In this document: positions 1 to 64,000 of the stretch, in pieces
How positions within the stretch are numbered: position 1 is the stretch's first letter
Layout of the letters: every line of letters starts with the position of its first letter
Program-made: the position numbers and the translations under genes
NCBI GenBank assembly: GCA_944322605.1
Contig: CALUPD010000040.1
Location: 9,833-73,832, forward strand
Length of the DNA: 64,000 bases
Origin: an uncultured Bacteroidales bacterium
GTDB taxonomy: Bacteria; Bacteroidota; Bacteroidia; Bacteroidales; UBA932
Reading direction: 5' to 3'
Notes under the pieces: generated by a model
Databases searched by the model: none
What the model was told of the DNA's origin: nothing
Seen by the model: the letters and a program-made list of their open reading frames with translations, nothing else

Positions 1-648
1 CCGAGGGCATTTTGGGGATGACACCGCAGGATTAACTTCGTTGACCGCAAGCTGCGCCGCCTTTCGATCGCGCCTTTCCAGCCCCATGCCCAATCTTCGG
101 ACTCCGTTGCCCGCAGGCCGTGCCGCTCCTGAAGTCCTGAAGCTGCGGTATAAGGACATCATCCGTATGGCATCGGATGTAGAGGCGGCAAAGGCCGCTA
201 TCTTAACATAATCGGCCTGCTGCTTGACATATTCGGAGCAAATGCGTTCCAATACGTGGATTTCAGGGACTTTCTTGAAGTCATGATACGACATGACAAC
301 AGCGACGCCTTTGCTTTTAGCCCGCTCCACAAGAGGCATTTTCGCACTCTCGGGCCATTCCTCGCCGAAATCGACATAATCCGCCCCGGCGTCTATGCAG
401 AATCTCATATATTCCTCGGCCTTGCTCAATTCCCCCGCATCGGAAAGGCGGCACGTTGCCATGACAGGAACAGGATTGCCGCAGTACTTGGAATTCCTGC
501 ATTCGGATATGAGGTTACCCGTTTCTTGCATATCAACCGACAGCCTGTCGAGCCTGAGTTCGACGGCCTCGGCCTTTTTTATATCTTCGAAAACCGTTTC
601 CCGGTTTACCATGGATGTAAATATGATCTGCCTGTTATCCTTGAACAT
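1..648 (-). CDS. aroD: type I 3-dehydroquinate dehydratase (N-terminal part; ORF runs off the left edge of the window)
   Basis: My own minus-strand translation from the ATG at 646-648 gives MFKDNRQIIFTSMVNRETVFEDIKKAEAVELRLD...VVMSYHDFKKVPE...ADYVKIAAF. ELRLD, SYHDF and KIA are type I DHQase hallmarks. The frame stays open to position 1, so it is missing from the complete-ORF track. It lies directly downstream of aroB. The C-terminal part matches the family less well. Confidence 0.6.
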   Translation of the reverse strand, partial: MFKDNRQIIFTSMVNRETVFEDIKKAEAVELRLDRLSVDMQETGNLISECRNSKYCGNPVPVMATCRLSDAGELSKAEEYMRFCIDAGADYVDFGEEWPESAKMPLVERAKSKGVAVVMSYHDFKKVPEIHVLERICSEYVKQQADYVKIAAFAASTSDAIRMMSLYRSFRTSGAARPAGNGVRRLGMGLERRDRKAAQLAVNEVNPAVSSPKCPR

Positions 649-694
649 GTCGTCAAAATCCGCCGCCTTGCACGGCAAGGCGCAATAAAACCTT

Positions 695-1852
695 CTATTT
701 ATCCATGCCGCCTGCCATATCGTTTTGCACAAATCCGGCCAAGGCATTTGAACGGACAGGTTTGCCATGCCGCTTGCCGTATCCGCTTTGCACCCTTGCG
801 GCTAAATCATCCAATTCTTCAAGACTGATCCTACGGCATTCGGCGCGGCCCGGCGCAAGAAGCACGACGAAGTCGATGCCGTCCGCATGCGTTTTCTTGT
901 CATGCGCAATGTAATGCTTTAGTGATGTCAACGGAACGGGGCATTCCGTATAAAGCCCCATTCCTGAAAGTTCGCTTATTACCCTTTCCGTGTCTTCCGT
1001 TTCCATGCAGCCTGATTCCATGGAAATCCTTATAGCAGCCGCCATGCCTATGGAAACAGCATCGCCATGGGCTATCCTGCCGCCTTCCGATAAGATATGT
1101 TCCTCAAGAGCATGCCCGTAAGTATGCCCGAAATTAAGTATTTTGCGCCTGCCTTTTTCCGTCGGATCGCTGCCTGCCACGGAAAGCTTGATTTTCACGG
1201 CAGCAGCCACGAATTTTCCTATTCCGACAGATCTTATGTCGTTGCCGCAAGCTGAAACTTCCGATACTATGGAGCCGTACAAATCCTTATCCTGAATGAG
1301 TGCCGTCTTGACAAGTTCCGAAAAGCCCGACCTGTAATCGACGGGAGGGAGAGTATTCAGGAATTCCGGAACGATGAACACGAGGGAAGGCTGCGTTATA
1401 GTGCCTATCATGTTTTTGTACCCGCCGAAATTTACTCCTGTCTTTCCGCCTACAGAAGCGTCCGCCTGCGCAAGGAGAGTCGTCGGGATATTCACATAGC
1501 GGATTCCTCTCATGTATACCGAAGCCGCAAAGCCTCCTGTATCCGTAACCGTACCTCCTCCGACACAGACAAGGATGTCGTTCCGGCACGCATTTTTCCC
1601 AATCAGGAACGCGATGATCTTTTCTACCGTTCCAAGGCTTTTGTTCTTTTCGCAGGCATCCATGAAAAATACCGAATCTTCCGGAATGAACGCCAGCTTA
1701 TTCTTCCAAAGCCGGTACACGGCATGATCGGCAATATAAAAAAACCTCGGCCGCGTTTTCCCGATAAGGCATGCGGCCGATGCTTCAAATTCATCGGCGG
1801 ACGAAGCCATGACTACCCGTCCATTATCATTTGTTCCTATAACCTCAGCCAT
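695..1852 (-). CDS. aroB: 3-dehydroquinate synthase
   Basis: GGGTVTDTGGFAASVYMRGIRYVNIPTTLLAQADASVGGKTGVNF and HTYGHALE motifs. I moved the start to the ATG at 1850-1852 (MAEVIGT...) because the GTG-extended 5' part of the tracked ORF is encoded by intergenic repeat DNA. Confidence 0.9.
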   Translation of the reverse strand: MAEVIGTNDNGRVVMASSADEFEASAACLIGKTRPRFFYIADHAVYRLWKNKLAFIPEDSVFFMDACEKNKSLGTVEKIIAFLIGKNACRNDILVCVGGGTVTDTGGFAASVYMRGIRYVNIPTTLLAQADASVGGKTGVNFGGYKNMIGTITQPSLVFIVPEFLNTLPPVDYRSGFSELVKTALIQDKDLYGSIVSEVSACGNDIRSVGIGKFVAAAVKIKLSVAGSDPTEKGRRKILNFGHTYGHALEEHILSEGGRIAHGDAVSIGMAAAIRISMESGCMETEDTERVISELSGMGLYTECPVPLTSLKHYIAHDKKTHADGIDFVVLLAPGRAECRRISLEELDDLAARVQSGYGKRHGKPVRSNALAGFVQNDMAGGMDK

Positions 1853-1871
1853 ATTTGAATAATAACGTTTC

Positions 1872-1972
1872 CTCTTCGCTATAGCTCGCGGCAATAACCG
1901 CTGCGCCTCGGAAATTCCAGGCGGAAGCCGTTCAGGCGTTTTTCGCTGCGCGGCAATAACCGCTGCGCCGAG
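1872..1972. repeat. partial copies of the intergenic hairpin-repeat family (GCGGCAATAACCGCTGCGCC twice, plus CGGAAGCCGTTCAGGCGTTTTTCGC)
   Basis: Direct sequence match to the 130-bp unit of the array at 2567-3024, in the same orientation. Confidence 0.8.
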
Positions 1973-2072
1973 CTTGTATCGCGCCACGAAAGCCGTCCGG
2001 ATCTGATGTTTACTCCTCTTGTATCTTTCTTCTGTCTCTACTCCCTTGCCCCATGCTTCTGCATTCTGCTTC

Positions 2073-2127
2073 CTTGCCTTGCTTTTCTTGCTTTTCTTGC
2101 CTTTCTTGCCTTTCCTGCCTTTGCTGC
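2073..2127. repeat. 9-bp tandem repeat, about 5 units (CTTGCYTTT)
   Basis: TTGC recurs with exact 9-bp spacing at 2079, 2088, 2097, 2106 and 2115. Confidence 0.75.
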
Positions 2128-2566
2128 TCCTGTTGTCAATTCGTCAAATTATCCGTCCACGGCTATAATTTTTAACCTACTGATAATTAATAATATACGA
2201 TTCGCACTCGTGGAGAAATGCCATAAAAAAATACGATCAATCCACGCCTTGCTTTATTACAGCACTGATAATTAGCAAATTAAAAACAAAGAGCGTGGAC
2301 AAGTAATTTTAACTGGCACATACGGGCGTGACAAACACAAGAATTTGCAGGTCATGTCTTGAAAATGCAAGGACGCATTGGCTTTGAATGCATGGCAAAC
2401 CATACGCCGGGGTACGACATCTGGCAAAAGCCAGCCTGCGTGTCCAAGATTTCTGCTTAATTCAGGTCCGCTGCCACCCCACACGCAATCCTGCGCCCGG
2501 CAGGACACTTCAAGCTTGCCTGGACAGGCAAGCAAATCAACAGGACTTATCCTGCTGACCACCTTC

Positions 2567-3024
2567 GGGTCATTTCCGCTGCGCGGCAAGCCCCGTGCTC
2601 TCGGCTTGCTTATTTCCGCTTCGCTGTCGCTCACGGCAATAACCGCTTCGCCTAAGGCAGGCATCAAGGCTCGGAAGCCGTTCAGGCGTTTTTCGCGGGT
2701 CATTTCTGCTGCGCGGTAAGCCCCGTTGCACTCGGCTCGCTTATTTCCGCTTCGCTGTCGCTCACGGCAATAACCGCTGCGCCTAAGGCAGGCATCAAGG
2801 CTCGGAAGCCGTTCAGGCAGTTTTGCGGGTCATTTCCGCTTCGCATGCAAGCCTCTTGTTGCTCTCGGCTTGCTTATTTCCGCTTCGCTGTCGCTCGCGG
2901 CAATAACCGCTGCTCTCGGCTTGCTTATTTCCGCTTCGCTGTCGCTCGCGGCAATAACCGCTGCGCCTCGGCAGAACCCTCAAGCGAGCTTGGGGTTCTG
3001 CTCTCGGCTTGCGGGTTATTTTTC
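2567..3024. repeat. tandem array of a 130-bp unit (2 full copies plus a truncated one), followed by 2 copies of a 51-bp sub-unit and a terminal hairpin copy
   Basis: Units at 2567-2696 and 2697-2826 are near-identical. The sub-unit CTCTCGGCTTGCTTATTTCCGCTTCGCTGTCGCTCRCGGCAATAACCGCTG recurs 4 times. Each contains the imperfect hairpin TTATTTCCGC-N13-GCGGCAATAA. The last copy has the stem CAGAACCC/GGGTTCTG and overlaps the fklB-like stop codon. Confidence 0.85.
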
Positions 3025-3630
3025 AATCCCGATCAATTCGACATCAAAAATCAATGCGCTGTAAGGAGGTATCGCAGAGCCTGCGCCATGTTCTCCGTAT
3101 GCAAGGTCATAAGGGATATAAAGCCTCCATTTCGAACCGGTTTTCATGAGCTGCAAAGCTTCGACCCAGCCTTGGATTACCTGGCTTACGCCGAATACGG
3201 CAGGTTCTCCCCTTCTGTATGAAGAGTCGAAAACCGTCCCGTCTATCAATGTGCCTTCATAATGGCATTTGACCCTGTCCTTAGGACCCGGGACCGCGCC
3301 GGTCCCTTCCTTTATCACTTCATATTGCAAGCCGCTCGGAAGCACTGTCACTGATGCTTTCTTCGCATTTTCGGCAAGGAATTTTTCTCCGGCCTCGCTG
3401 AGCTTTTTTGCCTCCTCGGCATGCATGTCCTTGAAAAATTTATCCAGGACATCATTGGCCTGGTCAACCGACATCTTCGGCTCCCTGTTTTCGATCACTG
3501 TTTTGAAAGCATCGAAAAAATCATCGGCATTGATAGATGAGACATTATTATGCCTGAGATTATTGGCAATCGACATGCCGAGCGCGTAACTTACTTTATC
3601 CATATCGTTATTGGTTTTAATATGCCGCAA
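3016..3630 (-). CDS. FKBP-type peptidyl-prolyl cis-trans isomerase
   Basis: C-terminal FKBP domain: YEGTLIDGTVFDSSYRRGEPAVFGVSQVIQGWVEALQLMKTGSKWRLYIPYDLAYGEHG. The true start may be the internal MDKVSYALG (3603). Confidence 0.85.
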   Translation of the reverse strand: MRHIKTNNDMDKVSYALGMSIANNLRHNNVSSINADDFFDAFKTVIENREPKMSVDQANDVLDKFFKDMHAEEAKKLSEAGEKFLAENAKKASVTVLPSGLQYEVIKEGTGAVPGPKDRVKCHYEGTLIDGTVFDSSYRRGEPAVFGVSQVIQGWVEALQLMKTGSKWRLYIPYDLAYGEHGAGSAIPPYSALIFDVELIGIEK

Positions 3631-3711
3631 AGGGCTGAACGTACTATATTAATAAATGCTGCAAGCACCTTGCAATCATCGCTTTGAATGCATGCAGGCT
3701 GAACATGCCAT

Positions 3712-3759
3712 ATTAATAAATGCCTCCCGCTATGCGCAAACCGGCAGACGGGAGGCATT
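3712..3759 (-). terminator. rho-independent terminator after the dsbD-like gene
   Basis: 11-bp stem AATGCCTCCCG/CGGGAGGCATT (3719-3729 / 3749-3759), followed on the minus strand by TTTATTAATA. Confidence 0.6.
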
Positions 3760-3779
3760 TGCCATTATTCCTTTAATCG

Positions 3780-5807
3780 TTATTTGTTGTAGTTTTCAAG
3801 TCCTGTCTTGAGGAATTCCACGAATTCCGCCACATCCAAATTATATCCTCTTCCAGGAGCAAGGTATTCGCCTGTTTCCGCGTCAAGCAGTATATAATAA
3901 GGCTGGGCATTCACGTTATAGTTCTTTTCGGAAATATACGAGTTGATTTTGCCCAATGTCTTCAAGACCCTGCCATTATCAGTCGTTATCCAGTCTTCTT
4001 TATCGACAGTCATTTTATCATCTGCATAAAGGGCCAGAACGACATAATCCTCTTTAAGCATTTTAAGCACTTGCGGGTCGGACCATACCCTTGATTCCAT
4101 TTCCCTGCAATTCGTGCATGCATGGCCGGAAAAGTCTATGAACAACGGTTTTCCTGCCTTTCTTGCAGCTTCGAGGCCCTCTTCATAATCGAAATAGCCC
4201 GGAATTCCGAGAGGCATTTTCAATTTGTCCCCGTATTTTACCTGAACCGTGTTTTCAGGCACGGCCGCAGACGCCGTTCCTCCAGACGTAAGCACGAAAT
4301 CCTGGGTTGTCATAGGAGGAAGATAGCCTGACAATGCTTTCAAAGGAGCTCCGAACATGCCCGGAATCATGTAAACCACGAACGAGAACACTATTATCGC
4401 AAGGGTAAGCCTTGTTACCGAAACATGTTCAACAGGAGAATCGTTCGCGAACTTGATTTTGCCGAGAAGGTAAAGTCCCAAAAGCGAGAATACTACAATC
4501 CAAATAGCAAGGTATACTTCCCTGTCGAGCAAGCCCCAATGGTATGTCATGTCCGCTATGTTCAGGAATTTGAATCCCAAAGCCACTTCTATGAAACCGA
4601 GGACTACCTTGACTGAATTAAGCCATCCGCCTGATTTCGGAAGGTTCTTCAAAAGCGAAGGAGCAAATGCGAATACTGTGAACGGAAGCGCAAACGCAAC
4701 CGAGAATGCAAACATCGTAATGATAGGCTCCCATATGTTTCCGCCCTGGGTAGCTTCTATGAGCACTGATCCGACGATAGGACCGGTACATGAGAACGAC
4801 ACGAGAACCAGCGTAAGGGCCATGAAGAATATACCGCCAAGACCGCCCTTATCCGATTTGGAATCCGTCTTGTTCACCCATTTGCTCGGCATCGTGATTT
4901 CGAACGCGCCGAAGAACGAAGCGGCGAATACCATGAATATTATGAAGAACAATATATTCGGAAGCCAGTGCGTTGCAAGCCAGTTGAAAATGTCCGCCGT
5001 AACGGAAGCACCGCCGGCAAAATACGTAACCAATATTATTATCGCTATAGGCAACGTGTACAACGCCACGATTGAAATGCCGAAAGCCGTAGCCATCCAC
5101 CTTCCTCTCGCCTTGGAAAATCCGTCGCTCTGGTTCTTTTTAAGGAAAAACGACACAGTCATAGGGACCATCGGGAACACGCAAGGAGTCAGCAGCATCA
5201 CGAAGCCCCACATAACGGCTTTCAGTATTATGCTCCAAAGAGACCCCGTAGGAGCAGCGACCGCATTGGCCACAGATCCCGAATCTCCTGCTGAAACAAC
5301 GCTCTCCGAAGACCCTGACACAGGGGCTACCGCAGCGAGTTTTCCTTTACCGGCAGGCAATGCCACGGAAAGTTCCTCGTCCACCATCATGCACATGCCT
5401 TCCTTGCAAACCTGACCTTCGATTATTGCCAAAATTTCCGATTCCTTGTCAGTGGTAAGCTCTATCTTCTGTCCGAAAATGATTTCATTCTCGCAATACC
5501 CGATTTCCATTTCGAACATTTCGTCATAATCACGAAGGATTTCGGTTTTGATATACGGCTTGCCGAGCAGGTTCGCCTTGCCGTCCGTCTCGAAAGTTAT
5601 CGCAGCCGGAATAGGTCCGTCAACATACGGTCCGAAATCATACATATGCCAATGAGCCTCAAGAGCCCCCTCTAGAAGAACCTCATATGTATTTCCTTCT
5701 ATATGAGACACTTTGCTACTCCATTTGATAGGCTGTTCGACCATCTGCGCGAACGCGGTCCCGCAAACCAGCGCAAACAGCGCGAATACGAGTGCTAACT
5801 TTTTCAT
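3780..5807 (-). CDS. dsbD: thiol:disulfide interchange protein, DsbD family (N-terminal domain, multi-TM core, C-terminal thioredoxin fold)
   Basis: Signal peptide, about 8 hydrophobic helices including TPCVFPMVPM and SFSCTGPIVG, and a C-terminal thioredoxin-like FIDFSGHACTNCREME CxxC motif. Confidence 0.85.
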   Translation of the reverse strand: MKKLALVFALFALVCGTAFAQMVEQPIKWSSKVSHIEGNTYEVLLEGALEAHWHMYDFGPYVDGPIPAAITFETDGKANLLGKPYIKTEILRDYDEMFEMEIGYCENEIIFGQKIELTTDKESEILAIIEGQVCKEGMCMMVDEELSVALPAGKGKLAAVAPVSGSSESVVSAGDSGSVANAVAAPTGSLWSIILKAVMWGFVMLLTPCVFPMVPMTVSFFLKKNQSDGFSKARGRWMATAFGISIVALYTLPIAIIILVTYFAGGASVTADIFNWLATHWLPNILFFIIFMVFAASFFGAFEITMPSKWVNKTDSKSDKGGLGGIFFMALTLVLVSFSCTGPIVGSVLIEATQGGNIWEPIITMFAFSVAFALPFTVFAFAPSLLKNLPKSGGWLNSVKVVLGFIEVALGFKFLNIADMTYHWGLLDREVYLAIWIVVFSLLGLYLLGKIKFANDSPVEHVSVTRLTLAIIVFSFVVYMIPGMFGAPLKALSGYLPPMTTQDFVLTSGGTASAAVPENTVQVKYGDKLKMPLGIPGYFDYEEGLEAARKAGKPLFIDFSGHACTNCREMESRVWSDPQVLKMLKEDYVVLALYADDKMTVDKEDWITTDNGRVLKTLGKINSYISEKNYNVNAQPYYILLDAETGEYLAPGRGYNLDVAEFVEFLKTGLENYNK

Positions 5808-5892
5808 TATAAAATTTTTAAGTTATATTGTTAACAGTTTATGATTTGCAAATATACGATTATATCGCTTTCTTTCTATTACTTATGCCATT

Positions 5893-6213
5893 TTATTTCT
5901 CTTTGTCCCTGCTTCCGTCGAAAAAACAGCCGAACAATCCGCGCGCCTCTTCCCAGTTTTCACGGTTTATGCAATACTTGATTTTCGGAGCCTCTATTTC
6001 TCCTTGAATAAGCCCGGCTTTCCGCAATTCCTTCAGATGCTGCGAAGCCGTGGCCTTGCATATTGGAAGTTCCTCGTGCACGTCTCCGAAACAACAATTG
6101 CTCTGCTTCTCCAAAAATTGCAGGATCGCAATACGCGCAGGATGCCCCAACGCTTTCGCATAACGCGCAAGCTTCTCTTGTTCAACCGTATAACCCTTAC
6201 CTACCATATTCAA
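5893..6213 (-). CDS. ArsR/SmtB family transcriptional regulator
   Basis: LAKALGHPARIAILQFL ... CCFGDVHEELPICKATASQHLKELRKAGLI winged-HTH signature. Confidence 0.8.
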   Translation of the reverse strand: MNMVGKGYTVEQEKLARYAKALGHPARIAILQFLEKQSNCCFGDVHEELPICKATASQHLKELRKAGLIQGEIEAPKIKYCINRENWEEARGLFGCFFDGSRDKEK

Positions 6214-6249
6214 TACGTTTTTCTGTTCGCAAATTTACAAACATTTTGT

Positions 6250-6297
6250 AAAATACCAAACGGAATATGCAGCCGTTTGCGCCCTGCATATTCCGTT
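6250..6297 (-). terminator. strong rho-independent terminator closing the lipoprotein operon
   Basis: Perfect 14-bp stem AACGGAATATGCAG/CTGCATATTCCGTT (6259-6272 / 6284-6297), followed on the minus strand by TGGTATTTT. Confidence 0.7.
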
Positions 6298-6336
6298 CAT
6301 GAAAAATCATTACAGCTTACACAAAAAAGAAACGAA

Positions 6337-7707
6337 TCAATCTATATTTATAAACCAATGCGGGAACTGCGTTCCTAATGCGGAAGTTCTGACCTTCCTG
6401 CCCTGCATTGTTTTGCCATCGCTGCTGATACGCTCGACCCACCTGTTATCGGAAATGCTTATGCCGTGCACGCGCCTCATCCATTCGGACAAGGACTCCG
6501 TTACGCCCGTATTGAAATCGCTGACAAAACCGGATGACGACAACATCGTAGGAGTAAACCCGAATACGACCGCATCGTCCGTCACGGCAGCTCCGCCGCA
6601 ATTGGCCGCGCTTTCCATATACCTGAAAATTCCAGTTTCAGTATCGACAAGAGCCGGGTAATCGACACCGTCTTTCGTATATATTGCGGTAATATACCGC
6701 CCGCTGTTGCTTATGTTCCCATAAGAAGCATGGATATATATAATCGATTTCACAGAGCCGTCGCTGCCTGCCTCGCTGTTTTCGATCCCCACGTTATGAA
6801 GTTTTTCGTCCTTGTAATATACAAGCCCGAAAGTATTCCATTCGGAACCGAATATGACAGAACCGTCGGCAGAGCACCCCCTCAAATAGACCCCGTTCCA
6901 CAAAGGATTGCCAGCTGCATCTCTTTCAGGCATATCGAGAATGACATGTTCCCCGTTGACCCATTTGCACGGCACTGCGGCATTATAGACAGAGCCGTCC
7001 TCCACGCAACCTCCTACAATCACATTGCCGTCGGCAGACATTCCGGTAATCCATGGAGAAGAATAACCGGGCCTGCATGATACCGGAGTCCTTATGCCGT
7101 CAACATACAGTTCGTTGGTCACTCCCGACTCGCTTCCGATGATCAATACACGGCCATCGTCGCTAATTGCGAACACATGATCGTATATGCCTCCTATGGA
7201 AGGAATTTCCAATTCGATCTCCCTGACCTCCCCTGTCTCGAAATCAAGCACGAAACATTCATCGTCAAAATCATTCTCGTTTATGAGAAACGTATTGACA
7301 TATGCCAGATACTTTCCGTTTTTTGAAATGGAGCCTTTTCTTGTAGGCCAAAAATCCATGAATGTCCCCCTGAACAATGCAGGCATCTGATATACGGCGA
7401 GATCCGACTTGGCAGTCCCTGCCGAGAACAGGATTTTTCCACCAAGGCTGTTTTCCGTATTATTTTCATCGACACGTATGTAAGCCGTATCTCCGGCTTT
7501 CCGTACATGGATAAAATCCTTGCTCGGCACGGCCTCCCATTCTCCGGCATTGGTTTCCACGACTACCGCGACACTGTCATCCCCGGTATAATCGAACGTA
7601 TATTCCACTACCGAAAGGTTTATATAATCCAATCCTGCCTCTTTATTGCATGACGGCAAAACGAGCAGAAGCGCCAAAATCGTTATCGCATATGTTGTAT
7701 TTTTCAT
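6337..7707 (-). CDS. surface lipoprotein, BACON-like N-terminal domain plus SxDG-repeat (beta-propeller / HAF-like) region, function unknown
   Basis: Lipobox LLVLPSC. BACON-like pattern EWEAVPSKDFIHVRKAGDTAYIRVDENNTENSLGGKILFSAGTAKSDLAVYQ. Repeated ISDDGRVLIIGS / MSADGNVIVGG / CSADGSVIFGS / ISSDGKTMQG. Confidence 0.6.
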   Translation of the reverse strand: MKNTTYAITILALLLVLPSCNKEAGLDYINLSVVEYTFDYTGDDSVAVVVETNAGEWEAVPSKDFIHVRKAGDTAYIRVDENNTENSLGGKILFSAGTAKSDLAVYQMPALFRGTFMDFWPTRKGSISKNGKYLAYVNTFLINENDFDDECFVLDFETGEVREIELEIPSIGGIYDHVFAISDDGRVLIIGSESGVTNELYVDGIRTPVSCRPGYSSPWITGMSADGNVIVGGCVEDGSVYNAAVPCKWVNGEHVILDMPERDAAGNPLWNGVYLRGCSADGSVIFGSEWNTFGLVYYKDEKLHNVGIENSEAGSDGSVKSIIYIHASYGNISNSGRYITAIYTKDGVDYPALVDTETGIFRYMESAANCGGAAVTDDAVVFGFTPTMLSSSGFVSDFNTGVTESLSEWMRRVHGISISDNRWVERISSDGKTMQGRKVRTSALGTQFPHWFINID

Positions 7708-7817
7708 ATTGGTTTTATATTAAGTGATTTACAAATCCGACGACCGGACAAAACCCTGCATAATCAGTCATCCGGCAGCCATCTTTAAATAACCTTATGG
7801 ATTGAGCGGGCCATGGA

Positions 7818-9215
7818 TCATTCCGGCAATGTCCTGTATTCCACAAGAGTGGTTTTTCCCCAACCGCCTTCGCGAGGACCGTTTGCATTGAAAGGCACAG
7901 CCGCCGCATAATATCTGAAATCCGGAAGCCCTGAAGTCTCCGCCCATGTATAAGAACCGTTCCCGTAATGCAGATAACCGGTTGCATTATTCTCCGAATA
8001 ATTCGAAAGGAATGTTTCAGCAAGGAAATACTCTGACATTTCAGGATCTCTTTCTTTCAGATCATCGTACCAGTCGGCCTCGACAGTCTCATAAAAATAC
8101 CCCAAAGCGGTTTGGTCCGCAGCAATGCCGTAAACCGCGCCTCCGGAGGTTATTCCGGATATTTCAATATTTACAGGATTCGGGATTTCCAGGCCCTCAT
8201 CGAAAGAAGGCGTTGACAAAGGGAAATATTTGACCCCGGCTATTTCATCATTCTTATCATATATTGACACGTACAAATCCACAGGTTGATCATTAAGCAT
8301 GCGGCTTGTAACCATTGTCATAGAGACAGGAGTTCCGCCGTAAGACTCTAACGTATGGAAATTCGTAGTAGACCACGAATCAAGCATCAGCACAAAATCA
8401 TTATAAAAACCGGTAGGACATATCAGCTGGACCGTACCGGACTCCGAAACAGACAGAATGACCCTTCCGCACAGATCATTTGGCTCTGCCGAATAAGTTC
8501 CCTGATAAACATCTATTTCCGAAGATATGGAAACATTCGGACATTCCTCGGGAGAAAAAGTTCTTATAGGAATTTCCCATAGTCTCGTTTCAGAGCCCCT
8601 GCGATCTTCAGCCACGGCAAAAAACACGTATTCCGTTTCAGGGTCGAGATCGAAATAATTGACGCACTCGTATTCCAAAACCTCCGTGCAATAGTTCCCT
8701 TCTATCTCGCCCGAAAGGAAAGAATCGCGGTCAGATGCCTTTCCCAAATAATAACGGCATTGGTAGATTTCCTCGGTCATGGACAGCCTGAAGCCTGCTG
8801 AAACGTCCAAGACGTATTGAAGCTCCGCCTTGAACCTCGAATCAGCAGTAGAGACTTTCAAAACGCTTATCCCGCCGCTGTTTCCTTTGCGGTCATAAGA
8901 CCTTGCATAGACGGAATATATAGATACCGGATCAAGGTCGGTAAAAATCGCTTCGAGTTCCGAATTTCCATCAACGGAAAGGATACCGGACATGGTTCCG
9001 GATGAAAAAGCCTCAATGTCTTCCGGAAAGCCGATTGCATATTCAAACCTCGCCGTAGCTTCATTTGGAGAAAACAGAACTTTTACGGCAGTGCTGTCGT
9101 CATAATCCAATGCGGAAATCCCGACTTTCGCCTCAACCTGCCCCTCTTCGATTTTCTCACAACCGAACACGGCCAATGCCGACATGCATATGCATGAAAA
9201 TATGATTTTTCTCAT
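7818..9215 (-). CDS. surface lipoprotein with Fn3-like repeats, function unknown
   Basis: Signal peptide plus lipobox ALAVFGC. Repeated beta-sandwich pattern (LDPVSIYSVYARSYDRKGN, LDPETEYVFFAVAEDRRGS). Confidence 0.55.
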   Translation of the reverse strand: MRKIIFSCICMSALAVFGCEKIEEGQVEAKVGISALDYDDSTAVKVLFSPNEATARFEYAIGFPEDIEAFSSGTMSGILSVDGNSELEAIFTDLDPVSIYSVYARSYDRKGNSGGISVLKVSTADSRFKAELQYVLDVSAGFRLSMTEEIYQCRYYLGKASDRDSFLSGEIEGNYCTEVLEYECVNYFDLDPETEYVFFAVAEDRRGSETRLWEIPIRTFSPEECPNVSISSEIDVYQGTYSAEPNDLCGRVILSVSESGTVQLICPTGFYNDFVLMLDSWSTTNFHTLESYGGTPVSMTMVTSRMLNDQPVDLYVSIYDKNDEIAGVKYFPLSTPSFDEGLEIPNPVNIEISGITSGGAVYGIAADQTALGYFYETVEADWYDDLKERDPEMSEYFLAETFLSNYSENNATGYLHYGNGSYTWAETSGLPDFRYYAAAVPFNANGPREGGWGKTTLVEYRTLPE

Positions 9216-9262
9216 GATGACTTTGTATTAAGTTAACATTTATCAAAATGATTATCCGCAAA

Positions 9263-11548
9263 TCAGTTCCATGTCTTATCTATGGACACTTCCTTCACGG
9301 CAGACAATTTTCCGTCCTCATCATAAACAACTACTATAAGCTCAGCACTGTCCATAGAGTATATCTCATTTATGACAGCATCCGAAACATATTCCGTGTA
9401 AAATCCGTTCATGCAACCGTCTATGAATTCGCCGTTGGACAAATTCTTGTTTTCGCTGCTTCTTACGCCGACATAATATTTGGAAACATGCTCGTTAGGA
9501 ACAGCCGAAACCGATGTCACATATGCCCACCCGTTGTACTCGCACGAGAGGATTTCCACGGACACATCGGCATCAGGATTTCCATCGCATGCATAAGAAT
9601 CAGTCGTCTCATATATGATCATATGCTCGCCCGTCATCCCGTCTTCTCCGACAGGCGCAAAACCGAAAACATAGTCTTTTTCAGCGACAAGGTTTTCGAT
9701 TCTGAATTCGCCGCTATTTTCTATCCTCGAATAATTATTGATTTTAAGAGAATTAAGAAAAGCCTGCTCATCGAACCACTCATCGTACACTTGGAACTTG
9801 TATAGCATCGCCGATGCATTCTTTCCTAATGAAATATCGAAAACGGCTTCATGCAGTCCCATATCCTTCAACAGAGCCGAACCTTCCGCATCGCCGATAT
9901 CTTCCAAAGACTTGGTCCTGTAATTCAGCCATGCCGCATTTCCGAGCCTTCCGTCACTGTCTTTAGGAACTACCATAAGCGTATAGTCTTTCGATGGCGA
10001 CAAATACGAAATCACCGTATCCTTTGCCCCGCCATTGCAACTTATAGGATATGTAGTCACCGTATTTGCAGCCATCTCGTCAAATCCGGCAGAACCCTCC
10101 TCGCGGAATCCTTCCAAATTATAGACATATATGAATTTTGCATCTGCCGGAATATTCATGCCGAAGCGTATTTCGGAATATGACACGCTGTGACCGGTTA
10201 TCTCTACGGAGAAGTCCTTTTCTCCTATTACCACTTCCGGAAGGACCACGGACTGCCACACGGCCGCACCTGCGTCAAGGCTTCCGTCCTTTTTCACAGG
10301 AACGCCCCCGGCAGTATACATGCCCCCTCTTTCAAGAAAATAATCCGTAGTCCATGTCCTGAACGTAAAATTCATATTTTCGGAATATTCCTGATATTGA
10401 GGGGAACTATACCCTTGCGTGATAATTTCTTCCCAATCCCAGTCTTCCGAGGACGGATACATCATGGAAGCAGGGGCAGCCACAAAATAATATTTCGAAT
10501 ACAAATCCTTGTCAATCGACACTTCGATCGCAGCATCCGTACTGGTGACATCGGAGATTTTTATCTCAAAAGGTTTCGTCACATATTCTTCGGTAATGAA
10601 ATCTTTCGACACCGGAGCTCCTGAATAGCCTTTTGAATTGATTCCGTATGCATAGACCGAATATTCGGTCAGCGGTTCGAGCTGCGTCAAAATAAATGAC
10701 ACGGAAGATCCGTCCAATGAATGGCGGCTGTAATCCTGTTCTTCTGGAGCTGGAGCATCCTTTTCCACACAGCAATATGCATATTCGACGGCATTTTCCG
10801 CCACTATGCCGACTGTCGCCTGATTATATTCCGCATCTATGGTTTCTATCGAGATCAATGGCTCGATTTCCGTCCTGAACGTGGAAAACGCCCTTTCAGA
10901 CTCCTCGCCGCCGGAATTCACAGCCAAGGCTACTACCGTATAACTGGTATTTTCCATCAAGCCTCTTGCTTCTACTTCAGTCTCTTCCGAAGCCTCGACC
11001 GCATTATCCAACTCGATTGAACGAACATCTTCCGAACTTTCCGCAACAGCATATTTCATAGATGCCGCATTAAGCGGAGCCAATATGAATTTTACCGAAG
11101 AAGATGTCGTCTCAACAATCTCTATGTCTACTTTCGCCTGCGATGAAGTCACGGCATCGATGCTCGTTTCAGGGCCTTTTTTGCCATCCGCATTCGTAGC
11201 GTACGCCGTTATAATGTATTTCGTGTTTTCCGACAGGCCGCCTTCCGTAATTTTTATCGGACTTCCATCAATTTCCACGGAAGCATAATCTTCTGCGGCA
11301 GAACCTTGCTCGTACACGGCATATGAAACCGACACCGCGTTTTCAGCCACCGCCTCGAAGCTGATGCTCGAAGACGATGTCGCTGTCACTTTAAGGCTCA
11401 CAGTAGCTTCTTTCGCAGGAGTTTCATCCTTGCATGAGACCATGGCCAGCAATAACGCCGGCATGATTGCCAAGACGGCCATGCATCTTGCCTTGATGCA
11501 AAATAATCCATTCTTAGGTTTCATGATAATAATTTTTAGGTTTGACAT
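9263..11548 (-). CDS. large surface lipoprotein with about 7-8 Fn3-like repeats, function unknown
   Basis: Lipobox LLLAMVSC. Reiterated ~90-aa modules ending in L.ENT.Y.V.A.A.N..G. The start is taken at the ATG at 11546-11548 (MSNLKIIIMKPKNG); the ATG at 11524 (MKPKNG) is equally possible. The tracked start at 11605 lies inside the invertible segment and is rejected. Confidence 0.6.
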   Translation of the reverse strand: MSNLKIIIMKPKNGLFCIKARCMAVLAIMPALLLAMVSCKDETPAKEATVSLKVTATSSSSISFEAVAENAVSVSYAVYEQGSAAEDYASVEIDGSPIKITEGGLSENTKYIITAYATNADGKKGPETSIDAVTSSQAKVDIEIVETTSSSVKFILAPLNAASMKYAVAESSEDVRSIELDNAVEASEETEVEARGLMENTSYTVVALAVNSGGEESERAFSTFRTEIEPLISIETIDAEYNQATVGIVAENAVEYAYCCVEKDAPAPEEQDYSRHSLDGSSVSFILTQLEPLTEYSVYAYGINSKGYSGAPVSKDFITEEYVTKPFEIKISDVTSTDAAIEVSIDKDLYSKYYFVAAPASMMYPSSEDWDWEEIITQGYSSPQYQEYSENMNFTFRTWTTDYFLERGGMYTAGGVPVKKDGSLDAGAAVWQSVVLPEVVIGEKDFSVEITGHSVSYSEIRFGMNIPADAKFIYVYNLEGFREEGSAGFDEMAANTVTTYPISCNGGAKDTVISYLSPSKDYTLMVVPKDSDGRLGNAAWLNYRTKSLEDIGDAEGSALLKDMGLHEAVFDISLGKNASAMLYKFQVYDEWFDEQAFLNSLKINNYSRIENSGEFRIENLVAEKDYVFGFAPVGEDGMTGEHMIIYETTDSYACDGNPDADVSVEILSCEYNGWAYVTSVSAVPNEHVSKYYVGVRSSENKNLSNGEFIDGCMNGFYTEYVSDAVINEIYSMDSAELIVVVYDEDGKLSAVKEVSIDKTWN

Positions 11549-11550
11549 AT

Positions 11551-11579
11551 GTTCCGCCTCTTTGCAGGAGGCGGAACTG
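11551..11579. repeat. left inverted repeat (IR-L) of the candidate inverton
   Basis: GTTCCGCCTCTTTGCAGGAGGCGGAACTG, the exact reverse complement of 11779-11807. It is internally dyad-symmetric around the 7-bp TTTGCAG. Confidence 0.9.
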
Positions 11580-11778
11580 CAAATCGGACTGTCGCAATTA
11601 AACAATTATATGTCAATACATTATATCATCACGATATTATACGGTCGGATTTTCGTCTTCGAACATGCCTGGGAATCGCTTGGGATGGCAAAAGACTTGC
11701 TGTCCGGTTTGCGGCGTTTATAATTTTACTTGCAATAAATTATAACCTTGCCGTTATTTTATTATATTTGCAAGGAAA
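11580..11778 (+). promoter_or_regulatory. invertible promoter segment (199 bp), currently oriented away from the lipoprotein operon (OFF)
   Basis: Non-coding, AT-rich, bounded by 29-bp perfect inverted repeats. It holds a single TAnnTTTG box on the + strand, 9 bp from IR-R. Confidence 0.65.
11763..11770 (+). promoter_or_regulatory. Bacteroidetes -7 promoter box TATATTTG inside the invertible segment
   Basis: Exact match to the TAnnTTTG consensus. The same octamer lies upstream of rsmE (32912-32919) and of the ORF at 13508 (13439-13446). Confidence 0.55.
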
Positions 11779-11807
11779 CAGTTCCGCCTCCTGCAAAGAG
11801 GCGGAAC
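11779..11807. repeat. right inverted repeat (IR-R) of the candidate inverton
   Basis: CAGTTCCGCCTCCTGCAAAGAGGCGGAAC. With 11808-11809 it reads as 12-bp arm / 7-bp CTGCAAA spacer / 12-bp arm. Confidence 0.9.
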
Positions 11808-11937
11808 TGCTTTTATATTATATTCAATCATATGAATAACATATTGAAAGAAAAGTGCGACCTGTCGAGCTTTGCAAGAGAGGCATGGCCGCCAGGAGTC
11901 ACGGATTGCATTTGTTTTCTGGCAATAATGCGGATAA

Positions 11938-12480
11938 TCAGAGAAACCTGCCGACGCCAGACTCCAATTCCAGCAGCATTTTTTTCGCAGCAAGGCCTCC
12001 GGCATATCCGGTAAGCGAGCCGCCGCTGCCAATGACCCTGTGACAAGGAATAAAAATAGAAATAGAATTGGCTCCTACTGCATTAGCCGTAGCACGAACG
12101 GCAGAAGGAATTCCAGCCATCAGGGCAAGCTCTCCATACGAAACAGTCCTCCCATATGGTATTTCCTGTATCTTGTCCCATATTTTCCTTTGGAAACCAG
12201 TGCCTGCAAAAAGCACTGGAATGTCGAATTCCCGGCGGACACCTTTGAAATATTCGTCCAATTGCGAAAAAGCCATGCATAACGTATCGGACGGGGTGTC
12301 CGCGAATCCCGCTTCCAGGATTCTCCTCAACCGTCCGCCTATAAGGTCCATCCTTTTCCCTATAGCCCAGTCGCATAGGCAAAGCCTGCCATTAAAAGAT
12401 CCTACCATCAAATCGCCGCAAGGCGAATGGTAACGCTGCACGCAAATGACATTTCCGCTTTCCATATTATTAATAATCAA
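11938..12480 (-). CDS. ogt: methylated-DNA--protein-cysteine methyltransferase
   Basis: Active-site IPCHRVIGSGGSLTGYAGG motif. Confidence 0.9.
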   Translation of the reverse strand: MIINNMESGNVICVQRYHSPCGDLMVGSFNGRLCLCDWAIGKRMDLIGGRLRRILEAGFADTPSDTLCMAFSQLDEYFKGVRREFDIPVLFAGTGFQRKIWDKIQEIPYGRTVSYGELALMAGIPSAVRATANAVGANSISIFIPCHRVIGSGGSLTGYAGGLAAKKMLLELESGVGRFL

Positions 12481-13167
12481 TCATAAATCCGGCAGCCTTT
12501 TCTTTTCAGCCCTAGCGGGAACCCGCTTTGGAGCATAGTCCTTCATTCCTTCTACTGCGCCGCCGGCTACGGCCCAAAGATAAAGGCTCGCCACGCTGCC
12601 GAACGGAGAAAACCGCTTCCTGTATTTTTCGAAAAGTTCGCGGGTGATTCTACGGTGATGATAGACCATACGCAGCCCGCGCTGGATGCCGAGGTCGCCG
12701 TAACTCAATATGTCAGGACGTTGCATGGAAAACAGCATCAGCATCTGCGCGCTCCATACGCCTATGCCGTCTAATGAGGAAAGGTGCTTGCAGACTTGCT
12801 CGTCGCTCATCGAACCGAGAGAAGAAATATCGAATTCCCCGCTGAGGATTTTTGCAGCCGCGCCCTGGATATACGCCGCCTTCCTGTAGGATATTCCGAA
12901 CCCGCGCAGCCGGTCCGGCGAAAGAGCCGCCGCCTTTTCGGGCGTCAGCCTTCCCAACACGTCCTGCATCCGCCGCCATACCGTCTCATGAGCCTTGGTC
13001 GAAATCTGCTGCCCTACAATAGAATGCACCAAGGCCTCGAAAAGATCGGGAATGACATGCCTTTTCACGAAGCCCACACGCTCTATGACTTCCGCCATGC
13101 GCTTGTCGGCCCGTTTAAGAGCGTTTATTTCCATTTCCCCGTACTGGAAATATTCTTCCATACTCAA
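12481..13167 (-). CDS. alkA: DNA-3-methyladenine glycosylase II (HhH-GPD family)
   Basis: VGQQIS...A, LSSLDGIGVWSAQMLMLFSMQRPDILSYGDLGIQRG (HhH plus catalytic Asp). It abuts ogt with no gap. Confidence 0.85.
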   Translation of the reverse strand: MSMEEYFQYGEMEINALKRADKRMAEVIERVGFVKRHVIPDLFEALVHSIVGQQISTKAHETVWRRMQDVLGRLTPEKAAALSPDRLRGFGISYRKAAYIQGAAAKILSGEFDISSLGSMSDEQVCKHLSSLDGIGVWSAQMLMLFSMQRPDILSYGDLGIQRGLRMVYHHRRITRELFEKYRKRFSPFGSVASLYLWAVAGGAVEGMKDYAPKRVPARAEKKRLPDL

Positions 13168-13259
13168 CTGCCTTTAACCGGTAACAAAATTAGGAATTTA
13201 CCGGCAGCGCACAAAAAAAGCGTTCAAGATATTCTCTCAAACGCCTTATTTAGAACTTG

Positions 13260-13333
13260 TAGCGCGAGGCGGGCTTGAACCGCCGACCTCATGATTATGA
13301 ATCATGCGCTCTAACCAGCTGAGCTACCGCGCC
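13260..13333 (-). tRNA. tRNA with CAU anticodon (elongator Met, or Ile2 if lysidine-modified)
   Basis: I folded the reverse complement by hand as GGCGCGG-TA-GCTC-AGCTGGTTA-GAGC-G-CATGA-TTCATAA-TCATG-AGGTC-GGCGG-TTCAAGC-CCGCC-TCGCGCT-A, a 74-nt cloverleaf. The anticodon stem lacks the three G-C pairs typical of initiator tRNA. No encoded CCA. Confidence 0.85.
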
Positions 13334-13438
13334 GAATTGGACTGCAAAAGTAAGCATTATTTTTTAACATCCAAAATTATTTGCAAAAAGTGACAAAAAG
13401 CCGCCCGTTCTTATTTACACGGCAAACAATAAATATTA

Positions 13439-13446
13439 TATATTTG
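13439..13446 (+). promoter_or_regulatory. -7 box TATATTTG upstream of the ORF at 13508
   Basis: Exact TAnnTTTG match, 62 nt upstream of the start codon. Confidence 0.4.
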
Positions 13447-13507
13447 TAAATTGATTTGGTATTTTTATTGTTATCCGATTAAACCGGAGCTATAACAGAC
13501 AATTATT

Positions 13508-13822
13508 ATGGGATTATTTTTCAATCTGCCCAAACATAGGGTTTTCAATTACCAGCCCGTATTCTACGATCCTAAAAAAGAGGACCTGGACGCAAGGATA
13601 GCCAAGGCCGAAAGGGAAAAGGCCGAAGCGGAAGGCAAGGAAAAAGAGCCGTATGTTCCGGGAGAATACATAAAAAGGAATTTCCGCAGCAATTACGAAA
13701 AAGGGAAAAAGGTCAGCGGGAAGGAAAACGTCAACAGGATAATAAGAATAATAGGGATATTGCTCGTGCTTGTCCTTCTTTTCTACTTCATCGACGGCTT
13801 CTCCCTGTTCTTCGGAAAATAA
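13508..13822 (+). CDS. small Lys/Glu-rich protein with a C-terminal transmembrane helix, hypothetical
   Basis: Charged N-terminal part, then IIRIIGILLVLVLLFYFIDGFSLFF. Promoter box upstream. Confidence 0.5.
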   Translation: MGLFFNLPKHRVFNYQPVFYDPKKEDLDARIAKAEREKAEAEGKEKEPYVPGEYIKRNFRSNYEKGKKVSGKENVNRIIRIIGILLVLVLLFYFIDGFSLFFGK

Positions 13823-14026
13823 TCCTGACCATGCCCCGCATTTCGCAGGATTAGAAGCCAGCCGCCTGTTCTTCGGCAAATAATCCGGATCAGGGACACC
13901 GCAACCGCCGGCCCGCATAAAGCCCGCGCTGCGCCGCAACCGGCCTCCAAGGCAGGCGCGTGTCTTGCTGCCGCATAGAGGCAAGCGAACGCGCGGCAGC
14001 ATAAACCGACAAAACACGAACATAAC

Positions 14027-16000
14027 ATGCTTAAAGTACTTCCGAGCCATATTTCCAACCTTATCGCGGCAGGAGAGGTCGTGCAACGCCCTTCATCTGT
14101 CGTCAAGGAACTTATGGAAAACGCGATAGACGCGGGAGCCGACAAGGTATCCGTCCTTATAGAATCATCAGGAAGAAGCCTTGTCCAGGTCGTCGACAAC
14201 GGGTCGGGAATGAGCAGGGAAGACGCGATACTGTCATTCAAACGTCACGCGACGTCAAAAATAGACAAGGCCGAGGACCTGCAAGGCATAACGACTTACG
14301 GATTCAGGGGAGAAGCCTTAGCGTCCATAGCGGCAGTCGCGGAAGTCACGATGAAAACAAGGACCGCGACGGACGAAACAGGAACGGAAGTATCGGTGAA
14401 ATCATCCGAGGTCGTTTCGGTCTCGGAAACGGCATGCCCGAAAGGGACGAGCATAGCTGTACGCAATATCTTCTACAATGTGCCTGCAAGAAGAAAATTC
14501 CTTAAATCCGACAACACGGAATTCAGCAAAATCGCAGAGGAATTCATTCACATCGCATTAGTAAACAACAGCATATCGTTCAGCCTGATCCATAACGGCA
14601 AAAAGATATTCGACGTGCCGTCAGGAACCAACCTCAAACAAAGGATAAGGCTGCTGGTCGGGAAAAAATACGCGGACGACCTGCTGAACATAAAAAACGA
14701 AAGCTCGCTGATAAAGATAAGCGGATATATCGGAAAGCCTGAAAGCGCATTGAAGAAGAACGAAAGCCGCCAGCTGTTTTTCATAAACGGCAGGTATTTC
14801 CACAGCCAGCTCATGAAAGCGGCCGTGATGAAGGGATATGACAGGCTTCTGCCCGAAGACAAGTCCCCTTCCTTTTTCATATGCATGGAAGCAGATCCGT
14901 CAAAGATCGACATAAACATACATCCTACGAAAGCCGAAATAAAGTTCGAAGACGAAAGCATGGTATTCGAATTCCTGAGGGCGGCCGTAAGGGAAACGAT
15001 CGGGATAAATTCGATAGCCCCGACTATAGACTTCGACACTGACGGCTCCATTGAAATCCCGAGCATGGTCAAGACCAAGCTCGAATTTTCCGAAAGCGGC
15101 ACATTCCCTGAAGCCCCCGAAACAGGAATCGACCCGGACTTCAATCCTTTTTCGGACAGCATGAAGCCGGATGCCGGATTCGAACCGGAAATTCCGGGCT
15201 TTACCGGAAGCGGCAATCCATGGAGAGACAGCACAAGAGGGACGAAAAAAGAAAGCGGGACATGGGATCGCCCATACGAGAGGCTTTCAGGCATGGCATC
15301 GTCCGATTATACAATGCCTGAAGACATAGGCCTAATGGAAAATTCCGCCGAAAGCATCGGCCGGAACATCCGCAAGGAACATGGCTACGGAGGCCTGTTC
15401 GGAGACATTCCGCAGACCCAATCCCAGCTGCTGCTAATAAAAGGCAAGTACATCATAACTCCGGCCAGATCCGGAATCATGGTAACGGACATCAAAAGGG
15501 CCAGGGAGCGCATACTTTTCGACGACTACATGGCAAGGGAAAAGTCCGGAGAAATCATATCCGACAGGACATTGCATCCCGTAACGCTCGACATGTCAGT
15601 AATCACGCGCAATCTGATAAAAGACAAAGCGGACGATTTCAAAAGGCTCGGATTCGACATCCGCATCCCGGAAAACGATTCGCAGATAGAAGTGTACGGC
15701 GCGCCGATGATCGAGCTCATGTCGGACATGAATACGCTTGCCGGCATAATAGAGAACCTCGCCGAATCCCTGTCGGAAAACCCCGAAGGAGTAATCGTCG
15801 AAATGAACAGTTCGGTGAAAGAAAAATACGCGGCAGCCCTTGCCAAGGCCGGAGCCGCAGAAGGCCTTTCCAAGATCAATCCGACAGAAGCCCAGGCCAT
15901 CATAGACCGGCTTCTCACCTGCCGCAACCCGGGGTATTCGCCTTCCGGAGAAAAGACCATAGTACTGATGACTACGGAACAGATAAGCAAATTGTTTTAA
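14027..16000 (+). CDS. mutL: DNA mismatch repair protein MutL
   Basis: N-terminal GHKL ATPase motifs: IAAGEVVQRPSSVVKELMENAIDAGA, DNGSGM, TYGFRGEALASI. Confidence 0.95.
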   Translation: MLKVLPSHISNLIAAGEVVQRPSSVVKELMENAIDAGADKVSVLIESSGRSLVQVVDNGSGMSREDAILSFKRHATSKIDKAEDLQGITTYGFRGEALASIAAVAEVTMKTRTATDETGTEVSVKSSEVVSVSETACPKGTSIAVRNIFYNVPARRKFLKSDNTEFSKIAEEFIHIALVNNSISFSLIHNGKKIFDVPSGTNLKQRIRLLVGKKYADDLLNIKNESSLIKISGYIGKPESALKKNESRQLFFINGRYFHSQLMKAAVMKGYDRLLPEDKSPSFFICMEADPSKIDINIHPTKAEIKFEDESMVFEFLRAAVRETIGINSIAPTIDFDTDGSIEIPSMVKTKLEFSESGTFPEAPETGIDPDFNPFSDSMKPDAGFEPEIPGFTGSGNPWRDSTRGTKKESGTWDRPYERLSGMASSDYTMPEDIGLMENSAESIGRNIRKEHGYGGLFGDIPQTQSQLLLIKGKYIITPARSGIMVTDIKRARERILFDDYMAREKSGEIISDRTLHPVTLDMSVITRNLIKDKADDFKRLGFDIRIPENDSQIEVYGAPMIELMSDMNTLAGIIENLAESLSENPEGVIVEMNSSVKEKYAAALAKAGAAEGLSKINPTEAQAIIDRLLTCRNPGYSPSGEKTIVLMTTEQISKLF

Positions 16001-16020
16001 CATTAATTCTTAAAAGACAA

Positions 16021-16695
16021 ATGAGAAACACACCCCCTATAACAAAGAACCTCATCATACTAAACTGCCTGATGCTGCTATTGGTATATGTTACCGGAGG
16101 AAACATGTCGTTCCTTTACGAATACCTTTCATTGTTCCCGTTCGAATCGGAGATGTTCAAGCCATACCAGGTCATAACCCACATGTTCATGCACGGCGGA
16201 ATATTGCACCTGGTATTCAACATGTACACACTGTGGATATTCGGAAGCGTGCTTGAAAGGATATGGGGACCGTACAAATTCTTCCTGTTCTATATGGTAA
16301 CCGGAATAGGGGCCGCATTATGCCACGAACTCGTGCTCCATATCGAATACAGCTCCCTGACAAATACCATAGCCTCGGCTTCCGACATGATTGCAAAGGC
16401 AGAGGCGAACACAAGGCTTGCAAGGCTGCTGATAACACCGACCGTAGGAGCCTCTGGAGCCATTTACGGAGTGCTTTTAGGATACGGAATGCTGTTCCCT
16501 AACAACAGGCTGCAACTGGTATTCCCGCCTGTCGCGATGAAGGCAAAATGGTTCGTAATCATATTCGGAGCGATCGAACTCCTGATGGGACTGACCGCTT
16601 CGGACAATGTGGCCCATTTCGCGCATTTAGGAGGCATGATTTTCGGATATTTCCTGATCCTGTACTGGAAGAAGAAAAACAAGATGTACTATTAA
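16021..16695 (+). CDS. rhomboid family intramembrane serine protease
   Basis: GASGAIYGVL catalytic Ser motif and HLGGMIFG catalytic His motif in a multi-TM protein. Confidence 0.85.
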   Translation: MRNTPPITKNLIILNCLMLLLVYVTGGNMSFLYEYLSLFPFESEMFKPYQVITHMFMHGGILHLVFNMYTLWIFGSVLERIWGPYKFFLFYMVTGIGAALCHELVLHIEYSSLTNTIASASDMIAKAEANTRLARLLITPTVGASGAIYGVLLGYGMLFPNNRLQLVFPPVAMKAKWFVIIFGAIELLMGLTASDNVAHFAHLGGMIFGYFLILYWKKKNKMYY

Positions 16696-16708
16696 AGAAC
16701 GCTGGATA

Positions 16709-17791
16709 TTGAAAAAGAGCAGAAAAAGACCGCCGTCATTCACGGGGCTCGTCATACGGGCAGCAGGCGTGGTATTTTCCATCGCCCTCGCGGTTTCATA
16801 CTCGACTGTAGCGGTCAGTCCGCAGACAAGCTCGATACCCCTATTCTTCGGGCTTTTCTACATTCCGCTCCTTATAATCACCGCATTATTGGCATTGCTG
16901 CTGGTCATGGCGGGATCGCGCCTAAAATGGCTCGCAATAGCGGCCATTGCGCCGTCAGTCTTTTTCATAGGCGATTTCTACAGATTGCCCGGAAACGGGG
17001 AAACGGGCAACGCACAGGACCATGGCATCTCCATACTCAGCTATAACGCAGGGATGTTCGGGTCTTCCTCCGCAGGGCTAAGCAGAAAGGAATGCGCGGA
17101 AAGCATATCCGAACTCATAGACAGGAACGGATGCGAAGTCGCATGCCTTCAGGAAGTATATTTGGGCAAAAACGAAAACCTGCACGAGATTTTCAAGGAT
17201 TACAAGTACATACACTCGCATTTATTCACCCTTCCGAGCGGAAACAGGTTCGGAAACGTGACATTGAGCAAATACCCTTTCAGCGGGAAAGGCGTAATCT
17301 CCTTCGATAACAGCACGAACCTGTCCATTTACAGCGACATTGCAGTAAACGGGGAAGAAATAAGGATTTACAACAACCACCTCGAATCATACAATATCTC
17401 GTTCACTTCGTTCATAAAGAAAAGCACTGACAGGCACAAGATGACGGACGAGATAATGTATATGGGGGACAAACTGAACAAATCTACCATAAAAAGGGCC
17501 GAACAGGTCAAAACCATATTGGAGCACGCGGAAAATGCAGGAAAGAAAGTCCTCTTATGCGGCGATTTCAACGATACGCCGATGTCCTACACATACAGCA
17601 GGCTGAGCAAGGGGATGAAAGACACGTTCAAGGAAGCAGGAAAAGGATTCGGAGCGACATACTCCTATCTCTGGCCTCTTTTGAGAATCGACTACCTGCT
17701 CGTTCCCCAAGAGAGCGAAGTCCTCTCGCACGACATAATAAGGACCGGCCTTTCGGACCATTACCCGATAATAAGCAAATTAAATATATGA
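16709..17791 (+). CDS. endonuclease/exonuclease/phosphatase (EEP) family membrane protein
   Basis: N-terminal TM helices, then an EEP fold ending in the SDHYPIISKL signature. Apparent TTG start. Confidence 0.7.
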   Translation: MKKSRKRPPSFTGLVIRAAGVVFSIALAVSYSTVAVSPQTSSIPLFFGLFYIPLLIITALLALLLVMAGSRLKWLAIAAIAPSVFFIGDFYRLPGNGETGNAQDHGISILSYNAGMFGSSSAGLSRKECAESISELIDRNGCEVACLQEVYLGKNENLHEIFKDYKYIHSHLFTLPSGNRFGNVTLSKYPFSGKGVISFDNSTNLSIYSDIAVNGEEIRIYNNHLESYNISFTSFIKKSTDRHKMTDEIMYMGDKLNKSTIKRAEQVKTILEHAENAGKKVLLCGDFNDTPMSYTYSRLSKGMKDTFKEAGKGFGATYSYLWPLLRIDYLLVPQESEVLSHDIIRTGLSDHYPIISKLNI

Positions 17792-17795
17792 CGAT

Positions 17796-18896
17796 ATGGC
17801 AAATGTAGGATTCGACGCAAGAAGCGCTTTTATGAATTTCTCCGGGCAGGGGAATTACAGCAGAACATTGATTTCCTCTCTGTCAAGATTTTATGAAGAC
17901 AACGACTATTATCTTTATACACCCGGATACGAAGAAAACAACAATTTCACGTTCGATTTCAAGGACAGGAAAAACGTGTTTGTACGCAAAGGGGAAGAAA
18001 TCTCCTATATGGAACCGGAAACCGTTCTTCGGGACAAGATCGGCCTGTTTCACGGAATAAGGGCCGAACTTCCGGATTTTAAGGGAAAGATAAAAACCGT
18101 CATAAGCATGCATGATACCATCTTCATGCGTTACCCTGAATATTACAGGGCCGATGAACGGGAAAGGCTCGAAATGTCGTTCCGCAAATCATGCATGACG
18201 GCAGACAAAATCTTAGCCATAAGCAGGCAGACCGCCGATGACGTCATCAAGTTCTTCAATGTCCCGGCATCGAAAATAGAAGTCGTCTACCAAGGCTGCG
18301 ACAGGGAATTCTATATCCGGCCTTCCGAAGACGAGATAGCGGCCGCAAAAAGTAAATATTCCCTTCCGGACAAATTCATCCTGAACGTGGGGAAAATCGA
18401 ACCGAGGAAAAACCTTTTGAGCGTAATAAGGGCGATGAAGGAAATCCCGCAGGAATACAGCCTGGTCGCCGTAGGGAAACCGACGCATTATGTCCGCAGC
18501 ATAAAGGCCGCCATACACGAGCTTGGCATGGAAAACAGGGTCAGGCTGATTTTGGATCCTGATTTCAGGGACCTGCCGGCGATTTACGCTTCCGCGCTCA
18601 TAACGACATACGTGTCCTTCTTCGAAGGATTCGGGCTGCCCGTGCTCGAAGCCCTCAGCTGCGGAACGCCGGTCATAACATCAGGCACTTCATCCATGCC
18701 GGAAGCAGGAGGAGACGCGGCAATGTACGTAGAGCCTGCAAACGTGGATGAAATCAGCAGGGCCATACAGCTTCTGATAAATTCCCCCACATCACGCAAA
18801 AGCATGATAGAAAAAGGCTATCTCCAAGCGGCAAAATTCAGGGAAGACATATTCGCAAAGAACGTTTACGAGATTTATTCCGCGCTTCTGAAATAA
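17796..18896 (+). CDS. glycosyltransferase family 1 (GT4-type)
   Basis: C-terminal EGFGLPVLEALSCGTPVITS...S.PE..GDAA motif. Confidence 0.8.
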   Translation: MANVGFDARSAFMNFSGQGNYSRTLISSLSRFYEDNDYYLYTPGYEENNNFTFDFKDRKNVFVRKGEEISYMEPETVLRDKIGLFHGIRAELPDFKGKIKTVISMHDTIFMRYPEYYRADERERLEMSFRKSCMTADKILAISRQTADDVIKFFNVPASKIEVVYQGCDREFYIRPSEDEIAAAKSKYSLPDKFILNVGKIEPRKNLLSVIRAMKEIPQEYSLVAVGKPTHYVRSIKAAIHELGMENRVRLILDPDFRDLPAIYASALITTYVSFFEGFGLPVLEALSCGTPVITSGTSSMPEAGGDAAMYVEPANVDEISRAIQLLINSPTSRKSMIEKGYLQAAKFREDIFAKNVYEIYSALLK

Positions 18897-18926
18897 GGCG
18901 CGGAAACGGCATAAAAACAAAAAGAC

Positions 18927-19523
18927 ATGAGACTGGACAATGACAAGATAACGGATAAAATGGACGAAGAAATAGAAAAAGCCGTGCAGGCCCTGAAAGA
19001 AGGAAAAACCATGCTCTATCCAACGGACACTATCTGGGGAATCGGGTGCGACGCCACGGACCGGCAGGCCGTGGAAAAGGTGTTCGCCCTTAAAAAAAGG
19101 CCGGACAGCAAAAGCCTGATCGTATTGGTTTCCGATGAAAGCATGCTTGAAGAATACGTTGAAGAAGTCCCGCAGATAGCCTATTCCCTCATAGAGGTAA
19201 ACGACAAGCCGATGACGATAATATATCCGAAAGGCAAGGGCCTTGCTGAGAACCTCCTTGCGGAAGACGGTTCTGTCGGAATAAGAATTCCAAAAAGCGA
19301 TTTTTGCATAAGGCTGATAAAGCGTTTCAGAAAACCGATAGTTTCAACCTCCGCAAATATCTCGGGCGAAAAGGCCCCGTCCCGCCACGCCGAAATAAGC
19401 GAAGAAATAACAAATGGCGCGGACTTCTGCGTAAATCCGGCATTCGAAGGGACAAGTTCGCACAAGGCCTCTTCCATAATCAAGCTCGGCTTAAACGGAG
19501 AAATAGAGATCATCAGGAAATAA
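18927..19523 (+). CDS. tsaC: L-threonylcarbamoyladenylate synthase (YrdC/Sua5 domain)
   Basis: LYPTDTIWGIGCDAT, KKRP..KSLIVLV, VSTSANISGE motifs. Confidence 0.85.
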   Translation: MRLDNDKITDKMDEEIEKAVQALKEGKTMLYPTDTIWGIGCDATDRQAVEKVFALKKRPDSKSLIVLVSDESMLEEYVEEVPQIAYSLIEVNDKPMTIIYPKGKGLAENLLAEDGSVGIRIPKSDFCIRLIKRFRKPIVSTSANISGEKAPSRHAEISEEITNGADFCVNPAFEGTSSHKASSIIKLGLNGEIEIIRK

Positions 19524-19590
19524 AGAACCGGACAATTACCCGTCAACCCTCCTCAACAACCTGTTTATCATTAAATATCGGTATGCTATC

Positions 19591-21348
19591 CTACTGCACA
19601 ACATAGCGTTCCAGCTCAGACACAGGCCTGTTGTCGGAACGGCTGCATTTGATCGTCCGCCTTATTATCCGGCCGAAAACGCCGTCCGGGTCCATTGCCA
19701 TTGTCGCAATCGTGGCTGTCGTATCATACGGCATGCTTATGAACGTGTACGGCTTCTCGCTCATCCTTAGCCATGCCCTGTTGAATATTTCCGCGTCCGG
19801 CCAGGACAGCGTATCAGTGGCATCCCCCGGTATTATCTGAGTAAGGAGTTCTTTGGCCGAAGTATTGAAAATATTATCGCATGCCACGAAGCACCTGCCC
19901 CTCGCCTGCTTTTCGGACAAATCCACAAGAGAGCTTTCATAAACCTCGTCGCCGGAAAAGACAGCGACCGGAATTCGTTCATACATGGCATCGGAATAAG
20001 CCAGCTCCGGCGTGACAAAGCGGAAACTGTCATCATAGACCGGAGCGCATTTCCCTGAATACTCATCCACCGCCACCGCAAACAGCACGTACTCCGTGTT
20101 CTCCTCCAACGGATAATATTTCTTTTCCACAGTCCCTCTCGAAGCCGCTGACCTTACCCTGTCATATGCAGAACCGCCAATGGAGAAAGCACATGCCTGT
20201 GCATCCGTTCCGCACGCGGCAGAATCAAACAAGAATGAAACATCAACGCAATCTCCGGAGAGGAGATCCAAGGACGGGCAGACTGCATTTGGACCGTAAA
20301 GGACAGACGACGCCGGATCAGGCCCTCCGTCATCGGGAAATGCCTCAACGCAAGCATTTTCTTTAAAAAACCCGCCGCCAGCATCCGACAATTCCTCTTC
20401 TATCCTGGAAATGACCTCGTCCGGATCATACCCGTCAGCCTTCACCGCTTTCGTAACATAATAGGCCCGGGGGTCGGATGGGACCGTCCTGATCATCGCC
20501 GTATGGGCAGGCATGACGGCTTCCATGCCGGTGCTTGAGAAACTCACATCTTCAAGGACGGCCCTGTCGCATGTCCGGAACCGGACGGAAGAAATATCCG
20601 TCGTCACATGTCCCCGATAATATCCGAATGTCAAAAACACATATTCCTTGGAAGGTTCAAGTCCTCCGAACCCTGTTTTCAGATCCATATAATATTCCGG
20701 CATTTGAACGCCAGATCCGATGACTTCTGCAACCACCTGCCCGTAATCCTGCCCTTCTATCGATTCCGCTTCCGCAAGGACATACGAATAAGGGTCATGC
20801 TGCCTTGAAGGAAACGTGGAAACCTCGGCTGAATCCTGAAGCAAAGTTCCTAATTCCGGAACGACACGCATGTCATATTTGTCAGGAAGAGCTTCCGTGG
20901 ATATTTCGAGCCTGCTTATTTCGCCGAGAGGATTTCCCTTATCGTCCGAATAATACGCCGCGACTACGTAATCGCATGACGGATCGAGGCTTCTGAAAAA
21001 TCCGCTCAGGTTTCCAGCAAGCAATTTGGTTTTCACATAATCATTGAAATACTCCCCCGCGCTGTCGGCTTCTTCCCGTATACGGTCAATGATGAAACCG
21101 GACAATTCCCTGTCGTCCATGCCGGAAACATCTTCCGCCTTCAAAATACGGATCATATATTTCGAATAATACCTCGGGCTTTCCGTATCGACGCATGCCG
21201 AAGCGAACCCGGTCTCCGCAGGTATCAGAACGATTTGCCCGTCATCCGACGGACCAGTCCCGTTACTGCGGCAAGACTGCGTTGCTGCAACAAGCAATGC
21301 CGCCGCGACAATGACAAGCCGCTTCCCGAAGATTTTCATAAACTGCAT
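19591..21348 (-). CDS. lipoprotein with Fn3-like repeats, hypothetical
   Basis: Lipobox LVAATQSC. Modules with PSKEYVFLTFGYY and LEENTEYVLFAVAVDEYSG resemble those of the operon at 6337-11548. Confidence 0.5.
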   Translation of the reverse strand: MQFMKIFGKRLVIVAAALLVAATQSCRSNGTGPSDDGQIVLIPAETGFASACVDTESPRYYSKYMIRILKAEDVSGMDDRELSGFIIDRIREEADSAGEYFNDYVKTKLLAGNLSGFFRSLDPSCDYVVAAYYSDDKGNPLGEISRLEISTEALPDKYDMRVVPELGTLLQDSAEVSTFPSRQHDPYSYVLAEAESIEGQDYGQVVAEVIGSGVQMPEYYMDLKTGFGGLEPSKEYVFLTFGYYRGHVTTDISSVRFRTCDRAVLEDVSFSSTGMEAVMPAHTAMIRTVPSDPRAYYVTKAVKADGYDPDEVISRIEEELSDAGGGFFKENACVEAFPDDGGPDPASSVLYGPNAVCPSLDLLSGDCVDVSFLFDSAACGTDAQACAFSIGGSAYDRVRSAASRGTVEKKYYPLEENTEYVLFAVAVDEYSGKCAPVYDDSFRFVTPELAYSDAMYERIPVAVFSGDEVYESSLVDLSEKQARGRCFVACDNIFNTSAKELLTQIIPGDATDTLSWPDAEIFNRAWLRMSEKPYTFISMPYDTTATIATMAMDPDGVFGRIIRRTIKCSRSDNRPVSELERYVVQ

Positions 21349-21375
21349 AACGACATATCCATGACAGACTGATTC

Positions 21376-22566
21376 TCATTTGCGAAGCCAAAGCTCGGGA
21401 TTCTGCTTTTCGGTGCCCTTCCACAATTCAAAATGCAACAGGGAATTGCCGTCTTCCACATCGGCCACCCCTATTACTCCGCCGGTCCTTACATTCTGCC
21501 CGGCCTTCACCGAAACCTCCTTCAACTTGCAATAGAACGTAAAATACGAGCCGTGCTGCACAAGAACGCATTGGTTATAGCCTGGTATCACAAGAATCTG
21601 CTTGACTACTCCGTCGAAGACAGCCTTCACGCGGGAACCCGCCGGAGCCGAAATGTTCACCCCGTTATTATACGGCATCTTTATGTTTTTGAACACAGGA
21701 TGGTTATGCTGCCCGAATTTCTCCACGACAACGCCTCCGTCCACAGGCCACGGCAACCGTCCCTTATTAGAGGCGAACTCGCCCGAAAGCTTGTAATCAG
21801 CCGCCACGGCCTTTTTGGAAGCCGCCCTCTGCTGCTCTTCCTTGGCCTTTCTTACGGCCTCGGCGATAATCCGTTCTATTTCCTTATTGAGCTTTTCCGT
21901 TTCCTTCCTCTTTGCAGCCATTTTTTTCTTCAGCTCCTTTTCCTTACCGGCAAGCGATTTTATCACTTTGTCCGTTTCCTTCTGCGCTGCCTTTAGCTGC
22001 TCGTACTCCTTGTTCTGCTTTTCCCTTTCCTTGGACGCGTCTATCCTCAGCTGGTCCAGATTCGCCTTGGCCTGTTCAAGAGCGGCATGCTTCTCTTTCA
22101 ATTCGCTCGTCTTGTCTCTAAGGGACGTGGACAACGCCTGAAGGTATTTCCACCTCCTGTATCCCTCATTGATGCCGTCACTGGCAAGAATATATACGAA
22201 CCACACCTTGGAATCCCTTATCTTGTATGATTCGCGCACCAGTTTGCCGAAACGGGACTTCATCGTGTCCAATTCCCTGGAAGTACGCGCGATTTCCGAC
22301 TGCTTCAATAAAATCTGCCTGTCGTACTCCTTTATGGCGGCATCGAGCTGCGAGATTATGGCCTCCCTGTTCGCCACTTTCTTCTTCAAAAGCGAAAGTT
22401 CGGCCATATTGGACTTCTGAGCCTTTCTGTTAGCGGAAAGCTGCGTGTCTATGAGCGATATTTCCTTTTCTATCCTTGCGATTTCCGCACGCTGCCTGCT
22501 CACATCCTGCGCGTGGACGGCCACAGAGAAGAAAATTAAAAACAAAGGCAGTATCGACTTTTTCAT
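21376..22566 (-). CDS. M23 family peptidase / EnvC-like murein hydrolase activator
   Basis: Signal peptide, long coiled coil, C-terminal LytM/M23 domain (GVNISAPAGSRVKAVFDGVV...HGSYFTFY...LHFELW). Confidence 0.8.
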   Translation of the reverse strand: MKKSILPLFLIFFSVAVHAQDVSRQRAEIARIEKEISLIDTQLSANRKAQKSNMAELSLLKKKVANREAIISQLDAAIKEYDRQILLKQSEIARTSRELDTMKSRFGKLVRESYKIRDSKVWFVYILASDGINEGYRRWKYLQALSTSLRDKTSELKEKHAALEQAKANLDQLRIDASKEREKQNKEYEQLKAAQKETDKVIKSLAGKEKELKKKMAAKRKETEKLNKEIERIIAEAVRKAKEEQQRAASKKAVAADYKLSGEFASNKGRLPWPVDGGVVVEKFGQHNHPVFKNIKMPYNNGVNISAPAGSRVKAVFDGVVKQILVIPGYNQCVLVQHGSYFTFYCKLKEVSVKAGQNVRTGGVIGVADVEDGNSLLHFELWKGTEKQNPELWLRK

Positions 22567-22571
22567 GGCTG

Positions 22572-24317
22572 TTATTTTTTTCCGGAACCGGTTTCCGACG
22601 CCTGTCTTGTTTTCATTTCAGCTTTTCTGGCATCGAGTTTATCCTTGATTCCCATTGACGGGTCTTTCATGTCGGCCTGCATCCAGTACATGTACGCCAT
22701 GTCGTATTCCCCGAGAGAATACAGGATTTCGGCGTAATGATCGAGAAGGTCAGCCTGTTCGTTGCCGCCGTAAAGCATCGCGTGCTTTAGCATTGCCTTT
22801 GCCTCGATGTCCCGGCCCATCAGATGGAGAATCCATGCGAAAGTATCGAGATAGACAGGATTGTCAGGCTCGGCATCGACAGTGGCCTTGCTCATCGTAT
22901 AGGCTTTCTTCAGTTTTTTATTTTCCAATGCCAAGAAATAGGCGTAGTTGTTCAGGACTGCATAATTGCCGGGATCTATCCTCAACGCTTTTTCGTAATA
23001 CCTTGAAGTCTTTACGGCATCCCCTGTTTCCATATACAGGTCTCCGAGAGAAGCGTATGCCGCCAGCATCGACGAAGTGTCCTTCCTTTCCTTTACTATC
23101 GGAAGCATGGCCTGGTACATGACTATCGCGCTGTCCGCATCCTGTAGCCTCCAGCATGCCACGGCTTTGAGCTGCATGAAATCCGTATTGTCCGGATCGG
23201 CTTTCAAAGCTTCCCCCGCCGCATCGTTCAAAGCCTTCCAGTCGGATGTGAAATACAGTATCGAAAGATAATAGAACCTGTTATTGATATTTCCCGGATA
23301 CGCTTCCATGTCATTGCGGGCTATTTCCAGGCCTTTGGCGACACGGCCTGTCTGCACGAAATAGGAAGACGAGAATCTCGACACGACCGAATCCCTCGGA
23401 GAAAGCGAATATATGTTCATGACCACAGTGTCGAGCTGCTTGCGGAACATTCCGGCAAAGTTCGGAGACTGGAGCACCGTGCTTAAATAGCCTATTTTCA
23501 CCTGGGGATCGATCTTGTCCGATTTCACGAACATGTTCAGATTCCTGAAAAAGCCTGCATAATCCTGCCGCATCCTCCCGACTTCAGCCATTCCGTAATA
23601 TGCAGGAGCATACTCTGGATCAAGTTCTATGGCCCTTTGATAGCAGGACATCGCAAGGCTGTCCGCATATCTTTCCGCATGCATGTCTCCCTCGAAAGTC
23701 AGCACGCGGGGAGTAGGTATTTCCGAAGCAAGCTGCTGCACGTATTCATAAGCCTCGTTATACTTTCCGCTGTTAAGATACAGAGTAAGCCGTGTCACGC
23801 CCGTAGCCTCGCTTTTTCCGCTAACGGTTTCTATTTCATCGAGAATGCGCATTGAATTGCCGTAATCATTCTTCTGCATGTACAAATCGCCCAATGCCAT
23901 ATATACGTCATACTTGTCCGGATGGGCGTTTTTGATCTGCTCGTATATGCCGATTGCCTTGTCGGTGTCGTTCATTGACAAATACAACTGCGCAAGCCTC
24001 AGCTTGTACCAGTAATTATCCGGGTCTATTCCGATTGCACGGTCGAGCAAAAGGGCCGCATCGGTGACATTCTGCTCGAACAACGCTATGTTGGCAAGAT
24101 AAAAATAAGAAGCGTCGTCTTCCGGGTTCGAAGAAACCAATTCCGTGAATATCCTCTTGGCCTTTTGCACGTTCCCGGAAATATAGGCCCTGTGCGCTTC
24201 GAAAAAGTCCGGTCCCGTCTTTTTTTCCGGTTCGCCGGCAATGCAAAGCCCTCCTGCCAAAACCGACACAAGAGCCGTAAAAACATATTTTTTCAGACCT
24301 GTCATAAAATTCATCAA
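22572..24317 (-). CDS. tetratricopeptide (TPR) repeat protein
   Basis: Many 34-aa TPR-like repeats (A..Y..AL..DP.N..A..). Confidence 0.75.
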   Translation of the reverse strand: MMNFMTGLKKYVFTALVSVLAGGLCIAGEPEKKTGPDFFEAHRAYISGNVQKAKRIFTELVSSNPEDDASYFYLANIALFEQNVTDAALLLDRAIGIDPDNYWYKLRLAQLYLSMNDTDKAIGIYEQIKNAHPDKYDVYMALGDLYMQKNDYGNSMRILDEIETVSGKSEATGVTRLTLYLNSGKYNEAYEYVQQLASEIPTPRVLTFEGDMHAERYADSLAMSCYQRAIELDPEYAPAYYGMAEVGRMRQDYAGFFRNLNMFVKSDKIDPQVKIGYLSTVLQSPNFAGMFRKQLDTVVMNIYSLSPRDSVVSRFSSSYFVQTGRVAKGLEIARNDMEAYPGNINNRFYYLSILYFTSDWKALNDAAGEALKADPDNTDFMQLKAVACWRLQDADSAIVMYQAMLPIVKERKDTSSMLAAYASLGDLYMETGDAVKTSRYYEKALRIDPGNYAVLNNYAYFLALENKKLKKAYTMSKATVDAEPDNPVYLDTFAWILHLMGRDIEAKAMLKHAMLYGGNEQADLLDHYAEILYSLGEYDMAYMYWMQADMKDPSMGIKDKLDARKAEMKTRQASETGSGKK

Positions 24318-24322
24318 TTGGA

Positions 24323-25075
24323 CTAAATGAACGATTTCAACTTCTTTGCCATATTTGACGCGAACACGAAATCATTAAGTTCCTTGCAGTCCGAAGAAAG
24401 TATATTGTCCTTGGTTCCTTCCCACAATTTTTCCCCTTTGTAGATAAAGCATATCTTGTCGCCTATCTCCATTATCGAATTCATGTCATGGGTATTGATT
24501 ATGGTAGTTATATTGTATTCTTTCGTTATTTCCCTGATCAGCTGGTCTATCACTATCGATGTCGTCGGATCGAGACCCGAATTCGGCTCGTCGCAGAAAA
24601 GATATTCAGGATTAAGGGCAATAGCCCTTGCTATGCCGACCCTCTTCTGCATGCCTCCGCTAAGCTCGGAAGGATATTTTTTGTTGGCATTTTCGAGATT
24701 GACCCTTTTCAGGCAGAAATTTGCCCTGTCCAATTTCTGCTGCCTGCTCCAGTCGGTAAAGAAGTCCATGGGGAACATTATGTTTTCCTCCACCGTGGCG
24801 AAATCGAACAACGCGCTCCCCTGAAAAAGCATTCCAGCCTTTCTGCGCAGCTTTTTCTTCTCTTCCAGCGGCAGGGAGGAATATTCCACGTCCCCGTACC
24901 ATATTTCCCCGGAATCCGGAGAATGCAGGCCGACTATGGATTTAAGCAGGACCGTTTTTCCCGATCCGCTCGCTCCGATGATCATGGAACAGTCGCCTTG
25001 TTTGTAATCAATCGATATGTCTTTCAATACCTGCTTTCCGTCGAAACTCTTGCACAGGTTCTTTACGCTAATCAT
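24323..25075 (-). CDS. mlaF: ABC transporter ATP-binding protein, MlaF-like
   Basis: Walker A GASGSGKT, signature LSGGMQKRV, Walker B LFCDEP. Confidence 0.8.
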   Translation of the reverse strand: MISVKNLCKSFDGKQVLKDISIDYKQGDCSMIIGASGSGKTVLLKSIVGLHSPDSGEIWYGDVEYSSLPLEEKKKLRRKAGMLFQGSALFDFATVEENIMFPMDFFTDWSRQQKLDRANFCLKRVNLENANKKYPSELSGGMQKRVGIARAIALNPEYLFCDEPNSGLDPTTSIVIDQLIREITKEYNITTIINTHDMNSIMEIGDKICFIYKGEKLWEGTKDNILSSDCKELNDFVFASNMAKKLKSFI

Positions 25076-25119
25076 AATCTATGTATTTCATCAATTCGCA
25101 AATGCCGCCGCAGGGGCTG

Positions 25120-25869
25120 TCATATCATCAGCTGCGTGAGCATCAGGTTTGAAACAAGGATAAGCCCGCTGCTTATGACAATGGCCGTAGTGCTCGATTT
25201 CCCCACTCCGAGAGAGCCGCCTACGGCATAGTACCCGAAATATGCCGAGACAGACGTGATTATAAAGCTGAACACCGACATTTTCACCATGCTGTAGAAA
25301 ATGTAATAGGTATTGAAGCAAAACATAAGCCCGTCCATATACGCCGAAAAATTGATAATTCCCGTTATCAGCACTATCAACCCTCCGCCGACCAGCCCGA
25401 GCATATAGCTCATCAGCATCAGAAGGGGATTGAAAAGGACCGTAGAACATATTTTCGGGAGTATGAGGTACCCGGCCGAGTTGACGCCCATTATTTCCAT
25501 CGCGTCAATTTGCTCCGTAATGCGCATGCTGCCGAGCTCGGACGCTATGTTCGACCCGACCTTGCCTGCAAGAATCAGGGCCACCATTGTGGAACAGAAT
25601 TCCAGCACGAGGCTCTCGCGTGTCAGATAGCCGACATACATCTTGGGAATAAACGGATTCTCAAGATTATTAGCCGACTGGATGACAAGGACCGCGCCTA
25701 TGAACACCGAAATTATGGCTACTATCGGAATCGAGTTTATGACGAGCTTGTCGGCTTCGTTAAAAAACTGCTTCCTGAAAATCGACCATTTTTCAGGACG
25801 GCTGAAAACCCTGCGCATCAGAATGCAGTATTCGCCGCATTTTTCCAGTATGTTTCCCAAATAGCCCAT
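25120..25869 (-). CDS. mlaE: ABC transporter permease, MlaE family
   Basis: About 250-aa multi-TM protein with SELGSMRITEQIDAMEIMG (the MlaE/Ttg2B signature). Confidence 0.8.
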   Translation of the reverse strand: MGYLGNILEKCGEYCILMRRVFSRPEKWSIFRKQFFNEADKLVINSIPIVAIISVFIGAVLVIQSANNLENPFIPKMYVGYLTRESLVLEFCSTMVALILAGKVGSNIASELGSMRITEQIDAMEIMGVNSAGYLILPKICSTVLFNPLLMLMSYMLGLVGGGLIVLITGIINFSAYMDGLMFCFNTYYIFYSMVKMSVFSFIITSVSAYFGYYAVGGSLGVGKSSTTAIVISSGLILVSNLMLTQLMI

Positions 25870-27110
25870 TATCTTCTGATTTTATGCACGGAAGATTTCT
25901 TCCTGCGCATTTTGCTTCTTGCATAAAGATACGCGGCGGCAAGGCATGCTATTATGATGCCTATCTTCAGATTCGTCTTCCAAGCCGACTTTTCGACATA
26001 TGGCATATCAGGCTTCGAACCGTCTTCCGACCTGAGCACAGGATTGAAAAGGAGAAGCCCGCCGTCTTCAAGTCCGGCCTCGATTCTTACATATGTCTCG
26101 TCATCGGTAATGGAATAACCGGCATTGTCGGAATCCTGCACCTTGTGCAGCAATTTTCCGCCATCGCCTATGAACCTGATTTCCGCAGCGGGGCTGCTGA
26201 GCACGATGGAAAGGGAATCGTCCTTGACCGATATCGCTTTCGGCACCGGATACGAAGCGACCCTTTCAGCCTTCACGGCCCTGCTTTCATTGATCACGTC
26301 CCTTGAGACATCTATGCCGTAAGAAGCCCCGTTCCTCAATGTCGAATAAATGAACCTTGCATATTTCGCGCTATGGGGAACCATGGTCACCTTTCTCGAC
26401 AGATCCCTGTTCTTGAACACGTCATGAGTATCATCGCTTGCCAGCAGGAATGCGGGATGCCCCGACGAAAGGGCTATGTCCCAATAGTCTATGGAATTCT
26501 TGAACGAATTAAGGACTTCTATCAGGTCGTATCCGCCTATCTTCGTCATGTCCTTTTCCGTAAATCCCCCTTCCCATTTAGGATGGGCAAGCGCGATTAT
26601 CTCATTGTATTTCCTGTTCCTGTTGATCCTGTCCTGCTTCATATTGGCTCCTTGCACAAAAGGCTGGTCTATGTACACGGGATCATACGAGCCTATGAAA
26701 AGCAGGTGCGTTTTTAATATGTTTATGCCGTACTCCTGCGCCGGCACGAAAGGATACCCGGAAAGGGCCTCTTCGGTTATGCTCTGGTAATTGGAGAGAG
26801 TCATGAACTCGTATCCCATTTCCCTGTAAGCATTGAACACTTCCGCAGGGGAATTGTTCCTCCCGTTGGCAATCTTTCCCCACCTGTCGGAATGGGCATG
26901 GAAATTGGCCTTGTACCATTTCACGGAATCAAGCCCGTTATAAGGATTGTACCAGTTTTCTCCATGGAACTTGGCCGGTTCGGGAAAATCATAGACAGGA
27001 GTCCTTGCCCAGACGAACAACGAGAAGATTATGACAATCGACAAAACGGCTATCACAAGCCCGGCAAGATACATTCCTGCTCTTTTTAATATATGAACGA
27101 ACATTTCCAT
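25869..27110 (-). CDS. membrane-anchored PHP-like metal-dependent phosphoesterase (putative)
   Basis: N-terminal TM helix. His-rich motifs NFHAHSD, LAHPKW and SDDTHD are compatible with a PHP/CehA-like fold. Its stop overlaps the mlaE start (TAATG). Start moved to the ATG at 27110. Confidence 0.45.
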   Translation of the reverse strand: MEMFVHILKRAGMYLAGLVIAVLSIVIIFSLFVWARTPVYDFPEPAKFHGENWYNPYNGLDSVKWYKANFHAHSDRWGKIANGRNNSPAEVFNAYREMGYEFMTLSNYQSITEEALSGYPFVPAQEYGINILKTHLLFIGSYDPVYIDQPFVQGANMKQDRINRNRKYNEIIALAHPKWEGGFTEKDMTKIGGYDLIEVLNSFKNSIDYWDIALSSGHPAFLLASDDTHDVFKNRDLSRKVTMVPHSAKYARFIYSTLRNGASYGIDVSRDVINESRAVKAERVASYPVPKAISVKDDSLSIVLSSPAAEIRFIGDGGKLLHKVQDSDNAGYSITDDETYVRIEAGLEDGGLLLFNPVLRSEDGSKPDMPYVEKSAWKTNLKIGIIIACLAAAYLYARSKMRRKKSSVHKIRR

Positions 27111-27334
27111 ATTTTTCAAAATTATTGAATGACAGTGCAAAGATACGCAGAAGCCGGATGCAATGCAAACGAACCTGCCCGATTTACATTGCCGAACCGC
27201 AACCGCATGAATGCCGAAGACAAATATAGGCTAATTTATTGTAGAATTCTTTAATAAAAAGAAAAATAAATCCGAGGGGCGGCCCTATGCCGGATGCGGT
27301 TTGCGATTAGCTTTGCGGGAAAAACCTATACAAA

Positions 27335-28885
27335 ATGTTATCTGTAAGCCATTCAGCCGTATGCCTCGGGATAGAGGCTTCTCTGATAACCGTCGAGGTA
27401 GACATTTCAGACGGCATTTCATTCCATCTTGTAGGACTTCCCGATTCAGCCGTAAAGGAAAGCCAGCAGAGAATAAGCGTGGCCCTGTCGAAAATAGGAT
27501 ACCGCATCCCCGGGAAAAGGATAGTCATAAACATGGCCCCTGCGGACCTGAAAAAGACGGGCTCGGCATTCGACTGCGCCATAGCGGCCGGAATAGTGGA
27601 CGCCTCAGGGCAAAAGAGGCTGCCGAGGATAGGAGACTTCATAATCATGGGAGAGCTGGCATTGGACGGAAGCCTGCGCTATTGCAGGGGATGCCTTCCG
27701 ATAGCCCTGCATGCCGCAGATTACGGATTCAAAGGATGCATATTCCCTTATGAGGCGGCAGAAGAGGCGGCTGCGTTGAAAGGAATAGAAATATACGGGG
27801 CCAGAAACCTTGCTGACGTATTCGGAATCCTCGGAGAGGACCCCAAGGCATGGGAGTCCCGCAACAGGATTACTGCACGCGGCACGGAGGCGGAGCCCAT
27901 CCGCAGCTTTTGCGATTATGCTGACTTCAAATACATAAAAGGGCAGAAAGCAGCGAAAAGGGCAATAGAGATAGCGGCGGCCGGAGGACACAACATCCTG
28001 CTATCCGGCCCTCCCGGGTCCGGGAAAAGCCTTATGGCCAAGGCCATCCAAGGCATACTTCCGCCGCTGGACGAAACGGAATCGGTTGAAACGAGCAAAA
28101 TCTATTCGGTCGCAGGAGAGCTGAAAGGCAACGGGGGACTTCTGCGTTCAAGGCCTTTCAGAAGCCCTCACCACAGCGCGTCTTCCGTCTCGATCACAGG
28201 AGGAGGAAGCAATCCGATGCCAGGAGAAATATCATTGGCACACAACGGCATATTGTTCCTTGACGAAATGCCGGAATTTTCAAGGGCCGTGCTCGAATCA
28301 TTGAGGCAGCCTCTCGAAGACGGATGCATTTCCGTCTCAAGGGCAGGATATAAAGTATCCTATCCCGCCAGGATAATGCTCGTGGGAACGATGAACCCAT
28401 GCCCGTGCGGATACGCCGGCGACGGGAGCGGCAGATGCAAATGCAGCGGTACAGCAGTGAGAAAATACTTTTCGAAAATATCCGGCCCGTTGCTTGACCG
28501 CATCGACATCTATGTGAAAGTCCGCGCTTCCGACGCTTCCGAAATATTCGACGGCAAATATGAAGAATGCAGCAGTTCCATTGCAAGCCGCGTGGAAAAG
28601 GCGAGAAGATTGCAGCAGGAAAGATATTCCGCATTGAACGGAACAAGCATGACGGCTATCCATACGAATTCAATGCTCGACCAGAAATCGGTATTCGAAT
28701 TCTGCAACGCAAGGCGGGAAGCATTGAAACTTCTCGACAAGGCCGGAAAATCCATGGGGCTGTCGGCACGCTCTATCGTAAGGATACTAAAGATAGCACG
28801 GACAATTGCAGACCTTGAATCGTCCTTTGAAATAAAGGAAGAACATATAGCGGAAGCCGCCGCCTACAAAGCCCCGTCCCTGTGA
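27335..28885 (+). CDS. comM: Mg-chelatase-like AAA+ ATPase YifB/ComM
   Basis: N-terminal Lon-like domain, Walker A LSGPPGSGKS, GILFLDEMPEF, Cys cluster CPCGYAGDGSGRCKC. Confidence 0.9.
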   Translation: MLSVSHSAVCLGIEASLITVEVDISDGISFHLVGLPDSAVKESQQRISVALSKIGYRIPGKRIVINMAPADLKKTGSAFDCAIAAGIVDASGQKRLPRIGDFIIMGELALDGSLRYCRGCLPIALHAADYGFKGCIFPYEAAEEAAALKGIEIYGARNLADVFGILGEDPKAWESRNRITARGTEAEPIRSFCDYADFKYIKGQKAAKRAIEIAAAGGHNILLSGPPGSGKSLMAKAIQGILPPLDETESVETSKIYSVAGELKGNGGLLRSRPFRSPHHSASSVSITGGGSNPMPGEISLAHNGILFLDEMPEFSRAVLESLRQPLEDGCISVSRAGYKVSYPARIMLVGTMNPCPCGYAGDGSGRCKCSGTAVRKYFSKISGPLLDRIDIYVKVRASDASEIFDGKYEECSSSIASRVEKARRLQQERYSALNGTSMTAIHTNSMLDQKSVFEFCNARREALKLLDKAGKSMGLSARSIVRILKIARTIADLESSFEIKEEHIAEAAAYKAPSL

Positions 28886-29043
28886 CACGGCGGAATCAAG
28901 CACGGGACAAGCCGCATAGCCGCCTATGGCGGAAGCCGGGCACGGTGCATGCCAAATCTGCGCCGTGACGGCAGCTGCCGCACAGGAATCGCGGCCAATG
29001 GCACTGGAATTCATGGACCGCATCATGCAGCGCGGAGGCATGG

Positions 29044-29460
29044 TCACATCAAAGTCACGACCCTGCTGCCGTCTTCGGCCATTTCGATCCTGAACCGCAA
29101 CGTATCGTCGGGAAGCATGTCTTCGGCAAGTTCAGGCCATTCGATAAGGCATAGGTCGCCGCTGTCCATATACTCTTCGAAACCTATGTCATAGAGCTCT
29201 TCCGGCTTGTTTATCCTGTACAGGTCGAAATGGTAGACGGGATTGCCGGAACCGTCCTTGTACTCGTTCACAATCGTGAATGTCGGGCTGGTCACGAGGT
29301 CGGACACCCCCAACGCGCGGCACAACGCCGTTATGAAAGTCGTTTTCCCGACACCCATGCCTGCATAAAAGGCGATATGCGCCGCTCCTGCGGCCATTTC
29401 GAGAAATTCTGCGGCTGCACGGTCCAAATCGCCCGTTCCTGAAATTATTATAGGTTTCAT
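29044..29460 (-). CDS. tsaE: tRNA t6A biosynthesis ATPase TsaE
   Basis: GMGVGKTTFITALCRALGV P-loop, SPTFTIVNEY, HFDLYR motifs. Confidence 0.85.
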   Translation of the reverse strand: MKPIIISGTGDLDRAAAEFLEMAAGAAHIAFYAGMGVGKTTFITALCRALGVSDLVTSPTFTIVNEYKDGSGNPVYHFDLYRINKPEELYDIGFEEYMDSGDLCLIEWPELAEDMLPDDTLRFRIEMAEDGSRVVTLM

Positions 29461-29467
29461 GCGAAAA

Positions 29468-30505
29468 TCATCTTAATTCGAAGAATATGCGGCCATCTCC
29501 TTTTTCAAGGAATCCTATCTCATAAAGAGGGAAGCCCATATTCCCCGACATGTCCCTTAATTCAGTTTCAGATGCCGGCGCAACCGCGATAAGCAGGCCG
29601 CCGCTAGTCTGAGGGTCGCATATTATGGCCTTTTCCCTTTCGGTCACAAGAGACATCTTGCTCCCATAACTTGCGAAGTTGCGGAAAGTTCCGCCCGGCA
29701 TGCATTCTTTGTCTATATAATAGTCCGCGCCGCCGATTTTGGGAATCCTGTCTTTATAGACCACCGCTTTCAATCCGCTGCCCTCGGCCATTTCTATCGC
29801 ATGCCCTGCAAGCCCGAAACCGGTCACGTCAGTAAGGGCCTTTACCCCGTCAATGCCGGAGATGGACACTCCAGCCCTGTTCAATGTCGTCATGAGAGCA
29901 AGGGCCTCTTCCCTGTCACTCTCCCTTACAACCCCGAATTTTTCCGCAGAACTTACAAGCCCTATTCCTATCGGCTTGGTAAGAAACAGTTTGCACCCTT
30001 CTTCCGCGCCATTGTTCCTTTTGACCATGCCCGCCGGGACAAGCCCTGTGACCGCAAGGCCGAAAATAGGATCGGATATGTTTATGCTATGTCCTCCGGC
30101 AAGCGGGATTCCGGCATCGTCGCAAACCGACCTGGCGCCGTTTACGACCTCGGAAGCGACAGCAGCAGGCAATTTGTCCAATGGCCAGCCGAGAATGGCT
30201 ATGGCCATCATGGGAGAGCCGCCCATTGCATATATGTCGCTTATGGCATTTGTAGCCGCAATCCTTCCGAAATCATAAGGATTATCGACGATAGGCGTAA
30301 AGAAATCGGTAGTGCTTATCACGGCCCTGCCGTCCCCTATGTCATAAACCGCAGCATCGTCCTTGCTGTCGTTTCCCACAAGCAGGTCCTTGAAATCCAA
30401 CGCAGACCTGCTTCCGCGCAATATTTCTTCCAGGTCCTTCGGGGCTATTTTGCATCCGCATCCCGCCCCAGGGCTGAATTGCGTGAGCCTTATGTTCTGT
30501 TCCAT
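29468..30505 (-). CDS. selD: selenide, water dikinase (Cys-type)
   Basis: N-terminal LTQFSPGAGCGCKI motif (Cys rather than Sec at the active site) and an AIR-synthase-like fold. Confidence 0.9.
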   Translation of the reverse strand: MEQNIRLTQFSPGAGCGCKIAPKDLEEILRGSRSALDFKDLLVGNDSKDDAAVYDIGDGRAVISTTDFFTPIVDNPYDFGRIAATNAISDIYAMGGSPMMAIAILGWPLDKLPAAVASEVVNGARSVCDDAGIPLAGGHSINISDPIFGLAVTGLVPAGMVKRNNGAEEGCKLFLTKPIGIGLVSSAEKFGVVRESDREEALALMTTLNRAGVSISGIDGVKALTDVTGFGLAGHAIEMAEGSGLKAVVYKDRIPKIGGADYYIDKECMPGGTFRNFASYGSKMSLVTEREKAIICDPQTSGGLLIAVAPASETELRDMSGNMGFPLYEIGFLEKGDGRIFFELR

Positions 30506-30515
30506 GCTATTTTCC

Positions 30516-30860
30516 TCAGATAGTAATTACTTTCGTGCTATTGTCCTGCGCGCCTATTATGTCGACCATGGTGGCAACCGTGCCCACCGCCACCTTGTCC
30601 GCAAGAGCGTAGAAATTAAGGCAAGTCTTGCATATAAGGATCTTGCATCCCGAAGATTCGAGAGCCTTCAGCTCTTCTATGACAGGAGATCCTTCGATTG
30701 TAAGCCTTACGCCGTCGGCATAAAAGCAGATATACGCAGGGACCATGTTTTCTTCCCTGATCAAAACAAGATAATTCTTGACAAGGGTGAGCGACAATTC
30801 TTCCGGAGCCGTTCCCATGCCGTACCTGCTGACTATTACAGTCGTCTTTTCATGTTGCAT
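30516..30860 (-). CDS. DsrE/YedF-like small sulfur/selenium-carrier family protein
   Basis: 114 aa with a DsrE-like pattern (VIVSRYGMG...ILICKTCLN). Lies directly upstream of selD. Confidence 0.5.
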   Translation of the reverse strand: MQHEKTTVIVSRYGMGTAPEELSLTLVKNYLVLIREENMVPAYICFYADGVRLTIEGSPVIEELKALESSGCKILICKTCLNFYALADKVAVGTVATMVDIIGAQDNSTKVITI

Positions 30861-31046
30861 GATATATCGTATTAATTATTAACCATTCAATAGCAAAATA
30901 AACCGGGACTCCATCCGTCCCTAACCGTGTTATCCCTTGCGCAGTACAGCACTTTTTCCCGCAAGGATTCAGGATCTCGCGACCCTTGGCACCGTCCTCA
31001 TGATTAAAAGGCAGGAACGTGCGTCCGGGCCGCCTCTGTGCAGCAA

Positions 31047-32135
31047 TCAACTGATGCCGTAGAACGACCTGCCGCAATCTATCAGTTCCCCTATCCGTCC
31101 CTCGACATCGAGGCCATCCATTTCCACGACGGCGCAGCCGTTTCCCGCGCCTCTCCTTGCAAGGGATGATGAATAGAATTTGTCATAATATGAAAGGCAT
31201 ATTCCAGCCGCCTTTTCCAAATCTCCGGACCGGCAGGCTTCTTTAGCCTCCGCGCATTTTTCGCGGCCCAGCCTCTTCTCGATTTTCGAAATAGAAGCTT
31301 CTATGTCGGACACCGGAAAGCATGCGTAATCCCTCATAAGCCTTTTTATCCTTGTTTCCCTGCCGGTTTCGATCCTCACCATAGGCGCGGCCTGCATCTG
31401 GTCCCATAAAGCCTGCGGAACACAAACCTTGCCCACGTTGCGGCTCTCGTCCTCGATCCATACGGGCTTCGACTTGTCCATTTTCCTGAACTTGTCGAAA
31501 AGGATATTTTCAAAATATTCGTTGGACGGCTGCGTTTCCTGCCCGAGAGTCCCGAATGCGGACCCCCTGTGACAGGCCAACCCTTCCAAATCGAGGACCT
31601 GCTCCCCGGCCTTTTCGAGGGCGTGCAGGATATCGGTTTTGCCGCACCCCGTCAGTCCTCCGAGGATTACCGCCTTCACCGGCTCGGCGAATCCTTCTAT
31701 CACATGCGACCTGTAGGCCTTGTACCCGCCTTCCAAAAGAAAGCATCTCAGCCCTACGGTTTCAAAAAGCCAGGCCATGGAAGAACTTCTCATGCCGCCT
31801 CTCCAGCAATGCACCATAAGCTCGTCCGATCCGGCACTCAACGCCGACTTCGCGAAACCGGCAAGCTTAGGACCGACGATTTCCAGTCCGAGCAGAACCG
31901 CCGCCGTCTTGCCTTCATGATTATAGGCAGTCCCGACTTTAGCCCTCTCCGAATCGTCGAACAGGGGAATATTGATTGCCGAAGGGATACGGGCATGCGC
32001 GAATTCCGACGGCGACCTGACATCCACGACAGGCCTATGTTCCGACATTTCAAGGAATTTCTCCACTGTAACCTTTTCAGCCATATACTTTCCGTCTATT
32101 GTTTTATAATAACCGATCGAAATCCAATTTGACAT
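31047..32135 (-). CDS. selU: tRNA 2-selenouridine synthase
   Basis: Rhodanese domain VDVRSPSEFAHARIPSAINIPL with active-site HCWRGGMRS, followed by the P-loop GGLTGCGKT. Confidence 0.85.
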   Translation of the reverse strand: MSNWISIGYYKTIDGKYMAEKVTVEKFLEMSEHRPVVDVRSPSEFAHARIPSAINIPLFDDSERAKVGTAYNHEGKTAAVLLGLEIVGPKLAGFAKSALSAGSDELMVHCWRGGMRSSSMAWLFETVGLRCFLLEGGYKAYRSHVIEGFAEPVKAVILGGLTGCGKTDILHALEKAGEQVLDLEGLACHRGSAFGTLGQETQPSNEYFENILFDKFRKMDKSKPVWIEDESRNVGKVCVPQALWDQMQAAPMVRIETGRETRIKRLMRDYACFPVSDIEASISKIEKRLGREKCAEAKEACRSGDLEKAAGICLSYYDKFYSSSLARRGAGNGCAVVEMDGLDVEGRIGELIDCGRSFYGIS

Positions 32136-32212
32136 GGGACGGCAAATCTTTCCGCGCTTGCGGCTTTCCGTCCCCTATGCATGGCCGGCCCCGCATTCGC
32201 GCGCCTGCCATC

Positions 32213-32737
32213 TCATTCGTTTCCGTCCAAGGCATGCAAATCGGCCTGCCGCTTCCACTCGGCGACTTCCATGTCGAAGATCCTGCCGTCCTCTATTCTG
32301 AACCTCAACGCTGTACGCACGGCATGGAATCCCTGTATGCCGCATGCCCCGGGATTAAGCACAAGCATCCCCAATCTCTTATCGTTCATCACCCTCAATA
32401 TATGGGAATGCCCGCACACGAAAATATCGGGCCTGTGCGCATATATAAGCTGCAAGGCCTTGTGGTCATACCTTCCTGGGAATCCGCCTATATGCGTCAT
32501 GAGTATCCTTTTGCCTCCCGTCTCCATCAATTGCACATACGGATACGCAGACCGCACATCCGTCCCGTCGCAATTGCCGTAAACGCCTTTCAACGGCTTG
32601 AAAGCCGCTATCGAATCCGCCGTGGCGAGACTTCCGAAATCTCCCGCATGCCATATCTCGTCGACAGGTTCGAGAAAAGAGCGGACCTTTTCATCGAAAT
32701 AATTATGTGTATCGGATATCAAACCTATATATGCCAT
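32213..32737 (-). CDS. YfcE/MJ0936-type metallophosphoesterase
   Basis: SDTH, HAGD, GNCD, and GHSH motifs in the canonical order. Confidence 0.8.
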   Translation of the reverse strand: MAYIGLISDTHNYFDEKVRSFLEPVDEIWHAGDFGSLATADSIAAFKPLKGVYGNCDGTDVRSAYPYVQLMETGGKRILMTHIGGFPGRYDHKALQLIYAHRPDIFVCGHSHILRVMNDKRLGMLVLNPGACGIQGFHAVRTALRFRIEDGRIFDMEVAEWKRQADLHALDGNE

Positions 32738-32911
32738 ATCGCCGAATCATTTGCGGCACTGCATAAGCCCTGACTGGAAACACGGTCCGAAAATCAGGAA
32801 TACGGTCCAAGCCCGGCCCGCATGCCGTAAAACCGAGAACAAATATACGTATTTTGGCCGTTACTCATAGCAAATGTTTCGGGCCTCATGCAAAACTTGC
32901 GGCATTAGCCA

Positions 32912-32919
32912 TATATTTG
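32912..32919 (+). promoter_or_regulatory. -7 box TATATTTG upstream of rsmE
   Basis: Exact TAnnTTTG match, 22 nt upstream of the ATG. Confidence 0.45.
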
Positions 32920-32940
32920 CAATATCTATTTTTTAATCAT

Positions 32941-33681
32941 ATGGAACTGTTTTTTGCAAATGAAATACGCGAAGGCATGGTTATCCTCGAAGGGGACGAA
33001 TTCAGGCATTGCTGCAAGGTCCTGAGGAACAAGGAAGGAGACATCGTGCATGCCATAGACGGGAAAGGCCTGCTCATGGAATGCCGGATCACGTCCGTCT
33101 CATCATCCAGGGCCGAAGCGGAAGTATTGTCTTCGACGACCGGTTTCGGCGCGCACGGTTACAGGCTCGCCGTCGCGGCGGCTCCGACCAAAAACAACGA
33201 AAGGTACGAATGGTTTCTCGAAAAAGCCGTCGAAATGGGAATAGACAGGTGCATTCCGCTCATCTGCGAACATTCGGAAAGGAAAACGATAAAAAAAGAC
33301 AGGCTCGAAAGAATCGTCCTTTCAGCCGCAAAACAGTCTCTCAAAGCGGAGTTGCCCGAAATAGACGACCCCATGGCGTTCAAAGAAGCAATCAAAGAAT
33401 ATTCCGCGTTCGAAGGAATAAAGGCGATTGCCTATTGCGGAGAAGAATACAGGCGCGAGGAACTGGCAACTGTCATTTCAGCCAACAGGAAAAGGATCAA
33501 AGACATCGGGATGATAATCCTCATAGGCCCGGAAGGAGACTTTTCAAAAGAAGAGGCAACCCTTGCGGCAAGTTCCGGATTCGTGCCTGTAAGCATAGGA
33601 AGCTCCAGGCTGAGGACAGAAACCGCCGCCATGGTCGCAGTGGCAGCGGTTTACACAGGAATGTCCGCCTGCACGGATTAA
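32941..33681 (+). CDS. rsmE: 16S rRNA (uracil1498-N3)-methyltransferase
   Basis: MELFFA...GDEFRHCCKVLR N-terminus and the C-terminal IGPEGDFSKEE...LG.RILRTETA-like motif. Start moved to the ATG at 32941. Confidence 0.8.
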   Translation: MELFFANEIREGMVILEGDEFRHCCKVLRNKEGDIVHAIDGKGLLMECRITSVSSSRAEAEVLSSTTGFGAHGYRLAVAAAPTKNNERYEWFLEKAVEMGIDRCIPLICEHSERKTIKKDRLERIVLSAAKQSLKAELPEIDDPMAFKEAIKEYSAFEGIKAIAYCGEEYRREELATVISANRKRIKDIGMIILIGPEGDFSKEEATLAASSGFVPVSIGSSRLRTETAAMVAVAAVYTGMSACTD

Positions 33682-33697
33682 CGACGGAGCGTTTCCG

Positions 33698-34306
33698 CTA
33701 ATCTTCGATTATCCTTACGAACGCGCAGATTATTTCGGCCGCCTTTTCTATTCCGACCGAGCTGTCGACGGTAAGATGGTAATTTGAAGCCACTCCCCAT
33801 TTGCCTTGGGCGTAATGATTATGGTAAGAGGCCCTGCGCCTGTCCGTAAGCCTTATGCGGTCTTCCGCCTGGGATTTGGTACAGCCCTCCCTGTCCATCA
33901 CCCTCCTGATCCTGTCCTCCATCGGAGCGTGTATGAATATGTTCACCACGTCAGGACGTTCGCGCAGAACGTAATCCGAGCAACGCCCGACTATGACACA
34001 AGGCCCTTTTTCAGCGATTTTTCTTATCGTATCGCTTTGCACAAGAAAAACCTTGTCGTACACAGGCACGCTGTTCGAATACATGAACGGGCTATAGCTC
34101 AAGACTCCCGGAACTTTGTCTTCGGAAGACTCCACGAAAGCAGAAGAAAATTCCGACTCCTCGGCGGACAGCTCAGCGACATTCTTGTCGTAGAAAGGGA
34201 TGCCGAATCTTTCGGCTACGGCCTTGCCTATCATCATGCCGCCTGACCCGTATTCGCGGCTTATGGTTATAATGTGTTTCATGGCTGTTGTTATTTTAGA
34301 TTTCAT
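33698..34306 (-). CDS. cytidylate kinase-like family protein
   Basis: ITISREYGSGGMMIGKAVAERFGIPFYDK N-terminus, typical of the cytidylate-kinase-like AAA family. An alternative start is at 34282. Confidence 0.65.
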   Translation of the reverse strand: MKSKITTAMKHIITISREYGSGGMMIGKAVAERFGIPFYDKNVAELSAEESEFSSAFVESSEDKVPGVLSYSPFMYSNSVPVYDKVFLVQSDTIRKIAEKGPCVIVGRCSDYVLRERPDVVNIFIHAPMEDRIRRVMDREGCTKSQAEDRIRLTDRRRASYHNHYAQGKWGVASNYHLTVDSSVGIEKAAEIICAFVRIIED

Positions 34307-34307
34307 C

Positions 34308-34447
34308 TACAATCACGCTGCGCCTCGGCATTGCCTGAACAAGTTCCGACACTGCTCTCGGCTTGCAGTTTATTTTAAACTTTGTTTACAATCGCGCTGC
34401 CCGGGCATAGTCCGCGCAAGCTTGTCTTCCGCCCCGGCTTGCAGCCC
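34308..34447. repeat. dispersed ~75-bp repeat: one full copy plus a diverged tandem copy
   Basis: 34308-34380 is about 95 percent identical to the reverse complement of 62774-62858. It shares the CGCTGCGCCTCGGCA ... CTGCTCTCGGCTTGC blocks with the array at 2567-3024. Confidence 0.8.
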
Positions 34448-34712
34448 ATTGATAGAATCATTTGCTATCCAAATATACGGCTTATTTTCCGTTTTTCCTA
34501 TAAAAAATGCCGAATGCGGCCATGAAATGCGAAAATTGCAGCCGTCGGGGATTTTCACTACTTTTGAGACCGGAGGCAGGAAGAGGACATATCCGCCGCG
34601 CAGACCGGAGCGCATAAGCATTATTCGGTACGCGGGCATTGAAAATACCTTGTCGGACCTATTTCCCGCATGAGGGGATTTGATTTAATTTGTACCATTA
34701 AAACTTCAAGAC

Positions 34713-35435
34713 ATGAACATGATTCGCAGCTACGGCCCTTATGACAAAATGATGGATCTGATAGGCAGCAACTACGCCTTGCTCCAAGTCATGAACCGGT
34801 TCGGAATACCGTTAGGGCTCGGAGAGCAAACCGTGGAGGAAGCGTGCATGAATTACGGGGTCCATTGCCCGACTTTCATAGCCGTGATGAATTTTGTATC
34901 CGAAGGCTCGTCCAGATTGGATGAAAACATGGAGAACATCTCCGTGCCTGCGCTTATAGGATACCTGCGCAACACGCACAGCTATTTCCTCGATTTCTAC
35001 TTTCCTCTTATCAAGGACAAGCTCACGGAAGCCATCCCGGCATCGCCGGACGGCATGAAGACACTTATACTTAAATGCTTCGACGATTACGCATCCCTTG
35101 TGAGAAAACATATGGAATCCGAAGAAGACACCGTTTTCGCCTATGCGGGCAGCCTTCTTGACGGGGAATGCCCTGACGGTTACGAAATCAGCACGTTCTC
35201 GAAGCACCACGACCAGGTAGGCGAGAAATTGACAGAATTCAAGAACATACTGATAAAATACTGTCCGTCAAACAGCGACAACAATCTTTTGAATTCAGCC
35301 CTGCTTGACATTTATTACAGCGAAGAAGGATTGGACACGCATTGCAGGGTCGAGGATCTTCTTTTCGTTCCTGCAATACAGAGACTGGAAAAGACAGTCG
35401 CGGAAAAAAGGAGAACAGCGGAAAATGGGAAATGA
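34713..35435 (+). CDS. RIC/ScdA-like hemerythrin-domain protein (putative di-iron protein)
   Basis: ScdA_N-like N-terminus (NRFGIPLGLGEQTVEEACMNYGV) and hemerythrin-like H....EE..VF elements (KHMESEEDTVFAY). Confidence 0.45.
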   Translation: MNMIRSYGPYDKMMDLIGSNYALLQVMNRFGIPLGLGEQTVEEACMNYGVHCPTFIAVMNFVSEGSSRLDENMENISVPALIGYLRNTHSYFLDFYFPLIKDKLTEAIPASPDGMKTLILKCFDDYASLVRKHMESEEDTVFAYAGSLLDGECPDGYEISTFSKHHDQVGEKLTEFKNILIKYCPSNSDNNLLNSALLDIYYSEEGLDTHCRVEDLLFVPAIQRLEKTVAEKRRTAENGK

Positions 35436-36039
35436 CAAATTCATAAACATCGCAGTAGCGGAATCCTCCATAATAATAAGGACAGGCATCACGAATGTCC
35501 TGAAAAAACTGCCGGGGCTGCGCCCGCAGCTGATAGAAATGGCATCCGCCGACGGCCTGCAAAATTACATGAGGGCCAAACCGGTAGACCTGCTGATAGT
35601 GAATCCGGCATTCGGAGGCCATTTCGACATTGCAGGATTCAGGAAAAAGGCGGAAGCGAAGGACACCAAAGCCATCGCGCTGCTCAGCACGTTCATAGAC
35701 AATTCCGTCCTTGCAAACTACGACGGGAACATATCCATATTCGACGGGCCGGAAACAATATCGGAAAAAATAAACGAGGTCATCTCCGGGCCGGAACAGG
35801 ACGATGAAGAAAAGACGGACACCCTAAGCCAAAGGGAAAAAGACATTGTGATACGCATTGTAAAAGGCATGACCAACAAGGAAATCGCCGACGACCTGTT
35901 TCTTTCCGTGCATACCGTGATAACGCACAGGCGCAACATATCCCGAAAGCTGCAAATACACAGCGTATCAGGGCTGACAATTTATGCCATCGTAAACAAG
36001 CTTGTAGAGCTCAAGGACATACGCCACCAAATAGGATAG
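35425..36039 (+). CDS. LuxR/FixJ-family regulator with a degenerate receiver domain
   Basis: C-terminal LSQREKDIVIRIVKGMTNKEIADDLFLSVHTVITHRRNISRKL HTH. The receiver-like N-terminus has AE in place of the acidic DD pair and DLLIVN in place of the phospho-acceptor Asp. Its start overlaps the upstream stop by 11 nt. Confidence 0.7.
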   Translation: MGNDKFINIAVAESSIIIRTGITNVLKKLPGLRPQLIEMASADGLQNYMRAKPVDLLIVNPAFGGHFDIAGFRKKAEAKDTKAIALLSTFIDNSVLANYDGNISIFDGPETISEKINEVISGPEQDDEEKTDTLSQREKDIVIRIVKGMTNKEIADDLFLSVHTVITHRRNISRKLQIHSVSGLTIYAIVNKLVELKDIRHQIG

Positions 36040-36196
36040 GCGGGAGCGCGAAACTCCGCCCGCTTCCGCTGTGCGCACAGATCCGGAAAACCAGAGCAAC
36101 GCGGTTGCAGGCAAAAGCCATGCATCTGCCAGCCACGAAAGATTTTGCAGCCTTTGGCGGACATGGCTATTTCAAACAAGCATCATGAGCCGTCCG

Positions 36197-37150
36197 CTAC
36201 GAAATTCCCGCCTTCTGGTCGGCTTTCCTTTTCCTGTAAAGCTGCCAGCTGTTGATTATGTTCTGCCACAGGACATACGCCCCGGGGCCTACAGACGACA
36301 GGGGATTCAGATAAGTATATGCCATCCAAATCGCAAGAATCGTATTCTTCTGTCCGAGAGCCTGCCCCGCGCTGATCGTATCATCGAATTTTCGGCCTAT
36401 GCCCCTGCCTACCGCGAACTGAAGCACGCAAACCGCCAAGGCCGACAATGCTATCATGACTTCGTTGGAAACGCTGTCGGTGCTGTTGACCAGCGATTTT
36501 ACAGTCTGTCCTGTAACTATGGCCAGAGACAGGGCCCAAAGATAAAACGCCATGCCGGAACATTTCATCAGCAGAGAATGCACCTTCGGCAACATATACC
36601 TCAGGATTACCGCCGTCAGGAACGGGCATATGAGCAAAACGAAAACTTTCTTCAATATTATAAGGAATGCCCCGAGGAATTCTATTTCCTCGTGCGGCTC
36701 GATGATAGGGAACATTATCGGAACATATACGGCAGCCACGAGGTTAGACATCAATGTGTATGTGGTAAGATGAGGAACGCTTCCACCGAGCTTTCCGGTA
36801 ATGACCGCAGCAGCCGTGGCCGTAGGGCATATTATGCACACCATCGCGGACTGCGCCATCGGCTCGCTCAGAGGCAGGAGCACGAAATACGCCGCAATGC
36901 TCGCAACAATTTGGAATAGTATCAGCCACAAATGCCATTTGCCGACTTTCAGATCCTTCGGCGAGACCTTGCAGAAAGTGAGCAGCAGCATCACGAATAT
37001 CAATGTAGGAGTGAGGATATCTATTATCCCGTACATGGCAGGCTTCACAGGATCGAAGAAAGGGACGGCAGCGAACAGAAAATACACGCAAGTCCCGCAC
37101 ATCATCGCTATCGGCAAAGTCCAATTCCTTAATATCTCAAGCACTTTCAT
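36197..37150 (-). CDS. bile acid:sodium symporter (BASS/SBF)-like transporter
   Basis: About 10 TM helices and a CPTATAAAVITGKLGG motif resembling the BASS signature. Confidence 0.5.
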   Translation of the reverse strand: MKVLEILRNWTLPIAMMCGTCVYFLFAAVPFFDPVKPAMYGIIDILTPTLIFVMLLLTFCKVSPKDLKVGKWHLWLILFQIVASIAAYFVLLPLSEPMAQSAMVCIICPTATAAAVITGKLGGSVPHLTTYTLMSNLVAAVYVPIMFPIIEPHEEIEFLGAFLIILKKVFVLLICPFLTAVILRYMLPKVHSLLMKCSGMAFYLWALSLAIVTGQTVKSLVNSTDSVSNEVMIALSALAVCVLQFAVGRGIGRKFDDTISAGQALGQKNTILAIWMAYTYLNPLSSVGPGAYVLWQNIINSWQLYRKRKADQKAGIS

Positions 37151-37216
37151 GACCGTATCGTTAAAATTTCGGCAAATGTATTGAGAATTATTTATTTTTG
37201 CATAAAAGAACAGACT

Positions 37217-40054
37217 ATGTATTCCGGAAAAAAAACCGCGCGGCTTTCAGCGCATAAAAAAATCAGAACATACGGCATTGCCGCAAAATCAGGCAAAATG
37301 CTGCCAGTCTTGGTCCTGCTTCTGATACTCGTCAGCCATGCAGGGACGGCCAGCGCACAAACTCCGCCCGCCCTTCCAGAAGACCCGAGGATGTTCCACG
37401 GCACTCTTCCGAACGGGCTTGCCTATTACGTTACAAAATTCAAGCACCCGCTGCCGGAAGACACTCTCGTCAATTTCTACCTCATACAAAAGACGGGATT
37501 CCTTGCAGAGAAAGAGGACGAAACCGGATTTTCCGAAATAATAGCGGACCTCGCCCTGAAAGGCACGAGGAATTTCCCCGACAATTCAATGAAGGAATTC
37601 CTTGAAACGCAAGGGGCAATATCCGACGCGTCAGGAGCGAAGGTAATGCCCGACCATACGCTTTTCAAAATAAAGGGCATCCCCGCATCTTCAGAATCAC
37701 TGATAGACACCGCGCTGCTTGTGCTTTACGACTGGTCGTGCTTCATAAACATAGACGACCAGGACATGGAGTCATCAATCGCCGGCCCGGAAGACATAGC
37801 CAAAATCGCGATAAGGGATAAGATTATCGATGAGAACGAATACATAGGCCTGATAGACAGCGTTTCTGCGGCAGGAATAACAGATACGGCATATCCTCGG
37901 CAGATAAGGTCGAAAGCCCTGCGCAATTTCTACTACAAATGGTACCGTCCCGACATGCAGGCCATAATAATCACGGGAAACGTGGACTCGGCATCCATAG
38001 AATCGAAGATAAAATCCCTTTTCTCGTCAATTCCCAAATCCAGATATTCGAAAATTCCCCTTTACGTGGAAAACATCGGCGAAGACAGTACAGAAGCCTT
38101 TATTATCCGGGACAACGGAATCCGCAGGGCGAGCCTGTGCATGACATTCATCGACCGTGAAATGGACATGGAACTGATGAATACTTCAGCCTCGTACATA
38201 GACGAATGCCTTAGGACGATAACCGGGACAAGCCTTGCATACAGGATAATGGAAATGGCGGCCTTGGCGGGCATACCGCTAAGGAACGCGGAATTTTCGA
38301 CAAAGAACCTCCCAAGTGAAAACATGGCCTCGATCATGTCGATAGAAGCGGAAATACATCCCGCCCATGTCGCCGAAACGGCAAGCCTGTTCGCCGAAGA
38401 AACGGAAAGGATACGCAAGTTCGGGCTTACCAAAGAGGAAATAAAAATGGGCAAGGCGGCATATATGGAAAAGCTGAAACGGGAATATTCCGACAGGAAG
38501 AAACCTGAAGGGATCGACTTTTTCAAAATGTTCTCGGACAATTTCCTATACGGGAAAAACCTCTCAAGCATAGAGCTGAAATACACTATGACCGGCGAGA
38601 TTCTCGCGGAAATTCCGGACAGCGCAGTCAATGCCTATGCGAAATCCCTGTTCGACACAGGATGCTGCGACATAATCCTGAAACTGCCCGGGGAGACAGG
38701 GGCCGGAATAACCGCTCAAGAGATTGAAGAAAGTTTCAAAGAAGGAGCAGGCAGGGCATCCGTATCATATTTGGACAAGCCGATATCTCCTCTTTTCACG
38801 AATCCTCCCGTCCCTTCCAAACAGGACAAGGCGATCGTCCATGATTCGACCGACACTGCAAACGGGGCGAAAATATGGAGACTGTCCAACAATGCGACAG
38901 TCGTATTCTTAAAGAACAGGCTGAGTGACAGCACTGCATTCTTCAGCGCATTCAAACCTGGAGGAAAATCCGACTGGAAAGGGAACAGCGCGGGATACCG
39001 CGTTCTATGCTGCGGCATTTCCGACATGGGCGGATTATCCAACCTCAACAGCCTCGATCTTGAAAGATACATGGAATCCAAGGGTTTATGCATCAAAACC
39101 GGCATCACGCCCGATTCTTATGAAATCAGAGGATATTTCCCTGTTTCCTCGTTGGACGAATTCATGAAACTGCTCAACATGAATTTCACCGACAGAAGGA
39201 TAGACGAAGATGCCTTTTCCTGCTTCGTGAAATTTTTAGAGGCCGAAGCGATGCAATCCTCCGCCGATTCCGTGGCTGCAACCATGCCTGCGGCAGGGTA
39301 TCCTTATCTGACCGAAGAAGAAATCAGGACCCTGGACTATACTGAAATTTCGGAATTCATAGAAAAAGGATTCGGAAACGCCTCCGGATTCACATTCATA
39401 TTCACGGGAAATATCAATGAAAGCGCGTTGCGCCAATCAGCAGCAAAATACATAGCGTCCATTCCGGCCGGAAACGACCTTGACGGCGCAGGCAGCCAAA
39501 ACCGTATTAGCGGCAGCAATGGAGTCCCATGCAAAATAATTCAGGCCATTCCTGAAAAAGCCTGCGGCATTGCCGGGACGGACATGCCAATAAACGAAAT
39601 CACCGAATACATCATCGCTGAAATGGAGCCGACCCGGGAAAACAGGATGCTTGCCGAAATGACCGTGCTCTTCATCGAAGACCTGCTTGAAAGAAGCGAA
39701 ATGTCATTCGACATAATCAGGAATCCTGAAAACATGTTCCTGTTCACAATTAAATTCCATGCCGGCAAAAACGGAATAACCGCAGTAGAGGAACTCATAA
39801 AGGAACGTGCCGCAAGCCTCGGAAAGGATGACGACGGCATTTTCAACGCCATTTCCAAATACCTGAGGCACCGATACGACAGAATCCTTAGAAAGAATTC
39901 GCATATGGCCGACATGCTGCATGAAAAATACATGCACGGAGAATACCCTCAAGCCGGACCTTATGAAACCCTCGAAAGCATAAGCCCGGAAATGCTCAGG
40001 GACTTCATACTCGAAATCCTCGACAGCGGAAACAAAACCGCAATAGCCGGATAA
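37217..40054 (+). CDS. M16 (pitrilysin/insulinase)-like protein, zinc motif degenerate
   Basis: Two-lobed ~950-aa architecture with a signal peptide. The position of HxxEH...KGT reads GFSEIIADLALKGT, so the zinc ligands are missing. Start moved to the ATG at 37217. Confidence 0.6.
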   Translation: MYSGKKTARLSAHKKIRTYGIAAKSGKMLPVLVLLLILVSHAGTASAQTPPALPEDPRMFHGTLPNGLAYYVTKFKHPLPEDTLVNFYLIQKTGFLAEKEDETGFSEIIADLALKGTRNFPDNSMKEFLETQGAISDASGAKVMPDHTLFKIKGIPASSESLIDTALLVLYDWSCFINIDDQDMESSIAGPEDIAKIAIRDKIIDENEYIGLIDSVSAAGITDTAYPRQIRSKALRNFYYKWYRPDMQAIIITGNVDSASIESKIKSLFSSIPKSRYSKIPLYVENIGEDSTEAFIIRDNGIRRASLCMTFIDREMDMELMNTSASYIDECLRTITGTSLAYRIMEMAALAGIPLRNAEFSTKNLPSENMASIMSIEAEIHPAHVAETASLFAEETERIRKFGLTKEEIKMGKAAYMEKLKREYSDRKKPEGIDFFKMFSDNFLYGKNLSSIELKYTMTGEILAEIPDSAVNAYAKSLFDTGCCDIILKLPGETGAGITAQEIEESFKEGAGRASVSYLDKPISPLFTNPPVPSKQDKAIVHDSTDTANGAKIWRLSNNATVVFLKNRLSDSTAFFSAFKPGGKSDWKGNSAGYRVLCCGISDMGGLSNLNSLDLERYMESKGLCIKTGITPDSYEIRGYFPVSSLDEFMKLLNMNFTDRRIDEDAFSCFVKFLEAEAMQSSADSVAATMPAAGYPYLTEEEIRTLDYTEISEFIEKGFGNASGFTFIFTGNINESALRQSAAKYIASIPAGNDLDGAGSQNRISGSNGVPCKIIQAIPEKACGIAGTDMPINEITEYIIAEMEPTRENRMLAEMTVLFIEDLLERSEMSFDIIRNPENMFLFTIKFHAGKNGITAVEELIKERAASLGKDDDGIFNAISKYLRHRYDRILRKNSHMADMLHEKYMHGEYPQAGPYETLESISPEMLRDFILEILDSGNKTAIAG

Positions 40055-40283
40055 GCGCATAGAATACTCCGGCAAGCCCTCGCGGGCAAGCATGCCGCTG
40101 CCGGTACGGATATTTTCGAATCCGGCTCAAGCTGCATTGCGCCTGCCCCGGAAGCCATAGCGAGAGCCGACACGCTGCGGCCCTTCCATATTCGCGAGCA
40201 TTGGACTCCTCTTTCCGGCCACCCCCGCAAATACGGGCAAACATCATTAAAACCTCGACACCAAGCACATTATTTAAGGACAC

Positions 40284-40886
40284 ATGACATACAAAACAGA
40301 TTATCCATCAATTATCCAGATAGGAGACTGCCTGCTGTCTTCGGAAATATTCACGGAAAAATTCTGCTGCGATTATGAAAAATGCAAAGGGGCATGCTGC
40401 ATAATAGGAGACAGCGGCGCACCGCTTGAAAAAGAAGAAGCCGCAATGCTCGAAAGGGAATACCCGTCATTCAGCCCGTACATGAGCGGCGCGGGAAAGA
40501 ACCAAATAAGATGTTCAGGATATTGCACGATAGATTCCGACGGAGATCTCGTGACTCCGCTTGTAAACGGAGAAGAATGCGCCTACGCGATGTTTGAGGG
40601 AGATCACTGTTTCTGCGCGATAGAACGGGCTTGGATCAACGGCAAAACCCCGTTCAGAAAGCCCGCTTCATGCCGGCTTTATCCTATAAGAATATCCAAG
40701 CTGTCCAACGGGCTGACAGCATTCAACCTGCACAGATGGGAACTTTGCAGGGACGCCTTCATAAAAGGCAGGAAAGAAGGCATTCCGGTCTACAGATTCC
40801 TTAAAGAGCCGCTGACGGCCGTCTACGGAGAAGAGTTCTACCGCGAAATAGAAGCGGCGGCCGGCATATTTGCCGGAAAGGAATGA
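40284..40886 (+). CDS. Cys-rich DUF3109-like protein
   Basis: CCDYEKCKGACC cluster near the N-terminus and further conserved Cys residues, as in Bacteroidetes DUF3109 proteins. Confidence 0.5.
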   Translation: MTYKTDYPSIIQIGDCLLSSEIFTEKFCCDYEKCKGACCIIGDSGAPLEKEEAAMLEREYPSFSPYMSGAGKNQIRCSGYCTIDSDGDLVTPLVNGEECAYAMFEGDHCFCAIERAWINGKTPFRKPASCRLYPIRISKLSNGLTAFNLHRWELCRDAFIKGRKEGIPVYRFLKEPLTAVYGEEFYREIEAAAGIFAGKE

Positions 40887-40961
40887 CAATAAGGACATCA
40901 TTGCCCCGGCTTTTGGCGCGGACAATCTTCACAAGAGTCATTCAGGGCCGCCTTCCAAGGC

Positions 40962-41174
40962 TTACTCGGAAGGAACTTCGCCGAGCACTTTCAACGCCTC
41001 TTCATAGAATTTGTCATCGACAACCAGCCTTATGGCCAGCAAATCGGTATTGAACACCCCTGCCGTAAGGTTGACATGGTCGTCGAGCACGGAAGCGAAT
41101 ATGCCCCTGCTCTCCAGCAAAGCCCTGTCGAGTTCGGCCTTGAACTGGTTGGTATATGTTTTTACTACTTTCAT
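40962..41174 (-). CDS. DUF2007-like small protein
   Basis: 70 aa: MKVVKTYTNQFKAELDRALLESRGIFASV... matches the DUF2007 pattern. Confidence 0.5.
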   Translation of the reverse strand: MKVVKTYTNQFKAELDRALLESRGIFASVLDDHVNLTAGVFNTDLLAIRLVVDDKFYEEALKVLGEVPSE

Positions 41175-41244
41175 GGCTATATGGTTTTATCGTAATAATT
41201 CCGCATTTATCCGCCGCTGCCGAAGGCAATCGCGCGATTTCCCG

Positions 41245-41727
41245 CTACTCGGTTTTTTCCTTGTCCTTGCCTAACCTGAATTCTATGCTTCTGGCAAAAC
41301 GGCTTACGTCTTTCCGGAGGCCTTCCATCGTCGTCGAGCCGTTTGAGCCTGTCTGCCTGTAAAAATATATCTTGCTCGATCCCATCTTTATTATCCTTGT
41401 AAAAACGGACCTGTGCCTGAAAACAGCGCACGTTTCATCCTCGGAAACAAGCTCATATCCGTATTCGGCCATTATGTCCCTTATCTTGTCCGCATTGCCG
41501 TCATATCCGCCGTCTATGAACATTTCCACCTTGTTATAACCGAAAATAGGATAAATCGCGGCAAAAACGACAAAGTAGGCAAGTATCTGCCACAACGCGC
41601 CTTCTTCGAACATGTCGGTGTACGACATGGCCGGAACCACGCGCCCGTAATACAGGACCAATGTCAATATTATGAAAAACACGCAAAAATACACAAAGGC
41701 CTTCAACGCCCTTAAAAAATACTTCAT
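41245..41727 (-). CDS. hypothetical membrane protein
   Basis: Two clear N-terminal TM helices and good coding appearance. Confidence 0.5.
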   Translation of the reverse strand: MKYFLRALKAFVYFCVFFIILTLVLYYGRVVPAMSYTDMFEEGALWQILAYFVVFAAIYPIFGYNKVEMFIDGGYDGNADKIRDIMAEYGYELVSEDETCAVFRHRSVFTRIIKMGSSKIYFYRQTGSNGSTTMEGLRKDVSRFARSIEFRLGKDKEKTE

Positions 41728-41741
41728 ATGCCTATATTTAA

Positions 41742-42731
41742 TTAATTTTCACCTATATGCGGGCGCATGGAATGCTTTTTCCATGCCATTGCGGCAGCAC
41801 CGAGCACGGCAGCCCTGCCGGCATCCACGGACGAGAGTTCCAGAATCACATTGTCTTTCCACAAAGGGCCTGCGCTGCTTCTGAAAGCCTCGCGCAACGG
41901 AGACATCAGCAAATCGCCGGAGGCCGTCGGGCCTCCGAAAAAAAATACGGCCTGCGGATCGGCGAACGCCACCGCGTCAGCCACCGCCTCGCCCAATATC
42001 CTGCCTGTAATCCTGAACGTCTCCAATGCAAGCCTGTCGCCCCTTGAAGCGGCAGACGCTATGTCGGAAGCATCGATGGCATTGAACGGCAAGTTCCTGA
42101 ATTCCGAATCCTCGTGTGTTTCGGCCATAAGAGCCGACAGGGTACGTACCATTCCCTTTGCGGAAACATACGCTTCAAGGCATCCTTTCCTGCCGCAGCC
42201 GCATTGCCGTCCGCCATGCCTTTCATATGCCATATGGCCGAACTCCCCGGCCATTCCCCTTTCACCGTGCACTATCTCGCCTCCGGCCACTATTCCGCAG
42301 CCGACTCCTGTCCCGAGCGTTATCATCAGGAAATTCTTCATGCCGCATGCGCCTCCGAACATCATTTCCCCGAGAGCGGCGGCATTGGCGTCATTGTCCG
42401 CGCATACGGGAATTCCTCCGAGATATTCCGACAACAGGCCGGACAACGGAAGCCTCCCTTTCCACGGAAGGTTAGGAGCGGAAACTATCTCGCCTGCGGC
42501 AAAATCCACGCTAGGAGCCCCGGCCCCGGCCGCCACAAGAGAATGCACCGACCCGAGACTTTCCGACAGTTCCTTTATCCTAAGAGCCAGGACAGATGCA
42601 TACTCGTCGAAACTGCCGAACCCGCAGGTCGGCATGGTCCCGTCCGCCAGCACGTTCCCTTCGGAATCCGCCAGCACGTAAGAGGTAGTCGTTCCTCCAA
42701 TGTCTATTCCAGCAACCAATTTCCTCATCAT
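41742..42731 (-). CDS. ROK family sugar kinase (glucokinase-like)
   Basis: GIDIGGTT, ADNDANAAALGE, and the ROK Cys motif CGCGRKGCLE. Confidence 0.85.
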   Translation of the reverse strand: MMRKLVAGIDIGGTTTSYVLADSEGNVLADGTMPTCGFGSFDEYASVLALRIKELSESLGSVHSLVAAGAGAPSVDFAAGEIVSAPNLPWKGRLPLSGLLSEYLGGIPVCADNDANAAALGEMMFGGACGMKNFLMITLGTGVGCGIVAGGEIVHGERGMAGEFGHMAYERHGGRQCGCGRKGCLEAYVSAKGMVRTLSALMAETHEDSEFRNLPFNAIDASDIASAASRGDRLALETFRITGRILGEAVADAVAFADPQAVFFFGGPTASGDLLMSPLREAFRSSAGPLWKDNVILELSSVDAGRAAVLGAAAMAWKKHSMRPHIGEN

Positions 42732-42835
42732 TGTCTTGCAAACTTAAAAAAAATCGCCCATTCGGCAAAACTTGCAATCCATGCACGGAATACTGCGTAA
42801 TACGTAATTGCATATGCGGATTCAATGATTTTTCA

Positions 42836-42843
42836 TATTTTTG
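42836..42843 (+). promoter_or_regulatory. -7 box TATTTTTG upstream of the ORF at 42932
   Basis: TAnnTTTG match in the 200-bp intergenic region. Confidence 0.35.
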
Positions 42844-42931
42844 CAAAAGCGGCACGCGAAACGGGGATTTTCTCCAAACGCGTCCCGCCGGAAGCTTAGG
42901 ATATTTACAAACTTAAAAACATAACGCATTT

Positions 42932-43792
42932 ATGGAAAAGAAGCTTAAGAACATAATCATCACGCTATCCGTGATAGCGGCGGCATTGCTTTGCGTTCTT
43001 GCCTACGTATGGTTCGACAGGCAAGGGATGATAAAAGACCTTAATATAGAAAAGGAAGACCTGACGGCACAGATGATACAGCTCCAGGAAGACTATGCAA
43101 TGCTGTCCTCGAACAACGACACCCTCAACCACCAGCTCGACATAGAGAGGGAAAAGGTCCAGCAGCTCATAGACAGGGTTGAAAAGACAGAAGCGACGAA
43201 CCGCGCCCAAATCCGCAAATACGAAAAGGAACTCGGGACTCTGCGAAGCATCATGCGCAATTACATAGTACAGATAGATTCTCTCAACACCCTCAACATG
43301 AGCCTGCGCAAAGATGCTGAAGAAGCCCGCAAGGCGGCCAGCGAATCAATGGCCAAATACGAAGACCTGAAGACCACGACGGAAGAATACGCCAAACAGG
43401 TCAAGATAGGCTCGGTGCTCAAAGGCAGGGAACTCAGCCTTACAGCCATAACGGCCAAAAACAAGGAAACCGAAAGAAGCAGCCGCGTAGACAAGCTGAA
43501 AGCCTGCATAACCCTTGTCGAAAATGATCTTGCAGCCAAAGGAGCCACCGTCATATATATCCGCGTAAAAGACCCTGAAGGAATATTGATGACCGAAGAC
43601 AGCCAGCAGATATTCAACATGAACGGAGAACAGATGATCTATTCGGCTTCGAGGGAAATCGACTACCAGGGCAGCGAAGTCGAAGCCTGCATATATTTCG
43701 ACAGCCCTCAAAAATTCGTAAAGGGGGTCTACACGGTAGAAGCATATACTGAAAACGGCCAGCTCGGCACCGCAGACCTGCTGCTGAGATAA
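42932..43792 (+). CDS. membrane-anchored coiled-coil protein, hypothetical
   Basis: N-terminal TM helix, long heptad-rich region, C-terminal beta-rich domain. Confidence 0.5.
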   Translation: MEKKLKNIIITLSVIAAALLCVLAYVWFDRQGMIKDLNIEKEDLTAQMIQLQEDYAMLSSNNDTLNHQLDIEREKVQQLIDRVEKTEATNRAQIRKYEKELGTLRSIMRNYIVQIDSLNTLNMSLRKDAEEARKAASESMAKYEDLKTTTEEYAKQVKIGSVLKGRELSLTAITAKNKETERSSRVDKLKACITLVENDLAAKGATVIYIRVKDPEGILMTEDSQQIFNMNGEQMIYSASREIDYQGSEVEACIYFDSPQKFVKGVYTVEAYTENGQLGTADLLLR

Positions 43793-43840
43793 AAACAGCC
43801 GCATATTCGCATCTATACATTGCAAATCAAGACATTTCAA

Positions 43841-43886
43841 AGTCACGCTGCCGTCCGGCAAAAGGAAAGCAGCGTGACTTGTTTTC
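43841..43886 (+). terminator. rho-independent terminator
   Basis: 11-bp stem AGTCACGCTGC/GCAGCGTGACT followed by TGTTTTC. Confidence 0.65.
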
Positions 43887-43942
43887 AATAAAATCCCGCA
43901 AGGGGCATGAATGACTGAAAATCACATAATAAACCGAGAATA

Positions 43943-45211
43943 ATGTCCGGCATATACATACATATCCCGTTTTGCCCGCAAAAATGCATCTACTGCGATT
44001 TCTATTCCGTGCGCATGTCCGAAAGCCTCGCCGGAGAATATTTCGCCGCCCTCGGAAAAGAAGCCGAGTTCAGGATGGCCGGGTATTTCCCGTCAAATGA
44101 ACATGCAGGACTGCCCGGCGCGGCATGCTCCGGCACGAATGATTCCAAGGCCACCGATAATGAAGGATATCCGCAGACCATTTACTTCGGGGGAGGGACG
44201 CCGTCATGCATCGGCATAGGGCACTATGAACGCTTTCTCGGAAAACTCAAGAAGATAACATGCCTCGACCATGTCAAGGAGTTCACATTCGAAGCGAATC
44301 CGGACGACATCACTGAAGACTATGCCAAAGGGCTCAGGAAAATAGGAGCGGGAAGGATCAGCATGGGCGTACAGTCCTTCATAGACCATGACCTGAAATG
44401 GATGAACAGGAGGCATTCCAGCGAACAGGCCTGCTCCGCCTACCGCATATTGAGAAAGGCCGGATTCGCGAACATAAGCCTCGACCTGATTTTCGGATAT
44501 TCCGGCCTTAGCATGGAAAAATGGAAATACGACCTTGAAATGCTCGTCCGTCTCGGGCCTGAACATGTCTCGGCATACCAGATGAGCACCGAACCGGGAA
44601 GCATGCTTGCTTCGCTTATAAGAAAAGGCAGGTACGCGGAACTTGCAGATGAAGAATGCGAACGCCAATACGCATACATGCAGGAATTCCTAAAGGAAGC
44701 CGGATATGTCCAATATGAAATATCCAATTTCGCGAAACCAGGATATGAAGCCGTCCATAATTCGTCTTACTGGAATTCCGAAAAATATCTCGGATTAGGT
44801 CCGGGAGCGCATTCTTATGACGGGAAATCGGTACGGGAATGGAACACTCCCGACATCGGATTTTATATCGGTTCCCTGCTCGACGGGAAAAGCTGCATGG
44901 CAGAAAACGATCATGGCATCGCTCACGGGAGAAGACCATGCGCGGAGGCAAAGGCATTCCGGACAGAACGCGAAATCCTGAGCGAAAAAGACATGTTCAA
45001 CGAACACATCATGGTAGGGCTGAGAAAATCCTCAGGCATACGGATAAAGGACCTTCAATCCGCGTTCCCGGCCTTTTTTCCGCGCTTTGAGAACACGGCG
45101 GCAAGGCTTGCCGGAAAAGGGGACATAGTTGAAGAAAACGGAACGATACGCATTCCCCATAGCAAATTCTTTATCTCCGACTCCATAATCGCCGAACTGT
45201 TCGCGGATTGA
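43943..45211 (+). CDS. hemW: radical SAM heme chaperone HemW (HemN-like)
   Basis: IYIHIPFCPQKCIYCDF radical-SAM CxxxCxxC motif, and GGGTPS. Confidence 0.85.
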   Translation: MSGIYIHIPFCPQKCIYCDFYSVRMSESLAGEYFAALGKEAEFRMAGYFPSNEHAGLPGAACSGTNDSKATDNEGYPQTIYFGGGTPSCIGIGHYERFLGKLKKITCLDHVKEFTFEANPDDITEDYAKGLRKIGAGRISMGVQSFIDHDLKWMNRRHSSEQACSAYRILRKAGFANISLDLIFGYSGLSMEKWKYDLEMLVRLGPEHVSAYQMSTEPGSMLASLIRKGRYAELADEECERQYAYMQEFLKEAGYVQYEISNFAKPGYEAVHNSSYWNSEKYLGLGPGAHSYDGKSVREWNTPDIGFYIGSLLDGKSCMAENDHGIAHGRRPCAEAKAFRTEREILSEKDMFNEHIMVGLRKSSGIRIKDLQSAFPAFFPRFENTAARLAGKGDIVEENGTIRIPHSKFFISDSIIAELFAD

Positions 45212-45331
45212 CATTCCAATGAAACGCCGCATACGCGCCGGTGCTGCAAAACGGACATCCCGGCAAAATGCTTCATGGCTATCCGCAAATGCTGCCGCTA
45301 TTCTAACAAATGCCGCTATCCTAAAAAATAC

Positions 45332-45366
45332 GCCTTGCCGCTTTATACGCTGCAAGGCACTTTTTC
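45332..45366 (+). terminator. rho-independent terminator between convergent hemW and lgt
   Basis: Stem GCCTTGC/GCAAGGC followed by ACTTTTT. Confidence 0.5.
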
Positions 45367-45396
45367 CGGACACCGCTCCGACATGGCGGAACGCCG

Positions 45397-46284
45397 TTAT
45401 TTTTTCTTAGGATGCTTATTGCTATCGGCAGTGCGGTAATCGTAAACAGGCTTCTTTTCTATAACATCCGGCTTTCCCCGCTTGAAAGAATATACGATAA
45501 GGCATATTCCTGCCATAATGCACGGTATGCTCAATATCTGCCCGATATTTATCGTCATTCCTATCTCGGCGTCGACTTGCGGGGCCTTGATGAACTCGAT
45601 AAGAAACCGCGCGACAAAAACCGTTATGAAAAACAGCCCGAAAAGAAAACCCTGCCTGAGCCTTCCAAGGTACTTCTTATAAAGGAAGAACAGCAGGAAG
45701 AATATTCCAAGATATGTAAGCGATTCATATATCTGCGCCGGATGGCATGGAACACCGTATAGTTTCTGCCATTCATACGACCTTATGAATTCGAAGCCCC
45801 ACGGAAGGTCTGTAGGAGCGCCTATGATTTCAGAGTTCATAAGATTGCCGAGCCTTATGAAGCTTCCGCACAAGGCCACGGCTATCACCATCCTGTCCAA
45901 AAGCCACATATACCCGAACCCGTTCGGCTTGCCGTACTTATGGACGAACCACCAGAGCCCGAGCAGAATGCCTATGGCCCCGCCGTGGCTCGACAGGCCG
46001 CCTTCCCATATCTTCAATATTTCCACAGGATTGGCAAGATAATAATCCGGCTGGTAAAAGAACACATGCCCGAGCCTCGCCCCTATGGCTACGGAAAAGA
46101 CCATGGTAAGCAAAAGCGGATCTATCAGTTTCAGCGGCAGGCCTTCCCTTTTGAAAAACCACATAAACAGCCTCACGCCGAAATAAAAGCCTATGATCCA
46201 CATCAGCGAATACCACCTTATGGAAACAGGGCCTATGGAAAATATCTCGGGATCGACATTCCATACTATCGATAAAAAACTCAT
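45397..46284 (-). CDS. lgt: prolipoprotein diacylglyceryl transferase
   Basis: Multi-TM protein with the WEGGLSSHGGAIG signature. Confidence 0.9.
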   Translation of the reverse strand: MSFLSIVWNVDPEIFSIGPVSIRWYSLMWIIGFYFGVRLFMWFFKREGLPLKLIDPLLLTMVFSVAIGARLGHVFFYQPDYYLANPVEILKIWEGGLSSHGGAIGILLGLWWFVHKYGKPNGFGYMWLLDRMVIAVALCGSFIRLGNLMNSEIIGAPTDLPWGFEFIRSYEWQKLYGVPCHPAQIYESLTYLGIFFLLFFLYKKYLGRLRQGFLFGLFFITVFVARFLIEFIKAPQVDAEIGMTINIGQILSIPCIMAGICLIVYSFKRGKPDVIEKKPVYDYRTADSNKHPKKK

Positions 46285-46334
46285 ATTCTTTCAATTTTCT
46301 GCAAACATAACAAATAAAACGCAACGGATGGCAG

Positions 46335-47279
46335 CTATCTTTCCATTCTGACGAAAACGCTCAGAGGCAATGCCCTCCCCGCCCTGTCTTCGAGATAAAG
46401 TTCTCCGAACTCCATACGGGCTCGGGGATTCTTCTTCAACCCGAAAGCGGATTCCATCACCGTCTTGCCCAACAGGGCGGAATAACCGTTCGAATACAAA
46501 TTCAGCACCACGAAACTGTTTTCAGGCTCTACAATGGAAGAACATGCCGAAAGAAGATCGAAAAGGCATTCGTCCAGTTTCCATTTTTCCCCGTCCGGTC
46601 CATGGCCGTATGCAGGCGGATCGAGAATCAGCCCGTCATACCTGTTGCCCCGCTTGGCCTCGCGCCTTACGAACTTCAAGGCATCTTCGATTATCCAGCG
46701 GATATTGTCCAGTCCGCTCGACTGCATGTTCTCCTTGGCCCATGTCACGACCTGGCGCACCGAGTCCAAATGGGTCGTATCCGCTCCGGCGCATTTTGCC
46801 GCAAGCGATGCCGCCCCGGTATATGCAAACAAGTTCAAGACCTTGGGAGGCCGGGGAGCATCCCCTTTCAATGAACGCGCCACCCTCTTGGTCTGACGGT
46901 ATATATAATCCCAGTTAGGAGCCTGTTCGGGAAATACGCCGACATGCTTGAACGAAGTAAGTCCAAGTCTTAAATTGAATTCAGGAGAATCGGCCCTGCC
47001 GCTTCCGTAACTTATATTCCACTGCCCTGGCATTTTCTTCAGCATATGCCATATCCCGCTGTCCTCCTTGCCGGATTTACCGAAACCTGCGCCGGCCGTG
47101 AATTCGGTATGCGCCATATCCGCCCATTGCTTCTTGCTAAGGGACTTGTCCCATAATGCCTTAGGCTCGGGACGGGACATTATGTATTTTCCGAACCTTT
47201 CCAGTTTTTCAAATCCGCCGGAATCTATGAGCTCATAGTCCTTCCAGCCCGCAGGCGACTCTAATAACATGTCATTCAT
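46335..47279 (-). CDS. class I SAM-dependent (rRNA-type, RlmI/RlmK-like) methyltransferase
   Basis: VLNLFAYTGAASLAAKCAGA SAM-binding motif and ILDPPAYG. Start moved to the ATG at 47279. Confidence 0.7.
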   Translation of the reverse strand: MNDMLLESPAGWKDYELIDSGGFEKLERFGKYIMSRPEPKALWDKSLSKKQWADMAHTEFTAGAGFGKSGKEDSGIWHMLKKMPGQWNISYGSGRADSPEFNLRLGLTSFKHVGVFPEQAPNWDYIYRQTKRVARSLKGDAPRPPKVLNLFAYTGAASLAAKCAGADTTHLDSVRQVVTWAKENMQSSGLDNIRWIIEDALKFVRREAKRGNRYDGLILDPPAYGHGPDGEKWKLDECLFDLLSACSSIVEPENSFVVLNLYSNGYSALLGKTVMESAFGLKKNPRARMEFGELYLEDRAGRALPLSVFVRMER

Positions 47280-47340
47280 ATTCAATACCGGTAAAAATTG
47301 CCGCAAAGATAACGATTCCTGCGCATATGGAAATAATGAA

Positions 47341-47348
47341 TATCTTTG
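47341..47348 (+). promoter_or_regulatory. -7 box TATCTTTG upstream of the ORF at 47379
   Basis: Exact TAnnTTTG match, 31 nt upstream of the ATG. Confidence 0.4.
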
Positions 47349-47378
47349 TTCATTATATTCATCAAATCACGTTTATCT

Positions 47379-48185
47379 ATGAAATCAAGAATCATAATTT
47401 CAGCAACCGCTTCGGCAATCGCATTCGTAATATTCATACTTCCTGCATTTTCAAGACAAACTGACGGATTCAACGGATTTTGGGAAGGGCATCCGTATGC
47501 AAGCCTGATCATTTCACTGCTTGCAGTAGTCCCCCCCTTAGTCCTTTTAAATGCCGTTTATAATTTTTATACTGCCAAAGCCGGCAAAAGCCTTGCAAAA
47601 TTCATTGCAGCCTTGGCTGCATCATATCTGCTTGCCGGCGCGGTTTCCATAGCCCGACCGGCGTTCGAATTCATGCTTACGCCCGAAAGCCACCTGATAG
47701 GATGGTTAGGAATGATTGCTTCGGCATTATATGTATCCGCCGTTGCCGCTTTTTCCTTTATTCCTTTTGCCATATTGATTGCAAAAGGAATATTCGGCAA
47801 GACCAAACCGCTCGCAAAGGCAGGCAGCGCGGCTGTCGCGCTTCTGCTGCTTCTGACCGTTCTGCCGCTTGCCATTTTCATCATCAAACAGCTATGGTGG
47901 ATCATCCTTATAGCAATAGGCATACTGGCCCTCATCGGATTCATCTCCGGCAATTCCCCTGAAGGATGGACATCCCAACAAGCTGGAAACGGAAATCAAG
48001 CCAGCGAAAACGCCCCGATCAAAACCAGCCTTTTCGGAGTTCCGGCGGCCTACAAATTCAAAGGAGACCCTTACTATTATGTAAAAATAACTGACATTAC
48101 GGGATCATCCATAGCCAGAGAGAGAGTGGACATGTCGAAAACATACAAAATCGGAGACGAATATTATTACAGATACAAAGGCTAA
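47379..48185 (+). CDS. hypothetical multi-pass membrane protein
   Basis: Several hydrophobic helices and a Tyr-rich soluble C-terminus. Start moved to the ATG at 47379. Confidence 0.45.
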   Translation: MKSRIIISATASAIAFVIFILPAFSRQTDGFNGFWEGHPYASLIISLLAVVPPLVLLNAVYNFYTAKAGKSLAKFIAALAASYLLAGAVSIARPAFEFMLTPESHLIGWLGMIASALYVSAVAAFSFIPFAILIAKGIFGKTKPLAKAGSAAVALLLLLTVLPLAIFIIKQLWWIILIAIGILALIGFISGNSPEGWTSQQAGNGNQASENAPIKTSLFGVPAAYKFKGDPYYYVKITDITGSSIARERVDMSKTYKIGDEYYYRYKG

Positions 48186-48226
48186 GCAATTTCATTCATC
48201 CGAAGCCAACCGGCAACCTTTTTCAT

Positions 48227-48234
48227 TATCTTTG
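48227..48234 (+). promoter_or_regulatory. -7 box TATCTTTG upstream of pgk
   Basis: Exact TAnnTTTG match, 48 nt upstream of the ATG. Confidence 0.4.
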
Positions 48235-48281
48235 TGAGTAGAATCAAACTAATCCTATTATACACTAATACTATTAACGTC

Positions 48282-49532
48282 ATGCAAAACATCGACACTT
48301 ATGATTTTAAAGGGAAAAAGGCAATAGTAAGAGTGGACTTCAATGTCCCTTTGAACGACAAATTCGAAATCACCGACGATACGAGGATACGTGCGGCCAT
48401 TCCGACATTGAAAAAAATCCTTGCCGGAGGCGGTTCTGTCATAATAATGACGCATCTCGGACGCCCGGACGGAGTTTCGGAAAAATATTCGCTTAAACAT
48501 ATCACGGCAAGAGTATCGCAGCTGCTCGGGGCTGACGTGAAATTCGCGCCGGACTGCATGGAAGCAAGCGCCTACGCTTCGGAACTGAAACCGGGAGAAG
48601 CGCTCATGCTTGAAAACCTGAGGTTCTACGCAGAAGAAGAAGGCAAGCCTCGCGGACTTGCAGCAGATGCAAGCGAACAGGACAAGAAAGCGGCCAAGGC
48701 GGAAATCAAGGAAAAACAGAAGGCGTTCGTCAAAAAGCTCGCCTCGTATGCGGACTGCTATGTGAACGATGCCTTCGGCACCGCGCACCGCGCCCACGCG
48801 TCCACGGCCCTCATCGCCGAATATTTCCCTAATGACAAAATGTTCGGATACGTGATGGAGAAGGAACTTGCGGCAATAGACAAGGTCCTGAAAAATCCGG
48901 TCAAGCCCACTACCGCGATAATCGGCGGATCGAAAGTATCATCGAAGATCTCGATAATCGAGAACCTGTTCGACACGGTCGACAACATGATCATAGGAGG
49001 AGGCATGGTGTTCACCTTCATGAAAGCCAAAGGAGGCCGCATCGGTTCATCCTTATGCGAGGACGACCAGCTCGAACTCGCACGCCAGACCATGAAAAAG
49101 GCGCAGGAGAAAGGAGTCAGGATATATCTTTCCGACTGGGTAGTGGCTGCCGACAAGTTCGCGAACGACGCGAATACCAGAACCTGCAATGCCATGGACA
49201 TTCCTGACGGCTGGATGGGCCTCGATACTGCCGAAAAATCCCTTGCCGAATGGGAAGAAGTGCTGAAAAATTCCAAGACGGTGCTATGGAACGGCCCGGT
49301 AGGAGTGTTCGAAATGCCTGAATTCTCGAAAGGCACCAAGTACATTGCAAAGATACTGGCCGATATCACATCCGAAGGCGCATTCACGTTGGTAGGAGGA
49401 GGCGACTCCGTGGCTGCCGTAACGCAGATGGGATTCGCCGACAGGGTAAGCTATGTATCCACAGGCGGAGGAGCGATGCTGGAAGCCCTCGAAGGAAAAG
49501 AGCTGCCGGGAGTAAAAGCCATTCGCGGATAA
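48282..49532 (+). CDS. pgk: phosphoglycerate kinase
   Basis: [35 protein letters not shown] motifs. Start moved to the ATG at 48282. Confidence 0.95.
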
Positions 49533-49552
49533 TCATTAAAATACGACAATCC

Positions 49553-49600
49553 AACGGGTTGCACCGAAAGCCCCATGCGGTTTCGTGTGCAACCCGTTTT
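49553..49600 (+). terminator. rho-independent terminator after pgk
   Basis: 12-bp stem AACGGGTTGCAC/GTGCAACCCGTT followed by TT. Confidence 0.6.
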
Positions 49601-49650
49601 ACATGCCCTCTTATTTTTTGGCCTTTAAATTGCAGGAAAGAATTTTTGTA

Positions 49651-49658
49651 TATCTTTG
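49651..49658 (+). promoter_or_regulatory. -7 box TATCTTTG upstream of the ORF at 49705
   Basis: Exact TAnnTTTG match, 47 nt upstream of the ATG. Confidence 0.4.
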
Positions 49659-49704
49659 CTGACTGATATAAACGTAATTAATTATTTAATAAAAATAACA
49701 CAAA

Positions 49705-50643
49705 ATGAAAAAATCAATTCTTCTATTAGGATTGGCTGCCTTGACAGCAATTTCTTTCACATCCTGCGAGAAAGAAAACAAGCCGGTAACTCCTGAAATC
49801 CTTGCGACTCCTGTCGTGACTTACGAAATCACAGACGAGACGACATTGACATTCTCATGGTCGCCTGTAGAAAATGCGACAGGCTATATCTACGAATACG
49901 ACAAGGTACAGCACGAAATCGCAGAAACATCGTTCTCCCTTACCGACCTGAAGCCTGGAACATATGAAGTACGCGTAAAAGCCATAGGCGAGAACAATGC
50001 GCAGTCCAATTGGGGCGATGCAAAAGGCGGACTTGTAAAGCCGGAAGTCCTCAAATGGCTCGGGACCTACACTGTAAAATCTTCCCAGACATTGTCATGG
50101 ACTATAAATTCAGATAATACTACCACGATGAACCTTGAAGACAATCCTATGGATCTTACTCTTGAAGTAGCAGCAAACACCGTTGACCTCGACTACGTGT
50201 TCATCTACGGATTCAGCGGAATCGATCCTAATGTTTATCTGCAAGCAGAAGTAGACGAAAACAGCATTTCTCTGATGGGCGGGGTAGCGGTAAGCGACCA
50301 GGCACAGAACGGATACTATCCTACATGGCTTAACTGGGGACATATCAGGAACCTCACCACAGGAGAAGAATACGACTCGCCATTCGGCGGAGAATTCGCC
50401 GCTTATGTATGGACAATGGGCGAAGACGGCTCGATAACCAGCCGCAACACCGAGAATACTGTCAGCACGAACCCTGACGAATATTACACAATATTCCACC
50501 TCGGATTATACAATTTCAATCCTAACGCCGGGTCTTTCGCGATATTTGAAGAAAGCGTGAATCCGAGCCCTGCCGGAACTCTTTCCGACTTCGTAAAGAC
50601 CAGCACGGACGAAAATGTAGCTGATTACATATTCACTGAATAA
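49705..50643 (+). CDS. lipoprotein with an N-terminal Fn3 domain, hypothetical
   Basis: Lipobox ISFTSC. Canonical Fn3 stretch TLTFSWSPVENATGYIYEY...LKPGTYEVRVKAIG. Confidence 0.55.
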   Translation: MKKSILLLGLAALTAISFTSCEKENKPVTPEILATPVVTYEITDETTLTFSWSPVENATGYIYEYDKVQHEIAETSFSLTDLKPGTYEVRVKAIGENNAQSNWGDAKGGLVKPEVLKWLGTYTVKSSQTLSWTINSDNTTTMNLEDNPMDLTLEVAANTVDLDYVFIYGFSGIDPNVYLQAEVDENSISLMGGVAVSDQAQNGYYPTWLNWGHIRNLTTGEEYDSPFGGEFAAYVWTMGEDGSITSRNTENTVSTNPDEYYTIFHLGLYNFNPNAGSFAIFEESVNPSPAGTLSDFVKTSTDENVADYIFTE

Positions 50644-50701
50644 TACGGACTTGCCATGCTGCGCATACGATTGCATGGCATGATGCATGAAACAGAAAAA
50701 G

Positions 50702-50735
50702 GAAGCCGGCCCGATTTGAGGCCGGCTTCTGTCAT
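50702..50735 (+). terminator. rho-independent terminator
   Basis: 10-bp GC-rich stem GAAGCCGGCC/GGCCGGCTTC followed by TGTCATT. Confidence 0.55.
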
Positions 50736-50893
50736 TCAAGCGTATCCCTATTCTGTTCAATGCAGGCTTTTGCACAGCCTGTTGTCGGCATAGCCGACAT
50801 TCGGTGTGAAAGATTTGCCCTGAAATTATCCTATTCGACAAAACGGGCACGGAAAAACGGGACAGGAATGCAAATGCACACCGCTCGCAGAGG

Positions 50894-51382
50894 TCAAACA
50901 GCCGAATACCTTACAAACCTGTACCTCAGCCCCGATTTTTCATCGACACGCCAGTCCTCCGCCTCTTTTCTCATCCCGGCCACATATGAGGCATATTCGG
51001 GAAAATACGTATCAGCGTCCTTAATCTCCGTATCCACTTCCGTGATATAGAATTTCGAACATGACGGAAGGGCCTGCGCATAAATTTTTCCTCCTCCGAT
51101 TATGAATGCCTCTTCGGGCGAATCCTTATACCGGGCTGCTATCTCATCGAATGAACCGGCCACTTCAATGCCTTCGGAAGCGTGCATTGAAGATGAAACG
51201 ACCACGTTTTCCCTGCCGGGAAGAGGACGTCCCAATGACTCGAATGTCCTACGGCCCATTATCACCGTATGTCCGGTTGTCACCGCCTTGAAATATTTCA
51301 AGTCAGACGGTATATGCCACGGCATTTTGTTGTTTTTGCCTATGGCAAGATTATTCGCATGCGCGACTATTATGGAAATCAT
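50894..51382 (-). CDS. folA: dihydrofolate reductase
   Basis: ISIIVAHANNLAIGKNNKMPWHIPSDLKYFKAVTTGHTVIMGRRTFES. Confidence 0.9.
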   Translation of the reverse strand: MISIIVAHANNLAIGKNNKMPWHIPSDLKYFKAVTTGHTVIMGRRTFESLGRPLPGRENVVVSSSMHASEGIEVAGSFDEIAARYKDSPEEAFIIGGGKIYAQALPSCSKFYITEVDTEIKDADTYFPEYASYVAGMRKEAEDWRVDEKSGLRYRFVRYSAV

Positions 51383-51591
51383 ATGTTTCTTTTTTTAATT
51401 GTCAATCATAAGGCTGCAACAGTCGGAAACAGCCTTGCCATCGCGGCGGATTCTCCCGCATCGGCTGCATTTTCATTCCTCTTATCTGCCCTCGCAGGCA
51501 AACAAAAAATATTCTAAACCACCAGTGTTCAGGCTTTTCATTTTTCCACCCCCATCGCAGGCAGCGCGGAAATTCCTTCACTTCCCGGCAA

Positions 51592-52386
51592 TCAGACCGC
51601 AACCGGAGCCTTTATTGAAGGCCATGGATCATACCCCTCTAATCTGAAATCCTCATACGTGAAATCCGAGATCGACTTCACGTCAGGATTGATATGCATT
51701 GCCGGAAGAGGCCTCGGAGTCCTTTCGAGCTGGGTCCGCACCTGGTCGAAATGGTTAAGGTAAATATGCGTATCGCCGAACGTATGTATGAAATCTCCCG
51801 GCTTCAGCCCGCATACCTGTGCTACCATCATGGTCAGCAGGGCATAGGATGCTATATTGAACGGCACGCCGAGAAAAACATCCGCGCTGCGCTGGTAAAG
51901 CTGGCATGACAGCCTCCCGTCGGCGACATAGAACTGGAAAAAGGCATGGCACGGAGGCAAAGCCATTTTTCCTACCTCTGCCACATTCCACGCCGAAACG
52001 ATATGCCTTCTCGAATCGGGATTATTCCTGATAGAATCGATTACCATGGCAAGCTGGTCTATAGCTCCGCCGTCATAATCGGGCCAGGACCGCCACTGAT
52101 GGCCGTAGACAGGCCCGAGATCGCCGTTGGCGTCCGCCCATTCGTCCCAGATGGAAACGCCGTGGTCATGCAGGTACTTTATATTGGTGTCTCCCTTGAT
52201 AAACCACAGCAGTTCATAAATAATCGAACGCAAATGAAGTTTTTTCGTCGTAAGGAGCGGAAAACCGTCTTCCAAACGGAACCTCATCTGATAGCCGAAT
52301 ATGCTTTTAGTCCCGGTCCCGGTCCTGTCGGACTTGACCGTTCCTTCTTCCATTATCTTTTCAAGCAATTCCAAATACTGTTTCAT
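51592..52386 (-). CDS. thyA: thymidylate synthase
   Basis: MKQYLELL..., DRTGTGT, and [12 protein letters not shown] (active-site Cys). Start moved to the ATG at 52386. Confidence 0.95.
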
Positions 52387-52503
52387 AAACAATCCAAATT
52401 AACAAAATCCTGTTCAGCCCGCTGCATAAAACAAGGCTGCGCCAAATGCTGATCCGGCACAGCCTTTTTCGTCTCAAATTTCATTCCGCACGGGAAGGAG
52501 CTT

Positions 52504-53151
52504 TTATTCCTCTATCACCACAGGTCCTTCCTGAACATAGTTTTCGTCATTCCCCGGGCAGTTGTCATCGCCAATGACCAAAGTCTTGTACGTCGATGCT
52601 ATCATATTGACCTGCACTACGGCAGCGCATATGCCTAATATTATATCCAATATGAAACCTACATAAGGGATAAGGGAGAATATGGCGAATACTATGGTGA
52701 AAATTATAGCATATATGATAATAATCGCGAACAGGCGCCATTTGTTGCCGAAAGTGGCGGCGTTGCTTTCCTTCAATGCGTCTACCGCGTTCATGTCCTT
52801 TGTCACAAGCAGCAATGTAGCGAACATCCACGCAAGGTACATCACTATTGCAGGAACGAGCATGAATAATGCCGCCACGATCAAGGCAATCGCCATAATG
52901 CCCTGCAATATGAAATACTGTCCCATGAATTTGAACCAACGCTTGTCGAATATGTACGTGCACTCTATCCGTTCGCCAGCCGCGATTTTCGCAGGAAGGA
53001 CGGCAATGGCTATCGACGTGCCCACGTTAAGGTACGGAATCCAGCATGTGATGATGTAAAGCAAATAAGTCAGAAAGACTTGCAGGAAATTTTCCTTGAA
53101 ACCGCGAAAGCCGTCGCTTAAGACCTTCGACACCGATAATTCTGTTTTCAT
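52504..53151 (-). CDS. hypothetical multi-pass membrane protein
   Basis: 5-6 hydrophobic helices with clean coding character. Confidence 0.45.
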   Translation of the reverse strand: MKTELSVSKVLSDGFRGFKENFLQVFLTYLLYIITCWIPYLNVGTSIAIAVLPAKIAAGERIECTYIFDKRWFKFMGQYFILQGIMAIALIVAALFMLVPAIVMYLAWMFATLLLVTKDMNAVDALKESNAATFGNKWRLFAIIIIYAIIFTIVFAIFSLIPYVGFILDIILGICAAVVQVNMIASTYKTLVIGDDNCPGNDENYVQEGPVVIEE

Positions 53152-53301
53152 GATAAAATGTTTTTTAAAGGTTAAAATATCATTGCTATAAAGGTACGGA
53201 TATTATTCCTAACATGCAATACCGATTGCCGAACATCGATGAATTATACCCTATCCCTGTGGACACTAAATTATACATCCACGCCCCGTATCCTTAACTT
53301 A

Positions 53302-53481
53302 TTAACTATCAACAATATGATAGCTTACCCCGTGCAGCAGGCCCGCCACTCGGTAGCTCAGGCCTCTTTCGTGGCTCTCATTCAGGAGCACCAGCTCCTC
53401 GACTCGGCGACTCTCTCTTTCTTTCATCTCTCTTTCTTTGGCGTCCAACTTTTTTTGGTACGCCTCAAAAAACTTCGTCAC
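53302..53481 (-). other. short HTH-like ORF or gene remnant, in frame with the upstream 154-aa ORF across its TGA
   Basis: My own translation: (V)TKFFEAYQKKLDAKEREMKERESRRVEELVLLNESHERGLSYRVAGLLHGVSYHIVDS*. The GLSYRVAGLLHGVS stretch looks like a helix-turn-helix that stops early. It falls below the ORF-track length cutoff. Confidence 0.3.
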
Positions 53482-53520
53482 GCAAGCATTCTTGCCGGAT
53501 TTTCCGCAACAAGCGTCGGC

Positions 53521-53985
53521 TCAACAAACATCGCCTGACCCCTGATTGCATTTGGCACGGCTGTCAAAAAACGGAAGCATCTTTTCCCGCATTATATTTT
53601 CATACTCAAAATAACAGCCGCATAAAACGCCGAAAATCACACATCGCGGCAATTCGGCCATCTCCGCCATATACGCCACGAAAGCCATGAATGCGCTGCC
53701 GAAAACTAACCATGCCGAATGGCTTGCCAACGATGCCGCAGCACTGCCTTTTTTCTTGTCCTCGCTTTCGAGCCTGTCCCATGAACCCTTATCCATACCG
53801 GAATAATACGAAGCCCTCCATGGTCTGAAGAATTTCAGATAAAACCAGTCGTAAGCAAAAGTTGAAAATGATGCTGCTACCGCAATCAGGACAGAATAAC
53901 CGATTCTGATTTGCAAGACCCGGCAAATCAGGAATGCCAATACGGCAAAAACCGCATAATGCAATATTATCCTTACCTTCGACAC
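53521..53985 (-). CDS. hypothetical membrane protein (about 4 TM helices)
   Basis: Hydrophobic helices, apparent GTG start, and a TATGTTTG -7 box about 70 nt upstream on the minus strand. Confidence 0.45.
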   Translation of the reverse strand: MSKVRIILHYAVFAVLAFLICRVLQIRIGYSVLIAVAASFSTFAYDWFYLKFFRPWRASYYSGMDKGSWDRLESEDKKKGSAAASLASHSAWLVFGSAFMAFVAYMAEMAELPRCVIFGVLCGCYFEYENIMREKMLPFFDSRAKCNQGSGDVC

Positions 53986-54074
53986 GATTATTGCCCTCCG
54001 TTTTTATATAGCATCATTTTTAGAGCAAATCTTTGAATCGTTGCTTATTTCATTCAAACATATAATTAATTGAT

Positions 54075-54098
54075 CAAATAAGCAAATAAGCAAATAAT
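54075..54098. repeat. 3 tandem copies of an 8-bp unit (CAAATAAG)
   Basis: CAAATAAGCAAATAAGCAAATAAT, read directly, in the upstream region of the 53521-53985 gene. Confidence 0.7.
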
Positions 54099-54202
54099 CA
54101 CAGATGACATCAGCCGTAAATCCGGGGACGGAAAATTCTTTCCACGACACACGCGGGCAGGTCGTCCGGCATTCCACAGTCCTCGCCGCTGTCGCAATCA
54201 AA

Positions 54203-54229
54203 CAAAAAAGGCGCTTACCACGAAGCGCC
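54203..54229 (-). terminator. rho-independent terminator overlapping the stop codon of the nucleoside kinase gene
   Basis: The minus strand reads GGCGCTTcgtggtAAGCGCC followed by TTTTTTG. Confidence 0.65.
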
Positions 54230-55885
54230 TCCTATGAATTCCCGCATGACCGAAGTCGGCGGTATGCAGTCTATCTCCTCCGGAGTAAGGGCCGGATAAA
54301 GGCTCATGAATTTCAGAAGCCGTATTGTCTCGGTAAAGGCAGGCGAATTCGGCAGAATCCTGCGCAAAAGCGGCTCGGCGAAATACTTCAGCATCGGAAG
54401 CTCGTAGACCAATGACGAATTGAAAACGGCATCCGCGTTTTCCTGGTACGGGAAGATATTCTTTACCTCCCCGCTCCTTACGCTCGGCCAGCGCAATATC
54501 GTCTCTTCCGCGCTTACGCCACGGAAATTGTTGTCCCTTACGATGCGCCTCAAAAGGCGGTTGTCAGACGTGGAGATGGTATTGTTCTCGTCTATCGACA
54601 ACGAAGTAAGGGCAGATGCGTATATCCTGAATTTCCTGTTGTCAGGAACGGATTCCGTAAGCCTCGGATTCAAGCCGTGTATTCCTTCCATTATCAGCAC
54701 GTCCCCGTCCTCCAAGCGCATGGTTTCGCCTCCGAACACCCTTTTCCCTTTCACGAAATCGAACGTTGGAACAGCTATTTCCTTTCCGTCCAAAAGGTCT
54801 GTCAGCTGCTCGTTCAAGAAAGGCAGGTCCATCGCGTCGATGCTCTCGAAATCAAGATTGCCGCTTTCATCAACAGGAGTCTTGTCCCTGTCCACGAAAT
54901 AATTATCCATCTCTATGACCTTAGGGTTAAGGCCCAGCACCTTGCATTGCAGGGCTATCCTCCTTGACGTGGTGGTCTTGCCGCTGCTCGACGGCCCGGC
55001 TATCAGCACCAACTTGATTTTGCCGCGCTTTGAATTGATCATGTCGGCAATATCGGCATATTTGCGTTCATGCAGGGCTTCGGTCACCTGTATCATCTTG
55101 TTCGCGTCCCCCTTGACTATGCATTCGGTAACTGAAGCTATGCTCTTGGCCCCGATAATGGACGTCCACCTTGAATCCTCCTTGAACACGTTGTAAAGAA
55201 GCTCCTGGTCTTTGAGTTCCGGCATTTCCATATTGTCGCCTGGCAGCACGAGGAACATCCCGTCCCCGTATCTCTCCAGTCCGAAAACCTTCAATGCCCC
55301 GGTCGAATATACCAAAGGCCCGTAAAAAGTATCTATGTATCCGTCGAGAGAATAGACGGAATAAAAGAACCTTCCCCCGAGTTCTACAAGCTTGGCCTTT
55401 TCCATAAGCCCCCTGCCCTTGAACAGAGCCTCGGCATCGGCAGCGTTCATCTTGTATTTAAGGAATGGAATGTCCTGTTCCACGTACCTCTGCATGACGG
55501 CCCGTATTTCCCTGCATTTCTGTTCGGTCACATTTACTATGTCCCCGTCCTTGTCGAAAATCTCGGCATAAGGGCCGTTTGGAAGATTATAGTCGATTTC
55601 AAGCCTGTAATCAGGATATACCGAAACCACCGCCCTTTGGAACAGGAATATCAAAGACCTCATATAAGTCCGCTTCCCGTTGGACGAAGCTATGTCGATA
55701 AACCTTATCTTATGAGGCATGAATATCTTGAAGCCCAACTCTTTCAACTGGTTGTCCACGATTGCGGCAAGAGGCTCCTTTTCGAAGCTCATCCCGCTCT
55801 GGCGCAAGAATTCATAAAGAGTCACGCCGGCGTCGCACATCATGTAACTCCCCGTATTGTCGCAATAAACCCTGATCTGTTCCAT
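54215..55885 (-). CDS. uridine kinase/phosphoribulokinase-family nucleoside kinase with a TGS-like N-terminal domain
   Basis: P-loop IAGPSSSGKTTT and MDNYF in the C-terminal half. Start moved to the ATG at 55885 (MEQIRVY). Confidence 0.7.
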   Translation of the reverse strand: MEQIRVYCDNTGSYMMCDAGVTLYEFLRQSGMSFEKEPLAAIVDNQLKELGFKIFMPHKIRFIDIASSNGKRTYMRSLIFLFQRAVVSVYPDYRLEIDYNLPNGPYAEIFDKDGDIVNVTEQKCREIRAVMQRYVEQDIPFLKYKMNAADAEALFKGRGLMEKAKLVELGGRFFYSVYSLDGYIDTFYGPLVYSTGALKVFGLERYGDGMFLVLPGDNMEMPELKDQELLYNVFKEDSRWTSIIGAKSIASVTECIVKGDANKMIQVTEALHERKYADIADMINSKRGKIKLVLIAGPSSSGKTTTSRRIALQCKVLGLNPKVIEMDNYFVDRDKTPVDESGNLDFESIDAMDLPFLNEQLTDLLDGKEIAVPTFDFVKGKRVFGGETMRLEDGDVLIMEGIHGLNPRLTESVPDNRKFRIYASALTSLSIDENNTISTSDNRLLRRIVRDNNFRGVSAEETILRWPSVRSGEVKNIFPYQENADAVFNSSLVYELPMLKYFAEPLLRRILPNSPAFTETIRLLKFMSLYPALTPEEIDCIPPTSVMREFIGGASW

Positions 55886-56042
55886 AAATCGTTTCAATTG
55901 TTTGTATATGCATTATCCAAATCCATACCGTTCCGTCAAAAACACGCCAACGTCATGGATAAATAAAAAACGCTATCATCTAAACACATGTATACGCGCA
56001 TGCCTTGAAGCCCGGACCGGGTTGCCGGTCCGGCCACGCGGC

Positions 56043-59000
56043 TCACAGCACTTTTCTCAAATATTCCGCAGTATAGGAATCCTTAGAGCATGCCACTTCT
56101 TCCGGAGTGCCTTCGGCAATAATCCGGCCTCCCCTGCACCCGCCTTCCGGCCCCATGTCTATAAGATAATCCACGGATTTGAGTACATCCATGTTATGTT
56201 CTATCACGATTACCGTGTTGCCTTGATCGACTATCTTCTGAAGGACATCCAGCAATATCCTTATGTCCTCGAAATGAAGCCCTGTAGTAGGTTCGTCCAG
56301 AATATACAGCGTGTTTCCTGTGGATTTCCTCGCCAGCTCTCCGGCAAGCTTGACCCTTTGGGATTCGCCTCCGCTTAATGCAGTCGCAGGATGCCCAAGC
56401 TTTATATAGCCGAGACCCACATCGTCCAAGGCTTTAAGGCGGGCATATATCGAAGGAACGGGCTTGAAAAACTCCGTCGCTTCGCTTATTGTCATTTCCA
56501 GGACATCGTTTATGTTCTTTCCCTTATATCTTACCGCAAGCGTATCCGGCTTGTACCGTTTTCCACCGCATTCCTCGCACCTCACAAGCACGGATGGAAG
56601 GAAATTCATTTCTATTTCTTTCATTCCCACCCCTTTGCACGCCTCGCAACGGCCTCCGCGCACATTGAAGGAAAAACGGCCCGACTTGAACCCCCTGATC
56701 TTGGCGTCCGGAGTTTCTTCGAAAAGTTTCCTTATGTCGGAAAAAACTCCCGTATATGTAGCCGGATTGCTTCTCGGCGAACGCCCGATCGGTGTCTGGT
56801 CTATTTCTATCAGCTTGTCTATATTTTCCAGGCCTATGATTTCCCTGTACGGAAGAGGAGTATAATTCGACCGGTAGAAATGCTTGCTGAGTATCTGCAT
56901 CAGGGTCTCGTTTATAAGCGAAGACTTGCCGCTGCCGCTTACTCCGCTCACGCCCACGAGCATTCCGAGAGGAATACGCACATCCACGTCTTTAAGGTTA
57001 TTTCCAGAAGCCCCTTTCAGTTCTATGAACTTTCCGTTGCCCTTGCGCCTTTCGGAAGGCACTTCTATCCTCCTCATGCCTTTTAAATATTCAGCAGTGA
57101 GGCTGCCGAGCTGCCGCACCTTGCTTTCAGGCATGGCCATCAGTTCGGAAGGCTTTCCGCTGAAGAGCACTTTCCCGCCGCTTGCGCCCGCTCCGGGGCC
57201 GAGGTCGACAAGCCAGTCAGCCGCACGGATCATATCCTCGTCGTGCTCGACTACCATGACGGAATTGCTTTCAGAACAAAGATGCCTGAGGGAGTTTATA
57301 AGCCTTGTATTGTCCCGCTGGTGCAGGCCTATGGACGGCTCGTCCAAAATATAAAGCACATTCACCAATTTTGAACCTATTTGCGTGGCAAGCCTTATCC
57401 TTTGGCTCTCCCCGCCGCTAAGGCTTCTCGCCGCCCGGTCCAAAGACAGGTAATCCAGCCCGACCTCCAAAAGGAATGTCAGCCTTTCCCTGATTTCCTT
57501 CAATATGTCGGCAGCTATTATATTCTCCCTTTCATTCAGTTCGGCAGGCAGTCCGAGAACCCACCCGTACAATGATTTTATGTCCATGGCTGAAATTTCG
57601 GCTATGTTCTTCCCCGCTATCTTAAAACACAACGCCTCGTTGTTCAGCCTCGCGCCATGGCATTCAGGGCATATCTTTTCGTTGCTGTACGCCTCTCTCC
57701 AGTCATAGGATTCCTCCGTGTCTTTCTGCCCTTCGATTTTCGCGATTATTCCCGGGAACGTCACCATCTGGAAACCGAAACCGTCATTCACCCTGAACAG
57801 TTCTTCCGACCCGTAGATTATAAGGTTCAGAGCCTCTTCAGGCAACGAGCTTATCGGATCACCGAGGCTGAACCCGTACTTGCGTGCAATTGCCTCAAGA
57901 ACCCTGAACGTATTATTGTCACGCCTGCAACCTATGGCCTTTATGCCCCCGTCCGCTATGGACACCCTGTCGTCCGGTATTATCTTCTTCAAATCTATTT
58001 CCGAAATGCGGCCGAGGCCCTTGCAATACGGGCACGCCCCTTGCGGAGAGTTGAATGAAAACAGATGAGGGGCCGGTTCTCCGAATGATATGCCGCTATC
58101 CGGGCACATCAGGTGACGGCTGAAATACCTCAGCCCGCCGGACACGGAAAACCCGGACATGAAATATTTTTTCCGTTCGTCCTGCCCGTCGGAATCCGCC
58201 GGCTTGCCGGTCCCTGCTTCGGGCCGCCTGTCCGGTCCGGAAGCGGCGGTCCCGTTTCCTTCCAAAGGCCCGCCGCCAGCGGATGCGCCGCCTGCATGGC
58301 CTGCCCCGCCTGGCAAAGACGCATATTCCCGGCTGCCTGAATTTCCTGCCGCTTCGTCCTGCACCATGGCGGCCATGACGCCTTTCCCTTGGGAAAGGGC
58401 AAGTTCCACCGACTCCCTTATCCTTTTCTCGTCAGAAGGAGAAGGCACGACCTTGTCGATCACAAGTTCTATGAAATGGGCCTTGTACCTGTCCAAAGGC
58501 TTTATATCAGCGAGCTGGCATATTTTTCCGTCCACCCTGACAGACGTGAATCCTTTTTTCAACAGATTGTCGAACAGTTCCCTGTAATGGCCCTTGCGGC
58601 CTTTGACAATCGGAGCGAGCAGGATCGTCTTCTTGCCGGCATACTCTTTCATGATTAGGTCCACGATCATCGGATCCGTATACCTTGCCATTTCCTTGCC
58701 GGTCACCGGGGAATAGGCCCTGGCCGCCCTCGCGTACAGCAGCCTGAAAAAATCGTATATCTCGGTTATCGTGCCGACCGTGGATCTCGGATTGCGGTTC
58801 GTGCTTTTCTGCTCTATGGCTATTACCGGGCTGAGGCCTGAAATGTTTTCCACAGACGGACGTTCCAATATCCCCATGAACTGCCTGGCATATGCCGACA
58901 ATGTTTCCATATACCTCCGGCGGCCTTCCGCATAAACCGTATCGAAAGCAAGGGAAGATTTTCCGCTTCCGCTCAATCCGGTAACAACGACGAGCTTGTC

Positions 59001-59072
59001 GCGCGGTATCTCCAACGAAACATGCTTGAGGTTATTCTCCGATGCATTCGTTATTTTGATCGTATCGCCCAT
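56043..59072 (-). CDS. uvrA: excinuclease ABC subunit A
   Basis: Two ABC modules ([25 protein letters not shown], 2x LSGGE.QR), zinc-finger Cys pairs ([16 protein letters not shown]). Start taken at [16 protein letters not shown]. Contains an extra Gly/Ala/Pro-rich segment. Confidence 0.95.
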
Positions 59073-59086
59073 GGCCTGCACGTTTT

Positions 59087-59728
59087 TCAAAAGCAAAGGA
59101 AAGGATTGGTGGCAATCTCATGGGCTATTGTCGTTTCCGCGCCGTGTCCGGGAAGAACGGCCGTGTCAGGATCGACTTTAAGGATTTTCCCGGACAGGCT
59201 TGAGACGAGCATGTCATAATCGCCGCCAGGCAAATCCGTGCGGCCTATGCTGCCCGCGAAAAGGCTGTCGCCGGTAAGGATTATGCGGTCCTCCTTGCTA
59301 TAAAATGAAACCCCGCCCATCGTATGGCCGGGAGTGTACAGCACTTTCAATTCGGAATCGCCGAACCTCAAAGGCACGTTCTCATCCAAGTCCTCGGTGT
59401 CGTAAGGAGGCCTGTCTATCTCGTACCCGAACATCGCGCAGTATTCCTGAGCCCTTTCGAGCTGGCCTTTGTCCTTGGGATGTATGTATGACTTTATCTT
59501 CCATGTATCGGCGACGAACTTGTTGCCCATGATATGATCGAAATGCCCGTGGGTATTCAATAGCTTGACAGGAGTCAGCCCCTTTTTGGAAACAAAGTCG
59601 CGAAGCCGCTCCTTTTCCCTGTCGGAATAGCATCCCGGATCGACTATTACAGCCTCACCGGTATTGTCCCAAAGGACATAGCAACAGACTCTCAGATCGT
59701 TAAAATAAAATGTCTTTCTCTCTATCAT
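59087..59728 (-). CDS. MBL-fold metallo-hydrolase (glyoxalase II-like)
   Basis: THGHFDH motif and downstream TPGHT. Start set at MIERKTFYF (59728). The 5' extension of the tracked 366-aa ORF is antisense to panC and was rejected. Confidence 0.8.
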
Positions 59729-59818
59729 AGCATGCTTTTTAGAATGTACCTGCGCAAATCTACACAAAACCTTGAATATTCTATATTTCTTTGTAGGTTT
59801 GCAGAAAATTACGATGAA

Positions 59819-60670
59819 ATGATAGTAGCAAAAACCATACAAGAATTGAAAGACGGCTATGCGGCTGCATGCCCGTCTGCAAAAAAAGGTCTTGTTCCCA
59901 CGATGGGAGCATTGCACGAAGGACATTTGTCGCTTATTTCCAAAGCAAAGGAAATGTGCGGTTTTGTTACCGTAAGCGTGTTCGTCAACCCTACCCAGTT
60001 CAACAACCCCGAAGATTTCAAGACATACCCGCGCACTCTCGAAGCAGACTGCAAACTGCTTGAAAAGGCAGGAGCGGACATGGTCTTCGCCCCGAGCGCG
60101 GAAGAGATATATCCTGAAAGAGACACCCGGGTATTCGATTTCCACGGGCTGGACAGGTACGGGGAAGGCCCTATGAGGCCCGGGCATTTCAACGGGGTCG
60201 CGCAGATTGTCACTAAGCTTTTCGATTTGAACAAGCCCGACTGCGCATTCTTCGGAGAAAAGGATTACCAGCAGCTGGCCATCCTGAAAAGAATCGCAAA
60301 GGACTACGGCTATCCCATTGAAATCGTCCCTTGCCCTATACTCCGCGCTGATGACGGACTCGCGCTAAGCTCAAGGAACAAGCTCCTTACCCCTGAGCAA
60401 AGAAAAGCGGCCCCTCATATTTTCAGGACCATGTCTTCCTCTGCCGAAGAACTTGCAAGGAGCGGGTACTCCATTCCGGCAGACGAATTCATATCGCAGC
60501 TTGTCGGCCGCATAAACGAATCGCCGGAACTCGAATGCGAATACATGGAAGCCGTAGACGCAGAAAGCCTGCAAAAGATTTCCGATTGGAACAGTTCGTC
60601 TTCCATAAGGCTTTGGGGCGCAGTATATGCAGGAAAAGTCAGACTCATAGACAATATTCAAATAAAATAA
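59819..60670 (+). CDS. panC: pantoate--beta-alanine ligase
   Basis: [32 protein letters not shown] motifs. Start moved to the ATG at 59819. Confidence 0.9.
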
Positions 60671-60672
60671 CG

Positions 60673-61026
60673 ATGACCATAGAGTTGTTGAAATCCAAAA
60701 TCCACAGAGTCAAGGTAACTGAAGCGAACCTCAACTATATAGGAAGCATCACGATTGACTCCGAGCTGGTCGAAGCGGCCGGATTGTATCCGAATGAAAA
60801 GGTGCAGGTGGTTAACATCACCAACGGGGAAAGAATCGAAACTTACGTGATTCCGGGAGAAAGGAAAAGCGGGAAAATAGGAATCAACGGCGCAGCCGCC
60901 CATAAATTCTCGGTAGGAGACTTAGTAATAATAATGTCATACGCCCGAATGACCCCGGAGGAAGCCGCATCGCATAAACCGAAAGTGATTTTTCCCGATT
61001 CAGAAACGAACACCCTCGTCAAATAG
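60673..61026 (+). CDS. panD: aspartate 1-decarboxylase
   Basis: [29 protein letters not shown] (self-processing G-S site). Start moved to the ATG at 60673. Confidence 0.9.
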
Positions 61027-61032
61027 GCGAAG

Positions 61033-62028
61033 ATGGGAGCAAAGAATATCAGGAAAATACTCATCTATGCAGCATTCCTGTCCCTGGCCGGACTTCTTCT
61101 ATACGTTTCGTTCAAGGACATCGAATGGAGCAGTTTCATAGAAGCCCTTAAATCCTGCGATTTTTTATGGATAGCCGCATCCATGGCCGTAAGCATCATA
61201 GTATGCTATTTCAGGGCGGCAAGATGGAAACTCCTTCTGCTGCCGCTTAACCCGCGAATAAAGATCCGCGAGGCTTTCGACGGCGTAAACATCGGCTATC
61301 TCATAAACTTCGCGCTTCCGAGGGCAGGGGAATTCGCAAGGTGCGGAGTAATCGCAAGGACCAGGAAAACAAGTTTCGAGGCGGCATTGGGAAGTGTCGT
61401 GGCCGAACGTTCCGTAGACATGGCGTCGATGCTGCTCATATTCGCGTCCCTTTTCGTCATAAGCTGGAACGATTTCGGGATATTCCTCAACGAGCAGATA
61501 ATAAATCCCGCCTATTCGAGATTCGGCGAAAGCATGCTGTACATAGTAATAGCCATGCTGGTTTTATTGGCCGCGCTTATAACAGCCGCCGTCAAATTCA
61601 GGAAAAAGCTCTACAGGTTCCGCATTGCAAAAAAATTCTACGACATAGCGTCAGGGCTCAAGGCAGGCCTGTATTCCGTATTCAGGATGCAGAGGAAATG
61701 GGAATTCCTCATGCACACTGTCATCATATGGATCTGCTACTGGCTGATGAGCCTTTTTACGATATATGCCTTTCCGGCAGTCGGAGGGCTTGGCGGAATG
61801 GATGCCGTATTCCTGATGATCGTGGCAAGCATGGGCTGGATAGTACCCGTGCAGGGCGGCATCGGCGCATACCACTTCATAGTAAGCCTTGCATTGTCTT
61901 CCGTTTACGGCATAAGCAATACTGACGGGATTGTATACGCCACCATATCGCATACGTCGCAATCCATAACAATGCTCTTATGCGGCGCATACTCGCTCAT
62001 AAGCTTCGCTGCATACAAAAACAAATAA
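61033..62028 (+). CDS. UPF0104/LPG-synthase-TM-like (flippase-like) membrane protein
   Basis: About 8 TM helices, with RAARWKLLL and LPRAGEFARC motifs typical of this family. Confidence 0.5.
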   Translation: MGAKNIRKILIYAAFLSLAGLLLYVSFKDIEWSSFIEALKSCDFLWIAASMAVSIIVCYFRAARWKLLLLPLNPRIKIREAFDGVNIGYLINFALPRAGEFARCGVIARTRKTSFEAALGSVVAERSVDMASMLLIFASLFVISWNDFGIFLNEQIINPAYSRFGESMLYIVIAMLVLLAALITAAVKFRKKLYRFRIAKKFYDIASGLKAGLYSVFRMQRKWEFLMHTVIIWICYWLMSLFTIYAFPAVGGLGGMDAVFLMIVASMGWIVPVQGGIGAYHFIVSLALSSVYGISNTDGIVYATISHTSQSITMLLCGAYSLISFAAYKNK

Positions 62029-62070
62029 GCATATTTTTTGCATGCCTGACTTTAACAAGAATACCGGAAT

Positions 62071-62742
62071 ATGAAAATAACATCAGACAGACTCATATTT
62101 TTCCTGCTTCTCATGCCGTTCTGCATGATTGCCCCATTGACAGCGGAAGCGCAATCGAAAGAATTAAGAAATTCAGGCTACAGCAAGGAGGATTATCTCA
62201 CGTACCGCAAGCATGACATCTACATCCAATACGGCACGCCGAGCATAGCGGAACTCGCTCCCGCGATGAGCGACAGGACCATAGAAAACAACGGCATGGA
62301 TTTCGACCACAAGAATCACTGGTACTCGGGAATAGCGGCTGCAGGATACAACTACTATTTCAGGCATAATATAACTTTCGGAGGATATTTCAGCGCACAG
62401 GCTTCAGGCATGAGCATGTACGACGAAAGGGGCAGATTCGTCTACGACAACAATGTCACGACATTCACGGTACTCGCCAACGCGCACTGGATTTTCTTCA
62501 GGCGCGGCGCGACAGAATTGTCCATGGGACTCCATATAGGCGTTTCATACATGGATGAAAGCGTTTCCGATTTCGACCCGTCAGTCATAAGGGATTTCAA
62601 GCCGGAAAATTCGCAAAGCATACGCGCTGCATACCATCTTACAGCCCTTAAGGCAAGGTTCGGAGGAAACGTCGGAGGATTCGTGGAACTCGGCTTCGGC
62701 TATCGCGGAATCCTTAACGCCGGGATGTCTGTAAAAATATGA
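62071..62742 (+). CDS. putative outer-membrane beta-barrel protein
   Basis: Signal peptide ending AEAQ, alternating aromatic/Gly-rich beta-strand pattern, C-terminal ...GMSVKI. Confidence 0.45.
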   Translation: MKITSDRLIFFLLLMPFCMIAPLTAEAQSKELRNSGYSKEDYLTYRKHDIYIQYGTPSIAELAPAMSDRTIENNGMDFDHKNHWYSGIAAAGYNYYFRHNITFGGYFSAQASGMSMYDERGRFVYDNNVTTFTVLANAHWIFFRRGATELSMGLHIGVSYMDESVSDFDPSVIRDFKPENSQSIRAAYHLTALKARFGGNVGGFVELGFGYRGILNAGMSVKI

Positions 62743-62773
62743 TTCCGGCAGGCATCGCATGATTGCACACTAA

Positions 62774-62858
62774 GTCTAAAATAAACTGCAAGCCGAGAGC
62801 AGTGGCGGAACTTGGTCAGACAATGCCGAGGCGCAGCGTGATTGTAAACGAAGTTTAA
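62774..62858. repeat. dispersed ~85-bp repeat, inverted copy of 34308-34380
   Basis: About 95 percent identical, as a reverse complement, to the copy at 34308. It ends about 20 nt upstream of the radA ATG. Confidence 0.8.
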
Positions 62859-62878
62859 AATAAAAAGGAATCATAAAC

Positions 62879-64000
62879 ATGCCCAAGAACAAAACATCAT
62901 GGTTCTGCACCTCATGCGGAAACGAAAGCCCGAAATGGATGGGGCAATGCCCTGCATGCGGGGAATGGAACACCATGGTCGAAGAAACGGTAGTTACAGG
63001 AAGCAGGCAGTCGCGGCAAGCCGCATCCAAAGGGAGAGGTTTGCTTCGCGGCAGTTCGGCAGAGCCTGAGGCCCTTAAAGACATATCCCTCGAAAACAAG
63101 GGCCGCATATCGCTCGGACACCAGGAAATCGACAGGCTTCTCGGAGGAGGAGTCGTCGAAGGGTCCCTGATCCTGATAGGAGGAGAACCGGGCATAGGCA
63201 AATCCACCCTTTCGCTTCAGATTCCCTTGCAAGCCCCGCAGTTAAAAACATTATACGCATCAGGCGAGGAAAGCCCGAGACAAATCAAATTGAGAGGGCA
63301 AAGGCTCGGCGGAAATCATGAAAACTGCTATATCCTCGGAGAGACTTCAGTCGAAAACATAATCGCCCAGGCGGAAAAACTGTCGCCCGGGCTGCTGATA
63401 GTAGATTCCATTCAGACCGTATGCACGGAAGACGCCGATTCCTCGGCAGGGACAATCGTACAGATAAGGGAGTCCGCAGCGAAGTTTCTCAGATACGCGA
63501 AAGAAAGCGGAACTCCTGTCATCCTGATAGGACATATAACTAAAGACGGAAACCTTGCCGGCCCGAAAATATTAGAACACATAGTCGATGTGGTCTTGCA
63601 GTTCGAAGGGGACTCGAAGCATGCATACAGGATTCTGAGGAGCATCAAGAACAGGTTCGGCTCGACATCCGAAATAGCCGTCTACGAAATGACCGGAACA
63701 GGACTCAGGGAAGTATCCAACCCGTCCGAAATGCTGATTCCGATGCATGACGAAGACCTGAGCGGCACAGCGGTCGCCGCAATCATAGACGGGACAAGGC
63801 CTTTTCTTGTCGAAACGCAGGCTCTTGTAAGCACAGCGGCATACGGCACGCCGCAGCGTTCCGCAACCGGATTCGACGTAAGAAGGATGAACATGCTGCT
63901 TGCAGTCCTTGAAAAAAGGGCAGGGTTCAGGCTCGCCGCGAAGGACGTGTTCCTGAACATCGCCGGCGGATTGAGAATAGCGGACCCGGCGACGGACCTT
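62879..64000 (+). CDS. radA: DNA repair protein RadA/Sms (N-terminal ~374 aa; runs off the right edge)
   Basis: My own translation from the ATG at 62879: MPKNKTSWFCTSCGNESPKWMGQCPACGEWNTMVEE (zinc finger), then IGGEPGIGKSTL Walker A. The frame is open to the window end, so it is absent from the ORF track. Confidence 0.9.
   Translation, partial: MPKNKTSWFCTSCGNESPKWMGQCPACGEWNTMVEETVVTGSRQSRQAASKGRGLLRGSSAEPEALKDISLENKGRISLGHQEIDRLLGGGVVEGSLILIGGEPGIGKSTLSLQIPLQAPQLKTLYASGEESPRQIKLRGQRLGGNHENCYILGETSVENIIAQAEKLSPGLLIVDSIQTVCTEDADSSAGTIVQIRESAAKFLRYAKESGTPVILIGHITKDGNLAGPKILEHIVDVVLQFEGDSKHAYRILRSIKNRFGSTSEIAVYEMTGTGLREVSNPSEMLIPMHDEDLSGTAVAAIIDGTRPFLVETQALVSTAAYGTPQRSATGFDVRRMNMLLAVLEKRAGFRLAAKDVFLNIAGGLRIADPATDL

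Follow-up and report, generated by a model that had tools for sequence, protein, structure and literature searches.

Phase-variable surface lipoproteins affect how Bacteroides resists phage and interacts with its host and have been worked out in few cultured species; a literature search found no paper containing both "Muribaculaceae" and "inverton". In B. fragilis, the serine recombinase Mpi acts on capsule promoters, and the Tsr enzymes are tyrosine invertases. B. thetaiotaomicron possesses eight phase-variable S-layer lipoprotein loci (Porter et al., bioRxiv 10.1101/521070; PMC12548429), the eight loci of the BT1927 type being attributed to Taketani et al. (2015), as cited in PMC12548429. 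Each of them has its own tyrosine recombinase and OmpA-like barrel, and the repeats are imperfect 17-nt palindromes (10.1101/521070). In vitro, roughly one B. thetaiotaomicron cell in 1,000 has BT1927 ON (PMC12548429).

Here, we characterized three lipoprotein genes (P1, P2, and P3) in a window of 64,000 nucleotides (the whole stretch of DNA that was analysed) from the 1.87-Mb assembly of an uncultured Bacteroidales bacterium, probably a member of Muribaculaceae. Labels beginning with C denote contigs, and the whole window lies on C40. Compared by locus features, this family and the BT1927-type loci are both multi-locus outer-membrane lipoprotein operons of gut Bacteroidales with a short invertible promoter, palindromic repeats, and a mostly OFF reference state, and for both, a change of the cell surface that counters phage and complement has been proposed or demonstrated. 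In contrast to the BT1927-type loci, the cassette has no recombinase or OmpA gene inside or beside it, its 27-29-nt sites combine arms common to several loci with a 7-nt core specific to each, and part of the family stands under TPR-AraC regulators. An S-layer/OmpA locus of the BT1927 type is ruled out by the lack of a PF00589 gene on C40 and of an OmpA-like barrel in the operon. The scheme proposed below, in which a distant recombinase would act on several invertons with common recognition sequences, also recalls global invertase control in B. fragilis. However, Mpi is a serine recombinase that targets polysaccharide loci, whereas the targets here are lipoprotein cassettes and the present assembly yielded no PF00239 gene. 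The sites of loxP, FRT, and dif likewise consist of two inverted arms around a 6-8-bp asymmetric core that sets the outcome. This likeness is architectural only, and its loxP-like feature here is a crossover between outer and inner arms at the paralogous C13 locus.

The preliminary description had reported three co-oriented genes separated by short gaps, and both the ORFs and the gaps were reproduced exactly on the minus strand (Table 1), with 47 nt between P1 and P2 (9216-9262) and 110 nt between P2 and P3 (7708-7817). The later of the two possible P1 starts is the likelier, since this second ATG (MKPKNG...) agrees with the start of a paralogue in L009 (MRPKNE). No further gene lies between switch and terminator; the block is bounded by a perfect 29-nt inverted repeat on one side and a strong terminator on the other. 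The latter, previously noted for its perfect stem, folds at -23.7 kcal/mol (z = -5.0; 0/200 shuffles folding as well). Pfam identified ArsR HTH and DsbD on one side of the locus and Ogt and an HhH-GPD glycosylase on the other, in keeping with the housekeeping neighbours (arsR/dsbD and ogt/alkA) named earlier.

Table 1. Features of the P1-P2-P3 locus (positions in the window).
Feature	Position	Strand	Description
P1	9263-11548 (11524 likelier start)	-	lipoprotein, 761 aa (753 aa from ATG at 11524), Cys39, Fn3 array
P2	7818-9215	-	lipoprotein, 465 aa, Cys19, four tandem Fn3 domains with helical inserts (predicted)
P3	6337-7707	-	lipoprotein, 456 aa, Cys20, BACON-like Ig domain and beta-propeller (predicted)
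Operon-closing intrinsic terminator	~6258-6298	-	15-bp stem, then U-rich tail
IR-L, proximal recombination site	11551-11579		26 nt upstream of likely P1 start
Invertible segment	11580-11778		199 bp, non-coding, AT-rich, between IR arms
Candidate -7 box TATATTTG	11763-11770	+	perfect match to TAnnTTTG by motif scan
IR-R, distal recombination site	11779-11807		GTTCCGCCTC / 7-nt core / GAGGCGGAAC + 2 nt

Searches of P1-P3 against Pfam, NCBIfam, and PHROGs, in agreement with the earlier description, detected no signature of an enzyme, SusC/SusD, usher, or transporter, and no well-characterised system claimed the operon in HMM or structure searches. NCBIfam had no match to P1, P2, or P3, PHROGs gave one marginal match, and none had a Pfam match to OmpA or a barrel. 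Membership of a PUL is ruled out by the lack of Pfam or NCBIfam matches to a SusC-like TonB-dependent transporter or a SusD-like lipoprotein, together with the arsR/dsbD and ogt/glycosylase flanks. A type V (FimA/Mfa) pilus is ruled out since pilins are absent from the Pfam matches at E <= 1 and structure prediction gave Fn3 arrays and a propeller. The capsule locus reading was rejected on the tested features.

All three products had been credited with lipoboxes, and the lipobox cysteine is invariant in each family alignment (Cys39 in P1, Cys19 in P2, and Cys20 in P3). A signal peptide ending in Cys is found in 38/38 paralogues of the genome, followed in most by K/D/E-rich residues that resemble the acidic or K-rich surface-export signal of Bacteroidetes. 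The Fn3-like modules ascribed to P1 and P2 are likewise borne out. P1 matches Pfam fn3 (PF00041) at 3.5e-12 (46.8 bits; cut-off 25) and, by PDB profile, fibronectin at 2e-12. Homology to full-length P2 covers its residues 1 to ~430-439 (hhalign with the P2 family: 99.3%, E = 1.6e-20), after which come ~320 further residues of Fn3-like modules; judged by this homology, P1 and P2 are paralogues, P1 being the longer. The Pfam fn3 score of P2 lies below the cut-off, and its Fn3 assignment comes from a PDB profile search and from an AlphaFold2 model (pLDDT 88.7) with four tandem Fn3 domains, for which Foldseek retrieved the four-domain fibronectin fragments 3t1w/1fnf (E = 1e-15 to 4e-14).

For P3, the AlphaFold2 model (pLDDT 89.7) and Foldseek favour the BACON-like domain and repeat-built beta-propeller suggested previously. 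The model comprises a BACON-like Ig domain (~28-107) and a PD40/TolB-like propeller (~114-455) of about seven four-stranded blades (DSSP count on the model) with repeated S-x-D-G blade motifs. Foldseek matches include TolB, S9 peptidase propellers, and the trilobed protease propeller (E = 1e-7 to 1e-8), as well as oligogalacturonate lyase and further propellers. Since the TM-scores are only 0.45-0.52, these matches denote a generic propeller fold rather than a functional family; a fold search against viral structures also gave generic propellers only. P3 scores below threshold against Pfam PD40 and, taken alone, reaches 14.4 bits against BACON PF13004 (cut-off 25). Several P3 homologues carry precomputed PF13004/PF19190 matches, and the P3 family profile matches the N-terminal regions of GH16 8va4 (E = 4e-7) and GH5 3zmr, which we take to be BACON domains. 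P3 resembles TolB/PD40 proteins in its propeller fold, and its N-terminal domain aligns with those of PUL GH16/GH5 enzymes, but, unlike the latter, it has neither a catalytic domain nor a PUL context. No conserved catalytic residues are evident in the family alignment, where the invariant positions are blade-motif Gly, Asp, and Ser.

The genome encodes 38 full-length paralogues (11 P1, 13 P2, and 14 P3) in at least 13 cassettes, none of which contains an enzyme or barrel gene, with a median pairwise identity of 32-38% among copies. Together the copies occupy 62.5 kb, and this amplification of an uncharacterised lipoprotein triad makes up 3.3% of the assembly. Two modes of regulation occur in the family: some cassettes lie behind a switch, and several adjoin a TPR-transmembrane-AraC regulator gene instead. 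The locus was initially regarded as the one accessory island of the window. Its accessory nature stands, as G001, the sole other same-genus genome searched, yielded no full-length relative of P3, but the locus is not single, being one of at least 13 cassettes. An empty-site test for the island failed because synteny is lost in G001, where arsR and ogt lie on different contigs.

Upstream of P1, the two 29-nt arms of the inverted repeat are 100% complementary and separated by 199 nt. The candidate -7 box TATATTTG conforms to TAnnTTTG, reportedly the -7 consensus of Bacteroidetes (Bayley et al. 2000). It points away from P1, and this match to the consensus suggests a promoter in the OFF orientation. 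On the plus strand, IR-R forms a hairpin (-27.6 kcal/mol, z = -6.2) and is followed by CTTTTATATT, where a terminator-like match was found; IR-R plus CTTTTATATT resembles a terminator that would stop transcripts from the OFF-state promoter. No T-run lies behind IR-L in the gene direction.

Site pairs of the form GTTCCGCCTC-N7-GAGGCGGAAC occur at four cassettes. Each site is composed of 10-12-bp dyad arms, common to the switched cassettes, around an asymmetric 7-nt core that is private to each locus. Three pairs, all immediately upstream of a cassette, are complete, with exactly reverse-complementary cores (C40, TTTGCAG; C1, TTCCAAG; C33, TTGCTAA); the interior of the C1 switch contains no perfect TAnnTTTG box, whichever way it is read. 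The motif is exact at five places in the genome and present at eight within two mismatches. Among 241 million JGI metagenome records it was found at only seven places, single and apparently unrelated, and it was not found in G001.

Natural inversion of this site class was observed at the paralogous C13 cassette. Its flanks are identical in the independent assemblies L058/L059 and L060/G000, and the 136-nt interior of the former is the exact reverse complement of that of the latter. As a result, the C13 -7 box, TAGATTTG, faces P1 in L058/L059 and away from P1 in L060 and G000. Polymorphic inner half-sites move with the segment and outer half-sites stay, which places the crossover within the 7-nt core. 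The operon studied here, earlier said to lie under a candidate switch, is thus fronted by a switch of a class now seen inverted in nature. C13 constitutes a natural demonstration of inversion, and since the crossover has been mapped, the site design (shared arms, private cores, and hairpins as directional terminators) becomes directly testable.

The recombinase acting on the locus would be of the tyrosine type and encoded elsewhere in the genome. The assembly contains six PF00589 tyrosine recombinases, two of them of the short ARHSWA(S/T) type that presumably resembles Bacteroides invertases. C20:73901-74806 and C4:10201-11721 are the candidates; the C20 enzyme has a 47%-identical relative in G001, a genome without the sites.

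Taken together, we consider a phase-variable surface coat or adhesin cassette to be the best reading and a reasonably probable one. P1-P2-P3 would be transcribed together as an operon that depends on the 199-bp invertible promoter segment, and their products would be outer-membrane lipoproteins, probably exposed at the cell surface. Strand exchange within the core by the recombinase would flip the promoter. In the OFF state, transcripts would leave away from P1 and run into the distal hairpin and T-run. After inversion, the -7 box would precede the proximal site by 8 nt and the stem of that site by 19 nt, and the promoter would read through that site into P1-P2-P3 up to the terminator at 6258-6298. 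If several antigenically different cassettes switched ON and OFF independently of one another, alongside copies under signal control, the surface would vary within the population; phage, antibody, or niche adhesion are plausible selective agents. A more specific model of combinatorial antigenic variation is offered only tentatively. Here, in a Muribaculaceae bacterium with a reduced genome, one trans-acting tyrosine invertase would recognise the shared arms, private cores would bar recombination between loci, several of the at least 13 cassettes would flip independently, P1-P2-P3 of each would assemble into a heteromeric coat made of a protein family not described before, and the hairpins would also serve as orientation-dependent terminators.

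Because the folds are all of non-catalytic binding or scaffold types, a protein coat or adhesin complex is likelier than an enzyme or transporter. It is conceivable, if rather unlikely, that the cassettes are instead accessory ligand-capturing parts of an outer-membrane machine, such as a surface protease or nutrient-capture system with an S8 subtilase and a PorV-like barrel. In that case, substrate binding or enzyme tethering would fall to P2-P3, and paralogue diversity would reflect substrate range rather than antigenic variation. Such a neighbourhood, which could point to a protease-associated role, exists in Bacteroides, Dysgonomonas, and Rikenellaceae genomes (L029, L030, L033, L034, and L036), where distant P2- and P3-like homologues stand in a co-oriented cluster in the order 300-aa lipoprotein, 947-aa S8 subtilase (Por_Secre_tail), 311-aa PorV-like barrel, P2, P3, and 395-aa lipoprotein. 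The TPR-transmembrane-AraC sensor-regulators beside several cassettes are typical of signal-responsive operons, and PUL glycoside hydrolases can carry BACON domains at their N-termini. In the present genome, however, the S8/PorV-like pairs (C1:64293-67978 and C39:32304-36056) are not beside any cassette. The enzyme- and barrel-free cassettes and the want of evident catalytic residues in P3 also speak against a capture machine, and promoter inversion with 30-55% divergence among at least 13 copies suits variable surface display better.

It is more doubtful still that this copy is not phase-variable, its hairpins being bidirectional terminators, insulators, or relics of an old switch, and the cassette being permanently silent or driven by another, non-invertible promoter. 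The switch is OFF in the window and in 10/10 other distinct contigs reaching it (from 10 samples), and an ON-junction pattern had 0 matches in JGI metagenome contigs. The site hairpins with T-runs do look like intrinsic terminators. Moreover, two site copies at C4:41732-41827 are direct rather than inverted, and a degenerate single relic site precedes the C17 cassette in both G000 and L009. A deletion of ~56 nt frameshifts P1 in one population (L065), for which reason this copy may be dispensable or decaying in places. On the other hand, consensus assemblies report the majority state only, and the low ON frequency of BT1927 cited above provides a precedent. The 29-nt repeat, including its asymmetric core, is perfect in every assembly examined, with arms closer to the consensus than those of the inverting C13 sites, and the perfect TAnnTTTG box sits at the segment end, as at C13. 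The view of the hairpins as mere terminators is further weakened by the exactly reverse-complementary cores of three pairs and by the C13 inversion. The cassettes offer concrete targets for locked-ON/OFF genetics and for the study of surface-state heterogeneity in gut metagenomes.

Beyond this genome, P2-P3 is a pair conserved across Bacteroidales, with P1 optional. Full-length P3 relatives were not found in most of the Bacteroidales families sampled, and NCBIfam has no dedicated family model for P3. Public data hold 922 matches to the P3 family at E <= 1e-30, which correspond to roughly several hundred clusters at 50% identity and include some multi-BACON arrays.

The best-supported reading of the cassette on C40, the contig that contains the window, is that of a phase-variable operon encoding a surface coat or adhesin of three lipoproteins, within a diverged repertoire whose members are either switched one locus at a time or controlled by membrane sensors. 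Its genes, P1, P2 and P3, are three minus-strand ORFs occupying 6337-11548 with gaps of 47 and 110 nt, exactly as the preliminary description had them between the inverted repeat and a terminator. A terminator scan found no terminator-like site in either gap, and folding placed a terminator with a 15-bp stem and a U-rich tail about 40 nt past the P3 stop (-23.7 kcal/mol, z = -5.0). Since a paralogue starts MRPKNE, the second ATG of P1 at 11524 (MKPKNG...) is the likelier start codon. The neighbors are housekeeping genes as first described: one flank holds an ArsR-type regulator and DsbD, the other Ogt and an HhH-GPD glycosylase.

Features of the C40 cassette and the site arrangements in the genome of the window
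Feature	Location	Strand	Length	Remark
P1 ORF	window 9263-11548	minus	761 aa	
P2 ORF	window 7818-9215	minus	465 aa	
P3 ORF	window 6337-7707	minus	456 aa	
Perfect -7 box TATATTTG	window 11763-11770	+		points away from P1
Complete inverted pair	C40, window 11551-11579 and 11779-11807		29 nt	directly upstream of the cassette
Complete inverted pair	C1		25 nt	directly upstream of P2-P3-P1
Complete inverted pair	C33		24 nt	directly upstream of a P2
Single site	C13, contig start			just ahead of its P1
Single degenerate site	C17			relic, same in L009 (another assembly)

Each of the three signal peptides ends in a Cys that is invariant within its family alignment, in line with the lipoboxes noted earlier, and the residues that follow are rich in K, D and E (CKDET, CEKIEE and CNKEAG). 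Such a stretch after the lipoprotein Cys resembles the surface-export signal of Bacteroidetes lipoproteins, and because of this likeness P1-P3 are predicted to be surface exposed. The Fn3-like character ascribed to P1 and P2, and the BACON-like domain and possible SxDG-repeat propeller suggested for P3, were likewise supported. P1 matched fn3 in Pfam (3.5e-12) and fibronectin fragments in PDB, and the predicted structure of P2 consists of four tandem Fn3 domains with helical inserts (pLDDT 88.7). By hhalign (99.3%, E = 1.6e-20), the P2 family aligns over its full length with the first ~430 residues of P1, which is thus a P2-like array extended by about 320 residues. In the model of P3 (pLDDT 89.7), a BACON-like Ig domain precedes a beta-propeller that has about seven blades and S-x-D-G motifs and whose closest folds are TolB and other PD40-type propellers, with modest TM-scores. 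As had been reported for enzyme, SusC/SusD and transporter signatures, we found no catalytic, transporter, pilin, SusC/D or OmpA signature in P1-P3, and NCBIfam, PHROGs and a viral fold library added no functional assignment. Elsewhere in the window, a 585-aa lipoprotein without a Pfam match (19591-21348, minus strand), encoded next to genes for an M23 peptidase and a TPR protein, is remotely related to Fn3 modules 1 and 2 of P2 (hhalign 94.7%, E = 6e-8); the module type is therefore also used outside cassettes.

The cassette had been described as the one clearly accessory island in the window; in the genome as a whole it is one of a family. In the window's own assembly (1.87 Mb in 40 contigs, 95.9% complete), tblastn detects full-length paralogues of P1 (11), P2 (13) and P3 (14), together with fragments. 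They are arranged in at least 13 cassettes and jointly account for 62.5 kb, 3.3% of the assembly. Median pairwise identity is 38% for P1, 35% for P2 and 32% for P3, and the gene order is either P1-P2-P3 or P2-P3-P1. Identity to the C40 copy broadly co-varies across the three genes among cassettes, which suggests that cassettes may have been duplicated as whole units. At the starts of C27 and C33 and the ends of C14 and C33, contigs break within near-identical P1-upstream and P2 paralogue stretches, and the broken ends have 103-113 25-mers in common. This means that some recent duplicates of cassettes, or strain variants, have been collapsed or left unresolved, and the real number of copies may exceed the count.

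The inverted repeat of C40 is perfect and encloses 199 nt of AT-rich non-coding DNA. Each arm reads GTTCCGCCTC-N7-GAGGCGGAAC, with the 7-nt cores TTTGCAG and CTGCAAA. This site motif occurs five times exactly in the window's genome and three more times with one or two mismatches, and there are just seven occurrences in 241 million JGI records. It was not found in the same-genus genome G001, in G006 of the same family, or in two of the three genomes searched of the other family that carries P3; the third has one 2-mismatch match, which lies within a P3-like gene and is probably due to chance. In the complete pairs on C40, C1 and C33, the cores are exact reverse complements within each pair and differ between pairs. 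The C17 cassette (C17:25518-30788; L009/L010 in other assemblies) has its P3 split into ORFs of 71 and 386 aa. With a split P3 and a single degenerate site upstream, in independent assemblies, this copy seems to be decaying or locked. A further two site copies at C4:41732-41827 are direct rather than inverted, have identical cores (TTGATAA), lie 69 nt apart and both run into GGTTTT. A PEP-carboxykinase-like gene lies on one side of them and a three-gene outer-membrane/lipoprotein operon on the other; possible explanations for the pair are a deletion-type switch, a duplication or a terminator in tandem.

Retrieval of the exact C13 P1 from other assemblies revealed both orientations of its switch. 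The inversion is the sole difference between L058/L059 and L060 or the window's assembly; flanking sequence is the same in both forms, and between the cores the 136 nt of one form are the exact reverse complement of the other. Distinguishing bases (GAGGCGGAAC, TACCGCCTC) mark the two inner half-sites, which travel with the segment; the outer ones remain in position. This puts strand exchange inside the 7-nt core, which is what a tyrosine recombinase should produce. A perfect -7 box (TAGATTTG) points to P1 in L058 and L059 (ON) and away from it in L060 and the window's assembly (OFF). Since both orientations occur, an invertase that acts on this class of site must be active in the species. The assembly encodes six tyrosine recombinases, none of them on the window's contig, and no serine recombinase was found in it; candidates for the invertase are the genes at C20:73901-74806 and C4:10201-11721. 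Just upstream of the C13 inverton, L058-L060 carry at least four tandem units of ~77 nt (GGAAATACGCAAGCCG...GCCGCGAAGC), located some 250-900 nt ahead of the C13-type P1.

A rival explanation that remains is that the C40 copy itself is a locked or decaying relic, with hairpins serving solely as terminators. As in the window, the switch is OFF in all 10 other distinct contigs that reach it (assemblies from ten samples), and its repeats are perfect in every one. The distal site is followed on the plus strand by CTTTTATATT and scores as terminator-like, so that OFF-state transcripts would probably end before they could run antisense into ogt; no T-run follows the proximal site in the gene direction. 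One of the ten, L065 (sample ERZ16268040), has a deletion of ~56 nt near P1 nucleotide 640 that frameshifts P1, with P2, P3 and the OFF-state switch unaffected. The other remaining rival is an accessory, substrate-binding role linked to S8/PorV-like machinery; P2 and P3 share a larger operon with such genes in five genomes of Bacteroides, Dysgonomonas and Rikenellaceae (L029, L030, L033, L034 and L036, about 1750-10650 per locus). The six genes conserved there are, in order, a 300-aa lipoprotein, an S8 subtilase (947 aa, range 930-950 aa) bearing Fn3 and a C-terminal sorting domain of T9SS type, a PorV-like barrel of 311 aa, P2-like, P3-like and a 395-aa lipoprotein, a cluster that looks like an uncharacterised protease-barrel-lipoprotein surface complex. 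However, the S8/PorV-like pairs of the window's genome do not adjoin any cassette.

For the phase-variable surface operon, the closest known system is the set of eight BT1927-type S-layer/OmpA loci in B. thetaiotaomicron, which work similarly. Two of the features that define those loci are an in-locus recombinase and an OmpA-like gene, whereas the C40 cassette has neither. In loci fetched from Rikenellaceae, Bacteroides, Dysgonomonas, Prevotellaceae and Muribaculaceae, P3 usually comes immediately after P2, and P1 may be present or missing. A recurrent neighbor is a regulator with a TPR region, a transmembrane segment and an AraC (HTH_18) domain, present in L005, L007, L027 and L040 and adjoining the cassettes on C20, C4, C1 and C37 of the window's genome. 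Of the 24 further same-family genomes searched, only G006 yielded full-length P3 relatives (six copies); the match in G019 is limited to the BACON region, and G001 yielded no full-length relative. Across an order-wide sample of 401 genomes, full-length matches were confined to one other family, with several copies per genome, and the remaining matches covered only the BACON domain. A library-wide HMM search collected 922 proteins at E <= 1e-30, and ~80% of the best 150 representatives are full length; the family of P3 is real and of moderate size but has no name.

Follow-up and report, generated by a model that had tools for sequence, protein, structure and literature searches.

A candidate invertible promoter, read in the OFF orientation, upstream of a three-gene lipoprotein operon in an uncultured Bacteroidales-like bacterium

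Why should a short non-coding segment at the head of a lipoprotein operon be bounded by two inverted copies of a sequence that is itself palindromic? The locus lies in a 64-kb stretch of DNA (the window; 64,000 nucleotides) from an uncultured Bacteroidales-like bacterium. An inverted-repeat search of the window located an element of 257 bp (11551-11807), consisting of two 29-nt arms, IR-L (11551-11579) and IR-R (11779-11807), which are 100% complementary and have 199 nt between them. The pair is intergenic, just upstream of a three-gene lipoprotein operon, and is unmatched by any other inverted repeat within the 64 kb. The candidate invertible segment between the arms (11580-11778) is AT-rich and non-coding, with a GC content of 0.36; the window as a whole has 0.49 and the inverted repeats have 0.62. 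A 96-residue ORF placed across it by gene callers belongs to no family, occurs in a single genomic context and is spurious.

Both copies of the repeat are internally dyad-symmetric, with 10-bp arms (GTTCCGCCTC/GAGGCGGAAC) around a 7-nt spacer. IR-L reads GTTCCGCCTC / TTTGCAG / GAGGCGGAAC(TG), and its hairpin has a predicted stability of -21 kcal/mol. In IR-R (CAGTTCCGCCTC / CTGCAAA / GAGGCGGAACTG) the arms reach 12 bp if the two nucleotides beyond the repeat proper are included (11779-11809), and the resulting 12-bp-stem hairpin is predicted at -23.7 kcal/mol on the plus strand and -27.6 kcal/mol on the minus strand. TTTGCAG is the exact reverse complement of CTGCAAA, and the two spacers match at 7/7 positions in the inverted register and at 2/7 in the direct register; the two copies are therefore truly inverted, and the arrangement of self-palindromic sites with opposed spacers described in the initial annotation holds, as does its remark that two ORFs share the peptide SSASCKEAE, which is seen in the translations. 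The window has two occurrences of the pattern GTTCCGCCTC-N7-GAGGCGGAAC, where 0.00 are expected.

The sites were compared among four near-identical strain haplotypes, up to about 3% diverged. IR-R is identical in 4/4 haplotypes, whereas IR-L has an A at position 11578 in the three other haplotypes and a T at 11572 in one strain. Because of the difference at 11578, the conserved repeat is a 27-nt, 10-7-10 hairpin rather than one of 29 nt, and the exact 29-nt pair reported earlier applies to the window but shortens to 27 nt in the other three haplotypes. The 10-7-10 palindrome with its asymmetric 7-nt spacer is kept in all of them.

The operon is encoded on the minus strand. Its first gene (9263-11524) specifies a lipoprotein of 753 residues, with a signal peptide, a cysteine followed by KDE, and about eight fn3-like beta-sandwich domains (pLDDT of the predicted structure, 85.6). 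The second (7818-9215; 465 residues, …VFGC-EKIEE) and third genes (6337-7707; 456 residues, …LPSC-NKEAG) also encode lipoproteins and hold the same places in homologous operons; no known family was matched by either. All three proteins have acidic residues after the lipidated cysteine. The operon is closed by a terminator hairpin with a 15-bp stem plus UGGUAUUUU (6249-6298, minus strand). Surface-lipoprotein genes of this class are the ones usually phase-varied in Bacteroidales. An alternative start of gene 1 at 11548 would give a protein of 761 residues; the start conserved among homologues is MKPKN at 11524, and IR-L consequently falls in the 5' leader, with 26 nt between it and the start codon, instead of abutting the first ATG at 11548 as had been thought. 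The 5' end of the operon thus faces the element. On the opposite side is ogt (6-O-methylguanine DNA methyltransferase; 11938-12465, minus strand), the last gene of an HhH-GPD/ogt unit, whose stop codon precedes IR-R by 130 nt. The wider neighbourhood comprises HhH-GPD, tRNA-Met and mutL on the ogt side and ArsR-like and DsbD-like genes on the operon side.

A search with gene 1 returned 13 proteins, all from metagenomes. No inverted repeat pair was found upstream of the homologous operons in other species, which are preceded by AraC/TPR regulators or by a plain terminator and then a promoter region. In one such related operon (L041), the order is an upstream operon, a single strong terminator hairpin, a promoter region of about 220 nt and the gene, with no second hairpin.

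The segment contains one perfect match to the Bacteroidetes -7 box, TATATTTG (11763-11770, plus strand). It is directed away from the lipoprotein operon and, by its consensus match, would be a promoter pointing out of the segment through IR-R, whose 12-bp-stem hairpin begins 8 nt downstream; it is kept in all four haplotypes. In a census of the window, about 23 of the 26 perfect intergenic TAnnTTTG boxes precede a gene on the same strand, and the 11763 box is among the very few orphans, the nearest downstream plus-strand gene being 2.2 kb away. A scan of the minus strand found no perfect -7 box that could serve the lipoprotein operon. There is, in all haplotypes, a box with one mismatch, TATAATTG (11610 to 11603, minus strand), which points toward the lipoprotein gene as sequenced; the earlier count of a single -7 box in the segment thus stands for perfect matches and has to be amended for this one-mismatch box. 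A second perfect plus-strand box, TAGGTTTG (11537-11544), is outside the segment, 6 nt before IR-L.

The two repeats differ in their surroundings. IR-R is directly followed by a T-rich tail, CTTTTATATT (11810-11819, plus strand), which is part of the outer flank and would stay in place on inversion; hairpin and tail together score as a plus-strand intrinsic terminator (12 pairs, of which 8 are GC, and a loop of 7). For transcripts coming from ogt, the minus strand offers a weaker U-tract after IR-R, TTTCCTTGC (11770-11778), which may also act as a terminator; as a stem-loop followed by a U-tract it is borderline (UGUUUCCUU). Since TTTCCTTGC is inside the segment, inversion would swap it for CAAATCGG. 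At IR-L, neither strand has a U-tract, and the same hairpin would therefore terminate transcription at one end of the segment and let it pass at the other. Flanked by A- and T-tracts, IR-R looks like a bidirectional intrinsic terminator placed after ogt. This likeness had been overlooked; it adequately explains IR-R by itself and gives a static account of one of the two copies only.

Taken together, these features lead us to favour, with a probability of roughly 55%, the reading of the 11551-11807 element as an inverton, an invertible promoter, caught in the OFF orientation. The two 27-29-nt sites would be core sites of the tyrosine-recombinase type, in which inverted binding arms of 10-12 bp surround an asymmetric 7-nt crossover spacer. 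Given the opposite orientation of the spacers, recombination would invert the 199-nt segment and not excise it. In the orientation sequenced here, TATATTTG is predicted to fire rightward, with a transcription start 2-3 nt short of the hairpin of IR-R; this hairpin and the fixed T-tract would end the transcript, and IR-R would also halt read-through from ogt, leaving the operon without a canonical promoter. Inversion would rebuild the promoter-plus-hairpin junction at IR-L and bring the -7 box to a position about 71 nt upstream of the ATG at 11524. As no U-tract follows the hairpin at IR-L, transcription would then continue across the leader and reach the lipoprotein genes. We infer that the agent is a tyrosine recombinase, which would act in trans from a gene elsewhere in the genome. 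The parked orphan box, the putative terminator 8 nt downstream of it and the operon that has no perfect minus-strand box support this reading. Against it count the single orientation found, the lack of a recombinase gene nearby, a repeat motif that is unpublished, the homologous operons that have no repeat pair, and the possibility that the operon is driven from TATAATTG with no inversion involved.

The orientation of the segment was followed in metagenome assemblies, in which spanning contigs were reached by exact-protein look-ups with ogt, the 96-residue ORF and its variants, the lipoprotein and the DsbD-like gene. All 13 spanning contigs (13 samples, 4 haplotypes) are in the native orientation, as is the junction covered by each of two partial contigs. 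The organism occurs in runs ERR10610448, ERR4096629 and SRR34436950 and in those underlying ERZ28614132, ERZ28613100, ERZ28614128, ERZ28620162, ERZ24773544/45/47, ERZ16268037/40/153 and ERZ17292901/05. Thus the inverton proposal of the initial annotation is upheld as to anatomy, which fits that of an OFF-state promoter, while the second orientation is missing among the 13 spanning contigs, consensus assemblies being blind to a minor orientation that makes up less than about 10-50%. Of 1837 verified invertons in one census, 1011 showed their minor orientation at less than 1% (PMC11892184), and a uniform consensus orientation is therefore to be expected. Four other contigs end at 11810, 11779, 11581 and 11551, at or no more than 3 nt from the boundaries of the repeats, and one of them, a 55-kb scaffold (ERZ28614132), stops precisely where IR-R meets the segment. 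Such ends are the pattern expected from graph branching where orientations are mixed, which is suggestive only; a 29-nt repeat at low coverage and with a small k can equally be their source, and one Logan contig runs through IR-R unbroken. The segment was also flipped in silico in search of an ORF that would mark the flipped state. The predicted left junction consists of the outer-left flank, IR-L and TTTCCTTGCAAATAT (…TTTGACATAT-GTTCCGCCTCTTTGCAGGAGGCGGAACTG-TTTCCTTGCAAATATAATAAAATAACGG), and the right junction of …GTCCGATTTG, IR-R and the outer-right flank (…TTAATTGCGACAGTCCGATTTG-CAGTTCCGCCTCCTGCAAAGAGGCGGAAC-TGCTTTTATATT). The chimeric protein expected from a flipped contig had no match, in a weak search that missed known native proteins as well.

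Neither the 48 ORFs of the window nor about 6 kb of sequence to the left of it yielded a recombinase gene, which extends the earlier observation to about 18 kb on the left and 52 kb on the right of the element; in particular, no tyrosine invertase or integrase gene adjoins it. The site motif is not among published inverted repeat motifs and is absent from two supplementary text files of one inverton census. Exact matches to the site pattern number 8 in a collection of 185,579 genomes, one per species, and 7 in the JGI metagenomes; all of these are from unrelated high-GC organisms and are single hairpins with other loops. The pattern is thus not dispersed, and a scattered family of REP or terminator hairpins, which had been named as a finding that would overturn the inverton, was rejected, with one pair in the 64 kb and unrelated matches outside.

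It is possible, rather than probable, that the arrangement is static and that no switching takes place at present. IR-R would end the HhH-GPD/ogt unit, TATAATTG would be the candidate weak constitutive promoter of the operon, and IR-L would be a fossil or duplicated stem in the 5' leader; the locus could be a dead inverton whose recombinase has been lost, or a one-off inverted duplication. The terminator score of IR-R, bordered by A- and T-tracts on both sides, agrees with this, as do the uniform orientation in 13/13 assemblies, the absence of a recombinase gene from the surroundings and the L041 operon, which has exactly such a layout with its single hairpin. The drift of the inner arm of IR-L by one or two substitutions in other strains, beside an invariant IR-R, looks as if only IR-R were constrained. 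However, a static locus gives no reason for a second copy of the hairpin 199 nt away in the leader, with its loop exactly reverse-complemented, and leaves the contig ends at the repeat boundaries unexplained. It would also require that a canonical box, TATATTTG, fires into a terminator 8 nt further on without serving any gene, where nearly all other boxes in the window are productive, and that a three-gene operon relies on a non-canonical box.

Alternatively, a non-autonomous mobile element of the MITE, REPIN or PATE-like type may have inserted between ogt and the lipoprotein gene, the locus now holding this element or a remnant of it and the inverted repeats being its terminal repeats. Terminal inverted repeats around a short, AT-rich, non-coding body (257 bp in all) would suit such an element, as would its absence upstream of the homologous operons in other species, and REP doublets of other bacteria are pairs of inverted palindromes. 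We nevertheless consider this origin very unlikely, since elements of these families are expected in many copies at varied locations, and here a single copy was found in the 64-kb window, one genomic context among the contigs carrying its spurious ORF, and no related copy in either the genome or the metagenome collection. The flanks, …GACATAT on one side and TGCTTTT… on the other, have no common direct repeat that could be a target-site duplication, and the window contains no transposase or RAYT-like gene. The least likely of the explanations considered is a plus-strand non-coding RNA of about 260 nt, transcribed from the TAGGTTTG box at IR-L to IR-R and antisense to the leader of the lipoprotein gene, whose two ends can pair over 29 nt. 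It would make use of a perfect plus-strand -7 box 6 nt upstream of IR-L and of a good terminator, by score, at IR-R, and the plus-strand interior folds slightly better than its shuffles (z = -2.1; -0.2 on the minus strand). This structure signal is weak, and the substitutions between haplotypes are scattered. In a search with Rfam 15, only the tRNA at 13260-13333 passes the gathering score, the best local score being 23 bits against a threshold of 60; a structured RNA or sRNA is thus unsupported by both the search and the folding. The box at 11537 is the reverse complement of the start-region codons and leader of the lipoprotein gene (AAACCTA), a sequence that is duplicated there, and it is therefore probably incidental. 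Such an RNA would, moreover, leave the second box at 11763 unexplained.

Within the preferred reading of the element as an inverton, a more far-reaching version is conceivable but rather unlikely, in which the sites have a dual purpose, serving as recombinase cores in DNA and as hairpins in RNA whose effect is set by the flanks, with a distant recombinase and a new orphan class of inverted repeats. This very stable hairpin of 27-31 nt would then terminate transcripts at the right end, whereas at the left it would form a 5' stem that does no harm or adds stability, its effect being determined only by the fixed outer flank (U-tract present on the right, absent on the left). A single inversion would move the promoter, exchange a terminating for a read-through junction and remove the U-tract that stops transcripts from ogt.

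What is new at this locus is the sequence and length of the arms, the orphan status of the element and the terminator-like form of IR-R; as a kind, the putative inverton is ordinary. If the segment does invert, it would represent a new sequence class of inverted repeats for Bacteroidales invertons, with arms of 10-12 bp, the usual 7-nt spacer and no cognate invertase nearby. An uncharacterised three-lipoprotein operon, so far seen in metagenomes only, would be phase-variable, and the locus would be a clean case of a recombination site doubling as a context-dependent terminator hairpin. This could be of use for inverton predictors, which tend to drop hairpin-like repeats, and for compact synthetic switches. 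If the segment does not invert, it is a cautionary locus at which a terminator hairpin and its inverted twin mimic an inverton.

The sites resemble the loxP and FRT sites of Cre and Flp in having inverted binding arms and an asymmetric spacer that alone gives direction, and in that opposed sites lead to inversion. However, loxP and FRT have a 13-8-13 geometry, belong to phage P1 and the yeast 2-micron plasmid, respectively, and share no sequence with the sites described here. The resemblance is one of design only, and the Tsr sites of Bacteroidales are a much closer analogue. IR-R is also comparable to a bidirectional intrinsic (rho-independent) terminator, given its GC-rich 12-bp stem with 8 GC pairs, its A- and T-tracts and its position 130 nt after the ogt stop codon; unlike at a terminator, where a second inverted copy is needless, there is IR-L, which has no U-tract and is located in a 5' leader. 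As to the orphan status, Mpi-dependent inversions of polysaccharide promoters in B. fragilis were reportedly described by Coyne in 2003, in a paper cited in PMC4611039. The Mpi recombinase serves, in trans, many distant invertons that lack their own invertase gene, and the system is thus a precedent for an orphan inverton such as this one. Mpi is a serine invertase, and its short inverted repeats, unlike the sites here, are not known to be 12-7-12 palindromes.

The self-palindromic, lox-like design, regarded as unusual in the initial annotation, is in fact typical: palindromic repeats with a 7-nt spacer characterise the invertons of Bacteroidales tyrosine invertases (PMC4611039; PMC12118408). 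The element shares with these the internal palindrome around an asymmetric 7-nt spacer. In the CPS invertons of Bacteroides and Parabacteroides, the repeats contain GTTAC-N7-GTAAC or GCTAC-N7-GTAGC, a tyrosine-type DNA invertase is adjacent, as is usual for invertons with palindromic repeats, and the invertible segments of 180-290 bp hold a promoter whose transcript exits through one of the repeats (PMC12118408). The element here is similar in its short, promoter-bearing segment; in contrast, it has another repeat motif, no UpxY/UpxZ or polysaccharide genes, no adjacent invertase, and one pair of sites in the 64 kb checked, compared with 4-8 loci per genome. Neither form of the Tsr motif is present: the spacer has GCCTC-N7-GAGGC as its neighbours, and GTTCC and GGAAC are 17 nt apart.

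The closest counterparts are the BT1927 and BF4087 promoters of B. thetaiotaomicron and B. fragilis, respectively, which are inverted by tyrosine recombinases of the Tsr26 type (Taketani 2015, PMC4611039; Weinacht 2004, cited there). The BT1927 S-layer switch is a verified element of 256 bp with 22-bp inverted repeats containing GTTAC-N7-GTAAC (PMC4611039). Inversion has been demonstrated for BT1927, whereas the present element is known from its sequence and from assemblies. The arms differ in sequence (GTTCCGCCTC/GAGGCGGAAC here, (CC)GTTAC/GTAAC(GG) in BT1927) and in length, being 10-12 bp here, with a terminator-like hairpin of -21 to -28 kcal/mol, and 5-7 bp in BT1927. BT1927 is adjoined by two recombinase genes and the element here by none, and the protein that BT1927 encodes and that of gene 1 are not detectably related. 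The common features are a promoter-bearing element of nearly the same size (257 bp here, 256 bp there) bounded by repeats of 20-30 nt, the palindromic form of these repeats around a 7-nt spacer, and a position directly upstream of a surface-protein gene. BT1927 was ON in 0.1-0.2% in culture and in 8% in one gut sample (PMC4611039); both it and BF4087 are predominantly OFF, which is the state in which we read the element described here.

The element consists of two inverted-repeat copies, IR-L (11551-11579) and IR-R (11779-11807), each 29 nt long and 100% complementary, which enclose a segment of 199 nt (11580-11778). Each copy is itself palindromic, with 10-bp arms (GTTCCGCCTC/GAGGCGGAAC; reaching 12 bp in IR-R) around a 7-nt centre. 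One spacer, TTTGCAG, is the exact reverse complement of the other, CTGCAAA. The copies are therefore inverted, with 29/29 identity in that register against 25/30 in the direct one. The pair of self-palindromic repeats proposed in the initial annotation is thus present, and perfect over 29 nt in the window; the conserved unit is shorter. Position 11578 is an A in three other strain haplotypes, and the conserved repeat is therefore a 27-nt 10-7-10 unit. Across four haplotypes IR-L varies at two positions (11572 and 11578) and IR-R is invariant, while the interior has 10 variable positions besides one 6-nt insertion, a duplication of ATTATA at 11635 seen in one strain (L038:161-454). The site pattern occurs twice in the window, with 0.00 expected, and no comparable inverted repeat within 1.5 kb was found elsewhere across the 64 kb. 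The GC content of the interior is 36%, that of the window 49%.

On the minus strand the order is an HhH-GPD glycosylase gene (13167..12481), ogt (12465..11938), 130 nt, IR-R, the segment, IR-L and the operon, three lipoprotein genes at 11524..9263, 9215..7818 and 7707..6337 with their own terminator at about 6298..6249. The first gene had been placed at 9263-11548, abutting IR-L; it does adjoin the repeat, but the conserved start is MKPKN at 11524, and IR-L therefore falls within the leader. All three products carry lipoprotein signal peptides with acidic residues following the cysteine (C-KDE, C-EKIEE and C-NKEAG, in gene order). For the first, a confident structure prediction (pLDDT 85.6) shows about eight fn3-like beta-sandwiches in a chain; no recognisable family was found for the other two. 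The operon family is small, its members being known from metagenomes only. In one scaffold (ERZ16268040 scaffold_594; L011:3984-6147) a 56-nt deletion at about 10849-10904 splits the first gene into ORFs of 200 and 513 aa, making it a pseudogene in that population; across the inverton region this scaffold does not differ from the window. Downstream on the same strand are a small ArsR/SmtB-type HTH gene (5893-6213; 104 aa) and a gene for a DsbD-like thiol:disulfide interchange protein (3780-5807), with a TATATTTG box of its own about 42-49 nt before its start; both lie outside the regulon of the candidate switch. A tRNA-Met gene (CAT; 13259-13333, minus strand) lies between mutL and the HhH-GPD/ogt unit. 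Elsewhere, an imperfect 23-nt palindrome with abutting arms directly follows pgk (49553-49598), and the next gene (49705-50643, plus strand) encodes another fn3-domain protein, of 312 aa.

As the initial annotation had it, only one perfect Bacteroidetes -7 box lies in the segment (TATATTTG, plus strand, 11763-11770); the minus strand also carries TATAATTG (11610->11603), a box with one mismatch. Intergenic DNA of the window holds 26 perfect TAnnTTTG boxes; a crude gene model scores 20 of them as productive, and another three lie ahead of genes it overlooked, so that about 23 of the 26 stand upstream of a same-strand gene. The 11763 box, whose 8-mer also precedes several real genes in the window, is one of the few orphans: the nearest plus-strand gene downstream is 2.2 kb off, and 8 nt past the box comes the IR-R hairpin and then CTTTTATATT, the best-scoring terminator-like site of the region. 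No perfect -7 box was found on the operon's own strand for its three genes. Inverting the segment in silico puts the 11763 box some 71 nt ahead of the start codon at 11524, inside the range of -25 to -88 found for other genes. The census, the orphan box and the operon lacking a perfect box are evidence, internal to the sequence, for what may be a parked promoter. A second perfect box, TAGGTTTG (11537-11544, plus strand), lies 6 nt upstream of IR-L, a mirror of how box and hairpin are placed at IR-R. It is probably incidental, because it is the reverse complement of AAACCTA, a motif present twice in the leader and start of the lipoprotein gene (11510-11521 and 11532-11543).

The RNA hairpins of the two copies have predicted folding energies of -21 to -28 kcal/mol. 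A- and T-tracts lie to either side of IR-R (plus strand, GGAAACAG[hairpin]CTGCTTTTATATT; minus strand, AAAAGCAG[hairpin]CTGTTTCCTT), which therefore resembles a bidirectional terminator, 130 nt after ogt. With a U-tract at IR-R and none at IR-L on either strand, the identical promoter-plus-hairpin junction would terminate at the right end and allow read-through at the left. Inversion would also exchange the U-tract that follows IR-R on the minus strand, since it lies inside the segment. That the site has a dual use, as a recombinase core in DNA and a flank-dependent terminator in RNA, is a speculative proposal.

We consider the element best explained as an invertible promoter in the OFF state, served by a distant recombinase, with a probability of roughly 55%. 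The main rival, in which terminator, promoter region and leader hairpin form a static arrangement that may be a dead switch, is a distinctly weaker but serious contender. It draws on the terminator-like character of IR-R on both strands and on a related operon (L041) laid out as an upstream operon, one strong terminator hairpin, a promoter region of about 220 nt and the gene; the second, inverted hairpin copy is what sets the present locus apart from that layout. A mobile-element remnant is improbable: the 96-aa ORF called across the element by gene finders has one genomic context, on which ground a multi-copy MITE was rejected, and no target-site duplication was found at the element ends. An antisense RNA unit is more improbable still, as the element has no RNA-family identity, a known RNA thus being rejected, and its interior does not fold convincingly better than shuffles (z = -2.1 and -0.2). 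A common REP-like or terminator hairpin scattered through genomes, which the initial annotation had named as a refutation, was also rejected. A scan for the site pattern in one genome per species for 185,579 species and in the JGI metagenome collection gave 15 matches, all single hairpins with different loops in unrelated high-GC organisms.

For the invertible promoter, contigs spanning the element were gathered by exact-protein look-ups. All 13 distinct spanning contigs, from 13 samples and four haplotypes up to ~3% diverged, have the native orientation of the window (presumed OFF), as do two partial contigs at the junction covered; no flipped copy (presumed ON) was found among these 15. In the in-silico flip the frame of the 96-aa ORF, itself spurious, is open into the lipoprotein gene; the chimeric product gave no match in a weak search that missed known native proteins too. 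Four further contigs end at 11810, 11779, 11581 and 11551 (L018, L012, L016 and L017), each within 3 nt of a repeat or hairpin boundary. The 55-kb L012 ends exactly at the inner edge of IR-R, and L017 (Logan, k=31) exactly at the outer edge of IR-L, after running through IR-R unbroken. Such ends fit de Bruijn graph branching from both orientations being present, which is suggestive only; they can also arise from a repeat of 29 nt when coverage is low and k is small. The Logan contigs L014 and L017 start at the same position inside the tRNA-Met gene, showing that these assemblies break at repeated sequences. The uniform orientation is no refutation, because verified invertons often have a very rare minor orientation: for the BT1927 switch the ON share is 0.15-0.25% in cultured cells, 0.008% in B. 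fragilis amplicon reads and 8% in the reads of one gut sample (PMC4611039), and one census puts the minor orientation below 1% in 1011 of 1837 verified invertons (PMC11892184).

Homologous operons differ in their surroundings. In two other species (L026:952-2887 and L029:727-2511) the three-lipoprotein operon adjoins a TPR + AraC-type HTH regulator gene, and regulation of the family therefore differs by lineage, with a transcription factor in those species and a candidate DNA switch at the present locus. For the operon of P0004, a 770-aa homologous lipoprotein (40% identical), all five contigs start just 50-100 nt upstream of the gene (L030:1-100, L031:1-97 and L032:1-53 among them), so assembly is interrupted by something upstream at that locus as well. 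Of the five, one comes from sample ERZ24773545, as does a contig of the window's organism, and their coverages are similar (4.3x vs 3.7x); it could thus represent a paralogous operon of the same genome.

The palindromic site design, thought unusual in the initial annotation, is in fact what characterises the tyrosine-invertase invertons of Bacteroidales. One of these, the BT1927 element, measures 256 bp, with 22-bp repeats containing GTTAC[N7]GTAAC (PMC4611039). The present element resembles such Tsr-type invertons in geometry, including the 7-nt spacer, in size and in the kind of target, but its arms are about twice as long and it has neither the GTTAC-N7-GTAAC motif nor an adjacent invertase. 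As had been noted initially, no recombinase gene is nearby: 48 ORFs of the window yielded no Phage_integrase, Resolvase or related domain, and the called genes to ~6 kb past its left edge no recombinase. The element would therefore be Tsr-like in its working and outside the Tsr repeat class; if the reading is correct, it joins a known kind, the invertible promoters of Bacteroidales.
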